IMG/VR virus record: IMGVR_UViG_3300032038_000013
Direction: 5' to 3' (one strand)
DNA length: 64,000 bases
Origin: an uncultured virus (IMG/VR IMGVR_UViG_3300032038_000013)
Taxonomy: Duplodnaviria > Heunggongvirae > Uroviricota > Caudoviricetes
Positions 1 through 64,000 of this stretch are shown here, piece by piece. Numbering within the stretch: position 1 is the first letter of the stretch; each line of letters opens with the position of its first letter. The notes under the pieces were generated by a model, which did no database searches, was not told the origin of the DNA, and saw only the letters and a list, made by a program, of their open reading frames with translations. The position numbers and the translations under genes are program-made.

Positions 1-570
1 CAGTTTTATGAAGATAATAAAATGGTTAAAGATATGTTTTATATCATCAAGCCAAACAAGTTGACAAAACGAGAACAAGCAGCTCAAGATACATTGATAA
101 ATTTTGATTATATATTGTATAATAAGATTGATTTAGATATGTATAAAGACAATAATTTATTCTCTGAATATTGGAAGACTGTAAATATGATTTCAATTGT
201 TAAGAAAATAAAAGAATGTATATACGATAATATTCAAGGAAGAAAATCATATAAATTGTATATAGTTCAAGAAGGAATAAGTTATGGTTCTTCAGTAAGA
301 ACTAAATCTGTATTTGATTTGGCAGGTTTAAATTATATGATAAGAAATGAATTTATTGAAAAGGAAAATATATCATTCTTTATTGCACCACCAACTCATA
401 TAAAGAAATTTGCAACAGGAATAGGTAATTGTAAAAAGGAACTTATAATAGAATTATTTAAAAGTGTAGAACCAAAACTAGCAGAAAAATTACCTAAAGT
501 TGATGATATTGCAGATGCATATTATATGAGCAAATTTGCAAGACAAATATATTTAGAAAATAATAAATGA
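1..570 (+). CDS. RuvC-like Holliday junction resolvase (probably 5'-truncated by window edge)
   Basis: Motifs QEGISYGS, PPTHIKKFATG.GN..K and DDIADAY; frame is open back to base 1. Confidence 0.75.
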   Translation, partial: QFYEDNKMVKDMFYIIKPNKLTKREQAAQDTLINFDYILYNKIDLDMYKDNNLFSEYWKTVNMISIVKKIKECIYDNIQGRKSYKLYIVQEGISYGSSVRTKSVFDLAGLNYMIRNEFIEKENISFFIAPPTHIKKFATGIGNCKKELIIELFKSVEPKLAEKLPKVDDIADAYYMSKFARQIYLENNK

Positions 571-1418
571 AAATCGGCTATTTTTATATTTCACATATAA
601 TTAATGATTATGTATGCGAAAATTTTTTTAATATAAAAAATGCAGTTCAAGATGAAAACACTGATGTAATATTTTGTAATCCTAATGGAAATTTAAATAA
701 CATAGATGTTTCTGATTATTTAAATAATTCTGAATATTGTTTTTTAAATATAGATAGAGATGATTTTATAGACCATAATAATTATTGTGTAACAAAAAAT
801 CATCAAATATATTTAGCGGTTTATGATATTTATAAAACATATGACTATTATTGGTTTATTGAATATGATGTTCAAGTAAATAATTTGAACAAACTTGAAG
901 GATATAAAAAATTATTTGATTTTTATAAAACTAATGATAGTGATTTAATTTGTTGTAATATTCATAACTGGAAATATAATATTTGGTATCAAAAACGATA
1001 TCCAGAAGAATTAATGAATAATTATAAAAACATAAATAATAATTTTTTATATAAAGACAATAAAATACAAACTGATAATTTATATTTTGGTTTTTTTACT
1101 ATATGTAGAATTTCAAATAGGTTATTATCAGAAACTTTAGAATATTATAAGAATAATGATGGATTTTTTGAATATGTAATACCATCATTAGCTAAATATA
1201 AAAATCAAAAAATATGTTCATTTAATGATGACAAATTTAATATTGAAAATACTCATTTATTAAATGAACATATGATTAATACTGGTTCAAATGGTTGGAA
1301 TGTTAAAAACTTAAATACTGATGATATTGTAAAACATAAACATTATTTTCCAGAATATCCAAAAAACGTTATTATTCATCCAATAAAAAATTTAGAAAAC
1401 AATAAAGAGGAGAACTGA
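567..1418 (+). CDS. Putative glycosyltransferase-like protein (DUF3405-like)
   Basis: YDYYWFIEYDV and C-terminal IIHPIK motifs; Asn/Tyr-rich. Confidence 0.45.
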   Translation: MKIGYFYISHIINDYVCENFFNIKNAVQDENTDVIFCNPNGNLNNIDVSDYLNNSEYCFLNIDRDDFIDHNNYCVTKNHQIYLAVYDIYKTYDYYWFIEYDVQVNNLNKLEGYKKLFDFYKTNDSDLICCNIHNWKYNIWYQKRYPEELMNNYKNINNNFLYKDNKIQTDNLYFGFFTICRISNRLLSETLEYYKNNDGFFEYVIPSLAKYKNQKICSFNDDKFNIENTHLLNEHMINTGSNGWNVKNLNTDDIVKHKHYFPEYPKNVIIHPIKNLENNKEEN

Positions 1419-1428
1419 TGTTCTCCTC
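1401..1428. terminator. Bidirectional terminator hairpin; copy 1 of a 28-nt direct repeat
   Basis: GAGGAGAAC-tgat-GTTCTCCTC between convergent genes. Confidence 0.75.
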
Positions 1429-1435
1429 CAATATT

Positions 1436-3007
1436 TTATTCAGGATCGTATTCAATAATTCTTGATTCATCAATACTTGGATTATTTAAATGAAGTGCTT
1501 CAATATATGCAGCTTTAGATCCACGTGGTACATATATAGGATATGTTGCTGTAATTTTATTAGTTTGTGCACTATCATATGACTTTCCTGTATCTTCTTT
1601 CCAAATTATTGTTACAGGATTTTCTGAATTAATTTCTTCATCAAAATTATGTTCACCAAAATATGGAGGAACACTACCTTCAAATTTTATTGATGGGAAT
1701 GATGCAAATTTAAAATCATCATTTAATATAAATTCGCGGTTTTCTCTATTAGTTATAGTATATGATATATGAGCACCTGGAGAAAATACATTACTTCCAA
1801 TTGATGTAACTGATGCTGGAATAACTAATTGTTCATCTGAATTATACCAGAAAAACGCAGATGAACCAATTGTTTTTAATGCTTTAGGTAATTTCATTGA
1901 TATTTTAATTACTTCTCCATTATTAAACATTGATTCCGGTATATTTTCAAGATCATCACCAAAATCAATAAATAAACTTGGTTCTTCATGATCATCAGCT
2001 ATACCACCACCTTTTGCATATGAAAAACTACCATTTACAAAATTCTTTAAATGTTTAGGTAAATGAATATATGAATAATAAGCTCCACTTCCATTAAAAC
2101 CATTTAATGTTTCAATATTATCATTAAATATTAATTTACTACAATTTCTATATGATGATGCATTATAAACTTTAATAGATGCAATATTTGATGTTATAAA
2201 GTTTATACATGATACTAATTCTGTATTACGATAATTTTGATTTATAACAGATGAGTTTTCTTTATCACGCCAAACACCTTGTAAACATATTTTACAATAT
2301 AATTCTTGATCTTCAGGTGTTGTTGCATATACCATACATGCTCCGTAAAATGTATTTGATCTATTTTTTAACCAATTTTCTGCTTGTGCATATCTTTCCT
2401 CATAAGGTAATGTATCAAATTCTGCTTGAACTTCTTGTTTTCTTCTAACAATTGCTTCTTCTGTAGTTTCACCATCTAATAAAGAAAAAGGATAATATGA
2501 AATTATTCCTAATTCAGCAGCACGTGGTATACAATATTCAACATTAGATTCCCATGTATAACAACCATCATTTATTCCAGGTATATAATAATCAACATAC
2601 TTTGGATTATAAAAACTTGGTAAACTTGTTGGTAAATTTTGAAATACATTAAATCCATTATAATTAGGATCTTCAAGTGCTGCTTTCGGTATTTTTACTA
2701 ACCAAACAAAAGATTCACCATCAGCAAGTAAATGAATATGCTTACCAACAGGATCTAATAAAATATATTTTGTTTTTTCATCTGTTGGATCATCATATAA
2801 TCCGAATTTCCAAGTACGAGTTGTTCCTTCATCAAGTTCAATAAATTTATCGTACCATGTAAATGTATAAGCAATAATACATTCATCATTATTAGTATAT
2901 GTTATTCCTTCACTGTTTAATGTTACATTAGGTACATCAACACCAGCTTGACTTCCATATATTGATGCAGCATTTTGTTTTGTAATTAATGTTAAATATT
3001 TACTCAT
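1436..3007 (-). CDS. BspA-type leucine-rich repeat (LRR_5) protein, putative adhesin/virion decoration
   Basis: Repeats LPKALKTIGSSAF and IPASVTSIGSNVF; C-terminal IYVPRGSKAAY cap. Confidence 0.75.
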   Translation of the reverse strand: MSKYLTLITKQNAASIYGSQAGVDVPNVTLNSEGITYTNNDECIIAYTFTWYDKFIELDEGTTRTWKFGLYDDPTDEKTKYILLDPVGKHIHLLADGESFVWLVKIPKAALEDPNYNGFNVFQNLPTSLPSFYNPKYVDYYIPGINDGCYTWESNVEYCIPRAAELGIISYYPFSLLDGETTEEAIVRRKQEVQAEFDTLPYEERYAQAENWLKNRSNTFYGACMVYATTPEDQELYCKICLQGVWRDKENSSVINQNYRNTELVSCINFITSNIASIKVYNASSYRNCSKLIFNDNIETLNGFNGSGAYYSYIHLPKHLKNFVNGSFSYAKGGGIADDHEEPSLFIDFGDDLENIPESMFNNGEVIKISMKLPKALKTIGSSAFFWYNSDEQLVIPASVTSIGSNVFSPGAHISYTITNRENREFILNDDFKFASFPSIKFEGSVPPYFGEHNFDEEINSENPVTIIWKEDTGKSYDSAQTNKITATYPIYVPRGSKAAYIEALHLNNPSIDESRIIEYDPE

Positions 3008-3060
3008 AATTAATATTTATATATTTGATATATTTATAAATTTACCTATTTTTATTTAAA

Positions 3061-3088
3061 AATAAAAAGGAGAACTAATGTTCTCCTC
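3061..3088. terminator. Terminator hairpin; copy 2 of the 28-nt direct repeat
   Basis: AGGAGAAC-taat-GTTCTCCT; 2 mismatches to 1401-1428. Confidence 0.7.
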
Positions 3089-3111
3089 TTCTTTATTCAA
3101 ATTATAACCAA

Positions 3112-4515
3112 TTATTTCTTTCCACAACAATCTTTAAATTTCTTTCCAGATCCACATGGACAATCGTCATCAGGATTTGGATCTTTCTTTTCAATTACTT
3201 TAGTGTCTTGTTTTTCTAATATAGCTAAATCTTTTGCAACTTTATTTAATAATGCAATACGAACAGGATCGTTCTTATATTGTTCAGCTAACATTGCAAT
3301 CTTTTTCTTACGAATACTATATTGTGCTTCTTTATTTGCTTCAAGTTGTTCTTTAATTTGTTGTGCTTCTGGATCTAATTTCTTCATATCTTCGTTAATA
3401 CGTTCTTCATACATATTCTTAAGATCTACACCAGCAACCTTAATAACATTATTAAGTGCTTCAACCATGTAATCATAATTATTAGATGAAGAACCAGCGT
3501 TAATAGAATTAAATACTGTCAAATTAACTTTATCTTTACATTCAATAATTGCACAAGTTGCGTTAGATGATGTCAATAACTTACAATTGTCTACTAAATT
3601 AATTGATTCCATGTTTTCAAATACGTCGGCAATTGCTGATGAAACTTTCATTAATTGAAGTTTTTCAGCTACTGGAAGAACCTTAGAAAGATTATCACAG
3701 TATTGACGGAATGCAATATGATCTTCAAACTTTTCGTTAATATTTGTTGCTTTGAATGTTAATTCTGATTTAGATTCATTTGTTTCTTCATTAACACTTT
3801 CGTTAATTTCAAAACGGTAAACACCACGAGCACCCTTAAATTCATAGTATAATGAATCACCATCACGACCCATGTTTTCAAGTAATGCATTGATGTGATT
3901 GAATTTTTCATTTTGAACTGGAGTTGTTACAATTGTAACACCAGATTCATTCATCATAAATGTTGTACCAAGTGCTTTGAAGTAGATGTTATGTGTACCA
4001 TCTTCTTTCTCTTCATTAATACAATAGCTAATTGGATTTACTACTGTATAATTAACAGCTTGAGCTTCTGTAACTTGTGTCTTATAAACTTCTTTACAAA
4101 TTGCACGGAACTCAGGAATGTATTGAATATTCTTTAAAGAACCTGCCTTGATGTAGCTTACAACTTCAGCTTCATTCATTTCAAGAAGTTTTGAAACTTG
4201 CTGTACTCCAATCTTGTTAATGTAATTGTAAGTAGAATTGTTTGCATTGATGCTTTCGCATGCAGAAGCAAGTTTCCAAGATATGTTGTTTTCTTTGATA
4301 AAACTGTTTACAGATTCTAAAATATTGGTTAAACCTGTATCAAAGCCGTACTTTGAAGCTTCTGCTATAAATCCATTTACTAACGAACATGTTACTGGGT
4401 TTGCATAGCAATATCCTCTATATCCGTTAAGCATTTCCTTACCTGCCTCTGTAATAGCATCATTCTTACTTATAAGTTCGGCAAAGTTAAGGTTAGTCAA
4501 TAATTTTTCGCTCAT
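3112..4515 (-). CDS. Late protein with C-terminal SEC-C motif; possible head core protein
   Basis: C-terminal [15 protein letters not shown]; many I/V/M-N-E sites; likely start MSEKLL at 4515, downstream of the late motif at 4588-4600. Confidence 0.6.
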   Translation of the reverse strand: MSEKLLTNLNFAELISKNDAITEAGKEMLNGYRGYCYANPVTCSLVNGFIAEASKYGFDTGLTNILESVNSFIKENNISWKLASACESINANNSTYNYINKIGVQQVSKLLEMNEAEVVSYIKAGSLKNIQYIPEFRAICKEVYKTQVTEAQAVNYTVVNPISYCINEEKEDGTHNIYFKALGTTFMMNESGVTIVTTPVQNEKFNHINALLENMGRDGDSLYYEFKGARGVYRFEINESVNEETNESKSELTFKATNINEKFEDHIAFRQYCDNLSKVLPVAEKLQLMKVSSAIADVFENMESINLVDNCKLLTSSNATCAIIECKDKVNLTVFNSINAGSSSNNYDYMVEALNNVIKVAGVDLKNMYEERINEDMKKLDPEAQQIKEQLEANKEAQYSIRKKKIAMLAEQYKNDPVRIALLNKVAKDLAILEKQDTKVIEKKDPNPDDDCPCGSGKKFKDCCGKK

Positions 4516-4587
4516 ACTTATATATTTGGTATATTTATAAATTTCATGATTAGTTCTTTGCAACTAATTCTCGTTTCTATATAATTT

Positions 4588-4600
4588 TATATAAAAATAA
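4588..4600 (-). promoter_or_regulatory. Putative late promoter motif TTATTTTTAWATA (representative copy)
   Basis: Also at 3053-3065, 6755-6767, 8532-8544, 25608-25620, 33466-33478, 40768-40780 and 54767-54779, each just upstream of a minus-strand gene or operon. Confidence 0.7.
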
Positions 4601-4619
4601 TAATATTTAATTATTTAAT

Positions 4620-4898
4620 TTACATTTTCCATCCCATAGTTGTACCAATTGCACCCATTACAAGCTTTGATGTAAGTAATGATCCAAATGTACCCTTTTG
4701 GTCAACACCTAATGCTTTACAAATTGCTGCCCCAAGCTTAGGACCAATTGCAGCACCAAGAACAGCTCCACCTATTGCTCCTAATATTCCTTCATCAATT
4801 GGAACATTGTTTTCTTTTGCTTCATTAAGTTTTTGAATTATATCTTCATATGTTAAATCCTCATTTATTGGATTTGCAATTTCTTCCATTGATTTCAT
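4620..4898 (-). CDS. Small glycine-zipper protein with CTS-like leader
   Basis: GILGAIGGAVLGAAIG; PINE and PIDE putative cleavage sites. Confidence 0.6.
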   Translation of the reverse strand: MKSMEEIANPINEDLTYEDIIQKLNEAKENNVPIDEGILGAIGGAVLGAAIGPKLGAAICKALGVDQKGTFGSLLTSKLVMGAIGTTMGWKM

Positions 4899-4900
4899 AA

Positions 4901-5113
4901 TTAAGAATTATCTATTTCATCCATTAATTTATTTAACAACTTTGTTTCAGATTCTCCTTTACCATCTCGGCATTGAGCAAAAGCAGCATACATTGTTGCT
5001 ATAAATTCATTCCAATTGTTATTATCGCAATAGTCTCTTATCGAATTAATAAGTGTTTTTCTATTCTTTAACTTTTGTGAGTCTTCATTAATAATATCAA
5101 TTAATTCTTTCAT
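4901..5113 (-). CDS. Hypothetical protein with CTS-like N-terminus
   Basis: Likely start MKELIDIINE at 5113. Confidence 0.6.
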   Translation of the reverse strand: MKELIDIINEDSQKLKNRKTLINSIRDYCDNNNWNEFIATMYAAFAQCRDGKGESETKLLNKLMDEIDNS

Positions 5114-5130
5114 TTCAGTAATTAATATTT

Positions 5131-6321
5131 TTACCAACCACCTGAGAAGAAATAAGAACCAACTGTTACATCAGTAATTGTTTCGTGGAATATTTCCTCA
5201 CCTTTCTTTGTACATATTACTTCAAAATCATAATTATAATTATTAATAAATGAAGAATTATGAACATCTCCAGTATCTTTTTTATCTGACATTTTTAATT
5301 TTTTGATTTTAAACTTAAGATCATCAGCATCATCGACAAATTGTTCATATGTTTGGTCTTCTTTATTTAATCCATTAATTTTTGCACTAATGATTTCATT
5401 TTCATATTCATCTTTATCTGAACCGATTGATGACCAAACTTCAAATCCATATATCTTATTAATAACTTTCATAATAAGACCCATTACTGCTGATGCTTCA
5501 TGATCTCTATCATTGCCACCTTGATAATATGATTTATGACTATCTTTATACTCATGTTCAATTAAATCTTGGAGTTTACCACCAGAATAATCACAATTAT
5601 CAATAATTGATTTAAGATGTTCAATTGCGCCTGTCTTAAATGATGGACGAGCTTTTAATATTGAATTTTTAACACCCTTTAATGCTTTTTGTAAATCTTC
5701 TTGATTTGCAGGATCTGCTAAAAATTCTCCAAGTTCTTTCTTTTCACTATATACTAATCCGTTACCATTTTTCAAATACCAAACAATATTTGCAGGGTTT
5801 GTAAAGAAACTTTGTAATATTGAATCATCTTTTGGATAATATGGATTCCAACATCTTACTGGATCAATTTGTTTTGCAATAAACTTAATATCATGCCATT
5901 TTGATGTTGAAATAGATTCTTCATATTCATTCCACCATTTAAGCATTTCTTCTTTATCAAGTTTACCATCTGCAATTTGGTCAGCAATAAATTGTCCGTA
6001 ATCTTGCTTACTAAATTCTTTCTTTTCTCCACGACCTTTAGGTCCCCAAACTTGTTTAACAATTTCTTTTGGTTTATATCCTGCTTTATCAATTAATATT
6101 TGCATTGGATATTTTGCAAGTACTTCTTCAGGAGCAGTTCTACCTGGGCCCCACATTGGACGTGAACTCTTTTTAGGAGCTTTTTTCTTTTCATAATCAG
6201 CAAAAATTTTCTCCAATTCTGCTTTATAGTGTTTAGTTGAACCCCAAGCTTCATTTATTGTTGAAACTTGACCCAATGATATATTATATGATTCATTGAA
6301 TTTTTCTGTTAAGTGTTTCAT
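5131..6321 (-). CDS. Hypothetical protein with CTS-like N-terminus
   Basis: 396-aa ORF; MKHLTEKFNES. Confidence 0.65.
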   Translation of the reverse strand: MKHLTEKFNESYNISLGQVSTINEAWGSTKHYKAELEKIFADYEKKKAPKKSSRPMWGPGRTAPEEVLAKYPMQILIDKAGYKPKEIVKQVWGPKGRGEKKEFSKQDYGQFIADQIADGKLDKEEMLKWWNEYEESISTSKWHDIKFIAKQIDPVRCWNPYYPKDDSILQSFFTNPANIVWYLKNGNGLVYSEKKELGEFLADPANQEDLQKALKGVKNSILKARPSFKTGAIEHLKSIIDNCDYSGGKLQDLIEHEYKDSHKSYYQGGNDRDHEASAVMGLIMKVINKIYGFEVWSSIGSDKDEYENEIISAKINGLNKEDQTYEQFVDDADDLKFKIKKLKMSDKKDTGDVHNSSFINNYNYDFEVICTKKGEEIFHETITDVTVGSYFFSGGW

Positions 6322-6324
6322 ATA

Positions 6325-6732
6325 TTATTCTTGATTTAATTTATCCCATATTTTATCAAATGTTTCTTTATCAGGAATAGGAATGAAACATCTATCAACA
6401 AATACACCAAGTACATATTGTTCATTAGGTGTTTTTTCTCCTGACATATATTCCTTTAAGAAACCGTCAAAAGTACCAACATTCTTTGCTCCATCAGTAT
6501 GACCTTTTTCATCACCTACTTCGATATTCATTTGTTCTAATGTTGCCCAAGAAATTTGTTGGAAATTCCAGTCACATAAAAACATTGGTTCTTGTGAATG
6601 TTTGCCTGAGTTTTTATCCCAATTTTCAATACGCTTTGCAATCATTGAAAGCATAGAATTTCCATCATCTTTGAACATTGAAAAAAATGTATCTTTCTTT
6701 CCTTCGTTTATCATTTGAGTAATTGATTTCAT
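6325..6732 (-). CDS. Hypothetical protein with CTS-like N-terminus
   Basis: MKSITQMINEG; late motif upstream. Confidence 0.65.
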   Translation of the reverse strand: MKSITQMINEGKKDTFFSMFKDDGNSMLSMIAKRIENWDKNSGKHSQEPMFLCDWNFQQISWATLEQMNIEVGDEKGHTDGAKNVGTFDGFLKEYMSGEKTPNEQYVLGVFVDRCFIPIPDKETFDKIWDKLNQE

Positions 6733-6815
6733 TATAAAAATTTATATCATATTATATATAAAAATAAAAAATAATAAATATTTGTATATCTTTATAACTT
6801 ATATAAAGATTAAAA

Positions 6816-6843
6816 AAGTGGCAATAAAATTTTATTACCACTT
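6816..6843 (-). terminator. Rho-independent terminator
   Basis: AAGTGGCAATAAA/TTTATTACCACTT stem with U-tract on the minus strand. Confidence 0.65.
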
Positions 6844-6867
6844 CTTATAAATATTATATAACTATGT

Positions 6868-8508
6868 TTAATATTTCTTTTTCTTCTCACGACGAGCCTG
6901 AAGTTTCATTTGTTCTTTAATCATTGAACGAGCATCATCATCAGTAAAATCTTCGTCTTCTGAAGCTGTTTCAAATATCTTTGCACAAATACCGAAAGTA
7001 CGCATTGAAATTTCCATTTCAGCATCAGCATTTGAAAGTTCAGTTAAATAATCATATGCTTTGATTTTTGATTTTGACGAAAGATGTTCTGGGTCAATTG
7101 CAGGAAGTAACTTCTTAATTCTTGACAAGATATCTTCCTTTGTAAAATGAATATCTTGAATAAATGAACGACCTCTTAATGCTGTATCAAGTGAACCTGC
7201 ATTATAATTTGTAATAACAATTACACCACCATTATAATAGAATTTCTTTGGAAGTGGAGTACCTTCATCATCTTTAATAGGACCAGCAACTCCGTATGAT
7301 ACAAGACGTCCTTCATCATCAGATTCTGAGTCAAGAGCAGCTTTAAGAATATTGATACAATCTTCAGGAGCATTAGGACCAACAAGACCGTCAGCATCAT
7401 CAATCAAAACAATACAACCTTTGTCCTTATATTCCATCAAAGTTGTATAAAGTACTCGAGGAGTACATTTACCTTTGATAGTACAAAGATTATGACCTTC
7501 ATGATATCCTGCAGCTTTAAGCTGTTGTTTTACATTGTATGTCTTACCAACACCAGGTGCACCACAAAGAATAACTGATGGGTTAATTCCTTTGATTACC
7601 ATCTTAACATACTTCTGCATCTTCTTGAATACTTGGTCAGGATCTTCATGTTCCTCTTGGAACTTCTTTTCTTCCTCTTCAAGAGTTTTATCAATTTCAC
7701 TAATAATAGAAACATTATGCTTAACAGCAACCTTAAGTTCTCCAAGAGTTGTTGCACCGCCTTTAATTGCATTATCAATATCTTGAATATCTGCAATTAC
7801 TTGTTTCCATTTTTGAACATTTTCGGGAGTTTTGTTTTTGTCTTTTGCATCACGGGCTTTACGGAGATCAGCGATCTTCTTTCTTTTAAGATCTCTTAAT
7901 TCGTTGTTCATCTCATTTATTGTTTGTTGACCATTAAATATAGTACCATGTTGTTCTAATTTAAATGTTTCATCAATAATATTTTGAGATAAATTTTCAT
8001 ATACATGATATTGTAAAGCACCTACATAATAAGAATAACTTTCTTTAACGCTTGATAATTTCTCACGACCAATTTTCATTGCTTCTTCTTTAGACAAATT
8101 GAAGTTACCTGACGACGCTACGGTCCAAATAATAGGCAAGAAATAAACAAGTGAACTGCCTAATGTATAAAGCGTTAATGCTGATTTTGACTTTCCATCA
8201 AAAAGTATTTCACAGTCTTTGAAGAAGTCAATTGAATATACATCAGTCTTTTCTTTTGATTGACTGAAATTGATTTGGAAAGCAATTGATTTTTCTGGGT
8301 TCTTTTTAGGAACTACCATATATTGCTTTGAATAATATTGTGATGCACCTTGTTTTGTTGTAACATATCCTACAAGAGGAACAAGACCATCAATATGTTT
8401 CTTAAGCACTTTATCAATTAATTCAAATGCTTTATCAGTGTCTTTTGAATTAAATGACTCTACAATGAACTGCTTACGTGATTCTAAGAAATTTAAAAAT
8501 GTATTCAT
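6868..8508 (-). CDS. AAA+ ATPase with long N-terminal extension
   Basis: Walker A GAPGVGKT, Walker B LIDDAD, sensor-1 VITN, arginine finger ALRGR. Confidence 0.85.
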   Translation of the reverse strand: MNTFLNFLESRKQFIVESFNSKDTDKAFELIDKVLKKHIDGLVPLVGYVTTKQGASQYYSKQYMVVPKKNPEKSIAFQINFSQSKEKTDVYSIDFFKDCEILFDGKSKSALTLYTLGSSLVYFLPIIWTVASSGNFNLSKEEAMKIGREKLSSVKESYSYYVGALQYHVYENLSQNIIDETFKLEQHGTIFNGQQTINEMNNELRDLKRKKIADLRKARDAKDKNKTPENVQKWKQVIADIQDIDNAIKGGATTLGELKVAVKHNVSIISEIDKTLEEEEKKFQEEHEDPDQVFKKMQKYVKMVIKGINPSVILCGAPGVGKTYNVKQQLKAAGYHEGHNLCTIKGKCTPRVLYTTLMEYKDKGCIVLIDDADGLVGPNAPEDCINILKAALDSESDDEGRLVSYGVAGPIKDDEGTPLPKKFYYNGGVIVITNYNAGSLDTALRGRSFIQDIHFTKEDILSRIKKLLPAIDPEHLSSKSKIKAYDYLTELSNADAEMEISMRTFGICAKIFETASEDEDFTDDDARSMIKEQMKLQARREKKKKY

Positions 8509-8583
8509 ATTGTATATAATGTATTATCTATATATTAAAAATAACTTAAATTTTAGCTTTGATATTAGCTTAAAGTAAATAAC

Positions 8584-10263
8584 TTAAATAAAGTATACTT
8601 GTATATCAGGTATCTTAATTACATTTGTTTTATTATAATTATCTTTGTCAGCATAATAATTAAATCCACCATGCAATACTGGAACTTCAAGTTTTGAATT
8701 TAATGAAATATTTCCAAATCCATCAAGTCCTGGGTAATTATCCTTTTCATATATACAAAGTGTTTCTTTATATTGAATTGAATTATTAATGTTATTTAAT
8801 TCATATTTTATATATTGATTATTATAATATGCATCTTCGCCATACTTTGATATAATATCTAATTCAACGGCTTTAATACAATCAATGTTATTTACTAATA
8901 AATTTATCAATGTTGACTTTGCAATAAATAATGTATTATTTGGAAGTTCCAAGAAGAAATTAGCAAGTTCAGTTCTTATACTTTGTATTGCTGTATCTTT
9001 ATTATATACACTATCAACTTTAACATAGCATATAAATGCAAACTGTCTTATTACTGGATCTTTGAATCTTAATGTCAAACCCGCAAATGATTTCTTTGAA
9101 TTTTCAAGAGTATTTGTAATCATAAGTTTCTGACTATTTGTCAAAAGCATATCATTTACACTTATGTTATAATAATCTTCAATATCTTTAATTGTGTTCT
9201 TGATATTTGTAAGACATATAACATTAATGAACATTGTATTTGCATCTGACCAACAGTTTGTATATCCTATAAATGAGAAACGCTTAAAGAATAAATTAAA
9301 GTTTTCTTCTGATGCCAATACTAATGAACGTGAATTTGTGCCGACCATGTTTCTAATAAAATCAATTGTATCTGACTCATTACCACCAGAAACACAAGTC
9401 TGCATTGATAATATTATATAATCATTTATATTTACCGGATTACCTAATGAGTCTGTTCCATAAGTATCAAAAGTAAAATCATACTTATCATTAACAGTTA
9501 TGTTACCATTTATACCATTATGAGCAAGATAATCAACTGTAACTGTATCACCTTCAGTTAATATCTTTCCATACACGCCATCACCAAATATAATATCAAA
9601 AGTATTGTCATAACCAATATTCAAAATATATTGATGACCATCTTCTGTCATATCATAGAAATTACCTACTTCTTCCCAAGTTTCACCATTTACTTTTACT
9701 TCTACATATTGTCTATCAAACATATTTGTAGTACTAATATGTATTGTTTCAATTTGTACTCCTTTTGCAACTGCTGATGCTCTATTAAATGTACCTTGAA
9801 CTATTTTAAATTCATGTTGTATTAATGGCTTTGCAACATCAACAGTATAATAACTTGTAGGTAATACAATTGTATATACATATCCAGTTGTACGGTTAAT
9901 AAGTTTTGTCTTATTTTGAATGAACAACTTTGTTGACTTTGAATTAAGACGATTGTTTATTTGAAGTTTTCCTAATACAGTACCACAAGCTGCAGCTCCA
10001 TAATAAGCTTCATATCCAGATAATTTAGCTAAAGAATAAACTGATTTCTTACGAGTTGCTGTAAATATATTTTGCTCTGTAAATGCATCTTCAATATAGA
10101 ACAAGATATTTTGCATTATACCCTTCATACCATCAAATATTACACCGAATATTTGAGTATGTGTATATTCTAAACCAAGATTATTTAATGTTTTTGCTAA
10201 ATATCTTCTGACTGTATCATCAAACTTTTCAAAAGATGTATCTATTGTCTTGAATAGTTTCAT
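8584..10263 (-). CDS. Baseplate wedge subunit (T4 gp6-like)
   Basis: NIFTATRKKSVYSLAKLSGY, IIFGDGVYGK and SGG..SDTIDFIR motifs. Confidence 0.8.
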   Translation of the reverse strand: MKLFKTIDTSFEKFDDTVRRYLAKTLNNLGLEYTHTQIFGVIFDGMKGIMQNILFYIEDAFTEQNIFTATRKKSVYSLAKLSGYEAYYGAAACGTVLGKLQINNRLNSKSTKLFIQNKTKLINRTTGYVYTIVLPTSYYTVDVAKPLIQHEFKIVQGTFNRASAVAKGVQIETIHISTTNMFDRQYVEVKVNGETWEEVGNFYDMTEDGHQYILNIGYDNTFDIIFGDGVYGKILTEGDTVTVDYLAHNGINGNITVNDKYDFTFDTYGTDSLGNPVNINDYIILSMQTCVSGGNESDTIDFIRNMVGTNSRSLVLASEENFNLFFKRFSFIGYTNCWSDANTMFINVICLTNIKNTIKDIEDYYNISVNDMLLTNSQKLMITNTLENSKKSFAGLTLRFKDPVIRQFAFICYVKVDSVYNKDTAIQSIRTELANFFLELPNNTLFIAKSTLINLLVNNIDCIKAVELDIISKYGEDAYYNNQYIKYELNNINNSIQYKETLCIYEKDNYPGLDGFGNISLNSKLEVPVLHGGFNYYADKDNYNKTNVIKIPDIQVYFI

Positions 10264-10266
10264 ATA

Positions 10267-10626
10267 TTATCTAAATTGATATTTTCTTGTTGTTTTATTT
10301 CCTCTATTATCTTCAATATGAATTTGTACATCATATATCATTCTAATTTCACCTTTATACAAATTAACTTCAACATCATAATTCATTTTAGATAAAAAAT
10401 AAGTATCGTTAATCTTTTCAATTATATACTTTTTTAATGCTGATGTTGCTGGTGTCAACTGCCATAAGAACTGTTCAAAATTTGTACCAAATGTTGGGTC
10501 ATTAATTAATTCTGTAGTTTCAGTATTAAACAATAAATCAAGTTCTTGTAATCCTGCATCAAATTCACTGTTTAATATAACTCTATGATCTAATGATAAA
10601 TCAATCATAATTATACAATTGTCCAA
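10267..10626 (-). CDS. Baseplate gp25-like protein
   Basis: LLFNT..E...DPTFGTNFEQFLW motif; adjacent to wedge gene. Confidence 0.7.
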   Translation of the reverse strand: MDNCIIMIDLSLDHRVILNSEFDAGLQELDLLFNTETTELINDPTFGTNFEQFLWQLTPATSALKKYIIEKINDTYFLSKMNYDVEVNLYKGEIRMIYDVQIHIEDNRGNKTTRKYQFR

Positions 10627-12755
10627 TTTCCTGAAGATAGATATGTGCCATCTTCATTTGTAATATCATATTTGCCACTTGTACCGTTTATATCAATATC
10701 TGCAGGATTAATATTGAATATTACAAATATGTCATTTCTTGCGGTTTCAACAAATTCTTTATTACCAATAATCATTTTGAAAGTATCTACCTTTGTCATA
10801 TATTCTGATAAGTTAACACCAATGTTTTGTGGCAATGTGCTTCTTAATGTTATATTCTGCAAATCTTTTACTTTGTAGAAAACAGGCTTTAATATGATTC
10901 TTTGGTTTTTGTTAATACCATTTATACTTGCAGAATTTTCATTCTTATTTACAAAGCAACTAATCTTATTGATGAAATTAATATTATCATCTTTTAATTC
11001 TATTACTTTCATATCGTCGTCTAATTCTCCTTTTTCTTTATTTGCTTGTGACATAAATGTCAAACGATGAACATTTACATTATTTATTAAATATTTGAAC
11101 CACTCTTTGGTAATAATAACTAAGTTACTTTGTATTTCTATTCCAAGTATGTGGTCATAGAATGAACTTTTTATAATAAGTTTTTCAGGTCTTTGCTCCC
11201 ATTTATCAAATATTCCATTTAACTTAAAAGCAAAATCATCAATATCATTAAAGTTTACTCTTATGTTTTTTGAAAATATTATATTTTTGAATGCATAATC
11301 TGTTGCAATATCAACTTTGAATCCTACGAAATTTCCTGGTGTTCCAAACTCTTCTTCATATTCATCAAGTATTGATTTCTTCATTAAGTCTTTCCATGTA
11401 TTAAGTATTTCATTTTTATCTACATAATTGACATTTGCAACTTCTTTTACAGTTTGAATCATCTCGTCACTGATAGTTTCAACATTATCAATTTCTTCAA
11501 TTTCTTTTACAATATCTTCATTAACAAATAATTTATAATCATCGTCGGTTACATTATTATAATACTTATATGCTTCAAGAACAGGAGATGTTGTTTTATC
11601 ATCTTTATATAAATTACAGAAATATGACTTATTAGGATAATTGAATAATGCAACTAATGATATAATACCATTACTAAATCCTAATCTTGACATAAGACTA
11701 AATTTACTTTCATTATGTAATGAAATTGTTGCTTGAGGCAATTTTGAGTCTAACATATAAACATTATTCTGTATATCAACTGATTCATAAGGATACATAG
11801 TTATATTAATTGGATATGTTAGATAATTGTTCTCAATTGAATTATGAGTCTTAAGATATAGTTTTACAAATATCTTTTCATCATCTTCAACATTATCATT
11901 ATAATTAAATTCAGAGTCAGCAGCATATTCTTCAATAATTCTATATGGCTGTATTAATAAATTTAATGGAACAATTTGTACTTCACTTTGATAATCACCT
12001 TCAACATATTCAGAATGTTCAATATCTGAAGAATCACTCATTATTGAATTAATGAATTTTTCGTTTCTTGTAGAAGCGACAATATTAAATTCTTCTTCAT
12101 AATATACATTGTAACTTCCATCAATGTTTTGCTTGAACAATTCCTCTAAGTTAGGATAATAAAGTTCTATGAACTCTGAATATCTTTCATTATTATATTT
12201 TATTTCTGTTTCTGACTGACTTTTGTATTGATTAAAAGGACGACAAAGGAAATGAAACTTAATATTGTTTATTACATTATTTACATCAATAATTGCATTT
12301 ATATTAAGCTTTGTCATTGGATGATAAATACGAATCTTATTACATTTTAATTTCTTGTTTTTAAGTTTCTTTATGCCTAATTTATCTGTATAAATTTCTT
12401 TTAATTCATATATATCGTCTCCTTTTAAACCATTCTTATTATATATTGAATCATCATTGAAATTACTATTGAATCTTGTATAACTATCACTATAATTATT
12501 TACATTTGTATCTGTTATTGGAAATGCAATTGATTTACCGAAGTTACCGTTTACTTTAAGTTCTTCAATATATTCATTAAGATGATCTTTTTCAAATATA
12601 TAAATATCATTATCATAAATTATATTGTTCATAATTGTAAAATTACGAAGCATAACAAATTCAGATATGTATTCATTATTTTTTAAGTCATCAATTGCAC
12701 TATAGTGTTCTATCAAATATTTGTATGACCCAATATTTATGATGTTTCTTGTCAC
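10611..12755 (-). CDS. Hypothetical, probable virion structural protein
   Basis: 714-aa ORF leading the baseplate operon. Confidence 0.55.
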   Translation of the reverse strand: MTRNIINIGSYKYLIEHYSAIDDLKNNEYISEFVMLRNFTIMNNIIYDNDIYIFEKDHLNEYIEELKVNGNFGKSIAFPITDTNVNNYSDSYTRFNSNFNDDSIYNKNGLKGDDIYELKEIYTDKLGIKKLKNKKLKCNKIRIYHPMTKLNINAIIDVNNVINNIKFHFLCRPFNQYKSQSETEIKYNNERYSEFIELYYPNLEELFKQNIDGSYNVYYEEEFNIVASTRNEKFINSIMSDSSDIEHSEYVEGDYQSEVQIVPLNLLIQPYRIIEEYAADSEFNYNDNVEDDEKIFVKLYLKTHNSIENNYLTYPINITMYPYESVDIQNNVYMLDSKLPQATISLHNESKFSLMSRLGFSNGIISLVALFNYPNKSYFCNLYKDDKTTSPVLEAYKYYNNVTDDDYKLFVNEDIVKEIEEIDNVETISDEMIQTVKEVANVNYVDKNEILNTWKDLMKKSILDEYEEEFGTPGNFVGFKVDIATDYAFKNIIFSKNIRVNFNDIDDFAFKLNGIFDKWEQRPEKLIIKSSFYDHILGIEIQSNLVIITKEWFKYLINNVNVHRLTFMSQANKEKGELDDDMKVIELKDDNINFINKISCFVNKNENSASINGINKNQRIILKPVFYKVKDLQNITLRSTLPQNIGVNLSEYMTKVDTFKMIIGNKEFVETARNDIFVIFNINPADIDINGTSGKYDITNEDGTYLSSGNWTIV

Positions 12756-12815
12756 TTAAAAATATTCTATATTATTTATTAAAAATATAACTTCATTTGA
12801 ATATTTAGAATAATT

Positions 12816-12832
12816 TACTATATTATATTTGT
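12816..12832 (+). promoter_or_regulatory. Early promoter TACTATATTATAWTTGT (representative of 9 copies)
   Basis: Copies start at 12816, 14398, 16061, 17644, 29565, 31049, 41400, 46748 and 58749; most have TTTGAA or TTTAA upstream; 7 copies contain TAnnTTTG. Confidence 0.85.
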
Positions 12833-12855
12833 AAAAATCAAATAATATATAAAAT

Positions 12856-15728
12856 ATGAGTCTTCAAGACAAGATTAATAAATATTATAAGGAACATCCA
12901 TTTTTTGAAAATTATCGGGGATGGAAAATACGTCTTCATCGAAGTGAAGATAAATATTTAGGTACTCTTTGGTTTTATACTTGTGATGTTCAACCCGGTC
13001 TTGAATCTTGTCAAGCCACACATATTGAAATGGTCCGTGAATGGGTAGATAAAAAAATTGAAGAAGGTAAAATTCAAAAGGAAGATATATGAGACCTCGT
13101 ATAAATACATTCGGTAAGATAACAAGAAAAGAACTTGATAATTATCTTTTAGAGAATCAAGTATATGGATTTACTGTCAAGATAAAAGAAAATACTTTTG
13201 TCTATAGTTACAACATAATGTTCCGTAAGACAAAAGAAGCTCCTGAAATGTTATTTGTTGAAGTATCAAAAGCATCTAAACTTGTACTTGGTGCATGGAC
13301 AAACAAAGGTAAAAAATTCAATAATATAAACGATTTAAAAAATTATACTAAAAGATGATAGGTACTATTAAAAGTGTTGAACATGTTCGACAAGAAGTTA
13401 TAGATGGAATTTACAAAAAGATTAATAATGATCTCCCAATTAATCAAGAAGTTTATAAAAGATATTTTGACTTTATAGATAGTCAGATTGAACTTTGTAT
13501 TAAAAATGGGTGGATTCAGTTTTCACTGCCTGGAGATGGACCTTGTGGTAGACTCCCAGGAATGATTGAGGCTTTGCTTCTTCTTAAAGGATATGGAATT
13601 GAAAAAGGAGAAAAAGAAAATGAATATCTTATTAATATATTCAATAGAGACAATTATAAAATATGATGAAACCTCCTAAGAAACCAAAAATGAGCAAGGA
13701 ACGATATGAGTTTCTTGAAAATATAAGAACAAATGATCCTCGTCATAATGGAGCAATAATTGATAATTATCCTGATGAATGGGCAGATTTCAATATTGCA
13801 TATAAATATTATACTTATAAAGTACCATTTTCACTATCTTGTTATAAAGGACAATAATTATAAATACTATGTTAATAAGTAGAAAACCATATTGCAATAA
13901 TTGTAAAAATCGTGGCTCAGCTTGGGGTCCACATGATTATCAAAATTATCCATGCTCAAAAGGAGAAGAAATAAATAAAAAACGGCCTGGAGTACTTCAT
14001 TACGATAAATCAGAAGATATGTATTTTGTTGGAGAAAAAATGAGATGTCCGTGCAAAGAATTTTTTGATCCAATATATACAAAAGAAGAACAATTGAAAT
14101 ATAATAATCACAAATGAGTAAAACATATAAGAAAGAATTTACAAGATGCCTATTACATAACGGCAATCGTAATTATCATAATACATTACTTCGAGAATTT
14201 CATGACCGAAGTTTAATGGGTGGTATATGGCTTGTTAAAGACACTCATAATCTTTTAGATAGAAGAGATTATAAATCAGACAGAATGAAAGGCATCAGAA
14301 AAATTGCTGGCAAGAAACGTCGTTTGTATATGAAGAAATATGCAAATGAAATTATTTCAGAAGAAATTTCTAATATTATTTAATTTTTTAATTTAGGTAC
14401 TATATTATATTTGTAATTTCAAACAATAAATAATATGAATAAGAATAGTCAGTATGTAAAGAACTCAGTCGAGAATTTGCGAGCTTATGCAAAGCTGCAT
14501 GGACTGAAGCTTGTGTTCCGCAACACTACAACTAATGCGGGAGATTTCTGTTTCTTCATTTATAAGGCTGGTATTTGTGGCCGCTATCTTGTTGGTTATG
14601 ACGGCAGTTGGAATGCTTCTCCAAATGAGAACATTAGTTTTGACCGCTGCTGGGATTCCGCTCATAAGTTTATTTCAAATTATGATAAGTAAGTATGAGT
14701 AAACCAAAGATAATCCGTAATTGGAAAGCTGTTAAGAGTGACCTTGATTTTAATCTTGCATACAATTTGTATAAGTCACACAAGGTAGATGGAGTAGAAT
14801 ATCCTATAATTGGATTACGACTTGGTGTTTCAAAGTTTTTCCAATCAGGTCTTCATAACATTGATGAGGCAATGTTTTCTCCTCGTGAGGCAACATCAAA
14901 TAAGTGGGAGATCATTATTCCTGATGATGCAGCTGAGGAAAAGACAAATAAGCTTCGTCAGATGCTGAAGGATAAGAATTTTACTGGGCTGCGTTATGAT
15001 AAGATTGACAATATGTCAATTGATGAAATGTGGAATGCTATTATCGAACAGATGAGTCGACTTGATAAGGATAATAAGTATCGTATTGCAAAGAATATTA
15101 TTGAAACTGGCCTTTATAAGAAGCTATGAGAAAAATTTTGTATTTGATTATTGGGTTGTGCTTGTTTGTAAGTTGTTCTGAAGAGTCACAACAAAGGAAT
15201 GAAGCTCTAAAAAATGAACGAATTAAACTTGAGCAAACTATTGATAGCTTGAAAAAACAGCAGTTTATTGTTACTGCTTTCAATGATTCTTTGTTCTTAC
15301 TTAATAAGAATATTATGGAGAATATGGAATCTCGAGAACGCAACGATAGATTAATGAAAGAACGTAAGCAGCTTGAAGTAGAGGTAAATGGAAATAGAAA
15401 TATTAATGAACAACTTAAACGTCAGCATAAGGCATTAGTTGAACAAATTAATAAAGATAAGTTTGCATTAGCTGTATCAAATACTATTTATATTGTTAAA
15501 ATCAAGATACATCAGACTACATATACGTTGGATCTTGAGGAACATATTAAGAATAAAATTAATGATATAACATTTGAGATCCCAGTTGATAAAGCATATT
15601 ATGATAATTGTTCAATTGGTCAGAAAGTATCAGACCCAGGATTGAAACTCGGATCACTATTGGTGAATGGTGATTTTTCAAAACTGAAAGTTAAGATTAT
15701 TGGAAAACGCACTGTGAAGAGAAATTAA
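12856..15728 (+). CDS. Cluster of ~9 small hypothetical early genes (12856, 13089, 13355, 13663, 13869, 14114, 14435, 14695, 15126 lipoprotein-like coiled coil)
   Basis: Tightly packed or overlapping + strand ORFs after early promoters. Confidence 0.7.
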
Positions 15729-16024
15729 ATGAATGGATTATCTTGAAGCGCTTTAAGGATCTCTTCACATTGTTTACATTCATTCTTAAAGTTTGATACT
15801 TCAGATACACTTAAATCAAACCATTCATTTTTTACATTAGATGTTGCATGTCTACCGTGCAACATCTTTTCTATTTTTGTTGGGTACATTGTTTCATAAT
15901 AAGAATGAATCCATATTTCATTAGGATTGCCTGTTTGCAATTCTGCTACTCTTTTTTCAATTTTGCCTCTTGTCATTCCTATTTTGAATTTCTCGCCGTC
16001 ACATAATAAATAAACAAATCCCAT
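15725..16024 (-). CDS. GIY-YIG / T5orf172 family nuclease-domain protein
   Basis: GFVYLL..FKIGMT..KRVAELQTGNP..EKMLH..EWF. Confidence 0.85.
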   Translation of the reverse strand: MGFVYLLCDGEKFKIGMTRGKIEKRVAELQTGNPNEIWIHSYYETMYPTKIEKMLHGRHATSNVKNEWFDLSVSEVSNFKNECKQCEEILKALQDNPFI

Positions 16025-16098
16025 AAAAAATCATATATTATTTGAAAAATATCAAATATGTACTATATTATATTTGTAATTAAAAATATAAATAAAAA

Positions 16099-19000
16099 AT
16101 GACAAACAAGAAGATTTATTCAGTTAATTCAGTTCACCACGGTCGTACAACAACTTTTACTGGAACTCTTGAGGAGCTCGAGACGAATGTATTTGGTTAC
16201 ACTCTTGAGTGTGGTCATTCTTGGAATAACAAAATTCCTCGTTATCCTAAGACTATTAAGAGTCTGATTAATGCACTGAATAAATCGGCTGAGGAATGCC
16301 GCCGTTACTATGATTATTACGAACTTGCTTAATTTTACTGAATATGAGTTTTGCTTACAATAAAAATTTGAAAATTGAGTTTAGGGCTGTTCCTTATAGC
16401 ACAAGCCATGTACTTGAATATCGTATTAGTCCTAATCAAGATTTGATTTACGAGACTAAGATTAGTATTTTTGGTTTGTTTAAAATCAAACTTAAGAGAA
16501 AGTACAAAACAAATTGGCATCAGCCATGTGTACTTGTCAATTATCCTGGTTCAGAACGATATTCTAAGGATTCTGAAGAACTTTATTTGCCAATGTTTAT
16601 TCGTGATAAAAATGAATTTAAAAAAATTCAATCAGTATTTAAGACAATTGGTGAGTTCTTTGATTATGTAAATAAGGAGGAAGCTAAGGAAGAAGCAAAA
16701 TGGCAGAAAGCTAGAAACGAATATTTAAAAACTTGCGGAACATGGATGTAATTAATTACGAGAAAAGTTATAGGGGTACAGTTAAGAAGAACCCTGATGG
16801 TACTGAAGAAATTCGGTATTGTAAATTTGAGTCATCTGATATTGGTAAGTATCTTGTTCTTCGATGGCGTTATGAGGAACATATGTTTTGGGGTGGTCCT
16901 TTTGGAACTCAACTTGCTGTAAATGGGCATAAACTTAGTACTCATAATGGTGATGAGATTTATGGAGTTTATTTGATAGATTGGCATTCTGACTGGTGTA
17001 AGAACGAAAACAATGTATCATTTAAGGTTAAGTTGACTCCTGTCGGTAATTGGGGAGCTTGGTGTCCAGATAGATCATGGTATTCTTCAGATATAGAAAG
17101 TGTTATCAATAAGCAGTATAATCTGTTTGAAGAGAATCCTATTTTTGATAATGTTGATGATGCAATGAAATTTGCATTTGAAAAGAATTTTAAACTTTAT
17201 CCTGATATGAGGAGTGGTCTGAAGAAATTGTTTGATAAAATCTTTAACAAATAATATGAAACGAAATTTTAATTTTAGTGGAATGCTACCTGAAGATCTT
17301 TATCCGGGTAAAACAGTAATGTTATGTACTTTTTATCGAGATGAAAATTCAGATAACCCAGAATGGTCAACTTCAAAATCATATATGAAAGGACCATATA
17401 GGGTTTTGTCAATTAATAAAAAAGATGACAATAAATGGCAAATTAAGTTCATAGCAACAAAATTGTCATTTGGTATTCATGGTGGTAAAGGATATTATTC
17501 TAAGACTCGTTTTACATTTAATTCAAAAGGACAATCGCAAATTATGAGTAGTTCATCTTCAAAGGGTGTATATAGTCGGACAATTATTTATAATTGTATT
17601 ACTGGATAAATTATTGTATTATATTTGAATTTTAAAAATTAAATACTATATTATATTTGTAAATCAAACAAATATGGCAATTTCAACAAGAACAATTAAG
17701 GCAATACTTCGCAAACAGAAACTTGCGGAAATTGAAGCAAAAAAGACTCCGTTCTGTAAAGATGCAGATAAACTTAAAGCAAAGGTTAAAAGTTGGCTTA
17801 AGAAAAATTTCGGTTTGGGTCGTTATGATTATTCAATTGGAATTTATCATCCATGCAGTGAAGATCCTTATGCATCATCAAATTATTCAATAAATGTTTG
17901 TTATTTCAAAGGAAACAAAATTGAAGTAAATAAAAAGCTTGTTGAAGATTTTGGTTGTGGTGAATTTAAGGGTCATAAAATGACAATATCTTACAATAAA
18001 AATTATGAAGATATGGATCATTATACTGACTTTTGTATAACTATTTATGAATAAATTATGAAATATAACGGTATTGATTATAATGATAATCTGATTGAGC
18101 AGGCTCTTGAAAATATGGGAGATGCTGAATATGCAGAATTAATGGCTGCTGGTGAAAATGCAAACAATTTTTATAAATCAATGTAATATGAAACTTACAA
18201 GTACATTACGATTAAAGACATCACTTGAGAGAACAACAAAAGTTATTTCAGAAGATTGTAGTCTTGGACAAGCAATCACAATGATTGAATCTTGGTGTTA
18301 CGATAACGGAGCAGATTACCCACGAACTTGTGATTTATGGAAAACTGACGGAAATATTCGTGTACAGATTACAACTAGAGATAATAAGTATCTTAATATT
18401 TTTGATATAACCGATTAAAATTAAATAAAATGAATATTACACGTAAAGTATTAGAGTTTGAAAGATGGTTTAATAGTTCTGAATTTCCTGAAAATTTAGA
18501 AAAGGCCGATGTTGAAGAATGTGTACTGGCTTGGGCCGATGCAACTGAAACTGATCTCGGTGATAAATTAAATGAGATTTGTGAACGAATTGTAGAACTA
18601 GGAATTTGCTAAATATTCACTTTAATTAATATTAATAAATAAGTAAAAAAATGAAAAATATTGTAAACGATTACGAGAAGTACGAGCAGACAAGTAATTA
18701 TCAGAAGCGTTCAAAGAAGAAGAAAAATTGGAAGTAATGAAAATAATTAGATTTTTCAAAAATATAAAAGAACTTAATGGAGCAGCTGCTTCAGGAGCTG
18801 GTGTTATAGGAACATTTTGTGGAACATGCCTTGCATTAATTGGTTTTTTAATGGGTCTTGAACAAAGGGGATGTAATGGTATTACACTTTGGTTTCAATT
18901 TCCTGCTTTGATATTTTGTTTTGGTATATTTTGTTTTACTTTCTTTCGTTATCTTAGAAATGATTAATTTAGCATTATTTGCATTTATATTTCTTATTTG

Positions 19001-21037
19001 GCTTATATTAGCCCTTAAGAATATATTTAAGTGGTATACATTTGCATTATCTTTTATGTGGGGATTCTTTTTATGTCAGACTATTTTTGATGCTTGTGGA
19101 ATGACTACACTTGTTGATTTAATAATGAAATGATTATGGAATATTTTGATAATATTGGAAACAAAATTGAAGTAGGGGATGAAGTATTAATTCTTGTTCC
19201 AAAATCAGATAAAACATATCGTCGTGGAACTGTTAAAGATTTTAAGAATGCATTCTCACATGGAGCCGGTCATTTTCATTGTGAGGTTCTTGTAGAATAT
19301 GATGATGGGAGATTGTATTGTAATGAATATAGATGGGACCAACGTCAAGGTCACAATATTAAATTCAGTAAGAAAACAACAAAGGCATGGAGAAGTAATT
19401 CAGATATTGTAAAACTTAAACCAGAATATATTCAATGATAGCACATTTTAATTGGAATCCTGCATCCTGTGAACCTATGAATATTGATTTACCAATATTA
19501 GCATGGACAAACAATGATAAATTGGTTGTATTCAAAGATACTAAAACTTGGTTAAACGGTGATACAAAAAATCCATTTTCTAATTGGAAATGGTTACGCG
19601 AAAAATATAATATTAAATTCTGGGCATATCAATACGAAGTTATTAATGAACATCCATTTGATTACGGAGATTAAAAAATATAATTATGAAATTTGGGAAT
19701 GTAGCTTTATATTGTAAAGGATGGTATCAACATCGCAGTAATAGTGTTAAGACAATGTGGATGGATATGCTGCATTGTATTAATGCTGATGGTTGGTCAC
19801 TTTGGTCAAAAGAAGATGTTGTTGAATGGTGTATGCATCGTTTGGATAATCTTCGTGAAGATGAAAATTTTCCACATAAGAATCAACTTGATTTGACTTA
19901 TTTTTGGAAAGAAATAAATGATATGATAAGACGTGATGAATGGTATTATCACGAAGGCATTGATTATGAGGATGCAATTATTCTTCATTATAGAAATATT
20001 ATATCCAATCTTGAAGGCAAGTATTTTAATGAAATGCTTGTAAAGCCTAATCCAAATGTATTGCCATTATTTTATCATACTGCATATTATAATGATGGTC
20101 AATATCGTCCTAATCATGAACCTGACTTTACATTTGCAGATATGCACTGTGATGTAATTGCAAAGATTAATGAAATATTTCCTGATTATAAAGAGCAAGA
20201 AATTGAAGATGGTGAGTTTGAACGTCAGGAAGCATGGATTCGTGGTAAGAAATGGCAGGATGTATTAGTTCTTATTGGAAGCGATAGTCTTCTTGATTGT
20301 GAGGAAGTTGAACTTTCAGGTAAATTTCTTAAGAACACTCATAATGAGCATTACAAGGATGATAGTTTTCTTGATTTGAATATTTATGAGCATACAATAA
20401 ATTTTGATGAGAATAAGACTTATGTATGCCGCGTCAAAAAAGAAATTGAACATTGGGGTTGGGGAGATGATATAAATTATAAATTAATGTCAATACTGAA
20501 TGAAAAAGATAAAGTATAATGATATATCAAATGATACTTATAATCTTTTAATGGTTATTAATAAAATGATTCCAATATATAAAAAGAAACAGTATCATAC
20601 TCAAGTATTAGAATGTGAGCAATGGGTAACAATGCTATCAATATTACCAATACAAACAACATATACATCAAATGCAATATTGGCACTTAAATGTATAATA
20701 AATGATTGTGCAAATATTTATTTATCATACGGGGATTTTGAAACTGGTACTATTGCAATGAACTTAATGAATAAACTAATAAAATTATTTGAAGAAAATG
20801 AAAAAGATTAAATTTTTTGCTTTTATTGGTATGCTAACAATTGCATATGTAATTGGTGGTATTATGGGGTTTGCTTTTTGTGCAAGCACTTCTACAGTTA
20901 ATGCTAATCCCACACCTGTTGTAACAAGTGTTCAAAACACTCAGTCAAGTATAAATACACAAACTGTGTATGTTGATGGACAAAGATATATTGTATTTAC
21001 AAGTGGAAGTTCATCAATGGCTGTTGTAAAAAAATAA
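16099..21037 (+). CDS. Cluster of ~16 small hypothetical early genes, some membrane proteins
   Basis: Packed ORFs from 16099 to 20789, plus unlisted short ORFs starting at 18058 and 18651. Confidence 0.7.
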
Positions 21038-21060
21038 AGAGGAATCTATGATTCCTCTTT
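21036..21060. terminator. Bidirectional terminator
   Basis: AAAGAGGAATC-tat-GATTCCTCTTT between convergent genes. Confidence 0.8.
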
Positions 21061-22617
21061 TAATATTTGTTCTAAACTATTTTCTAATTCTTTACTCCAA
21101 CCTTCTACACTATTACAAACAAACTTTATATTTGGATCATTTACTACATTTTGAAACTCTTTATCAAATATATCTTTATTCCAAATTCCCAATCTTATAG
21201 TATTATCTAGTATCGGTTCTTTATGTTTAAAATAATTAAAATATATATCTTCTAATACATAACTTTCTTTACGCATATCAAACTTATCCCATATTTCTTT
21301 TAATTTATCAAACTCAAAATAACACGGATAATGTGTAGTATAATTAATATGAGGTAAATTTTCTCTATCTAATAATTGTCTTGTTTTCCATTTATCATAT
21401 TTCCAAAAAGTTTTTGGTTTTTCTTTATCACCCTCAAATGAAAGTTTATGATAATGAATTGTTGTAATATCTTCTAAATTAAAATTTTTTATTGCATAAT
21501 TATCATCAACCATCCATATAAAACCTTTATATATGTTATCATACTTTTGCATTACTACTTCCATGCTTTGTTGAACATTTAAATGTGGATAGTATTGATT
21601 TTTTAAAGGTGCTGTTTGATGAGATACAATAAATTCAACCCACGGAAATTCATGTTTTAATGAATTACTAAATGTTCCAACCACAACAAAATGATAATTA
21701 AATTTACAAAATTTTTTCCATAAATTTAACGCTAATTTAATTTCTATTCCTTGTGCTCGACTTTGTCTATATGGTAAAACAACTAATACTTTATTTTTAT
21801 CCAATGAATTAATTAGTTCTTCTTTCTTTTCTTTCATATCACTATTAACATCAAAAAAGAAATCAAAATTTCTAGCACCACCCCAAGTGAATCCTCTTAC
21901 TTTTATTTTCCATACATATTCTTCCCAAGATTTTGTTATATAATGTCTTATATAAATATTTTTATATGTAGGTGATGTATTACTTTTTATATATTCTGTA
22001 TTACAATAATTACTAAATTTTCTTTGATGATGTTGATTAAAAAATAATTCGTTTCTATAGCTTTTAAGATTATGACATGTTTTTATAAAAGAATCAGGTT
22101 TGTCATTAATTACACCTGTCATTTCTTTTGTATAAGTATCAATAACCCCTTTATCTTTATAATTTGGTTTTTTAATTAAACCATTTGCTCCATAGCATTT
22201 CCATTGTATAACAAGTGCATCAAAATATCTATATAATGATAAAATATCAGCAAGTTTATCATTAGGATTTTCAAGAGTTATAAATTCATCTACATCTATA
22301 ATAAAACACCAATTATAAATATCTCCATAAGTATTTTTAATGTATAATAATGCATTTCTAAAATACAAATGTTGTACATTCCATTTTTTATTTTTCTTTA
22401 ATTCAATAGCTATGTTTTTATCAGTATCATTTAAAATACTATCAATAACAGCAAGAGATACATTATCACTATATTTATCAGTAATTTGTTTATGCGACTC
22501 ACTATCTATATCTTCAAATATAAAAATATGATTAACACCTAAATTCAAATGATATCTAATCCATTCATCTAAATATTCGTGTTCATTTTTTATAACTGTT
22601 AAAATGCATGACGTCAT
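21046..22617 (-). CDS. Two-domain glycosyltransferase (GT2/GT92-like plus second GT-A-like domain)
   Basis: KNEHEYLDEWIRYHLNLG, WCFIIDVDEF, HYITKSWEEY; second domain FIWMVDD and NYTTHYP. Confidence 0.75.
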   Translation of the reverse strand: MTSCILTVIKNEHEYLDEWIRYHLNLGVNHIFIFEDIDSESHKQITDKYSDNVSLAVIDSILNDTDKNIAIELKKNKKWNVQHLYFRNALLYIKNTYGDIYNWCFIIDVDEFITLENPNDKLADILSLYRYFDALVIQWKCYGANGLIKKPNYKDKGVIDTYTKEMTGVINDKPDSFIKTCHNLKSYRNELFFNQHHQRKFSNYCNTEYIKSNTSPTYKNIYIRHYITKSWEEYVWKIKVRGFTWGGARNFDFFFDVNSDMKEKKEELINSLDKNKVLVVLPYRQSRAQGIEIKLALNLWKKFCKFNYHFVVVGTFSNSLKHEFPWVEFIVSHQTAPLKNQYYPHLNVQQSMEVVMQKYDNIYKGFIWMVDDNYAIKNFNLEDITTIHYHKLSFEGDKEKPKTFWKYDKWKTRQLLDRENLPHINYTTHYPCYFEFDKLKEIWDKFDMRKESYVLEDIYFNYFKHKEPILDNTIRLGIWNKDIFDKEFQNVVNDPNIKFVCNSVEGWSKELENSLEQILKEES

Positions 22618-22805
22618 ATTTTATATCTTTTGAATTTCTTTCTTCTTTTATATATTTTGCCTGTTTTAATATCTATACATAATGGCTGTGGAATATCTCC
22701 TGACCCAGGCTGTGTATCTGTAGGCGCAGAAGGATTTCCCATTCCAATAGTATTAGCAGGTGTTGCAAATATTTCTTCTTTAATATATTCTTTTAAATTT
22801 TTCAT
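22614..22805 (-). CDS. Small hypothetical protein with CTS-like N-terminus
   Basis: MKNLKEYIKEE; ATPANTIGMGNP. Confidence 0.6.
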   Translation of the reverse strand: MKNLKEYIKEEIFATPANTIGMGNPSAPTDTQPGSGDIPQPLCIDIKTGKIYKRRKKFKRYKI

Positions 22806-22807
22806 AT

Positions 22808-23167
22808 TTAAACATGATGTGACAAATCACCAAAGTATGTTTGACAAGCAAATGAATATTCTTCACCATTAAGGGTAAATGAAATTTCCCAGTCATTTGG
22901 TGTTTCTTGTGATGTTACTTTAATATTTTTATCCCAGTTCTTATCAAAGAAATCTCTAACTTCTTTTTCTTCCTTTGGGCCAGAATCACCAAAATTATCA
23001 AACCATCCATTATCAAGTAAACCAATTACATCACCGTCTTTAATACGTTTTTTATCACATTTACCATCAGGCAATTCATTTAAGCATGCCCATTGGAAAA
23101 AGTCTGCTACTGTTGCAGTATCAACATGTTTTTTACCTTCTAAAATAAATTGTTTTAAATCTTTCAT
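22808..23167 (-). CDS. Hypothetical protein with CTS-like N-terminus
   Basis: MKDLKQFILEG. Confidence 0.65.
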   Translation of the reverse strand: MKDLKQFILEGKKHVDTATVADFFQWACLNELPDGKCDKKRIKDGDVIGLLDNGWFDNFGDSGPKEEKEVRDFFDKNWDKNIKVTSQETPNDWEISFTLNGEEYSFACQTYFGDLSHHV

Positions 23168-23180
23168 ATATTATAATTAT

Positions 23181-23906
23181 TTATTTTCCTTCAAAATACC
23201 AACGTGCTTCAGCTTGACGTCTTTTGATTAAGCCCGGATATTTCTTTCCTTGAACATCAGATAAATGAGACCAAGTATTTCTTATTGTAGGATTATTTGG
23301 ATTAGCTGCAATTATCTTACATATTTGTTTTTGTAAGAAACCAAAACCAAAATTATAACAAGCACTTGCAATAGCATCTTTTTGATTTTGATTTAATGTA
23401 ACTTTATTTGCTTTAGCCCAGTTATCTATTTTTGTTGATGCTTGTTTTGCATGTTGTAAAAATAATTGTTCAAGTTCCTTTTGTGTCCATACTTTTTTAA
23501 TTGTGTCCATAAACTTTTGTGTTGTTGGATGATACAATAAACCATAACCATAAGTCTTATGACCACCTGCGTCATGTAAATCATATCCATTCAAATCTTT
23601 AGCAGTCATTGTATAACCAAATTTTTTACCTGTTTCATATTGACAAATAAAATTAATCATACCTGCACTTATACCAACATTATTACCTGAACTTGGAGCT
23701 TGTTGTGATGTTTGTGTTTGGTTTTCTAATATAATAGCCCATGATTTGTCACCAATAATACCATCAGGAGTTAAACCTTTTGATTTTTGCCATTCTTTTA
23801 CTTTTAATAATGTTTTTGGACCAAAATCACCATCAGGATTAATTCCTAAATATTTTTGCAATACTTTTACATCATCTCCTTTAGAGCCTAATTTAATTGT
23901 ATTCAT
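23181..23906 (-). CDS. Endolysin: peptidoglycan-binding domain plus GH24-like lysozyme
   Basis: IKLGSKGDDVKVLQ..DGDFGPKT..DGIIG; TYGYG, NQNQKDAIASACYNFG, GLIKRRQAE. Confidence 0.9.
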   Translation of the reverse strand: MNTIKLGSKGDDVKVLQKYLGINPDGDFGPKTLLKVKEWQKSKGLTPDGIIGDKSWAIILENQTQTSQQAPSSGNNVGISAGMINFICQYETGKKFGYTMTAKDLNGYDLHDAGGHKTYGYGLLYHPTTQKFMDTIKKVWTQKELEQLFLQHAKQASTKIDNWAKANKVTLNQNQKDAIASACYNFGFGFLQKQICKIIAANPNNPTIRNTWSHLSDVQGKKYPGLIKRRQAEARWYFEGK

Positions 23907-25585
23907 TATTTCTTATCTTTATTTTTCTTTTCTGCTTCCTCTGCAGCTTTCTTATCTGCTTCTTCTTTGAAACTATAAGCAAGATCATCTTCAAGAATAT
24001 GTTTCTTTGCTGGATTAATTTGATAAGCTAAACGAGACATAACATCTCTGTTAATCAATACTTTTTGTTTCTTATTACGATTATCTACTAATGCAAATTC
24101 AACATCAAGTAATTTACGAGAACCTACTTGTATGCAAGGTATAATAACTGTTGTACGAGGTTCAGTTACTTGTCCAACAATTGCACGAGATTCACCAGCT
24201 TTCTTAAATTGATATTTCTTACCCTCTATAGTTGCAATAACTAAGTTTCCTTTATAATCAAGACTGTCACATCCTATTGTTGATGCTTTTGCTCCATTAC
24301 CTGTATCAAACTTTGCTTCAAATTCAAATTCATCATCATTATCCATTGTGAATTTAACATTTTCAAGATATCCTATAGCTTTTGGTGCAAGTACTAATTC
24401 ATTAATATCGTTAATTTCATCTAATAATATTTCCATAAAGTTATCATCTATAACTTCAGAAATACCATCTGTACCTGGAGATGCATTATATTCAAGAACA
24501 ACATTATCTCCAATTTCAGGATTTGAACCTTTTACAAGTGGCATAATATCAACTGCACACCATGGCATACCAGATATCTTTGCAACTTTAAGTGCTATTT
24601 CTTCTTGTTCTGGAGTCAATTCTACTTTTTCTGCAGTTGCACCTAATGATACATTTGAACGGAAATCACCACCAATTTTCTTACGTTTCATTTGTGCAAG
24701 TATTTTTTGATGAGTACGCATTGTTAATACATGAACACGAATATCACCACCATCTGCTTCTTCTTTCTTTTGTACTAATAATTCACGTTCTTCATCAACA
24801 GCAAATACCATTTGAAGCATTGAAAGAATTGTTTTACCTGATTGCATGGTAACACCTGTACCACCATGTCCATCAAGAATCTTTACAACATATTCTTTCT
24901 TTTTATCTTCATCTTCATTTTTACCAAGGTCAGGATATATTACTTTTAATTTCTTCTTAAGAGATTCTTCACCTTTTAATATATCATTCTTTGATATTAA
25001 TGTAAATCTTGGTTGTGGAATTTCATATCTTTCCATTAATACAGCTGACTGATATTTGTTTGATGCTTTCTTTGCAGATTGTATTGGGTTAAGAACAAAG
25101 AATCCCCAATCTTGAAGTTCTTTTATTAATTCCATGCATTCTTCTGAATCTTGAGCACCAAGACGAGTAATTACAATTGTATCAATATTAGATTGTTCAT
25201 CAACCTTATATTTGTTTTCATTATCGTGCCATTCTATTTTATCATCAGTTGCTTTATAATCAACTTCTTCAGCAACGAATGGAAAGATTTCAACGCCTTT
25301 GCCTTTTACTGCTTGTTCAAGATTTTTTAATGTCTTGTTTGTTTTTGAATCTCTATCATTTGTAAATACAAGAATGTTCTTAAAGAAATATTTATCCTTT
25401 TTATCATCCTTTGCTTCATGAATTACAATATCATCATCTTTTGCAAATTCATCATGTGTTGACATTTCTTCAATTCGTTTTTGCTCAGCAATTTGTTTTT
25501 CTTCACGAATTTGAGCAGCCTTTTCAAGTACTTTTGCAACTGTTAAAGGATCTTGATAATTAATGTATTCTGTAGAATCTTTCAT
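23906..25585 (-). CDS. RimK-family ATP-grasp ligase fused to a retropepsin-like (RimB-type) protease
   Basis: VVKILDGHGGTGV, DIRVHV, DFRSNVSLG, AVDI, VLEYNASPG; C-terminal AKFDTGN and VLINR. Confidence 0.85.
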   Translation of the reverse strand: MKDSTEYINYQDPLTVAKVLEKAAQIREEKQIAEQKRIEEMSTHDEFAKDDDIVIHEAKDDKKDKYFFKNILVFTNDRDSKTNKTLKNLEQAVKGKGVEIFPFVAEEVDYKATDDKIEWHDNENKYKVDEQSNIDTIVITRLGAQDSEECMELIKELQDWGFFVLNPIQSAKKASNKYQSAVLMERYEIPQPRFTLISKNDILKGEESLKKKLKVIYPDLGKNEDEDKKKEYVVKILDGHGGTGVTMQSGKTILSMLQMVFAVDEERELLVQKKEEADGGDIRVHVLTMRTHQKILAQMKRKKIGGDFRSNVSLGATAEKVELTPEQEEIALKVAKISGMPWCAVDIMPLVKGSNPEIGDNVVLEYNASPGTDGISEVIDDNFMEILLDEINDINELVLAPKAIGYLENVKFTMDNDDEFEFEAKFDTGNGAKASTIGCDSLDYKGNLVIATIEGKKYQFKKAGESRAIVGQVTEPRTTVIIPCIQVGSRKLLDVEFALVDNRNKKQKVLINRDVMSRLAYQINPAKKHILEDDLAYSFKEEADKKAAEEAEKKNKDKK

Positions 25586-25704
25586 AAGTTTTATCTATAT
25601 TTAATATATATTAAAAATAATTAAATTGTGGTAATTGTAATAATTAACACAAAATAAACTATATTATTGAGATAGGATAGATTAAATATATTCATATAAT
25701 ATTA

Positions 25705-26274
25705 ATGAAATTAATCATTATTGAAGGAACCGATAATACAGGAAAAGATACTCTAATATCAAAAATATTAGAAAAATATCCAACAGCAACAGTTATACAT
25801 TGTGGAAAACCAATAACTAAAAAATATTCATCAAAGGAACAAGATGAATTGTTTAGAATATATGCAGAAAATATAGTTGAAGGAAAATATGATAATACTC
25901 ATGTCATTATAATGAATCGTTCTCATATAGGAGAATATGTTTATGGAGTATTATATAGAAATAGAAGCAAAGATGATGTTGGAGAAATGATATTTAATGT
26001 TAATGATATTTTATCATATCGAAAAGATTTAGAAATAAGATATATTCAACTTTTATCAAAATCTGAAAGCTTATTAAGAAATAATGAAGATGGTAAATCA
26101 TTATCAAATGGTAATGTTGAAAAGATATTGAAAGAAGCTGAACAATTTGAAGAAATATTTAATATGATAAATATTCCTGATAATGAAAAGAAACTTATCT
26201 ATGTAAATGATGGTGATAAGTTTAGAAGTAGAGAAGATATATTTAATGAAGCTTTTAGATTTATAAATGGATAA
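25705..26274 (+). CDS. Thymidylate-kinase-like dNMP kinase
   Basis: P-loop IIIEGTDNTGKDT; MNRSHIGEYVYG. Confidence 0.8.
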   Translation: MKLIIIEGTDNTGKDTLISKILEKYPTATVIHCGKPITKKYSSKEQDELFRIYAENIVEGKYDNTHVIIMNRSHIGEYVYGVLYRNRSKDDVGEMIFNVNDILSYRKDLEIRYIQLLSKSESLLRNNEDGKSLSNGNVEKILKEAEQFEEIFNMINIPDNEKKLIYVNDGDKFRSREDIFNEAFRFING

Positions 26275-26386
26275 GATTAAAGATTTCTTTGGAGAAACTA
26301 TATTTTTTATATTGATATTCCTGTTATTATTCATAACGGGTTTATCATTTATTTGTGATTGGGTTATAAATAAATTTAAAAAGTAA

Positions 26387-27139
26387 ATGACAGAATATAA
26401 ATTAATGAATACTAAAGACGTTGCTAATTTATTCGTCAATAAGTATATTAATAATGAATTTAGAACAATAGGTAATGCTGTTCAACAATCAAAGACAATT
26501 GAATTACAGAACATTCAGTTTGAGGTTGATAAGCCATGGATTATAAGACAACCTAATAAAGAATATTTTGAAAGAGAATTAGAATGGTATCAATCAGAAT
26601 CATTAAATGTAAATGATATTCCTGAAGGTGCACCTGTAATGTGGAAAGCTTGTGCTGATTCATTAGGTTATATTAATTCAAACTATGGATGGATGATTTG
26701 GTCAAAAGATAACTGTGAACAATATAAGCATTGTATGGAAAAACTTATTGAAGATCCACATACTCGTGAAGCTTGTATGATATATAATCGTCCATCAATG
26801 CAAACTGAATATAATAAAAATGGAATGCATGATTTCTGTTGTACTTATGCAGTTCAATGTTTTTTAAATGAAGATGAAGGTGGAAGATATCATTTGAAGT
26901 ATATTGTATATATGAGAAGTAATGATGCTGTATTTGGATTTGATAATGATGCATTATGGCATATACATGTACAAGAGAAATTAGCAAGAGATTTATTTGG
27001 TAAGATTATTCCTGCCGTAGGAATAGCTGCTCCAATTATTTGTGATCCTATTATATGGAATGCAGGTTCATTGCATATTTATGAAAGACATTTTAAGCAT
27101 CTTGAAGAATTAATGCAACAAAATTCAGAATCAAAATGA
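26387..27139 (+). CDS. dCMP hydroxymethylase (T4 gp42-like, thymidylate synthase fold)
   Basis: RELEWY, INSNYGW, IYNRPSMQ, DFCCT, MRSNDAVFGFDND and WNAGSLHIY match recalled T4 gp42 motifs, including the dCMP-specifying Asp. Confidence 0.88.
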   Translation: MTEYKLMNTKDVANLFVNKYINNEFRTIGNAVQQSKTIELQNIQFEVDKPWIIRQPNKEYFERELEWYQSESLNVNDIPEGAPVMWKACADSLGYINSNYGWMIWSKDNCEQYKHCMEKLIEDPHTREACMIYNRPSMQTEYNKNGMHDFCCTYAVQCFLNEDEGGRYHLKYIVYMRSNDAVFGFDNDALWHIHVQEKLARDLFGKIIPAVGIAAPIICDPIIWNAGSLHIYERHFKHLEELMQQNSESK

Positions 27140-27924
27140 AAACATTACATATTATAATGCCTATGGCTGGGGAAGGTAGCCGTTTCAAAGAAGCAGGTTA
27201 TACAGTCCCTAAGCCATTAATTAATTTCGAAGGAATAGAATTATATAGACGATCATTATCAAGTCTTAATATTAAAGATTACAATGTTGATGATTGGCTT
27301 AAGATAAAATATACATTTATCGTTAGAAAAGAATTTGTTGATGATTATAATATTGATAAAGAAATTAAACAATATTATCCTGAAGCAAATATCATAACAG
27401 TTGAAAAAACAACAAGAGGTGCATTAGAAACTATTATGCTTGCTGAAAAATATATGGAGGATGATGAATGCATAATATCTATGGATTGTGATATTCAATT
27501 TTCTTCTGTAGGATATATTGAAAAATTATTTCATAAACTACGTTTAGCTTCTTGTAGAATACCAATGGTGTTAACATTTTATTCAAATAATCCTATTTAT
27601 AGTTTTGTAAAGGTTATTGGAAACGTTGGTATGTTTGTTGCTGAAAAAACTCCAATATCAAATTATGCTATGGGTGGTTGTTATTATCTTGGTGAAGCAA
27701 AATATTTAAAACAAGCAGCACAACAATATATATCAGATTTTGAATCTGGAAAAATAAAAATTAAAGAGTTATATTTATCTGAAGTAATAAACTATATTAT
27801 TGATATACTTGATACTTGTATAGATGTATATGATATGAATTTACATTATGATCATTATTGGTCATTTGGAACTCCATACGATTTAGAGAATTATAATTAC
27901 GATAGAAATATATGGGACGCATAA
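27136..27924 (+). CDS. Sugar-phosphate nucleotidyltransferase
   Basis: IIMPMAGEGSRF..GYTVPKPLI, TRGALET, DCD, SFGTP. Confidence 0.85.
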   Translation: MKTLHIIMPMAGEGSRFKEAGYTVPKPLINFEGIELYRRSLSSLNIKDYNVDDWLKIKYTFIVRKEFVDDYNIDKEIKQYYPEANIITVEKTTRGALETIMLAEKYMEDDECIISMDCDIQFSSVGYIEKLFHKLRLASCRIPMVLTFYSNNPIYSFVKVIGNVGMFVAEKTPISNYAMGGCYYLGEAKYLKQAAQQYISDFESGKIKIKELYLSEVINYIIDILDTCIDVYDMNLHYDHYWSFGTPYDLENYNYDRNIWDA

Positions 27925-28478
27925 AAGCAATTATCACAGATTTTGATGGTACACTTGTTGATACATTAATGGCTAATTATCTTGCATATCGTGAAGCATT
28001 TGAAAGTTTTGATTATCAATTATCTCTTGATGAATATAAACAATGTTATGGGTTACGATTTGATGCATTTTGTGATAAGATGAATATTAAACAAGATGAT
28101 AGAAAACCAATAAAAGAATTAAAGAAAAAAATATATCCTGCTTATTTTAGTCATATAAGACTTAATGAATCATTATTAAGATTTATCAAATCTGCTAAAC
28201 AAATGGGTATGAGAACTTGTATTGCATCAACAGCAACAAGAGAAAATCTTTATGGTGTACTTAGATATTTTCTTATTGAATCTTATTTTGATATTGTTAT
28301 AACAGGAGAGAATGTTTCAAAAGGAAAACCAGATCCTGAAGTATATCTTAAAGCAATGAATCTATTAGAATGTGAACCTGAAGAAGCAATTGTATTTGAA
28401 GACTCTGAAGTTGGTTGTGAAGCTGCTGAAAATGCGGATTTAAATTATATAAAAGTAACTGAATTTAATTATGAGTAA
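27912..28478 (+). CDS. HAD-family phosphatase/phosphomutase
   Basis: DFDGTLVD, KGKPDPEVY, VFEDS. Confidence 0.9.
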   Translation: MGRIKAIITDFDGTLVDTLMANYLAYREAFESFDYQLSLDEYKQCYGLRFDAFCDKMNIKQDDRKPIKELKKKIYPAYFSHIRLNESLLRFIKSAKQMGMRTCIASTATRENLYGVLRYFLIESYFDIVITGENVSKGKPDPEVYLKAMNLLECEPEEAIVFEDSEVGCEAAENADLNYIKVTEFNYE

Positions 28479-29508
28479 AATTTTGATAACTGGAGCTGCA
28501 GGATTTATTGGATCACAGCTTGCATATAAATTTATAAAAGAAGGACATAAGTTAATATTAGTTGATAATATGTCTTATGGACATGAAGATAATCTTAAGT
28601 TTGATGATGTTGACTTAAATGAAGTATTATTCAAATATGATATTAGAGATAGAGAAAAAATGGAAGAAATTTTTAATATCTTTGATGATCATTTTGATTA
28701 TGTATATAATATAGCTGGTATTGCTCCACTTCCTGATTGTCAGTCAAATCCATGTGAAGCTGTTGATGTTAATGTTAATGGATTTGTTAATATACTTGAA
28801 CTTAGTAGAATATATGGAGTTAAAACTGTTATTCAAGCATCAACAAATGCAATGTATGAAAACTGTACAGCATTTCCAACATTTGAATATGACTTCCCAT
28901 TACCTACATTGATATATCCAAATACAAAATATTGTGCTGAACGATTTGCACAATCATATTGTGATACTTATGGAATGAATGTATGTTGTGTTCGATTTGC
29001 AAATGTATATGGACCACATGTTGATTGTCTTCGTAAACAACCACCATTTGTAGGTTATCTTATTCGTGAACTTTATTATCAAAGAGTTCCAACATTTCAT
29101 TCAGATGGTAAACAAGCAAGAGATTATATATATGTTGATGACTTAACTGATTTACTTGAAAAGGTTCAAGATTGTAAAGGATTTGATGCAGTTAATTGTT
29201 CTTCAAATAAATCATATTCAGTTCGTCAGATTTATGATGTTGCACAAAATATTATGAAGATTTGTATTCCTGCAAATTATGTTGATTCTTCAAATTATTG
29301 GAAAAAATATCCGCAACTTTATGAAGGTGCATATTCAATTAAACCTGAAGTATTGGATCATGAAGTAAACAAATTTTCATTATGTGACAATACACATGGT
29401 CTTGCAAGATATAATTGGCAGCCTAAAGTTGATATTGAAGAAGGAATGAGAAATATGATTGAATATACAGTTAAGTTATTTCAAAAATTAGATGAAGGTA
29501 GCAAATAA
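28471..29508 (+). CDS. NAD-dependent nucleotide-sugar epimerase/dehydratase
   Basis: ITGAAGFIGS, YPNTK (YxxxK), RFANVYGP, RDYIYVDD. Confidence 0.9.
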   Translation: MSKILITGAAGFIGSQLAYKFIKEGHKLILVDNMSYGHEDNLKFDDVDLNEVLFKYDIRDREKMEEIFNIFDDHFDYVYNIAGIAPLPDCQSNPCEAVDVNVNGFVNILELSRIYGVKTVIQASTNAMYENCTAFPTFEYDFPLPTLIYPNTKYCAERFAQSYCDTYGMNVCCVRFANVYGPHVDCLRKQPPFVGYLIRELYYQRVPTFHSDGKQARDYIYVDDLTDLLEKVQDCKGFDAVNCSSNKSYSVRQIYDVAQNIMKICIPANYVDSSNYWKKYPQLYEGAYSIKPEVLDHEVNKFSLCDNTHGLARYNWQPKVDIEEGMRNMIEYTVKLFQKLDEGSK

Positions 29509-29516
29509 GCTACCTT
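29495..29516 (+). terminator. Terminator
   Basis: AAGGTAGC-aaataa-GCTACCTT followed by a T-rich run. Confidence 0.7.
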
Positions 29517-29607
29517 TATTTTTTCTTAAAAATTTTCTAATATTATTTAATTTTTAAATTAATATACTATATTATAATTGTAATAATTCAAACAAATAAT
29601 AAAAAAT

Positions 29608-31012
29608 ATGGTAAACATCAAATCTGTTCCTGAGTACATTTTCGAGACAGGCCGCGGTTATCAATATGTTATTGCAATGAGGATGAAAGATGGTTCCCTT
29701 CTTTATCAGCGAGTTTGTAAAACGAAAAGGGAAGCCAACAAGAGATTGGCCATTAATCAGGGATGGCGTGGAAATATTTTTGAAATTTATTCACTTAATG
29801 ATATCGCACGTTAATACCGTTCAAATAAATAATATATGATGTATTATAATTCAATTGCTCAGGAACTTAGAATCAATGATTCTGTTGTTTATGATGAGTT
29901 AAATGTTGAGACTGAAAGTGGTTTATATACACCATCTGTAAAGATTAAAAGAAATTACAGAATTGGAAAAATCATTGGTTTTAAGGAACTCAAAAAATAT
30001 ACTAAGGCTATTGTTGAGTTCAACTATTATAATGATAAGGAGACAATTGAAGTTAATGTCAAACATTTAATTAAGCTTTAATATGAAAAGATCTGGAAAG
30101 TCAATTGTAATGCATGCACCAGGAATGTGGACATCTGATTTTAAAGAACATAATTCAAAAGGTAAGAAGCATGCTTGGACAAAGTCAACGGCAAAAGTTG
30201 CTACTCGTAGTTTCCGTCATAATAAAAGTTGGAAGAATGACATTTAATTAAATAAATATGCTGAAATATACTTCTAAAGACACTGAAAAGATGATTGATG
30301 TTTTTGCATCAATTGCTGACAAAAAGGATAATCCTGAAGAGTTGTATAAAGAGATGCTCAAGATTGTTGATTACCCAGTTCCTGTTCTTCAAGAATTTTT
30401 GAACTGTATGACTGCTCTTAACGATAAGAATCAGGAGTTCCTAAAGGAAAACTATATGGGAGTTATTGGTTATATTACATTACGTTTGAATCTTATAAAT
30501 ATTTAATTATGAAAGTTGGAGATATTATTGTTTATGCGTATCATTACAGCGCATGTATTCCTGAGTTTGCTCGTGTTATTAAATGTACTTCTAAGACTGT
30601 TTGGCTTGAACATGTTGGTAAGAAATGGTTATCGAATGATGGCTATGGACAGAATGGGTTGAGAGTTCCTGATTTTGATGCACCAACTACTCCATTCAAG
30701 AAATCACATCGTATTCATGTACGAAAGGATGGGTCTGAATATATTAAGATTGGAAGTTATTGTATTGGAGAACTATGGACTGGTAATCCTGCAAATGAAT
30801 ATACAGATTAAGTTATGAAGGGAATTTATTATATTGAAAATCATATTGATGAGATCCACTCGAGTATAAGTGGTTACTTTGCAACAGAAGATGAAGCTCG
30901 TGAAGGACTTAAGTTTTGTGCTGATTGGTTTCGTCCTAATGGTACAGGCCGAATTTATTTCAAGGAGTTTGGTCTACATGGTAAGACAACACTAATTTAT
31001 GAATCTCGATAA
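29608..31012 (+). CDS. Cluster of 6 small hypothetical early genes (including an unlisted basic ORF at 30083-30248)
   Basis: Packed ORFs after the early promoter at 29565. Confidence 0.7.
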
Positions 31013-31126
31013 TTTTTTCTAAATAATATTTGAATTTTATAAATTAAGTACTATATTATATTTGTAATTGATTAACAAACAAATAAAGATGAAGAATAAG
31101 AACAAACCTCCGCCCGTGTCCTTTTA

Positions 31127-31479
31127 AGGATTTTATATATTATTCCAAGCAAATAAATAAACCAACTTGAGATGTAGTAACGTCTATTGCTGAGAGGTTT
31201 TCCAATATGGTTTTTGACTCAGACACAATAAAGTCCACGACTATGGCAAGAGATCGACCGATTTAAGAAGATAAATATTTTTACTTCGATTAGACAATTA
31301 AATGAACTTATATAAAAATCCCCTAAGAAGTTGAATAGGGATTATCGTTCAGAATTGAGCGTTACAAAAACTTCATTAAACACCGGGTTCAAAACAATAA
31401 TACCAGACAGTTGCATGCGGAAATGGTGACCAAGTTATTTGAGAACCCAAATCAAAAAAGGCAGCCAATTGGCTGCCTT
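31127..31479 (+). ncRNA. Candidate structured non-coding RNA, family unrecognised
   Basis: No ORF of 60 aa or more; several nested stems; early promoter upstream and terminator downstream. Confidence 0.55.
31458..31479. terminator. Bidirectional terminator
   Basis: AAGGCAGCC-aatt-GGCTGCCTT. Confidence 0.8.
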
Positions 31480-31505
31480 AATTAATATAATATTAAATAT
31501 GTTTG

Positions 31506-33425
31506 TTAAACAATTGGGTCACCTTCATAAGGAACAGCTTTATAAGCTTCAACCACTGGAGTTACAGGATTCAATGCAGAACCTAATAATGTGTTAACAT
31601 ATAAATTATGAGCATTGCCAGTATCTAATCTGATTGCTGCACCAATTGAGCCTATAATTGCAACACCTTTAAGTTCTGTATCAGTTGTACCGAACATACC
31701 TTTAGAGTGTTTACCATTTCTTCCATAAACATCAGCAAAACCAGTTAACTTCATTTCAGGATCTTCTTCAGTTGCAACTCCACGGCCTACTGTATGATTA
31801 ACAACATTTCCTTTTGCAACAAATATACCATCAAATGTTGAATATTCAGGATCTGTAGTATCTGTTATATAACTATCTATAACTGATGAATTGATAACTG
31901 CATCTGGACCAATTACAATTGCATTACCTTTAACACCGCGTTGACCACAATTTGTTACAACGAATGCACCTTTAGAATCAATGAATCTTGTTTCGCCACC
32001 ATCAACACCATCACCAATACCTGATGTTACGTAAAGAACTGAACCACCTTTTAATTCTATAGTTACATTGTTTTCTGACTTAATTGCGTCATGATCATAT
32101 GAGCCTGTTAAATCATTTTCAGTTGTATCTTTATTGATTATTGCATTAATTGTATCTTTAACAGCAGTAATCTTAACTCTACCAACATCAGGAAGATTTG
32201 CAATAGAAGGAGCATGACTATCAGTAACAATTACAGCACCATTAAGATAAATATCTAATTTATGATCATATCCTCCATTAAGTTTACCTTTCTTTGAGAA
32301 TGTAGGATTATCACCAACAGTAATTGCATCCGTAGCACGAACAATAGGACGTGTAATTTTTCCTGTTACTTCAACTACATTATATTCTTTATTAATTAAA
32401 TATGCTTGAGGAGCATCAAATAATACTTCTACAGGATCATCCCAACACCATGTAAGATATCCAGCAGGAGTAGCATTTTTAACAACATTTTCATTTTCAT
32501 CAGCATTATAGAACCAACCTGAATTAACAGTTGTACCTATTGTAAAATTAATTTGTACTCCATTAGTTTTATTTTCATAATCTTCTTTTGTTGGATATGC
32601 AGTAACAGTACCTTCATCATACATTTCTTCAATTGGATGCATTTTTGTTCCTGAAACACCAGCAACTGCATAATAACCATCATTCTTAGAATCGAAGTTG
32701 TCTTCAGCTACATTAACAAAAGTAAATTCTCCACCAAGAACAATGATCTTACCTTTATCAGTTGTTCCAAATGCATCTTTTGCAGCTTGTACATAGAATA
32801 CACCATCAAGAATATTAACATTCTTACCATGAACACCGTCATGAACAGTATCAATATAAATATGAGGACCTGCAACATTCATTGTTTCACCTCTTAAACC
32901 ATGACCAATGTTATTGTAAACTGCAAGATAACCAACACCTTGAACTGTTAAGTCTTTCCAAGAATCTATTGATGCATAAGTTTCATCGCCTTCGACAGTT
33001 GTTTCTTTATTACATACAACAAAGTTTTGAGAATCTTTTGTAAGAGTTACATATAAACCTTGATAACCTTTATTATTTGATTCTGGACAATTATATAAAA
33101 TACCATAAGCATCATCTGAAATAATTGTTGCATTATTCAATATAATAGTTGTCCATGCTTTTGGCTTAACTGATGTTGCATCAATAACAATTTGACCTTC
33201 ATGAACACCGACTAATTCATATGTACCACCAGCGGCTAATGTAATAATTTTATCAGTATATCTAACACCATTAATAGTGAAGATATTTGCATTAACGCCT
33301 TTATTGAAATAAAGTTGTCGTATTGCTCTAATAAATGATACGTTAGGTGTTATATAATCTTCAGAAATTTTGAAGGCATTATATAAAGCCTCACTATCAA
33401 AAGCAGTAAGATATTTCTTTATCAT
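31506..33425 (-). CDS. Carbohydrate-binding beta-helix protein (DUF4353/Cthe_2159-like)
   Basis: ITLAAGGTYELVG..GQIVID, IILNNATI, HDGVHG, DAIKS and GDGVD repeats. Confidence 0.7.
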   Translation of the reverse strand: MIKKYLTAFDSEALYNAFKISEDYITPNVSFIRAIRQLYFNKGVNANIFTINGVRYTDKIITLAAGGTYELVGVHEGQIVIDATSVKPKAWTTIILNNATIISDDAYGILYNCPESNNKGYQGLYVTLTKDSQNFVVCNKETTVEGDETYASIDSWKDLTVQGVGYLAVYNNIGHGLRGETMNVAGPHIYIDTVHDGVHGKNVNILDGVFYVQAAKDAFGTTDKGKIIVLGGEFTFVNVAEDNFDSKNDGYYAVAGVSGTKMHPIEEMYDEGTVTAYPTKEDYENKTNGVQINFTIGTTVNSGWFYNADENENVVKNATPAGYLTWCWDDPVEVLFDAPQAYLINKEYNVVEVTGKITRPIVRATDAITVGDNPTFSKKGKLNGGYDHKLDIYLNGAVIVTDSHAPSIANLPDVGRVKITAVKDTINAIINKDTTENDLTGSYDHDAIKSENNVTIELKGGSVLYVTSGIGDGVDGGETRFIDSKGAFVVTNCGQRGVKGNAIVIGPDAVINSSVIDSYITDTTDPEYSTFDGIFVAKGNVVNHTVGRGVATEEDPEMKLTGFADVYGRNGKHSKGMFGTTDTELKGVAIIGSIGAAIRLDTGNAHNLYVNTLLGSALNPVTPVVEAYKAVPYEGDPIV

Positions 33426-33549
33426 ATACTTATTTTTATGAATATATTTATAATTTAATGCTATTTATATAAAAATAATACTTATTAACTATTAGTATTT
33501 TTTTAAGAATTTGACTATATTAAAATTAATAAATATACGAATACTTTAT

Positions 33550-34410
33550 ATGAATATTGACATAAAAGGTCATTCAGGATGTAACATTGATATTATTGAA
33601 GACGGTGATAATTTGTTTGTAAAGAAGTCTACTATAGATCCTAAATATTTAAATAGATTAGGTCTTCAAGCAAAGAAACAAAAGGATGATGAATGTTTTA
33701 CAGATTCTATAATTAATCCACATATTCATAAAGTTGAAAGAACTGAAAATGAATGTTATATATTAATGGATTATATATATGCAAATAATTTCATTGATTA
33801 TTTTGAAAAAGCATCACCACAAGATATAAATCATTTTATAGACAACTTTATTAAATATATTCATAATGAAATTGATAAATGTGAAATAAAGAAAATTTCT
33901 AAAAATGTATTTATTGATAAATTTAATTCTGTTGTAAAGAATTGTGAAAAGAATGAATTATTAAAAGGAAATATGAGAGTTAAATCAATTCTTAAAGATT
34001 GTGAAAATGTATTTACAAATCTTCCTGAAGAGATTGAACTCCCAATAGGTATTTGTCATGGTGATTTGACATTTTCAAATATTCTTTTTGCATCTAATAA
34101 ATTCTATTTCATTGATTATCTTGATTCATTTATTGAAACTCCAATACAAGATATTGTTAAATTAAGACAAGATACAAAATATTTCTGGAGTACTATGATG
34201 TATAAAAAGAAATATGATGTTGTTCGACTTAATATAATATTCAATTATATAGACAATAAGATATCTGAACATTTTGAAAATTTTGAATATTATTTTAGAA
34301 ATTATGACAGACTTCAATTAATGAATATATTAAGAATACTTCCTTATGTTAAAGAAGAGAAAGTTCGTGATTTTGTATTAAATATATTGACAGCATTGCC
34401 TAAGTACTAA
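33550..34410 (+). CDS. APH/choline-kinase-like phosphotransferase (putative sugar kinase)
   Basis: GHSGC loop, VKK, CHGDLTFSNIL, FIDY; ATG at 33550. Confidence 0.8.
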   Translation: MNIDIKGHSGCNIDIIEDGDNLFVKKSTIDPKYLNRLGLQAKKQKDDECFTDSIINPHIHKVERTENECYILMDYIYANNFIDYFEKASPQDINHFIDNFIKYIHNEIDKCEIKKISKNVFIDKFNSVVKNCEKNELLKGNMRVKSILKDCENVFTNLPEEIELPIGICHGDLTFSNILFASNKFYFIDYLDSFIETPIQDIVKLRQDTKYFWSTMMYKKKYDVVRLNIIFNYIDNKISEHFENFEYYFRNYDRLQLMNILRILPYVKEEKVRDFVLNILTALPKY

Positions 34411-34412
34411 AT

Positions 34413-35123
34413 ATGAAAGAAGAATATACATTAATTGTACCAATGGTTAGTGTTAAAAGTAAAAACACTGTACCACTTGAATTTCAATACGATAATAAAA
34501 CAGGTCAGATAAATTGTATTAAAGCATTAGAAGGAATTGATTTGTCAATGTTTACAAAGATATATTTTATAATGCTTTATGAACATGAACTTAAATATCA
34601 TATTGCAGAGAAAATTACTGTTGCAAGAAAGTTTAATAAAAAGTTATTAGATACTGAAGTTGTATTTAAGTTTTTAGATAATCCAACAAGTTCACAAGCA
34701 GAAACAATTTACAACACAATTGTAGAATATAATATTGAAGGTCCAATATTTATTAAAGATGCTGACAATACTTGTACTTGTGAGGGTCAAATAAAAGGCA
34801 ATACTGTTTTGGTTTATCCATTGGAAAATACTCCAATTGTAGATCCTCAGCATAAATCATATGTAAGTGTAGATGACCAAAATTTTGTTGTAAACATTAT
34901 TGAAAAAAGAGTTGTAAGCAATTTGTTTAATTGTGGTGGTTATAGTTTTACTGATGCATCATTATTTAAAACAGCTTATGAATCATTATTAGGATATGAA
35001 GATATTGCAAATCATATGTATATATCACATATTATATATTGGCTTATATTGAATAAGAAAATTAAATTTCGCCCAGTTGAAGCTGTTTATTATGAAGATT
35101 TTGAATTAAATACAAAAGATTAA
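34413..35123 (+). CDS. Second, divergent nucleotidyltransferase-fold protein
   Basis: TSSQAET, IFIKDADN, KSYV, IIEKRVVS, GGYSF, MYISHII; lacks the GxGSR loop. Confidence 0.65.
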   Translation: MKEEYTLIVPMVSVKSKNTVPLEFQYDNKTGQINCIKALEGIDLSMFTKIYFIMLYEHELKYHIAEKITVARKFNKKLLDTEVVFKFLDNPTSSQAETIYNTIVEYNIEGPIFIKDADNTCTCEGQIKGNTVLVYPLENTPIVDPQHKSYVSVDDQNFVVNIIEKRVVSNLFNCGGYSFTDASLFKTAYESLLGYEDIANHMYISHIIYWLILNKKIKFRPVEAVYYEDFELNTKD

Positions 35124-35125
35124 AA

Positions 35126-36034
35126 ATGTTAGATAAAGTAGCAATTTGTGTTCCAACATATAATAATAGATATAGTGAAGTATTAAATTATATTAACAAG
35201 TTAACATCATTATGTGATGTATTTATTGTATTTTCAAATAATGATGACAAGTTGAAAGAATATGATAGTTATGATTGGAATGAAAAGATAAATAAAGTAT
35301 ATTGTGATGCAAAGACAATTGGTGAAAAGAGAAAATTCTTAGTGAATTATCTTTATGATAAAGGTTATCAATATATAATACAAATGGATGATGATGTTCG
35401 AACATTTGCATCTGAAATAAATGAATCAACAAAAAGAACAACATCAGAATCATATGCTAAACATAAGATTACTCTTGAAACTTTAATAACAAGATTAATT
35501 GATAAAATGATTAAATATGATGCTGCATTTATTTCTCCATCATTTCCATTTAGTTTAGGATTTTCAAAACCAGGAGCAATTGCAATTAACAAGTCTTTGA
35601 ATTTTGGACAGTTTACAGTAGTTGATGCATTAAAGTTAAAAGCAAATAATATTGAATATGATACAAGAGATAATATTCATGAAGATATTGATTTGGTAAT
35701 ACAAATGCTTCAACATGGAATGACATGTGTAACATTAAAAGATACTGCATTTGAGGTTACAGGTTCATCTTCATTATTTGAAAATTCAACTGTATGCCAA
35801 GCAAGTAAATTAGATTATGCAAGAGTTAATTTGTATTTAAAATATAGAGATGGTATATCATTAAGAATAGGTAAACGTGGAGAATTACGTTTGACTTGTA
35901 AACTTGATAAATATTGGAATACTTTTGAAATTCCAGTTAAAAATGATCTATATCATAATAAAATGTATGAACTTTGTCAAAAGTACGATATTGAAGGAAT
36001 TAAAGAATTAATTAGAAATAAGAATAAAAAGTAG
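35126..36034 (+). CDS. GT-A glycosyltransferase resembling the T2/T6 glucosyl-hmC second-sugar transferase
   Basis: ICVPTY.NR, IGEKR, IQMDDD, EDIDLVIQMLQHG. Confidence 0.65.
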   Translation: MLDKVAICVPTYNNRYSEVLNYINKLTSLCDVFIVFSNNDDKLKEYDSYDWNEKINKVYCDAKTIGEKRKFLVNYLYDKGYQYIIQMDDDVRTFASEINESTKRTTSESYAKHKITLETLITRLIDKMIKYDAAFISPSFPFSLGFSKPGAIAINKSLNFGQFTVVDALKLKANNIEYDTRDNIHEDIDLVIQMLQHGMTCVTLKDTAFEVTGSSSLFENSTVCQASKLDYARVNLYLKYRDGISLRIGKRGELRLTCKLDKYWNTFEIPVKNDLYHNKMYELCQKYDIEGIKELIRNKNKK

Positions 36035-36042
36035 TTATAATT

Positions 36043-37353
36043 ATGAACGAAAGAAAAAACATTTTAATTGGTAAGATTGGTAAGTCTGTCAAAATGAAGA
36101 ATATTCATATTGAGACAGGTGGTGGTGCTGACTTGGTATTATATTCAACTATGGCAAAGATGTGTCCTGAATATCATTTTTATTTTATAGGACCTAATGA
36201 ATTGTATAAGTGTACTGAAGAGGAATATTTGAAATTATTCCCAAACAAGAACGTACATTCTGCATGGTCAACTGATATTCGTAAGTCAATGAATTTTCAA
36301 TCAATTGTAGATTATTTCAAAGATAATGATATTAAAGTTGATTTTGCATTGTTATTTAATGGATTAAGTGGTAATACAAATATTCGTGGATTCTTAACAA
36401 AGCCTGATGGTAGTTTTTATAGTCCATTGATGTGTTTCCAAAATTATGCAGGTCCTATTATTTATACATTGAATGAATTGATGTGTCCTTTGTATATGAT
36501 GGCTGAAGATGCACGTTATATAACAATTAATAGTAAGGACTTATATAATCGTGAACGTCTTATATTTTCTCAAATTAATGGAGATTTTGAAACAACATTA
36601 GGTCATGTAGTTTCAAAGACTGACTGGACAATTGTTAAGACAACTCACCATGCAAAGTATTCACATCTTGAAAAGATTTTCTTAATGGGTCTTGATGAAC
36701 ATTGGAAAGACAATATTGATTTTGAAGCAAAGAGAAATTCAACTGTAGAACCTGTCATTGTATTATCAAATGGTTGTGGTACAGCAAAGATAAATTGTGC
36801 AGGTAATAATAGTTCTCGTCTTCCTGCATATAAGAAGTATATTATTGATAACTTCAAAGGAACAAAATATGAGAATACAAAGATTTATGGAAGTGTATGG
36901 GATAAAGAAGTATATGATGAATATCCACAAATTCAAAATAAGCTGATGCTTGATTTGGGTAAGGAAGTATCTGAAGCAAAATATACTTTAGTTTATTCAC
37001 AAGTCCCAGGATTTGTAACTTGTAAGCCATGGGAAATGATTACAATTGGTTTGCTTCCATTCTTACATCCAGATTATGATTGCTATCATTTGTTAAACCT
37101 TCCTGAGTATCTTTATTTGAAAGATGAAAAAGATTTCTTAAATAAGATTAATGAACTTGAGAATAATTTCGACAAATATAAGGATTTAATGCAACAATGC
37201 TTTGATTTAATTAAACCTGAATATTTGAATGGTTGGTTAATTGTAAATGGAATTTTGGGAAATATTGCAAAGGATCTTGGATATAAGTATGAATTTAAGC
37301 CAGGTGTTAAATCAATATTCAATAGATTTAGTAAAGAATTTATTCAAGCATAA
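36043..37353 (+). CDS. GT-B DNA glycosyltransferase, T4 beta-glucosyltransferase-like
   Basis: FVTCKPWEMI..FLHPDYD..LYLKDEKDFLNKINEL aligns with recalled BGT FITLRVWETM..IDEEFD..FYVNNRAELIDRVNEL; EDARY corresponds to TDIRL. Confidence 0.7.
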   Translation: MNERKNILIGKIGKSVKMKNIHIETGGGADLVLYSTMAKMCPEYHFYFIGPNELYKCTEEEYLKLFPNKNVHSAWSTDIRKSMNFQSIVDYFKDNDIKVDFALLFNGLSGNTNIRGFLTKPDGSFYSPLMCFQNYAGPIIYTLNELMCPLYMMAEDARYITINSKDLYNRERLIFSQINGDFETTLGHVVSKTDWTIVKTTHHAKYSHLEKIFLMGLDEHWKDNIDFEAKRNSTVEPVIVLSNGCGTAKINCAGNNSSRLPAYKKYIIDNFKGTKYENTKIYGSVWDKEVYDEYPQIQNKLMLDLGKEVSEAKYTLVYSQVPGFVTCKPWEMITIGLLPFLHPDYDCYHLLNLPEYLYLKDEKDFLNKINELENNFDKYKDLMQQCFDLIKPEYLNGWLIVNGILGNIAKDLGYKYEFKPGVKSIFNRFSKEFIQA

Positions 37354-37378
37354 AAAGGAGCTCTTAAGAGCTCCTTTT
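37353..37378. terminator. Bidirectional terminator
   Basis: AAAAGGAGCTC-ttaa-GAGCTCCTTTT. Confidence 0.85.
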
Positions 37379-37381
37379 ATA

Positions 37382-37711
37382 TTAATTTTTAATGTATTTA
37401 TTTGTTTTTGATTTATTACCAATAACCATTTCAATTATTTGTTTAAGTGAATATAAGTAATTTTTTGTTTGTTGTGGTTCTATATCATTATCAATGAAAT
37501 TACAAAACTCCATTAAATTAGATTCTAACTGTGTTCCTTTAATATATGTCTTTAAGTTATCAATACTAACTTTTGCACCATCTTGTTTACACTTAACTGT
37601 TAACTCAATAAATTCTTGAGCTTGATGTTCATTTCGCTCAAACCATTTATCAAGTAACCAAAATAAATTATCATCTAATTCTTCAAAAATATAATCTTTT
37701 AATGATATCAT
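37382..37711 (-). CDS. Hypothetical protein with CTS-like N-terminus
   Basis: MISLKDYIFEE. Confidence 0.6.
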   Translation of the reverse strand: MISLKDYIFEELDDNLFWLLDKWFERNEHQAQEFIELTVKCKQDGAKVSIDNLKTYIKGTQLESNLMEFCNFIDNDIEPQQTKNYLYSLKQIIEMVIGNKSKTNKYIKN

Positions 37712-37731
37712 TAAATTAATATGAATTAATT

Positions 37732-38538
37732 TTATAATGTTGCTCCACCATTTTCTTCTTGTTTATTCAAAGTCATTATCATATAACCATCAAGACCTTC
37801 AATTTTCTTAAATCCTGATTTTTCAAATACTTTAGCAATATCATCATTTGCATATTTGATAGTTAATCCTTCCATGTGAGCTTCTTTAACAGCTTTCTTC
37901 ATATCTTCAAGATATACTTCAAATAAACCCTGCTTAGCATATTTTGCATCTGTTTGAGCAGCAAAGATATTGATATATTTTGTTAACTTTGATGCAGCTT
38001 CTTTAATTTCATCTGTCTTTCCTTTCTTTGCAACAACTTTCCAATATTTAAGAGAGAATCCAAGCATACCATAAAAATTAGGTTTTTCATCTTTCTTTTC
38101 GTCTGAACCTGGGTCCATAAATACAACATAATTTGCAAAATAAGGAGCTTTATTCAATTTTTTAAGTTCAGGTGTTTCATTAAATAAGTTATCAAATACA
38201 TAAAAACCTTGCTTCTTTTTTGCATCTGACTTCATTACTTTCATTAGTTTATCCAAAACTTTTTCATCAGGCACTTGCATTGGTTGAATGTTATCCTTAT
38301 TAATTTTTCCTGTTTCATCTTCATTAATAATATTTTGTCTATCATCTAATGATTCTGCAGCAGTTGTTGATAAGTTCTTTTCTCCAAGAGCCCAACCCCA
38401 GAAATTACTTGCATGCTTACGAATTGCTTTCATACCTTTAACTGTAAAGTGTAAAGCAACTGCACCGCACAATGCCATTAATAAGAAACTTTCATTGATT
38501 TGAAGTTCTTCATTGATATATTCTTTTATATGTTTCAT
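37732..38538 (-). CDS. CTS-like leader, hydrophobic segment, C-terminal GNAT-like domain
   Basis: MKHIKEYINEELQINES; AAQTDAKYAKQGLF..VFEKSGF. Confidence 0.55.
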   Translation of the reverse strand: MKHIKEYINEELQINESFLLMALCGAVALHFTVKGMKAIRKHASNFWGWALGEKNLSTTAAESLDDRQNIINEDETGKINKDNIQPMQVPDEKVLDKLMKVMKSDAKKKQGFYVFDNLFNETPELKKLNKAPYFANYVVFMDPGSDEKKDEKPNFYGMLGFSLKYWKVVAKKGKTDEIKEAASKLTKYINIFAAQTDAKYAKQGLFEVYLEDMKKAVKEAHMEGLTIKYANDDIAKVFEKSGFKKIEGLDGYMIMTLNKQEENGGATL

Positions 38539-39140
38539 AATTTATATGTTAATATTTCTTTATTGTCTTTAAATGTATTAAATCCAAGTTTAATCAAATT
38601 TGCTTTCATTTTTGGGTGTGTAGGCTTTGCTGAGATACCAATAAATTGTTGTTTTTCACCTTCCATAAATTTAACAAAATCTGCTAATATTGCTTTATTT
38701 AATGGCAAGGATTCTTGAACAATCAAAGATGATTCAATACCTATTAAATGTACAAAGTTATCTATATAAGATACATTTTTGTCAAATATACATATACCAA
38801 CAAAATAAATATTATCTCCATCTTGATACCAATAAGGGAGACATTCCGGATTTAATTCTTTATCTTCATCTTGAATATATTGTTTAGGATTACGAATCAT
38901 CTGATTTGTAACAGTAAATCCAACTTGCCTGTCACCTACAATTTTTTTAACAACTGCATCAGTTGAAAAATCTTCAAATGTAAATGTTCGTTTAGGTTTA
39001 TTCAATTTATCAACATCTACTTGTATAGGTTGAACTTTATTGTCTTTTATTAATGACTGTTGTGTTTGATAAACTTTTTTAAACCATTGCTGGTATTCTG
39101 ATTTTAATCCTTCAGTAATATATTTTACTAAGCTTTTCAT
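38535..39140 (-). CDS. CTS-like leader; possible degenerate GNAT fold
   Basis: MKSLVKYITEG; VHLIGIES..LIKLGF. Confidence 0.5.
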   Translation of the reverse strand: MKSLVKYITEGLKSEYQQWFKKVYQTQQSLIKDNKVQPIQVDVDKLNKPKRTFTFEDFSTDAVVKKIVGDRQVGFTVTNQMIRNPKQYIQDEDKELNPECLPYWYQDGDNIYFVGICIFDKNVSYIDNFVHLIGIESSLIVQESLPLNKAILADFVKFMEGEKQQFIGISAKPTHPKMKANLIKLGFNTFKDNKEILTYKL

Positions 39141-40243
39141 TATATTGTTTTAATTGTATAATTACCTTTGTTTAATTCAATTGAACTAACTGAATAAACA
39201 TATTCATTTGTATTTAAGCAAATTTCATTCCAATGTTGTTTTACATCTTCTAAATAACCATTTTTTCCAATTCCAAATATGTCTTGACACGTATCATTAA
39301 TTAAATAAGGTTTATCATATAAAAACATATATTTATAAGTATAATAAGGATCATTAAAATTGTTTTTGAAAATATTTTTATTATCTTTTATTAAAACATA
39401 TCTAATTCCATTCCCTAAATTATACTTATATAATTTTAATATATTATTATAATCATTAATATTATTACACTCATAAACCACATAATATTCAAATGTATTA
39501 TAATCAAATGATTCTGAAATTATATTATGTATTGTTCCAAAAATTATTTCTAAACAAAAAATAATATGTCTATTATCTTCAATAGTAATTGTTGGGCATT
39601 TAATAAGATTTAAGCATTTATGATAATTTACATTAAAATTAATATATTCTTTAATTTTATCTTTATTTTGCCATTGTTCATTTGGTAATATATGTTCAAA
39701 ATACCCGAATATAACATCACATATTTTAACAAATATATCCCATTTACATATAAATATATTTACATGATTTTTTATTTCAGGATAATGATATAATAAATAA
39801 TCTATTTTATCTGAATATTCTGGATAGTAGAATTTAATATAAGATATAATTGAATATAAAAAACACCCAACATCATAAGGACGTTCTCCCTTTGCAACTG
39901 GCTTATCTATATTCCAATATATATATACTTGTGTTTTCCCTTTATTTATTTCATTATAATTAATATTTTTCCATTGTTTACCATATTGGTCAAATCCAAC
40001 AATATCTGATTTTAAATTATTTTTCCATACATAATACATGGTACACAATTCCCCATAAAACATATTTAATTGATTAATACAAATACCTTTATATGTTTCA
40101 CTGTTATTATAGATAACAATATTATAATCATTACTATAATAATCTTTTAATACATATTCTTTTGTTGTATTAGCAAATGATACTCTCCATATATTACATT
40201 TTGTATTATATCTAAAATTGTGAAATTGTTTTTGATTATTCAT
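39140..40243 (-). CDS. DUF4422-like glycan biosynthesis protein
   Basis: FYGELCTMYYVWKNNLKSDIVGFDQY; NIFICKW. Confidence 0.6.
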   Translation of the reverse strand: MNNQKQFHNFRYNTKCNIWRVSFANTTKEYVLKDYYSNDYNIVIYNNSETYKGICINQLNMFYGELCTMYYVWKNNLKSDIVGFDQYGKQWKNINYNEINKGKTQVYIYWNIDKPVAKGERPYDVGCFLYSIISYIKFYYPEYSDKIDYLLYHYPEIKNHVNIFICKWDIFVKICDVIFGYFEHILPNEQWQNKDKIKEYINFNVNYHKCLNLIKCPTITIEDNRHIIFCLEIIFGTIHNIISESFDYNTFEYYVVYECNNINDYNNILKLYKYNLGNGIRYVLIKDNKNIFKNNFNDPYYTYKYMFLYDKPYLINDTCQDIFGIGKNGYLEDVKQHWNEICLNTNEYVYSVSSIELNKGNYTIKTI

Positions 40244-40743
40244 TATTTAATATCTTGTAAGAAATCTTTTAACTCTTGAAGATGTTCTTGTTCATCAGCA
40301 AGTATTTCTTTTAATTTTGAATTTGATGCTGGATCTACTTCTTCAGTCATCTTAACAAGTTCTTCATAAGTTTCAATTGCACCTTCTTCATTAGTAATAT
40401 TATCTTCAAGAGATTTCTTAATATCAATATTATCTTTTGACCATGTAGGAGCAATATATTTATGATTAGCTGTTTCCCAAGAATTTGGAGACATTGATAT
40501 ATCCTCAATTGTACCACCAAGTTGATTAATACGTTTCATAAGCCAATAAGCATGGTCTTCTAATTCATCTTTAGCAGTATCTTCATAGAATTTTTCAATA
40601 TCTTTACGGTCTGTTCCTTTTAACCATTCTTTAACAATCACATAACCGTACCAAGCATTAAGTTCTTCTTTAAGTGCATTTTTCATAGCATCAATTATTT
40701 TTGAACCTTCTGCTTCATTAATATAAGTTAACAATTGCTTCAT
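40243..40743 (-). CDS. Ferritin-like (bacterioferritin/DpsL) protein with CTS-like leader
   Basis: EELNAWYGY, DELEDHA..RINQLGG, EEGAIETY and ILADEQEH ferroxidase motifs. Confidence 0.85.
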   Translation of the reverse strand: MKQLLTYINEAEGSKIIDAMKNALKEELNAWYGYVIVKEWLKGTDRKDIEKFYEDTAKDELEDHAYWLMKRINQLGGTIEDISMSPNSWETANHKYIAPTWSKDNIDIKKSLEDNITNEEGAIETYEELVKMTEEVDPASNSKLKEILADEQEHLQELKDFLQDIK

Positions 40744-40837
40744 TGTATTTTATGTATAATATTTCTATATATAAAAATAAATTTCTATAACGAATAAATT
40801 ATATAATATAACATATAAACAAACAACAATATAAATA

Positions 40838-41374
40838 ATGATACTTGCATTAGATTCATATTATAAAGATGATATTTGTAATACATCATTAGTATTATTC
40901 GAGAACGAAAAATCATCTGAACCAATATATACAGATACAATATATACTAAAGTAACATCTGATTATATCCCAGGAGAATTTTATAAACGAGAACTCCCAG
41001 GTATTAAAAAGATATTAACAAAGTTTATTGAAGAACATTCTGATTGGTGGGAGAATACATATATTATTGTAACAGATAGTTTTGTAACTTTGAAAAATGG
41101 ATGTGATGAATGGAAAGGACTTGGAAGTTATTTGAAAGAATATCTTAAGTCAATAGGTTATAATAAAGTCATATATGGAGTTGCAAAAACAAATTTTTGT
41201 GATTGTGACAAAATATCTGAAGTAATATATCGTGGCAAATCAAAAACACCATTATATGTACAGTCATCAACATTAGATAATATTGGTGTTAGATTTATGA
41301 TTCAAAATATGCATGGTGAATATAGAATTCCAACTATGCTTAAATTAGTTGACCAATTATCAAGAAAATTTTAA
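40838..41374 (+). CDS. nfi: Endonuclease V-like protein
   Basis: LALDSYY, YIPGEFYKRELP, GLG, GVAKT, RGKSKTPLYV, MHGEYRIPTMLKLVD. Confidence 0.8.
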   Translation: MILALDSYYKDDICNTSLVLFENEKSSEPIYTDTIYTKVTSDYIPGEFYKRELPGIKKILTKFIEEHSDWWENTYIIVTDSFVTLKNGCDEWKGLGSYLKEYLKSIGYNKVIYGVAKTNFCDCDKISEVIYRGKSKTPLYVQSSTLDNIGVRFMIQNMHGEYRIPTMLKLVDQLSRKF

Positions 41375-41432
41375 TATAATTTGAATTTTTACAATAAATT
41401 ACTATATTATATTTGTAACAAACAAAAAGAAT

Positions 41433-43856
41433 ATGAGTAATTGGAAAATTGTTAAAGTTAATTATGTCGACCAAGATAAATTAATTAATAAGCTGACTAA
41501 TTATTATATTAGTCAGACAAACAGTATTGGAGACGTTCATCTTGGTGATCCTTTATATTTTTGTTATCGAAAGCAGTGGGGATTGTTTTGGAAATTACGT
41601 CGTATTCTTAATCAATATGATTATGATAGACTTTGTGAAAATGTAGCTTTTGATAATCATGAAGTTCGCGAGTTGTTTCGTCATGTAAATTTTTAAGATT
41701 ATATAATATGATTAACGAAATTGAATTTCTTCCTAAGAAAATTGAAATTGATAACAAGATCTATCAGCCAAAAATTTATTTGACTGCTTGGGATAAGTGG
41801 TGTATTGCTTATAAGAATATTGTTAAGCCGTCTGACCACCTTTGTTCTGTTGTAATTGAGCCTGAAAATGAGCCTATTAAGATTGAAGATACCGTCGGTT
41901 ATCTTAATGAATATGTCGGCAATACTAAGACATTTGGAGATGCAGTAACTATGTTGATTGAATATTTGAAGAGATATGAAGCTTGAAAATTTAGAAACAC
42001 TTAAGATAGGTGATACTATTTATAGTTTCTTTGGAAATACATTTTATATTTACAAAGTAACAAATATTAATATTCCTGTACACGAAATTACTGTTTGTAT
42101 TGAGAGTATTAACAATATTAAGAACGGTAAGGATTATTCTATTATTGATATTCCTACCGAAGCTCGATATAACGATATTAAGTACGGGTATGAATTTACA
42201 ATGATGGATCTTGATTTGAATACTGCATATCAGAACTATTCTGAATACATTAATACACAGATTAACAGATTAAATGGTATGCGTGGGAATATGAAAGGAC
42301 TCAAACGTCAATATATGCTTTCAAAAAATATGATTCCTGAGCATGAAAAAACATGGAAGGAACTTGGATATAAGTCAAAAGAAGCATATGACGAATATCT
42401 TAATGATATGTATGATGATTTAAGACACGGACGAATTGGATAAATTATGGAAATTAAATATTTTGAACACAATAATAATTATTTCATTCAAGCCTTTAAT
42501 AATGAAACATTAATAGGCAATATAATTATAGATATAAATTGTTCAGAATATCCAAGATATAAAGAATATTGCAATGGTAATAAACTTGTAAAAATTGTTA
42601 GAGTTGAAACTAATCCAAATTATGTAGGACAAGGGATTGCAACAAAACTTATACAGTTAGCAATTAAACAGTTTGAAGATTATAATTTTGTTTTGTTATG
42701 TAGTCCAGCAAAACGAACAGAAGATACCGATACTCTTAAGACTGTATCTGATTTGCAAATGTTTTATTCTAAATTTGGATTTGTGAAGACTACAGAATTT
42801 TTACCAACAATGGTTAGAAAGACAGATGATTGAAAAAACATATACAATTCAATTAGAAGAACAATCTGATTATCATCAAAAATATAAAGATTATTTCATT
42901 AATAAATATAAGATGGAACATTCTTTGGGTCCTAAGATAATCTATAGGATGACAACAAATGAAAGAGGTTCATTTCCATCTGATAATTATATTGATGAAT
43001 ATCTTATAAATGAAAAACTTTTAGGATTTGTTTATTTTAGAAGAAATGAATATAATCTTTGTGATGTATACATGGTTGATTTGGAAATAAAAATTCCTGA
43101 TAAATGGTATAAAATGGAGAATACATACGGAATAGAAGTATATACAGAATATAAATATTAATTATGAAAGAAGTTATTACAATTTTGATGGAGCGCGATG
43201 GTATTTCTGAAGAGGAAGCTCGTGCATTGGTTAAAGAAACTCGTGATGAAATTATGATGTTAGATGATCCATGTAAAGCAGAGGAAGTTTTTATGGAATA
43301 TCTTGGTCTTGAACCTGATTATTTGGATTGTATTTTTAGCATATGATTGAAAGAATTACAGCAAAAGAAGCTCGTGAAATGATGTATGACACTTCATTAA
43401 ATAACGACAAAAAAGTCGATAAAATAATGGAGTGGATTAAAGGAGCTATTTCAAAATTTGAAGATCATATTAATGTTGATTATTATGATTGTCCTGAAAA
43501 TGTAGAATCTTATTTACAACTTTTGGGATATACAATTGAACATTATACATCAGATGGTGATGCAATGAGAAGAATTAAATGGTAATAATATGAAAAAGAT
43601 TTTTATTGTACTTATAAGTTGTTTTTTGTTAGCATGTTCTTGTACTGACCAACATGGATATAATGAATTAAATTATGATTCAGTTCCATCACAAGTATGG
43701 TTTGATAAATATATTCGTCATTCAACAGTAACAGATAGTACAGGACATACTCTTATTTTACATGAATATGGTAGTCGTGCAAACGGTTATGGATCTTATT
43801 CATTTAGTATTGAACATACTCCTGAATGTAAAAAATGTTGTGAGATTTATGATTAA
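41433..43856 (+). CDS. Cluster of small early hypothetical genes
   Basis: Packed ORFs after the promoter at 41400. Confidence 0.7.
42447..42833 (+). CDS. GNAT acetyltransferase
   Basis: VRVETNPNYVGQGIATKLI; FYSKFGF. Confidence 0.8.
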   Translation: MEIKYFEHNNNYFIQAFNNETLIGNIIIDINCSEYPRYKEYCNGNKLVKIVRVETNPNYVGQGIATKLIQLAIKQFEDYNFVLLCSPAKRTEDTDTLKTVSDLQMFYSKFGFVKTTEFLPTMVRKTDD

Positions 43857-44033
43857 AGATTATTTTAATGGTGGACATTTGATTGAGTGTTTTTGTATTA
43901 CACCATCAATCAATTTTAATTGAATGCACAAGACAACTACAACTCCAATATCTTGGGAGTTGAATTTTTCATGGTTCTTTTGGTATTTTCGGTTGGTAAT
44001 GTTAAAGTAAATTTGAAGAAAGCAGGTTATTAA
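43849..44033 (+). pseudogene. Disrupted small ORF (in-frame TGA plus probable frameshift)
   Basis: MIKDYF..INFN*MHK..WFFWYF, then a shifted frame SVGNVKVNLKKAGY* ending just before the next ATG at 44035. Confidence 0.5.
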
Positions 44034-44034
44034 T

Positions 44035-46713
44035 ATGGAACTTAATATTGAAACATTAGATAAAAAAGTATTTAAAATTGCTCTTGATGAAGAGTGTGAA
44101 CGTCAGACTATGAATCAAAACATGGTTAAAGCACAAATTAAACGTGGCACTAGATTTGATGGTGACGAAGATTTTATTAAAGAAGTAGATAGACTTAAAG
44201 AATCATTTAAGAAAATATCTCGTAAGAGAAAACCGGTCTTTGAAATTTCTGATGAGGAATTTAAATTTCTTGAACGATTGACAAAAAATCAGACAATTAT
44301 ATCAAATAGCAGAATCAAAGACTGGGAACCTGATGGTCTGATGACAAAATATTTTAAGAATAGATATCTTGAAGAAAATAAAAATGCTACTGAAGAAACT
44401 TATGAGGAAACAAGATTAAAGATTATTCAATATGACAAGGATCTTAAAACTTGTATGAAAGAATTATCAATTATTCTTGGTATTGAATATGATCCAGATT
44501 TAATTTAATATGGAAGATTTAAATAATAAAAGTTACGAAGATCGTATTAAAGATATAAAAAATAATTTATATCTTGGTGGTGGCGAAGGACAAGCAATTA
44601 CATTACTTAATGTAATGATGAGTCCATTTGGATGTAAAGAATTTGGATATGCCGATATTGATACATCAAATGTTCTTAACATTATTTCTCAGCAAATCAG
44701 AGAATTGATTAGAGTAGTAAAGGATGGTGGTATTGTTCCTATTAAGATTTTTGAAAGTAATTTTAAAGATACACATCGTCAGCATGATGCTTATGCATGT
44801 CTTGATAAGAATTTGAAATTTTGTGTTAAGCATTATGGGGAGGAAGACTGGAAAAATATATTATATGTATTTCCATATATGAATTGTATGACTGCATTTG
44901 ATGTTAGTTTTAAGTATGATCATATTCATCAAACAGAAATTTAATTATGACAATAGACGAATTATTTAATATGCCAATTTTTCAAATGAAAGAATGGCTT
45001 ACAGAGAATTATAGAGATCCAGTAGGAACATATAAAGGTGATTATTGGTTCACAGATATTAAAGAGTGTTTTGGTGTTGAATTTCCAGAAGGTTGCGGGT
45101 GGCGTATAGTACCATGCATGTCAACATATAGAGATAAAGATAATTCACCTCTTGATAAAATTAAGACAAAGTATTATGATACTCTTAATGTTGCTGTTAC
45201 AAAAGTATCTAAGTATGGTGAATGCTTGACTTATATGTTGAGTGGTAACTTTACAAAACATGATGAACGAAAGAAATATGCAGACGGAAAGAAACATTTT
45301 GGATTTACAGAATATATTGATAGAACATATAAGTTCAATTTGACTACAATATCTGCTAATGAAGGATATGGTAATAATTCCACAAGTTCACATATCTATA
45401 TTGGTGGTCCTGATATTGTAAATAATTCTGAAATTGGAGTTTATTATCAGTTACGTGCCAGTAATGATTACAGCAATAATTGGATGAACAAATATCCATT
45501 TATTGATGTTAATGATTCAATTGAATATAAGAGCGCTCCTATTTTAAGAAGTGTTGATAAGAACAAGCATTCATTAAATGAATATGCAAATAAAATTGAA
45601 GAATATGGGAAGAAAGTTCAAGAGATTGGATTGAAAGCATACAATGATAATAAATCAATTGTAGATGATGCTAGCTTTATTAAAAAGTGTAAGACTGTAC
45701 ATTTGAAGTCAAAAGAGATTTTTGATTTGTGGCTTGTACTTTATATTGAAAATCAAAATGTTACTTTTGATGATGTTATTGGTATGTGCCGTCTTTCAGA
45801 AAGTAAAGAAAACATTATCAGAGAATATGTTGAGAAATGTAAATGTAAGGTTATTGAAAAGGACTGGGAGGACAAATGGACATTAACTGAACATCCAAGT
45901 TACAATTGTTATCATTTGTGTTTGCTTTATGGAAAGAATTCATTTACATCAACGTCAGGTTTTAATGGATATCTTAAAGATTTGGACAAGACTCGTACAA
46001 TGTACAAGTCATTGAATAATTATAAAGATACCATTAAAAATGCAAAAGCAGACTATAAAGATAGTTATAAATTGATGGCACAAACATTTGAAAATAAACT
46101 TCTTGATGTATATGAAGAAATAAGAGAAAAAATTGAAGCAATTAAAGATGGATATCTTGAAAAATCCAAAGAGATTTATAAAGAAATTCATGAAAAATAT
46201 CCAGGTGTTGATGATATTGATGTTGGCATTTATGAAGATGAAGATGATATTGTAAACAATATTCATAAGGCATTTGAAAAGACTGCTCCATTATTGATGA
46301 AAAGAATTGATCCTAAATATAAAGGATTAAGTCATAAGAAAATTGAAACAAAAACAGCAAAAGAGAAGGAAGACGATACTGATTTCTTGAATCTTTGTAA
46401 AAAAATGTTTGATGCATCTCCAAGTTTGGATAAGATTATTTATTATTCAATTCATAAATCATATGATGCACCTTATGAAATATATGAATCTGATGTTGAA
46501 TGTGGAGGCTTAGGTGATGATGCAATTTATGATTATGAAGAGAAATATGGAGAAGGATCATTTGATGATTGGGCTAACGATTTTGAAAGATTGATACCTG
46601 CAGGTCCATCTGATTATCATTCACTTGGTTCTGATTTATATCCGGGAGAAGAATACAATTTGTTTGTAAATAGAAAACTCGAATATGATGAAGGAACTGA
46701 ATATACTGGATAA
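44035..46713 (+). CDS. Three hypothetical genes (157, 144 and 588 aa)
   Basis: ORFs 44035-44508, 44510-44944 and 44947-46713. Confidence 0.7.
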
Positions 46714-46779
46714 TTTATCGTATAATATTTGAATTTTATAAATTAAATACTATATTATATTTGTAAAAATCAAATAAAT

Positions 46780-49307
46780 ATGAGTAAAGAACAAGCATTA
46801 AATTTAATATTTAATTATTTCAACTCTCAACTTGCTAATGGATTTCGTATTGATAGCGGGCTGGGAGTTGAATACTTTCATTGTCATTGTGCAGATGTAA
46901 TTCGTGGTTATATCATTGGGTGTTCAGTTGATAAGAAAACAAAGAAAATCAAATTCTTGGTTGACATGACAGAATACCGATATGATGGCCAATGCCGCCC
47001 TGATAAGGAGGTAAAAGTTGGTAATGTATGGGTTCCAGTTTCTAAAGTTAACAAGGATGAGGTAATTGGAGTTTGTAAATTGCTTAAATTGATTTAATAT
47101 GAAAAAAATATTAATTTTAATGATTGTACTTAATGCTTGTCTTATTTCTTGTGTTGATAGATATGACACTCATTGGGTACCAATTAAGTCTTACAAGTGT
47201 TGGGTAATTTGGAATAATAATCATTTCAGTTTACAATGTAAAACAAAGCAAGGTGATATTTTCAATGTTGAAATGCGTCATCACCATTATTATCAATCTG
47301 AACTGCGTAATTATTTATATGTTTAGGCACCTTGTGAAATATATGTATTTCAAGATACAATTACAAAAGACTGTTATTACAGATTATATAAATATGATAA
47401 TTACGAAGCTCATACATTGTCGATTGTAAAAATTAAATAATATGAAATTGCTTGATATTACAGAAGCTCTACATGAAATGAAAGCAGGAAAGGTGATTTT
47501 AATTGTAAAATCAATGACTACTGCTCGAATAAGACGAGATTTAAGTGAAAGCCGTATTTGGTATTGTGGAACATTTATGACTCAGAAGAAATTCAAAGAT
47601 ATGTTCGGACCAAATACAAAATTCGGCCGAGATGGATTTTATCTTTATGATGAGTGGGTTGAAGAAGATAAGAAGAAACGTCCTTGGAAATATCCTAATA
47701 ATTAATTAATATGCATTATATAGCTGAACTTTTTAATTGTAACGAAGATTTGTTTTATACAATTTATGATTATCTTCGTTTTGAGAAACCTGAGAAGTGG
47801 AACTTTATTAAGACTTTAGATGATTTTAGTTTTGTTGATGTTCCTGAGATGAAGGATCTTGCAACAGATGCTTGTAATTGGCTTGAGACTTTTGTTCCTT
47901 CAATTAACGGATATGATGTAGATTCAATTGCAAAGAATACTTTGTATTATATGACTCTTTCATATATGAATAGTCATGTTGAATATTACGGGACTCCTAC
48001 TTATAGTTGTCGTGATGCTGAAGATCGTAAGAAAGTATCAATTAAGGCAATTGAATGGCTTCGTGATTGTATTAATAAAATAGGTTAAGATGATGATATA
48101 TTGTGGAAATACTCCAATTATACTTCCAGGGTGTCCGGCACCAAATAATGATAATAATGATAATGAAGATATAACGTGGAAAGATATTATTATCTCACTT
48201 ATAATTATTGCAGTTGTTAGTTTTATAATTTATAAACTTTTAGAATATGGCTTATATCATTAGTGATTCAGAACTTGAACGTATTTGTGAACGTTCAGAA
48301 CAGACATGTAATTGTGATTGTTATCATTGTGAAGCTTATTGGGCAAATTATAGATATCATAACGATTAATATGAAGCAATACGAATTAAGAGATCTTGAG
48401 ACTGGTAAGGAATATATTGTTGCTTATCATAATAAATACAAATGGATTCCTTGTGTTGTAAAGGTTGTTAAAGAATATACTGTAAAGTTTATTCGTCCAC
48501 AAAATCAGACACATTCTCCAATTGAATTTGATGTGGAATATACAATTGCAAATTTTTGGCACGAGCATCGTGGGATTGACTTATTTGGAAATAAATTTAG
48601 AATGCTTAATACATTTGAAACATTTGGATTGTGTCAAGCATGGTGTGAATTTGAAAATAGTATAAACGATTATATTGAAAACAATGGAACGGAATTTTAA
48701 GAATTATATAAGAGTAAAAATTTTTAATAATGATTGGCATTATGAAGAAATTGAAGATTACGAAGTTACATTTGATAAATATAAAAGAATTAATGTAAGT
48801 GGTCATGCTTCATATAATCGTTGGTTTGAATATAAGGGGCGTTCAATTTCTCAATTAAAGAAAATGCTTGATGAAATTACAGTAAAACCAAAAGGAGAAT
48901 ATGTTATACCTTTTGATTGGAATTATAAAGATTGTTTTCTTGAAGTAATTGATGTAAATATACCAGATAATCCTAAAGAGAATGAAATTTTTGATAAGTT
49001 TCCAGATTTATATCTTGGATTATCAGATGAAGCAATTATATTTTTGCTTCCAGAACTGAAAAAATTTATTACTGAAAACATAAAGAAAGAACCTAATGCT
49101 GTTGTAAATTTTCCGGAAAGAATACATTTAGAATTTCCAAAATGGAGTTTTTTTGATATTGAAGGAGAATATGGATATAATAAAACAGGTAAGCCACGTT
49201 GTAAACTAAAGCATTTTAGTTATAATCCAGGAGGAAGATTTTGGTTTAATGAAAGACATAATTTTACAAAACTTCAGAATCTAATTAAGGAGTATGTTGA
49301 AAGTTAA
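46780..49307 (+). CDS. Cluster of small early hypothetical genes
   Basis: Follows the promoter at 46748; includes unlisted ORFs at 48089 and 48247; the listed 48263 ORF probably starts at 48371. Confidence 0.65.
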
Positions 49308-49361
49308 AATATAAGTTTCTATATTAATTATGATAATATTATTAAAATAAAAAAGAAGAAT

Positions 49362-49673
49362 ATGGAGTTTTTAAAAAAGAAGTGGTATATAATTGTTATT
49401 GTACTTTTACTTTTATTTGGAATGAATAAGTGTGCAAGTTCTTGTACAAATTCAAATATGTATGAGGATGCACAAAAGGAACATGCAGAATATGTACAGA
49501 AGATGGATTCTACTGTAAAAGTTCTTAATGATTCAATTACTGTTTTGAATACAAAGATAACAGTTTATGAAGAGAAAGTTGCTGGATTAAATAACGCATT
49601 ATCAATTCAAGATGAAGCAAATAAGCGTATTTCTGAAGCAAAGAAGAATATTAATGTTAATGTTAGAAAGTAA
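49362..49673 (+). CDS. Membrane-anchored coiled-coil protein
   Basis: N-terminal TM helix followed by heptad pattern. Confidence 0.6.
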
Positions 49674-49891
49674 TGGCAAAACAAAGTTCAATTGAACAGT
49701 TCGGACAAGTTATTGAAAATTTATCTAATTCAATGTTTAGAGTTGAGCTAGATAATGGTGTACCTATTCTTTGTCATATTTCTGGTAAAATTCGTGTAAA
49801 TAATATTCGTATTATGCCAGGTGACAGAGTAAAAGTTGAAATGAGTCCTTATGATTTGACAAAAGGTAGAATTGTTTTAAGACTTAAGTAA
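49673..49891 (+). CDS. infA: Translation initiation factor IF-1
   Basis: [54 protein letters not shown]. Confidence 0.97.
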
Positions 49892-49892
49892 T

Positions 49893-52761
49893 ATGAGTTT
49901 AGTTGCTGGATTAAACAAGGAGGATATGACTTGTTGGTGTCCTGCTTGTGGTGATATTGTTGATGTAGAAGAAGATGATTTTGAAGGTGATTATGTATTT
50001 GAATATCCAGAATATGATGTAATATGCCCTCGTTGTCATCAATTGTTTTATGTATCTGAAGGATATAATTAATGAGTACACTTGAATTAAAGAAAAAAGG
50101 CGCTGAATATTTCAATTCATTAGATAATGAAACTAAACAATTAATAATTAATGTTATGCATAGCACTATTGATATGTGTAATGATTTTAATGTTGAAGAT
50201 AATCATCCAATAATGTTTTATGAAGGTGCCGCATGGTGGGCATTTCGTATGGAAATGCTAGGTCATATGTTAAATGATGAATTTTATAATGTAAGAACAA
50301 ATCAATGGGAACCGTATGAAGATAAAACTTCTTAAACAAATTAGACAACAAGTTGCCAATAAATATCACGTTACACATACAAAAGAAAACGATGGTTCAT
50401 ATAAATGGAGAATACAATGCGGTCCTCAAACTTATTTAGCATATTGTGAATGGGATGAAAGGAAAAATGCAGATGAATATATGATTTATTTATGGCAAAA
50501 GGAAGCTGCAGAATATTTATGGAATCATCGTAATGAAAGAAATAACAAACGTAAACATTATATTTGGTAATTATGGGAGAAATACCTGATCCTCATTATA
50601 CTCAAGCTATATTTGATTTTTATAACAAGATTGGAATGTATTATAATTATAAACAACATAAATTTGTAAAAAATGAAAGTTATAATTGATACAAAAACTG
50701 GTGAAGCTAAAATTAACGGTAAGTTAATTAAAGATGCATCTGAATATAATAAGCAGCTTGCCCGTACTGTATTGAATAATACAATATGTGATAATTATCC
50801 GCTTTCAGATTATGAAGAGGATTGTATGTGGATGTCTTATCGTTATTGTGTTGGGCGTCATACAATTGCAGCAAGTATGCATGCTCCTGCTATTTGGAAA
50901 CACTGTAAAGGTAGGATGTCTGATGAGCGTGCTTTATTTACAGCATTTGATATTAATAGAGAAATTGAATCTTCAATGGTATTTATTAAGCCTTACTTTC
51001 ATTTCCCGTTAACATCTCTTAATCGTATTTATACATCTGCTATTGATATTTTCTGTCAGTTCTTAGAAGATTATAAGATTGAAGATATTGCTGATTTAAT
51101 TAAATATAGAGATGTGTATATTAAATTATCAGATAATGATCGTGGTTATACATTTGAAACTGTAACGTGGGAAGAATGGCTTCGTCCACAAGTATTAGAT
51201 ATTGTTTCAAAGTATTACGGTAATGATGCAATGTCTGAAGACTTCGCTTGGAAGTATTTTGAAACTTGGGCATCTGGTGAAAAAATGAATCAAGAAGAGA
51301 TGATTAAGGAGTTCGAAAGAATTACAAGAGATATGCCAACAGAAGAAAGATATTATATGCATGATATTGAAGATTTATTTGTATGGAATGATCTTGTACA
51401 TTGTTTTGATTATGAACATCATCATAAATCAATTCTTACAGACGGTTCTGAAGTTGAATGGTTTTGGTCTTGGACAAACAAAACAGTTCAAAAGGAAGAC
51501 GGATATTATTACAGAACATTTGGATATAAGAAAATTCGAGTTCCAGTAAATGAATGGAATGGAAGTTGTTCTCCATATATTCCAGATGAATCAATTAAAG
51601 AAGATATTTATTAATCATTTTAATAAAATTAAATGAGATATTTATAAATCATTTTAATAGTTTTGAATCATTTTAATAGCCATTTAAAATGATTCAAATT
51701 TTTTCTAATGTTATGAATTACAATACAGACGATGCATTAAATGCAAAAGTTTATATGATGGAATATAAATTTTTAGATGAAACTCATAAACTTAATGCAG
51801 GTATAATTGGAAGATTCTTCGAAAAGATATTTGGAACGTCAGCATATACAGATATTGAAGAATATTTGCAAAATAAATATAATTTATCATATTACAAAGC
51901 AACGGAAGTACTATATTATACTAATAATGATAAATATATTTACAATCCGTTTAAATGAAAGACGATATATTAGGAGCTATGGGTCCTCAAGGACCACAAA
52001 TTGACCCAATGACATATCCACAAATCACTTGTGATAAGTGTGGTCATAATACTTTTAGAAGAGAAGTTATAATGTATAATATTCCAGGTGTTGCACTTGG
52101 TGCCGGTACTGGAGATATTCCTTATCCAATTCCTGTTTATGTTTGTGCAAAATGTGGTACAATTATAAAAGCAGTAAGAGAAGAAATTGAAGCAGCAGCA
52201 AAGAAAGCAGTTGAAAATAAAGAAGCAGCAAAAGGTACATCATTAATTTTATAACTATGAAAATAAAAACTAAAATTTTTGAAGGACTAAATTGTTTAGA
52301 AGAATTTCTAAATGAAGAAATTGATTATAAAGGATTTCGTCCAGAAAATGTCATATTAGGTATTACACAAAATAAAGAATTTTATACAGTTATTTATAAA
52401 GATTTAAATGATGAATGAATTTTTAAAAAACAATCATCCATCTGAATTAGATAATAAAGAGTTGAATAATTTTAATACAAAGAACGAAATTTCAGAAATT
52501 AAATTATTCAATAGAGATGGTGCTAATTTAAGATTAGTGTCTGAAGATGGTTTATTATGGAGATTTAAAGTAGATCTTGAACATAAGTATGTACTTGAAT
52601 ATATGCGTTATGGACTTGAAAAGGATAACAGAACAATTTGTATGATAGATCCTTCGGGTGGTCCATATATGACTATTGGAACAAAAATTGGACAAGATTT
52701 TGTCATTGATGCATTTGTTGAATTAGATGGTGAATGTTTGATTCATACAAATCGTCTATAA
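49893..52761 (+). CDS. Hypothetical genes including two Zn-ribbon proteins (starting 49893 and 51955)
   Basis: CPAC..CPRC; CDKC..CAKC; 313-aa ORF at 50673-51614. Confidence 0.65.
51613..51678. repeat. Three copies of AATCATTTTAATA
   Basis: 51613-51625, 51647-51659 and 51666-51678. Confidence 0.8.
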
Positions 52762-52786
52762 TTTGTATTATTAATAAAATATTAAA

Positions 52787-53719
52787 TTGGAAATGAAGTT
52801 TACGAAAAAGACTATTTACATTGGGCTTTTTTCGATTCTTTATTTAATTGTAGCATTCAGTTCATTTTTTCATGCTTGTGCATTCTTTGGTTTAGCAAAC
52901 AATTCATGGATGTCAGTTATATTGGCATTTGCATTTGAGGTTGGACAAGCTGCTGTATTGTTTAGCTTATTAACATCAGAAAAGGATAGAAAGAGATTTA
53001 TGCCATGGACTCTGATGTTTATGTTTACTTTAGTACAGGTTATTGGTAACGTATATAGTTCTTATAAATATATTGTACTTAATTCAGTTGATAATCTGAA
53101 ATATTTTAAAGAACCAATATTTATATGGACAAAGAATTTACCTGATGACCAAGCAACAGTAATAATTGTATATCTTGTAGGTGCATTGCTTCCTATTGCT
53201 GCATTATTACTTACATCTATGGTAACAAATTATTTATCTGACCAAGAAGCATTACAAAAAGAACAAGAAGAATTAGAACTTGGAGAAGAAGTTGGGGAAA
53301 TCGAAGATGAGGAAGAACTTGAAGATAATGATTTGAATGTTGAATTAGAAAAGAAAGATGAAGAAATAGCTAGAATTAGACAAGAACTTGAAGAATTAAA
53401 ACAATCAAAAGAAAATACTGATGAGACTGAAAAAGACGAGGAAACACTTCGCGACGACGGAAGCAATGATTCGTTACAACAAGAGGATGAAGATGTTGAA
53501 CAGTCCGCAAGTACAAAAAGTGAGAATGGTGATGAGGATTCAATCGAACATATCGAAGAGCCTAATGGACAAGAATCAGACACAGGAGAATCTGAACCCG
53601 GAGTGGATGATACAATATCAGAAGGAACGGGAGTTGAAGAAACAACAGAGGAAGAATTGGCTGAAGAACCTGTTGAAGAGAATATTCAAAAACGAGAATC
53701 ACATTTTATAAATTTATAA
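52787..53719 (+). CDS. Multi-pass membrane protein with long acidic tail
   Basis: About 4 hydrophobic helices, then a Glu/Asp-rich region. Confidence 0.75.
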   Translation: MEMKFTKKTIYIGLFSILYLIVAFSSFFHACAFFGLANNSWMSVILAFAFEVGQAAVLFSLLTSEKDRKRFMPWTLMFMFTLVQVIGNVYSSYKYIVLNSVDNLKYFKEPIFIWTKNLPDDQATVIIVYLVGALLPIAALLLTSMVTNYLSDQEALQKEQEELELGEEVGEIEDEEELEDNDLNVELEKKDEEIARIRQELEELKQSKENTDETEKDEETLRDDGSNDSLQQEDEDVEQSASTKSENGDEDSIEHIEEPNGQESDTGESEPGVDDTISEGTGVEETTEEELAEEPVEENIQKRESHFINL

Positions 53720-53720
53720 A

Positions 53721-53750
53721 GAAATGAGGAATCTTAAGATTCCTCATTTC
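53721..53750. terminator. Bidirectional terminator (perfect 30-bp palindrome)
   Basis: GAAATGAGGAATCTTAAGATTCCTCATTTC. Confidence 0.8.
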
Positions 53751-54396
53751 GTATTATATTTATATCTTCATATTTACAATTATTCAATTCTTCATAAAAA
53801 TATTTATTTTTTTCCCAAAATTCAGAAAACATAGTTATAACAATTTGTTTATTTTCGTGGTTTCTCAAAAGTTCAGTATCATAAGTAAATACAGGATAAT
53901 TTATATTAAATATTTCTTTAAAATCTTTTTCTGGCATTCTCCCATTAATAAATAATAAACGTTTTTTAACATAATCAGGTAACATAATAAATGTATTTAT
54001 TATATCTGATTTTATAAGATTATAATCAGTGTACGTTGTACTATATACAAAAAAATAATTATTATTTTTACTTGCTTCTTTACAATATTCATAAAAAAAT
54101 TGTAATCTTTTAAGTAATTCAATTTTTGTCTTTTTTAATCTAAAATTATTATGTATCATTTGATAACCATCAAATTGGCATAATTCATAATCATCATATA
54201 TATTTGTATTTGAAAAACTATAATTATTATTTATAATTGATTTTAAAAAATCATAATTAAATAATTTATAAACATATTTAAAATATCCAAGCATATTATC
54301 GACTGGACCTTTTGTTCTTAAGTTTAATTGATTGCAAAAAAACATAGAATCACAACTTGCTCCAATACTTATTATTTTTTCAATTTTGTTCTTCAT
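53734..54396 (-). CDS. DUF1796-like putative papain-like protein
   Basis: IISIGASC..LR..GPVD; HNNF..KRLQFF. Confidence 0.55.
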   Translation of the reverse strand: MKNKIEKIISIGASCDSMFFCNQLNLRTKGPVDNMLGYFKYVYKLFNYDFLKSIINNNYSFSNTNIYDDYELCQFDGYQMIHNNFRLKKTKIELLKRLQFFYEYCKEASKNNNYFFVYSTTYTDYNLIKSDIINTFIMLPDYVKKRLLFINGRMPEKDFKEIFNINYPVFTYDTELLRNHENKQIVITMFSEFWEKNKYFYEELNNCKYEDINIIRNEES

Positions 54397-54749
54397 TTGT
54401 TTTTTTTATACTTATTTAATTTACCAATAATATCATATAAATCATTAATATCTTTGCCAATATATAATCCACCTTTATATGCTCTAACTAATTCCTCGTT
54501 TTTAATTATTAAGAAATTATAAGGAGATACTTCTTCCCTTATTATTTTTGCAACTATTCGTTTACAAATAAAATGATTGTTATTATTGAAGTAATGTCCA
54601 TAAACAGGAACATACTTATAATAATCTGATAAAACTTCTGATTCATTATTATCATTTCGTTTATGTGTTACAATATGTTTTTTATATATTGTATAAATAT
54701 TTGGAAATGAATCGAAATTATTCATATGATATAATCTATCTGTATTCAT
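54393..54749 (-). CDS. Hypothetical protein
   Basis: ORF behind the late motif at 54767-54779. Confidence 0.55.
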   Translation of the reverse strand: MNTDRLYHMNNFDSFPNIYTIYKKHIVTHKRNDNNESEVLSDYYKYVPVYGHYFNNNNHFICKRIVAKIIREEVSPYNFLIIKNEELVRAYKGGLYIGKDINDLYDIIGKLNKYKKNK

Positions 54750-54848
54750 AAGAAAAAATCATTTATATATTAAAAATAATTATTGATAAATTTCTATATT
54801 ATTAATACATTATTGTTATTTTAAATTAACAAAAACAAATTAGGAAAT

Positions 54849-56165
54849 ATGAATTTAGAAAAATTAATGAAAATGTTAGCACCTTATGTTGATGCTGATG
54901 AGAAAGATGTACAGGTATATGACTTAAGTACTGAGGAAGGATTAAAAGGTTATAATGAACAATTAGACCAATTAGAAAATACAAGTTTAGATGTACTTAA
55001 TTCATTTGGTATTAATGGAAAAGAATGGATAAAAGGAATGCGTGATCTTGGTCAAAAGATTTATGTGCAAAATAAATATAAGGAAGAAAAGAAACAAGAA
55101 AATAAGATTAAGAAATCTCGTTCTCTTATACATGAAGCCCTTAAGCAAATGGAACGTAAAGAGGAAGATCATACCGAGGAACCTGAAGAAGATGAAAATC
55201 CAAAGTTTGTTCGTCCATCACAAAGATTATCAATACAACAGAAGTTACAATTACATAAGATTGTTCAAGAATATGTTGATACAATGATTAAGCCATTTAA
55301 TGATGGTCATTTGACAAACGGTCAAATCAATGATGCATATGCAGGCTTATATGAGTTTGCTGCATGGATTATGAATAGATAAAATTACGTTATGGGAACA
55401 GATGCTTAATGTAGATGGTTTGAAAGAGCAGATAATGCAAACTATCAAAGATGTTATTATACCTGCTATAAAAGAAATTGAATTAGCAAGACAACCTAAT
55501 AAAAGTGATGTTGGAGAAAAACAAGCAGAACAAATTGCACAAACTTTTGATGAATTAGTAACTGAACCATTAGCAGATAATCTTGCTAATGCAATTGATT
55601 ATTATGTTAAAAACATAGCAATAACAGGAACTATAATAACGACAGGTTCTCCAGTAACACAAACGGCAATTATAACATCTCAAAAGACTCCGGTTGCAAA
55701 TGGTAAAGTACCGAATACATTAGGAATATCATAAATAAAGGCAGTACATCAGTACTGCCTATTTTATTTTAAATCTTATTAACAATTTACTATTTATTTA
55801 TAAATAAATGTTAATTTGATTAAATGGAACTTCCATCACTTCAATTATTAGAAAGTTTAAATAAAATTGATAAACCAATATCTTTGATTAAAGATAAAGA
55901 TAAATTAATTATTGTTGGCTATGTTTATATAAAAGATTTACCAAGAGAAAGAGGTATTAGAATAATTAATAGTATCAAAGATTACTTAGAGAATAGTTTT
56001 GATGATACAGTTAAAGTAATTGTTATGCCTGTTTTATCGGAAGAAAAACAAGGAATAGAAGTATTAAATCCTATATTTGCTGACAATAATTTATTAAGTA
56101 AGTTTAATGAATGTTATGAAAAAATGTTGAAATTATTGGAAGAAAAATCACTTAAAAATGATTGA
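54849..56165 (+). CDS. Three hypothetical genes
   Basis: ORFs 54849-55382, 55402-55734 and 55824-56165; terminator hairpin at 55739-55760. Confidence 0.65.
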
Positions 56166-56304
56166 AAGTATTATTATTAAATATAAGGATTTGAAAAAAT
56201 TCTTATATAAATTTGAACATTTTTATTTGATTAAACTATTTTAAAATTAATTAACAGAAGGCAAGTAATACTTGCCACATTTGAAAATATATTTGAGATT
56301 TTTT

Positions 56305-57459
56305 ATGAGTACATTTGAAAACGATTTTTTAGGTTTCGATCCTTCACAAATTGACGCATTAGGTCAAAATGGTGAAACACCAAAGGCAAGTAATCCTTTG
56401 ATTTACAAAACACGTCCAGCTGATTCTAAGTCAGAAGATGGCAAGTATCACTGCGTAATTAAGATTATTTATAATCCATTTAACCCACACCAATCATTAA
56501 TTGAACAACAATCTTATTCATTAGAAGACAAGAACGGATGGTTCGGAGTAGTTAGTAAGTTGACTAACGGTGATAAGTCATGTCCTATCTTCAAAGCATG
56601 GAAGCGTTGTCACTTTGCAGATCCTAAGAAGTATGCTGAAGATCCAGAAAAGGCAAAGTTTGAAAAGATTCTTTACAATCAAGCTGCATTGAAGAAGGAT
56701 GGTGGTAATGAATTATTTGACAAGCGTTATGCTCGTTATGTATTAATTCAAGTTCTTGAAGATGACAATCAACCTGAACAAGTTGGTAAGTTCTTATTCT
56801 GGAAGTGTCCACAATCAATTTGGGATCTTGTAGAACAAAAGACAAAACCAACAGATCCAAAGAAAGCAAAGATTCCAGTAATGGACTATTTGTTTGGTCG
56901 TTCAATTGATATTACTGTAACTCCAGGTGAAGGTAATCCAGGTGACGAATCTTACAATCGTCAAACAAAGTATACTGGAGAGATTTCTTACAAGTCAGTA
57001 TGTTGTCTTGCACCTGATGGTTCTCCATTACTTAATGACGATGAAAAGACAGTTCTTAAGAATTATGTTTCTGCAATGGAAGAAGTATGGGACAGTAAGG
57101 ATCCTGAGTTCCGTAAGACAAAGGAAGCTGAAATTCGTGCTGATGTAAATACTGTTGAATTAGGTAAGATTTACAATAAGGTTCTTGCACAAATGAAGGA
57201 ATGGTGTCCAAATCTTCTTGACGAATTTGGTTATAAGGATTGGACTCCAGAAGTAACTGCTCGTGTTGAAAATTGGATTAAGATTGTTCTTTCAGGTAAT
57301 GATCCTAAGACATATGATCCTGAGCTTGGTGCAGGTACAGCAACAACTTCAACTGGTTCTGAGGATAAGGGAGAAGGTGCTGCAAAGACAGAAGCTCCAA
57401 AGGAAGATCCATTCCCAGCAGCTACTGAAGATTCAGCAACAGATGACCTTCCATTCTAA
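56305..57459 (+). CDS. Single-stranded DNA-binding protein, T4 gp32-like
   Basis: SCPI, KRYARYVLIQVLEDDNQPEQVGK..SIWD; acidic tail ending DDLPF; ATG at 56305. Confidence 0.75.
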   Translation: MSTFENDFLGFDPSQIDALGQNGETPKASNPLIYKTRPADSKSEDGKYHCVIKIIYNPFNPHQSLIEQQSYSLEDKNGWFGVVSKLTNGDKSCPIFKAWKRCHFADPKKYAEDPEKAKFEKILYNQAALKKDGGNELFDKRYARYVLIQVLEDDNQPEQVGKFLFWKCPQSIWDLVEQKTKPTDPKKAKIPVMDYLFGRSIDITVTPGEGNPGDESYNRQTKYTGEISYKSVCCLAPDGSPLLNDDEKTVLKNYVSAMEEVWDSKDPEFRKTKEAEIRADVNTVELGKIYNKVLAQMKEWCPNLLDEFGYKDWTPEVTARVENWIKIVLSGNDPKTYDPELGAGTATTSTGSEDKGEGAAKTEAPKEDPFPAATEDSATDDLPF

Positions 57460-57484
57460 TTGTTGGAATAATATATGTTTTGTT

Positions 57485-57512
57485 ATGCAGAGCTTTGGCT
57501 CTGCATTTTTTA
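57485..57512 (+). terminator. Terminator
   Basis: ATGCAGAGC-tttg-GCTCTGCAT followed by T-tract. Confidence 0.8.
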
Positions 57513-57591
57513 TTTTAATACTTTATTAATTTTATTAAACTATTTTAACAAATAATTCTATATTTTATTAATAAATACATAAAAGTGATTT

Positions 57592-57933
57592 ATGGAAGAA
57601 GTAAAAGAATATGTAAGTAAAGATGTTGAACAAGAAGCACTTGAAGTTCCAACAGTACAAGTAATGCCTGAGACAGGTACAATTATGGATGCAGTACAAA
57701 TGTCTGAAGAGAATAATAAACAAAGAGAAGCAATGGAAGCTGCAATATCAAATGACCAAATGAAGAGATTTAAAGCAATGGCAAAAGCATGGCAAGAAGC
57801 TCATACACAAAAGGTTAGAAAATTTGATAAGGTAGGTCGTAATGATCCATGTCCATGTGGATCTGGTAAAAAGTTCAAGAATTGTTGTATGAACAAAAAG
57901 AATTGGAATGAATTAGTTCCTGTAAAAAAATAA
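57592..57933 (+). CDS. SEC-C motif protein
   Basis: [20 protein letters not shown]. Confidence 0.9.
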
Positions 57934-57942
57934 GTATAAAGT

Positions 57943-58728
57943 ATGAAGTATATATTTGATGTTGATGAAAGAAACAACAAATTTTCAATAAGAGTAGAAA
58001 TACAAAAGGGAAATGCATTTAATGCTAATGCTTCATCAATTGTTGAATGTTCAGAAGAACAACCAAATTGGGGTAAAGATTTAGAATTAATGCTTCAAGA
58101 ATTAATTGATAATATGAGATTAACAGTTCAAGAAAGAACTGAAGCACGTCGTAATGCAAATATATTAATTGAATATCTTAAGTATAGTAATCCTGTTGCT
58201 CCTGAACAAAGACATCAAATGATTGTTGAAGAAAATCCTGAAATTCTAATACAAGAGAAAGAAATATAATTAAACTATGCATGAAGGATTTATTAGATAA
58301 TGATATATGCATTGGTGATAAAGTAGTATTTCCTATTGCATATTTTGAACGTAAAGAATTGGATTATGGAATAGTTGAAAGAATGACAAAAGACGGGAAA
58401 GCTTGTTGGTGCAAATCGTTTAGATATACATTTCCAGCAGTATTGAGAAGAACATATCAAGTTGTAAAATATGAAAAATCTTAATGAACAATTAAAAGAA
58501 CTTCCTGAAGAATTTGTTATTGAAATGGAACAACAGAAAAAAGATAGATGGGTAGATGTCTTCAATTTTCTTGTAAACTATTTTGATATACAAAATGAAA
58601 TTGATGAAGTTGAAGCAGAAGGTTTTCCATTAACAGATTTTTTCAAAAAGATACATGATATGGGATTTTATGGAGGAGTCAATTTTGCATTAGATCCACA
58701 AATTCCTTATGAAATAAAAAGTGAATAA
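57943..58728 (+). CDS. Three small hypothetical genes
   Basis: ORFs starting at 57943, 58281 and 58471. Confidence 0.65.
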
Positions 58729-58787
58729 TTGTAATAGTTACAAATATGTACTATATTATAATTGTGAAATTAATATAATATATATAA

Positions 58788-59852
58788 ATGATTGAACAAA
58801 AGAAATATTTGATAATTTACCATAAGGAAGATAATGATGGTGTTTTTTCAGGTGCATTGTTTTATGATTATTTAATTAATCGTATGGGATGCAAACTTGA
58901 AGATCTTTGTTTCATTGGTGCTGATTATAATATGCTTGCTGAATTTTCAAAAGACAATAAAGTTGAAGATCTTCATAAGGATTTTGAAAATTTGATAATG
59001 ACTGATATTTCTTTCAATGATGTTTCTTATATGAAGAAACTTTGGAAAGAGTTCGGTACTAATTTTGTTTGGTGTGATCATCATGCTCCTATTATTAAAG
59101 CTTCATTTGAAAATAAGTTTAGTGATGTTCCTGGCATTCGAGATACAAAACGTTCTGCAATATTGAATGTTTGGAAATTCTTGTATGACCAATTTGATGA
59201 AGCTTACAATGAAAAGAAAGTTCCTGAGTTGCTTCGAATTTTATCAGGCTGGGATTCTTGGTCATATGAACGTGAAGGTTATGAATTTGAATATGTTCGT
59301 AATATCAATAAGGCTGTAACAGTCAATTATGAACTTAAGCTTGGTGAAGCTCGTAAACTTGTTCATGATTTATACATGGTTTATATTGAACATAAGCCTT
59401 CAGGAAAGATGTCAGAGGTATTCAAAGATGGTTCATTGATTGAACAACTTCATGAAACTGGTAAGAAGTTGAATGAATATGATGACCAAGTAATGCGAGA
59501 TATCATTGAAAAATCAGGAGATCGTACATGGAAGCTTGCAATTTGGAATGAAGACAAACAAGAATTTTCATATCGAAATGCTTGTGCAATATTCCATCAA
59601 GGTCAGTCAAATTCAACATTCTTTAAGTCATTGATTGATACAAATTGTCAGAATGGAATTGTTTTCAAGCATCAACCAAATGGAAACTGGGTAGTTTCAT
59701 TGTATAATGTTAAAGATGGTGATTCATTCCACTGTGGAGAATTTATGAAGCGTTCTTACAAAGGTGGTGGTCATGCTGGAGCTGCAGGTTGTACATTGAC
59801 AGAAACACAATTCATTAAAGTTTTGAAGTCGAAAATTCTTACCGATAAATAA
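58788..59852 (+). CDS. DHH-family phosphoesterase
   Basis: YHKEDNDG, TDISF, WCDHH, GGGHAGAAG. Confidence 0.9.
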   Translation: MIEQKKYLIIYHKEDNDGVFSGALFYDYLINRMGCKLEDLCFIGADYNMLAEFSKDNKVEDLHKDFENLIMTDISFNDVSYMKKLWKEFGTNFVWCDHHAPIIKASFENKFSDVPGIRDTKRSAILNVWKFLYDQFDEAYNEKKVPELLRILSGWDSWSYEREGYEFEYVRNINKAVTVNYELKLGEARKLVHDLYMVYIEHKPSGKMSEVFKDGSLIEQLHETGKKLNEYDDQVMRDIIEKSGDRTWKLAIWNEDKQEFSYRNACAIFHQGQSNSTFFKSLIDTNCQNGIVFKHQPNGNWVVSLYNVKDGDSFHCGEFMKRSYKGGGHAGAAGCTLTETQFIKVLKSKILTDK

Positions 59853-59964
59853 AATATTATTAAATTTTTGAGAGGAAATTTCATAAATTTTACATATAAT
59901 ATTTGCGTATCGTAGTACTTGAATAGGTAGTCCGGATTATTTTTACATATAGATAATTTGATAT

Positions 59965-60036
59965 TACCTAAGATGATATTGGAGGCGAAAATATTAGTTA
60001 CTTGGGTATGATTTTGTATTCATATCCAAGTTTTTT
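59965..60036 (+). promoter_or_regulatory. Alternative hairpin/terminator (attenuator-like element or small RNA)
   Basis: CTTGGGTA can pair with upstream TACCTAAG or downstream TATCCAAG, the latter followed by a T-tract. Confidence 0.55.
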
Positions 60037-60138
60037 AGTCTTTATTTAAAAGGTGAAAATTATGTAAATAAATGTTAAAACAATTCTATATTTCTATATA
60101 TAGAAAGGAAATTTAAAAATATATTTGTATGGAGATTT

Positions 60139-62514
60139 ATGACCGTAATCAAACGAGACGGAACTCCTCAGGAATATAACTTTATAAAAATTGTAGATGC
60201 AGTTACAAAGGCATTCAATTCAGTCGAGCAAACAGTTCCTGAGAAATTCCTTGAACAAGTTAAAGAGTCTGTAGAGAAAGTAATAATTAAGAACAATGGT
60301 AATGGTACTTCAGTAGAAGAGATTAATGACACAATTCAAAAAGAACTTATTAAGCGTAATAAGTTTGAAGTTGTGGAATCTTTTATAAATTATAGAAGAA
60401 AAAGAGAAGAGATTAGAGAGCAGAAATCTGATTTGATTAAAGATGTTCAAACAGCATTATTTGGTAAGAACATTCAAAATCAAAATGCTAACCTTGATGA
60501 AGAATCTTATGGTGGTCGTGTAGGGGAAGCTGCAAGTGTTGTTTGTAAAGACCAAGCTCTTAAGATGATGTCAAAGACAAGCCGTCGTAATCATGAAAAG
60601 AATATGGTTTATATCCATGATCTTGATGCTTGGGCAGATGGACGTCATAATTGCTTAACAATGCCACTTGATGAGCTTCTTGCAAATGGATTCACTACAC
60701 GTCAGACAGATGTTCGTCCTGCCGGTTCAGTCAATACTGCTATGCAATTGGTTGCTGTTTTATTCCAATTACAATCATTGCAACAGTTTGGTGGAGTTTC
60801 AAGTTCACACTTAGATTGGACTATGGTACCTTACGTTCGTAAATCATTCAGAAAACATTATATCGTTGACTGGATTCAACATTTGGATGCGTTCTATGAA
60901 TTAGATATATTGTCTATGGATTATGAAGCATATAAACATTGGACAGAAAACAAAGTTACAGAATTTTATTTAGAAACAAAATTAACAGATGAAGATTTCA
61001 AATTTGCAAATAAAGCAACTTTAGATCTTAAAATTAGACAAAGAGCACTTGATGATACAAAGAGAGAAACATACCAAGCAGTTGAAGGTATGTATCATAA
61101 TTTGAATACATTACAAAGTCGTTCTGGTAATCAACTTCCATTTACTTCTATTAATTATGGAACTTGTACAGAACCTGAAGGTCGTATGGTAACTCGTGCA
61201 TTACTTGATGTATCAATGGAAGGACTTGGTTCTAAAGGTGTTACTTCAATTTTCCCATGTGGTATTTTCCAATATATGAAAGGTGTTAATGATAAACCAG
61301 GAACTCCAAACTATGATTTGAAACGTCTTGCGTTAAAATCAACATCTATGCGTATATATCCAAATTATTGTAATGTTGACTGGTCAGTTAATGCAGGGTA
61401 TGATAAAAATGATCCAACAACATATGTAAGTACAATGGGATGCCGTACATATAATGGTGCAGATATTAATGCAGAACCTGGTGTTAATCCACAAAGAAAA
61501 GATGGCCGTGGTAATATTTGTCCTGTTACTGTTATTCTTCCAACATTAGCATTAATTGCAAAACAAAAAGTTGATAAGAAATGGGAAAAATCAGGAGCTG
61601 AATATGTTGCAAATTATAATGAAGCAGTATTTGAAGAATTTATGTCAATTCTTGATAAGAAGATTGGAGAAGCAAAAGATACATTAATTGAAAGATTTAA
61701 TCATATTGCTTCACAGCCAGCAGCATCAGGTAAGTTTATGTATGAAAACTGTACAATGTCAGGTTATAAGAAAGAAGAAGGTATTATATCTGCATTGAAG
61801 CACGGTACATTAGCATTAGGTCAATTAGGTCTTGCAGAAACATTACAGATTATTTTCAAATTAGATCATACAACTGAAAAGGGAATGAAATATGCAAAAC
61901 AAATTGAACAGTTGTTTAAGACAAGATGCGCAGAGTTCAAACAAAAATATAAGTTGAATATTGGTGTTTATTATACTCCTGCCGAAAATCTTTGTAAGAC
62001 TGCAATGGCTAACTTTAAGAGACTTAATCCTGGTTTTGAGCAAGAATATGTAACTTATTTAAGAGATAAAGACGGTAATAAGATAGATAAACTTTATTTT
62101 ACAAATTCAATGCATGTTCCGGTTTGGCATGAATGTGATGTATTTGAAAAGATTGATATTGAAAGTCAATTGACTGGTTATTCAAACGCAGGTTGTATTA
62201 CTTATGTTGAATTGGATAGTACTTGTTATAATAACATAGATGCAATTGAAAAGATTGTTGATTATGCAATGGAACATGATGTACCTTATTTTGCAATTAA
62301 TATTCCTTTGAATAGATGTGCAAAATGTGGTGAACCTATTTATGATGAAGAATTAACAGAATGTCCAAAATGTGGGTGTAATGAAATTATTCGTTTAGGT
62401 CGTATAACTGGTTATCTTTCTACAACAATCGAACATTTTAATGCTGGAAAGAAACAAGAATTTGAACATCGTGTAGATCATATTGGTCAATCAATTTTTA
62501 ATGGTTGTGATTAA
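60139..62514 (+). CDS. nrdD: Anaerobic ribonucleoside-triphosphate reductase (class III) with ATP cone
   Basis: VIKRDG ATP cone, YIHDLD, TMGCRT, YFTNSMHVPV, CxxC..CPKCG and RITGYL glycyl-radical motif. Confidence 0.97.
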   Translation: MTVIKRDGTPQEYNFIKIVDAVTKAFNSVEQTVPEKFLEQVKESVEKVIIKNNGNGTSVEEINDTIQKELIKRNKFEVVESFINYRRKREEIREQKSDLIKDVQTALFGKNIQNQNANLDEESYGGRVGEAASVVCKDQALKMMSKTSRRNHEKNMVYIHDLDAWADGRHNCLTMPLDELLANGFTTRQTDVRPAGSVNTAMQLVAVLFQLQSLQQFGGVSSSHLDWTMVPYVRKSFRKHYIVDWIQHLDAFYELDILSMDYEAYKHWTENKVTEFYLETKLTDEDFKFANKATLDLKIRQRALDDTKRETYQAVEGMYHNLNTLQSRSGNQLPFTSINYGTCTEPEGRMVTRALLDVSMEGLGSKGVTSIFPCGIFQYMKGVNDKPGTPNYDLKRLALKSTSMRIYPNYCNVDWSVNAGYDKNDPTTYVSTMGCRTYNGADINAEPGVNPQRKDGRGNICPVTVILPTLALIAKQKVDKKWEKSGAEYVANYNEAVFEEFMSILDKKIGEAKDTLIERFNHIASQPAASGKFMYENCTMSGYKKEEGIISALKHGTLALGQLGLAETLQIIFKLDHTTEKGMKYAKQIEQLFKTRCAEFKQKYKLNIGVYYTPAENLCKTAMANFKRLNPGFEQEYVTYLRDKDGNKIDKLYFTNSMHVPVWHECDVFEKIDIESQLTGYSNAGCITYVELDSTCYNNIDAIEKIVDYAMEHDVPYFAINIPLNRCAKCGEPIYDEELTECPKCGCNEIIRLGRITGYLSTTIEHFNAGKKQEFEHRVDHIGQSIFNGCD

Positions 62515-62531
62515 TATTCTATATTGTATAT

Positions 62532-62837
62532 ATGAGTAGATCATTAAGAAATAGAAAGGAGCAGTACGGGGTTTTCATAAGTCCCGTCTGCTATTTTTCA
62601 AATAAAAAAGATAAAAGAATTGCAAATCGTAGATTTAGACGACTTTCAAAACAAGATGCTCATATATCTACTATAAAAATTGAAGATTGTTTTAAAAGAC
62701 ATTCAATGAGAGAAGTGTCAGATCCTTGGAGTTTTGACTCTGATGGTTTACGTTATTATAAAAGTTTTAGTGAACGATCATTATATGATAATGAGCCATA
62801 TAGTAAAGAAGACATAAGAAAAATGCGAATGAAATGA
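62532..62837 (+). CDS. Small basic hypothetical protein
   Basis: MSRSLR..KKDKRIANRRFRR. Confidence 0.65.
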   Translation: MSRSLRNRKEQYGVFISPVCYFSNKKDKRIANRRFRRLSKQDAHISTIKIEDCFKRHSMREVSDPWSFDSDGLRYYKSFSERSLYDNEPYSKEDIRKMRMK

Positions 62838-63094
62838 GCAGAACAAATAAATTCCGAACAAGTTATAAAACAAGAACAACAAAGTATCGTTCAAATCGTT
62901 TAATAGGATGGAATCATTTTAGAACAAGACCTTATGGACGAATAGGATGGGATTATAGTTATCAAAAATGGTATGATGAAGACCGCGGATGGCATTTATC
63001 TGAAGACTTAATAACAATAGTAAACAAAAAAGGATATAGACAAAAACTAAAAAAAGAATTAAAAAATATAATTGACAAAGAATGCATATATTAG
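62834..63094 (+). CDS. Small basic hypothetical protein
   Basis: MSRTNKFR..RQKLKKELK. Confidence 0.6.
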   Translation: MSRTNKFRTSYKTRTTKYRSNRLIGWNHFRTRPYGRIGWDYSYQKWYDEDRGWHLSEDLITIVNKKGYRQKLKKELKNIIDKECIY

Positions 63095-63615
63095 ATATAA
63101 CAGCTCCAGATATAAATAATGGTAATGGAATAAGAGTAACATTATGGGTTGCAGGTTGTAAACATAAATGTAAAGGTTGTCATAATCCTTGGACATGGAA
63201 TTTTAATGAAGGTAAATCATTTAAAGATAATATTCAAGAAATTTCAAATCAATTAACTTCTTGGTTAGAAAGAGATTATGTTGATGGATTAACAATTTCA
63301 GGAGGAGATCCATTATGTCAAGATGAAGATGGCCTTTATAACATTTTACAATTGATTACTTGGGTTAAATCAAATTTCCCAGAAAAAACTATTTGGGTTT
63401 ATACAGGTTATGTTTATGAAGATTTACAAAAGGAAATAAATGAAAATCCAAATTGTGATCGTTCAATTGCATTAAGAGGAATATTAGCAAGTATTAATGT
63501 TTTAGTTGATGGACCTTATATTGAAGAATTAAGAGATATTGCGCACTGTCCATTTAGAGGCAGTACAAACCAAAGATTAATATATTTGAATAATGGAAAA
63601 AGAGAAGATAAGTAA
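63082..63615 (+). CDS. nrdG: Anaerobic RNR activating radical-SAM protein
   Basis: NGNGIRVTLWVAGCKHKCKGCHN, SGGDPL, LVDGPY, FRGSTNQR. Confidence 0.95.
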   Translation: MHILDITAPDINNGNGIRVTLWVAGCKHKCKGCHNPWTWNFNEGKSFKDNIQEISNQLTSWLERDYVDGLTISGGDPLCQDEDGLYNILQLITWVKSNFPEKTIWVYTGYVYEDLQKEINENPNCDRSIALRGILASINVLVDGPYIEELRDIAHCPFRGSTNQRLIYLNNGKREDK

Positions 63616-64000
63616 TAAACAAGTTTTTATAAAATGGACTGGTTCAAAAAGAAAGCAAGCACCAGAAATTGTAAATAATTTTCCAAAAGAAATAAATACA
63701 TATTATGAATGTTTTCTTGGTGGCGGGTCTGTTTTACATGAACTGTTAAATAGAATTTATTCATGCGAGATAAAATGTAAAAAGATTATTTGTTGTGATA
63801 TTAATCCTGACCTTATTGGTATATGGAATATGTTGAAAAACAATAGACAAGAATTGTTTGATTATTATGTATCACAATATAATGAAATAATAAGACGAAG
63901 AGATATTGCAAGAACTCAAACTGATGATGAAGTCGAAGTAACAAGACGTATGGGTACGCTTTATTATGAAAATAGAGATAAAATGAATAGTCTTCCTGTT
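63593..64000 (+). CDS. dam: DNA adenine methyltransferase (Dam/D12 class), 3'-truncated by window edge; missing from the ORF track
   Basis: Own translation: FIKWTGSKRKQAPEI..YYECFLGGGSV..CDINPDLI. Confidence 0.85.
   Translation, partial: MEKEKISNKQVFIKWTGSKRKQAPEIVNNFPKEINTYYECFLGGGSVLHELLNRIYSCEIKCKKIICCDINPDLIGIWNMLKNNRQELFDYYVSQYNEIIRRRDIARTQTDDEVEVTRRMGTLYYENRDKMNSLPV

Follow-up and report, generated by a model that had tools for sequence, protein, structure and literature searches.

Three consecutive prolines (PPP) constitute the classical EF-P-dependent pause, and the mgtP ORF from Salmonella is an example of a leader ORF that carries such a polyproline stretch. Together with tnaC, the polyproline leader of Salmonella mgtCBR represents attenuators built of short ORFs with stalling motifs, whereby TnaC ends with the residues D-H-R-P directly followed by the stop codon. 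The bar minigenes of phage lambda and other toxic minigenes are phage-borne ORFs of a few codons, the effect of which arises from their translation and not from a protein product. At the RNA level, ENE elements are known to clamp a 3' A-tract. For RAPP-like arrest motifs, the arginine is reported to be irreplaceable and an exchange of the alanine for serine or aspartate to retain part of the arrest (PMC12992588). Polyproline/EF-P pausing (PMC11611912) and the sequestration of tRNA through minigenes and early AGA codons (PMC2490762) have likewise been treated. No prior description of phage minigene arrays of the kind reported here was found in the full-text literature searched. This literature deals with RNA triplexes, with minigenes and with pausing at polyproline as well as with arrest peptides. 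The parts are of known kinds, whereas neither their combination nor the family is represented in Rfam or in the literature searched.

The window, i.e., the whole stretch of 64,000 nt that was analyzed (IMG/VR record IMGVR_UViG_3300032038_000013, an uncultured virus of the Caudoviricetes), is AT-rich and phage-like with a G+C content of about 28%. Its genes include those for a lysozyme and NrdD/NrdG as well as a cluster of thymidylate-synthase-like, HAD, epimerase, kinase-like and TET-associated glycosyltransferase genes. Within the window, positions 31013-31505 are the interval between two stops, i.e., that of a 65-aa ORF on the + strand (31012) and that of a 639-aa ORF on the - strand (31506), the latter belonging to Pfam Cthe_2159 and being convergent with the unit described here. 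The sequence-only reading had proposed a stand-alone promoter-to-terminator unit without a long ORF at this place, which was borne out, as the longest ORF of the interval comprises 32 codons and a repeated promoter motif is present. Judged from sequence comparison, this promoter motif and a hairpin terminator bracket about 400 nt that form a conserved + strand unit. From 5' to 3', it is composed of the promoter motif, a 12-codon ORF (uORF1), the RNA module U, a block of 22 nt, a 7-codon ORF (uORF2), two to three hairpins, the module X and the terminator hairpin (Table 1), and hence what follows the ORFs within the unit of the window are RNA hairpins and a terminator and no gene. Likewise, no translation-factor gene was identified near the unit among the scanned window ORFs of at least 90 aa (57 ORFs in one scan, plus further scans).

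Table 1. Features of the unit, given in positions of the window.
Feature	Position	Strand	Basis or remark
Promoter-like element TTGAAT-N-TACTATATTATA	31030..31060	+	repeated motif of a phage promoter family, predicted
uORF1, 12 codons, MKNKNKPPPVSF-stop	31089..31127	+	peptide motif kept in relatives
Structured RNA module U	31159..31222	+	covariance model and covariation; composed of Ha, Hb, Hc and possibly P1
Possible pseudoknot P1	AAACC 31159-31163 with GGUUU 31196-31200	+	one covarying position
Hairpin Ha	31170-31174/31181-31185	+	covarying AGATG/CGTCT; loop UAGUAA
Helix Hb	31190-31194/31218-31222	+	covarying CTGAG/CTCAG; encloses two U-runs
Small hairpin Hc	31202-31204/31208-31210	+	nested in Hb, between the U-runs
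Block AAGTCCACGACTATGGCAAGAG	31231..31252	+	includes the start of uORF2; one position is C or T, all others are invariant among 31 aligned sequences
uORF2, 7 codons, MARDRPI-stop	31243..31266	+	peptide motif kept in relatives
Possible hairpin GAAG...CTTC	31267..31287	+	sequence only; relatives that hold the hairpin are identical there
Module W	31317..31361	+	two hairpins, read by eye in few relatives
W hairpin AATCCCCTA/TAGGGATT	31317-31325/31336-31343	+	sequence
W hairpin CGTTCA/TGAGCG	31346-31351/31356-31361	+	sequence
Module X, long three-stem 3' hairpin	31385..31448	+	covariation; GCATGC palindrome (31413-31418) in the apical part
Hairpin terminator, common to the unit and the convergent 639-aa gene	31458..31479		9 pairs, 6 of them G-C; T-run on the - strand

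The promoter claimed upstream of the unit could be substantiated as a motif. Within the window, TACTATATTATA is found in ten exact copies, all located on the + strand (2.46 expected; none out of 100 shuffles reached ten), and each of them resides 30-46 nt upstream of an ATG (10/10). For the unit, the distance from the motif to the uORF1 ATG amounts to 40 nt, and the other nine copies similarly precede the ATGs of ordinary genes. The full 31-mer of the predicted element occurs three times in the window when up to three mismatches are allowed (none expected), and its region matches dozens of places, many of them intergenic, in a related contig of 236 kb. The element scored 9/12 in a sigma-70-like scan. 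Generic sites of this type are without enrichment in the region (26 found, 35.2 expected), and therefore the evidence for the promoter is the specific repeated motif. As to the opposite end of the unit, the terminator stood in part: a hairpin of nine pairs is present, but its T-run is located on the - strand and the tail that follows the stem on the + strand reads TTAATTAAT, hence the hairpin serves first of all the 639-aa gene. In the relatives L021, L073, L101 and L107 (related loci carry L numbers here), different hairpins with T-runs on the + strand directly follow module X at this place.

Metatranscriptome data are consistent with transcription of the unit. The region is part of contigs from four metatranscriptome runs belonging to four studies, and in three runs (X1, X16 and X17) its word depth exceeded that of the upstream gene (80.9 versus 22.1, 34 versus 5.7 and 81.6 versus about 16-23), whereby RNA libraries may contain DNA and contigs reveal neither the ends, the strand nor the level of an RNA. 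A contig of 427 nt from an RNA library (31054-31483) was considered as a transcript map and dismissed, as its breaks lie within the repeated promoter and the palindromic terminator.

Searches against known families agreed with the view that no described RNA resides here. There is no Rfam 15 match at the gathering threshold in the window and none in ten related loci, and the best match below threshold (MicX, 23.2 bits with 75 being needed) is located on the - strand and driven by the terminator hairpin. A permissive scan up to E 10 likewise yielded only weak - strand matches that ride on this hairpin. That the unit is neither a tRNA nor a tmRNA was confirmed by ARAGORN, which reported zero genes in the window. 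A group I intron core, a tmRNA-like unit, a ToxI-like antitoxin array, a CRISPR-repeat mimic and a riboswitch were considered and dropped, as their defining features are absent. A blastn search of positions 30500-32000 against 50,697 phage records returned no match, which, together with the lack of a long ORF, would suit a decayed protein gene or a neutral spacer. This explanation is hardly credible, as more than 40 homologous copies exist that possess covarying helices and conserved tiny ORFs and that reuse the modules in different orders.

The copies in question stem from more than 40 rumen and gut phage contigs in which the unit is conserved. By means of a 20-base core shared by the copies two viral contigs were found, and a looser gapped pattern added a third one of 376 kb that is syntenic with the window. 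This pattern matched 47 places in viral contigs, of which nhmmer identified only three distinct contigs as real. In metagenome contigs the core recovered 52 stretches representing 46 distinct sequences, most of them homologous and a few being chance matches. The four exact 20-mer matches obtained by scanning a genome collection were all judged to be chance events in unrelated DNA, giving no host clue. Altogether, 20 public runs belonging to 16 studies, most of them on bovine or sheep gut, yielded contigs that contain the stretch or a part of it.

The claim that the unit holds no real gene did not withstand this comparison, as the 12- and 7-codon ORFs keep their peptide motifs while their codons vary synonymously. 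The first ORF family follows the pattern M-x(2-4)-[NE][KR]-P-P-P-x(0-3)-stop in most members, and two variants extend 14 residues past PPP. For the 20 distinct ORFs found in relatives (22 rows minus two nested ATGs), 12 codon combinations encode the three prolines and all four Pro codons are used. In the window the respective codons are CCT CCG CCC (31107-31115), i.e., the at least three consecutive Pro codons that define a polyproline pause motif. The second ORF family follows the pattern M-(x)-x-R-[AD]-[SR]-[PT]-x(0-2)-stop. Here, the near-invariant block ends with ATG GCA AGA, and the sequence beyond it varies like a coding sequence: in 86 distinct contexts 30 combinations of motif codons were identified, encoding RDRP (9), RASP (14), RDSP (3) and RDST (4), with serine being encoded by TCC, TCA, TCG, TCT, AGC and AGT, arginine by CGA, CGT, AGA and AGG, and proline by all four codons. 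The stop codon follows the motif after zero to two codons in 77 of the 86 contexts (27% expected from the local base composition), and differences in length within this family comprise whole codons (MKAR, MMAR). In both ORF families the conserved part ends at the Pro codon (or Thr).

These numbers are to be read with regard to how the relatives were obtained. The loci were found via a 20-mer that contains ATGGNAAGAG, and therefore one M-x-R start per locus is ascertained; the search pattern fixed 19 of the 22 block bases, so that for the block only the flanks are independent evidence. Arginine followed by alanine or aspartate was found in 86 of 86 contexts, whereby the arginine was required by both the search pattern and the regular expression and hence is not independent. 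Free of this ascertainment are codons 4-6, the stop codons, the extra copies and all [KR]PPP ORFs. On the forward strand of 48 loci (118 kb in total, some being one contig present in two collections), 22 [KR]PPP ORFs and 107 ORFs of the second kind were identified, and neither kind occurs on the reverse strand. The order within the arrays is fixed, with one [KR]PPP ORF always being the first mini-ORF, followed by one to five R-x-x-P ORFs. Among the 1,784 ATG-started ORFs of up to 16 codons in the window, uORF1 and uORF2 are the only ones bearing these motifs. Based on codon usage across relatives, both tiny ORFs are judged to be under peptide-level selection, the families being kept in dozens of related phage contigs.

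Peptide-level selection and the presence of several copies per transcript would also be expected if the peptides themselves were the product, i.e., peptides of six to twelve residues that are produced in large numbers from minigenes in tandem and are directed at a host or phage target. This is regarded as improbable, as the peptides are very short and lack an export signal, and as the residues after the proline and most of those before the arginine are free to vary. Given this freedom outside the motif, a motif acting on the ribosome side fits better than a folded or binding peptide.

Next to the ORFs, the RNA itself is conserved in parts. A covariance model (R1) was built for module U from 31 copies and matched 33 distinct strong copies elsewhere; in the window it yields a single match (31136-31268, 124.5 bits, E 2.6e-24). 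Across 33 distinct relatives, 85.1% of the cells of the nested helices are paired as compared to 68.6% after shuffling, and 12 of 16 pairs are changed on both sides (98 cells), which none out of 500 shuffles reached. Since the alignment was fitted to the covariance model it favours the structure; however, controls with slid partners gave only 29-36% paired cells, and considering this together with the variety of the helix sequences the covariation is argued to be real. For instance, Hb is formed by CUGAG/CUCAG, GACUGAAU/AUUCAGUC, GUGGA/UCCAC or GGCUC/GAGCC, with seven of eight pairs changed on both sides. Due to indels, RNAalifold missed Hb on a plain MAFFT alignment, so that the covariance model was needed.

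The stems proposed from the sequence alone fared differently. GTAGTA/TATTGC and GACT/AGTC are not the conserved pairings, the covarying helices being AGATG/CGTCT and CTGAG/CTCAG. For AAACC/GGTTT, only one position covaries (C-G in 21, U-A in 8 and a mismatched G-G in 3 of 32 sequences), and the pseudoknot P1 that it would form is plausible, with weak support from comparison. The expectation that G-U pairs favour RNA of the + strand proved correct: at one conserved pair of module U, 20 out of 33 sequences possess U.G, for which the opposite strand would present a mismatched C-A, and therefore the RNA is that of the + strand. Of the 3' stems, GGGTTC/GAACCC, AATAA/TTATT and TACCA/TGGTG, i.e., module X, were upheld throughout: in a plain MAFFT alignment of seven distinct sequences all 16 pairs are paired in 100% of cases, and four pairs are changed on both sides with compensatory changes occurring in all three stems. 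The covariation score was reached by none of 500 shuffles, and slid controls gave 18-46%. The covariation check suggested earlier turned out in favour of both modules, U and X. The folding z-score, suggested for the same purpose, did so for the whole unit including the terminator (-3.17) but not for the two modules alone (-0.33 and -1.03, not significant), and as the z-scores of the modules are unremarkable, support for structure comes from covariation and not from stability. An ORF that may be read within module X (MVTKLFENP...) is not claimed, since L083 and L092 lack the ATG from which it would start. Module W is present twice in L073 and once in L075, and by eye a hairpin is found at both places, the stem lengths of which differ.

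The layout of module U brings H-type pseudoknots with a U-rich triplex (ENE-like, SAM-II/preQ1-II) to mind. Common to both are a lower helix, a short upper hairpin and facing near-invariant U-runs, which in module U are the two runs that flank Hc inside Hb, and in addition an upstream A-rich tract ending with CC can pair with the first GGUUU. Different from these folds, one covarying pair stands for the pseudoknot, no Rfam match exists, and the A-tract of module U is located 5' instead of 3' as in ENE elements; the triplex is a resemblance only, and a function of module U as a U-rich triplex clamp is an idea based on analogy. As a further observation, the loop of Ha and the uORF2 start, both being invariant, may form a kissing interaction.

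A more detailed view on module U is provided by a relative that shares 94% identity with the window over 2.7 kb. Its flanks are near-identical, whereas the central part of about 115 nt, in which uORF1 ends and the structured part of U resides, is only about half identical, with every helix re-made by other bases. Metatranscriptome contigs document a likewise replacement of 87-88 letters between 31135 and 31227. As the sequence is swapped with the fold being kept, this structured part has the character of an exchangeable cassette.

Taken for themselves, the covariation of modules U and X, the near-invariance of the block at the uORF2 start in nucleotides including synonymous positions, and the exchange of the structured U part between near-identical phages with its fold kept are what would be expected for a pure structured non-coding RNA, the tiny ORFs of which are not translated and are conserved for RNA-level reasons. 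This explanation is considered quite unlikely, because synonymous sites are free to vary in the PPP codons as well as in codons 4-6 of uORF2, with serine even switching between TCN and AGY while the peptide is fixed, and because the ORF length changes by whole codons with stops following directly after the motif. Moreover, no complementary partner for the ORF segments was seen by eye in the flanks inspected. The sequence-only reading, which had suggested a structured ncRNA, is hence retained with respect to conserved RNA modules on the + strand, but a translated minigene RNA that carries structured modules is the more fitting description of the unit.

Relatives draw on a common set of parts, the numbers of which vary, namely U plus ORF, a second pseudoknot-like module, W (one or two copies), X and the terminator hairpin. 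The second pseudoknot-like module precedes MKIRDST-x-stop and possesses the helices GGGU/ACCC and GGCGA/UCGCC in some relatives and GAGC/GCUC and GCGGA/UCCGC in the 376-kb contig. Three to five tandem minigenes characterize a further group (L064, L089), where they precede a 113-aa gene of the same orientation without a terminator in between; this gene is without family assignment. In six relatives the unit is convergent with the same 639-aa gene family as in the window. The 236-kb viral contig encodes a homologue of the 639-aa protein with 84% identity; the unit is absent beside it and a HAD-like gene is found in its place. Another intergenic place of this contig matches window positions 31130-31283 (77% identity, E 6e-21). 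For the 100-aa neighbour, one weak and uninformative locus was the only relative found.

Based on these data, the best explanation for the unit, held at even odds, is that of a translated minigene RNA acting via proline-dependent ribosome pausing coupled to RNA folds, a mechanism inferred from sequence and analogy. The proposed mechanism assumes that ribosomes start on uORF1 and uORF2 and pause or stall there, whereby the act of translating as such would be the point. Stalling at PPP would be of the EF-P-dependent polyproline type, and stalling at R-x-x-P would correspond either to a RAPP/RAGP-type arrest or to Pro-stop termination. The start codon precedes the Pro codon by 12 nt and would be masked by a ribosome stalled at the latter, so that one ribosome per minigene would be expected. 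Paused ribosomes and the upstream pseudoknots may then shape, protect or switch the downstream RNA modules. As there is no downstream gene in the unit of the window, the payoff would most likely lie at the level of the RNA or of the translation machinery and not in the control of a protein gene, i.e., a role in shielding or switching RNA and in engaging ribosomes and factors is deemed most likely. Control of a protein gene is put second, since some relatives possess a gene behind the array.

The comparison of the pausing model with described systems reveals both likenesses and differences. With the RAPP/RAGP arrest peptides (SecM, ApdA, ApdP, ApcA; PMC12992588; PMC10951233; PMC7897499), uORF2 shares the order of an arginine, a small residue (Ala/Asp), one further residue and a proline near the end of a small ORF. 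Common to both is also that conservation stops at the proline, which is predicted to reside in the A site. However, the core of RAPP-like motifs is R-A/G-P-P or R-A-G-P, whereas R-D-R-P was found in the window and R-A-S-P, R-D-S-P and R-D-S-T in the relatives, so that due to the different third residue (Arg/Ser, not Pro/Gly) the uORF2 motif is not a member of the RAPP/RAGP family. Furthermore, its ORFs have 6-9 codons and lack an N-terminal part that would interact with the tunnel, and they are phage-encoded and arranged in tandem. RAPP-like ORFs lie upstream of a regulated gene; the unit, in contrast, is not located upstream of Sec/YidC genes and in the window ends at a terminator that faces a convergent gene. 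With polyproline EF-P-dependent pause motifs and leader ORFs, three prolines following Lys/Arg, an ORF of 6-20 codons and the location at the 5' end of the transcript are common, but in the window no regulated downstream gene exists. Like TnaC and other cases of Pro-stop pausing, the uORF2 family ends with R-P-stop or R-P-x-stop; unlike TnaC, it has no sensor peptide of 24 residues, no known ligand and no rut-site arrangement. From the lambda bar minigenes, which are equally phage-borne and of few codons (here 7 and 12), the unit differs in that bar has two codons and no conserved peptide, whereas here a peptide motif is kept, the last sense codon is variable and a structured RNA module precedes each ORF; only the ORF length fits.

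Several observations speak against stalling. The third residue of the motif is R/S where known arrest cores have P/G, a nascent chain of five to six residues cannot reach the tunnel constriction, and one type of member ends with threonine (RDST) instead of proline. Likewise, the near-invariance of the 22-nt block extends to the third positions in codons 2-3 and indicates a constraint acting on the RNA, which the model leaves unexplained, whereby this near-invariance is partly an effect of the way the relatives were found.

Pausing on the tiny ORFs could also act in cis, with the unit being a leader or attenuator in which it decides on terminator read-through or on the expression of a neighbouring gene. 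In other phages the target would be a downstream gene, whereas in the window it would be the transcription that reads through, in antisense, into the 639-aa gene. Short ORFs with stalling motifs are indeed the classical attenuator design, the arrays of three to five ORFs in L064 and L089 are located directly upstream of the 113-aa gene, and the recurrent convergence with the 639-aa gene family in six relatives suits a function in its control. Nevertheless, this reading is judged to be rather unlikely: in the window as well as in L021, L079, L101 and L107 the unit is ended by its own terminator, the feature that follows is a new promoter (L107), a convergent gene (L079, L101) or about 220 nt of AT-rich spacer and then a + strand gene (L021), the neighbours differ between relatives, and no alternative pairing of the terminator/antiterminator type was found.

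Returning to translated minigenes, a bolder version of pausing is put forward tentatively and with a low probability: the unit may represent a new class of phage RNA that parks host ribosomes on arrays of ultra-short arrest ORFs, many R-x-x-P ORFs each residing behind their own pseudoknot. In trans, such an RNA would trap or sense ribosomes or the factors by which proline stalls and termination are resolved (EF-P, release factors, rescue systems). Alternatively, the parked ribosomes would be built-in shields that render the RNA very stable. The exchangeable, fold-preserving U cassette would then mark an interface in a conflict with the host.

Genome annotation usually passes over tiny ORFs and structured RNAs that reside between phage genes. 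In the present case, an entire family of phages from rumen and gut has preserved a transcript, the only ORFs of which comprise 6-20 codons, end in stall-prone proline motifs and are placed between covarying folds. Even if its function turned out to be an ordinary one such as RNA stabilisation, the RNA motifs are new in that they are absent from Rfam. If stalling holds true, these would be the first phage arrays of arrest-type minigenes found in the literature searched, and the R-x-x-P arrest motif would be widened to serine or arginine as third residue and to nascent chains of five residues. With about 400 nt and two ORFs, the unit would offer a compact system for studying the effects that upstream pseudoknots and peptides of very few residues exert on ribosomes.

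The window and L104, a related phage locus, share 94% identity over 2.7 kb, and identity drops to about half in the structured part of module U (the covarying, hairpin/pseudoknot-like element of the spacer RNA) together with the end of uORF1, the 12-codon ORF (window 31136-31226 versus L104 1408-1495). Within this stretch every helix of module U is built in L104 as well, using other bases than in the window, and metatranscriptome contigs were found to carry the same replacement. The difference between the two phages looks like either a cassette exchange or a very fast change which preserved the fold. The loop of Ha, a hairpin of module U, consists of two consecutive stop codons, UAG UAA, which read UAA UAA in one relative and UAG CAA, UAG UAU or UAG AAA in others.

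In relatives a second module was identified, whose two helices are GGGU/ACCC and GGCGA/UCGCC, replaced in L021 by GAGC/GCUC and GCGGA/UCCGC. It is followed 3' by a conserved 8-codon ORF, MKIRDST-x, with CGA or AGA as Arg codon. The long 3' hairpin (module X) carries a GCATGC palindrome, through which two RNAs could pair loop to loop; in relatives TGCATGCA takes its place, and in the 376-kb relative an insertion of about 146 nt is located at this site.

The motif TACTATATTATA occurs in 10 exact copies in the window, each followed by an ATG 30-46 nt downstream and most by runs of small ORFs, and these copies are considered a putative phage promoter family. Elements similar to TACTATATTATA are matched at dozens of places in the 236-kb relative. 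In a second group of contigs (L064 1250-1900, L089, L090) the arrays of minigenes, i.e., tiny ORFs, are preceded by sequences such as TACCTTTGCA, which we take to resemble the Bacteroidota promoter consensus TAnnTTTG, and one translation start region, TTAACCCCAAAACTTACAAT-ATG, stands before a minigene as well as before the 113-aa gene that follows the array.

Features located in the window and in related loci
Feature	Position	Strand	Remark
GCATGC palindrome	31413-31418		apical part of 3' hairpin
TACTATATTATA copies	12816, 14398, 16061, 17644, 29565, 31049, 41400, 46748, 51909, 58749	+
Ha loop, UAG UAA	31175-31180		near-invariant
Second module	L021 1620-1710; also L073, L079, L101, L107		two interleaved helices; absent from window
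Thymidylate-synthase-like, HAD hydrolase, NAD-dependent epimerase, kinase-like (APH/EcKL) and TET-associated glycosyltransferase genes	26387-29508 and 33511-36034
559-aa protein, RimK-like ATP-grasp domain	23906-25585	-
99-aa ORF, T5orf172/MUG113 domain	15725-16024	-
Two unrelated ORFs with a SEC-C zinc-binding motif	3112-4515 (-) and 57592-57933 (+)		motif carried by or ending the ORFs

Among the other genes of the window, the set from the thymidylate-synthase-like to the glycosyltransferase gene resembles a pathway for the hypermodification of DNA bases, and the T5orf172/MUG113 ORF is placed antisense within a + strand gene run, much as a small, mobile gene of nuclease-like type would be. 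RimK is a modifier of ribosomal protein S6, and the RimK-like protein may be of relevance beside a translation-linked RNA, this link being hypothetical.
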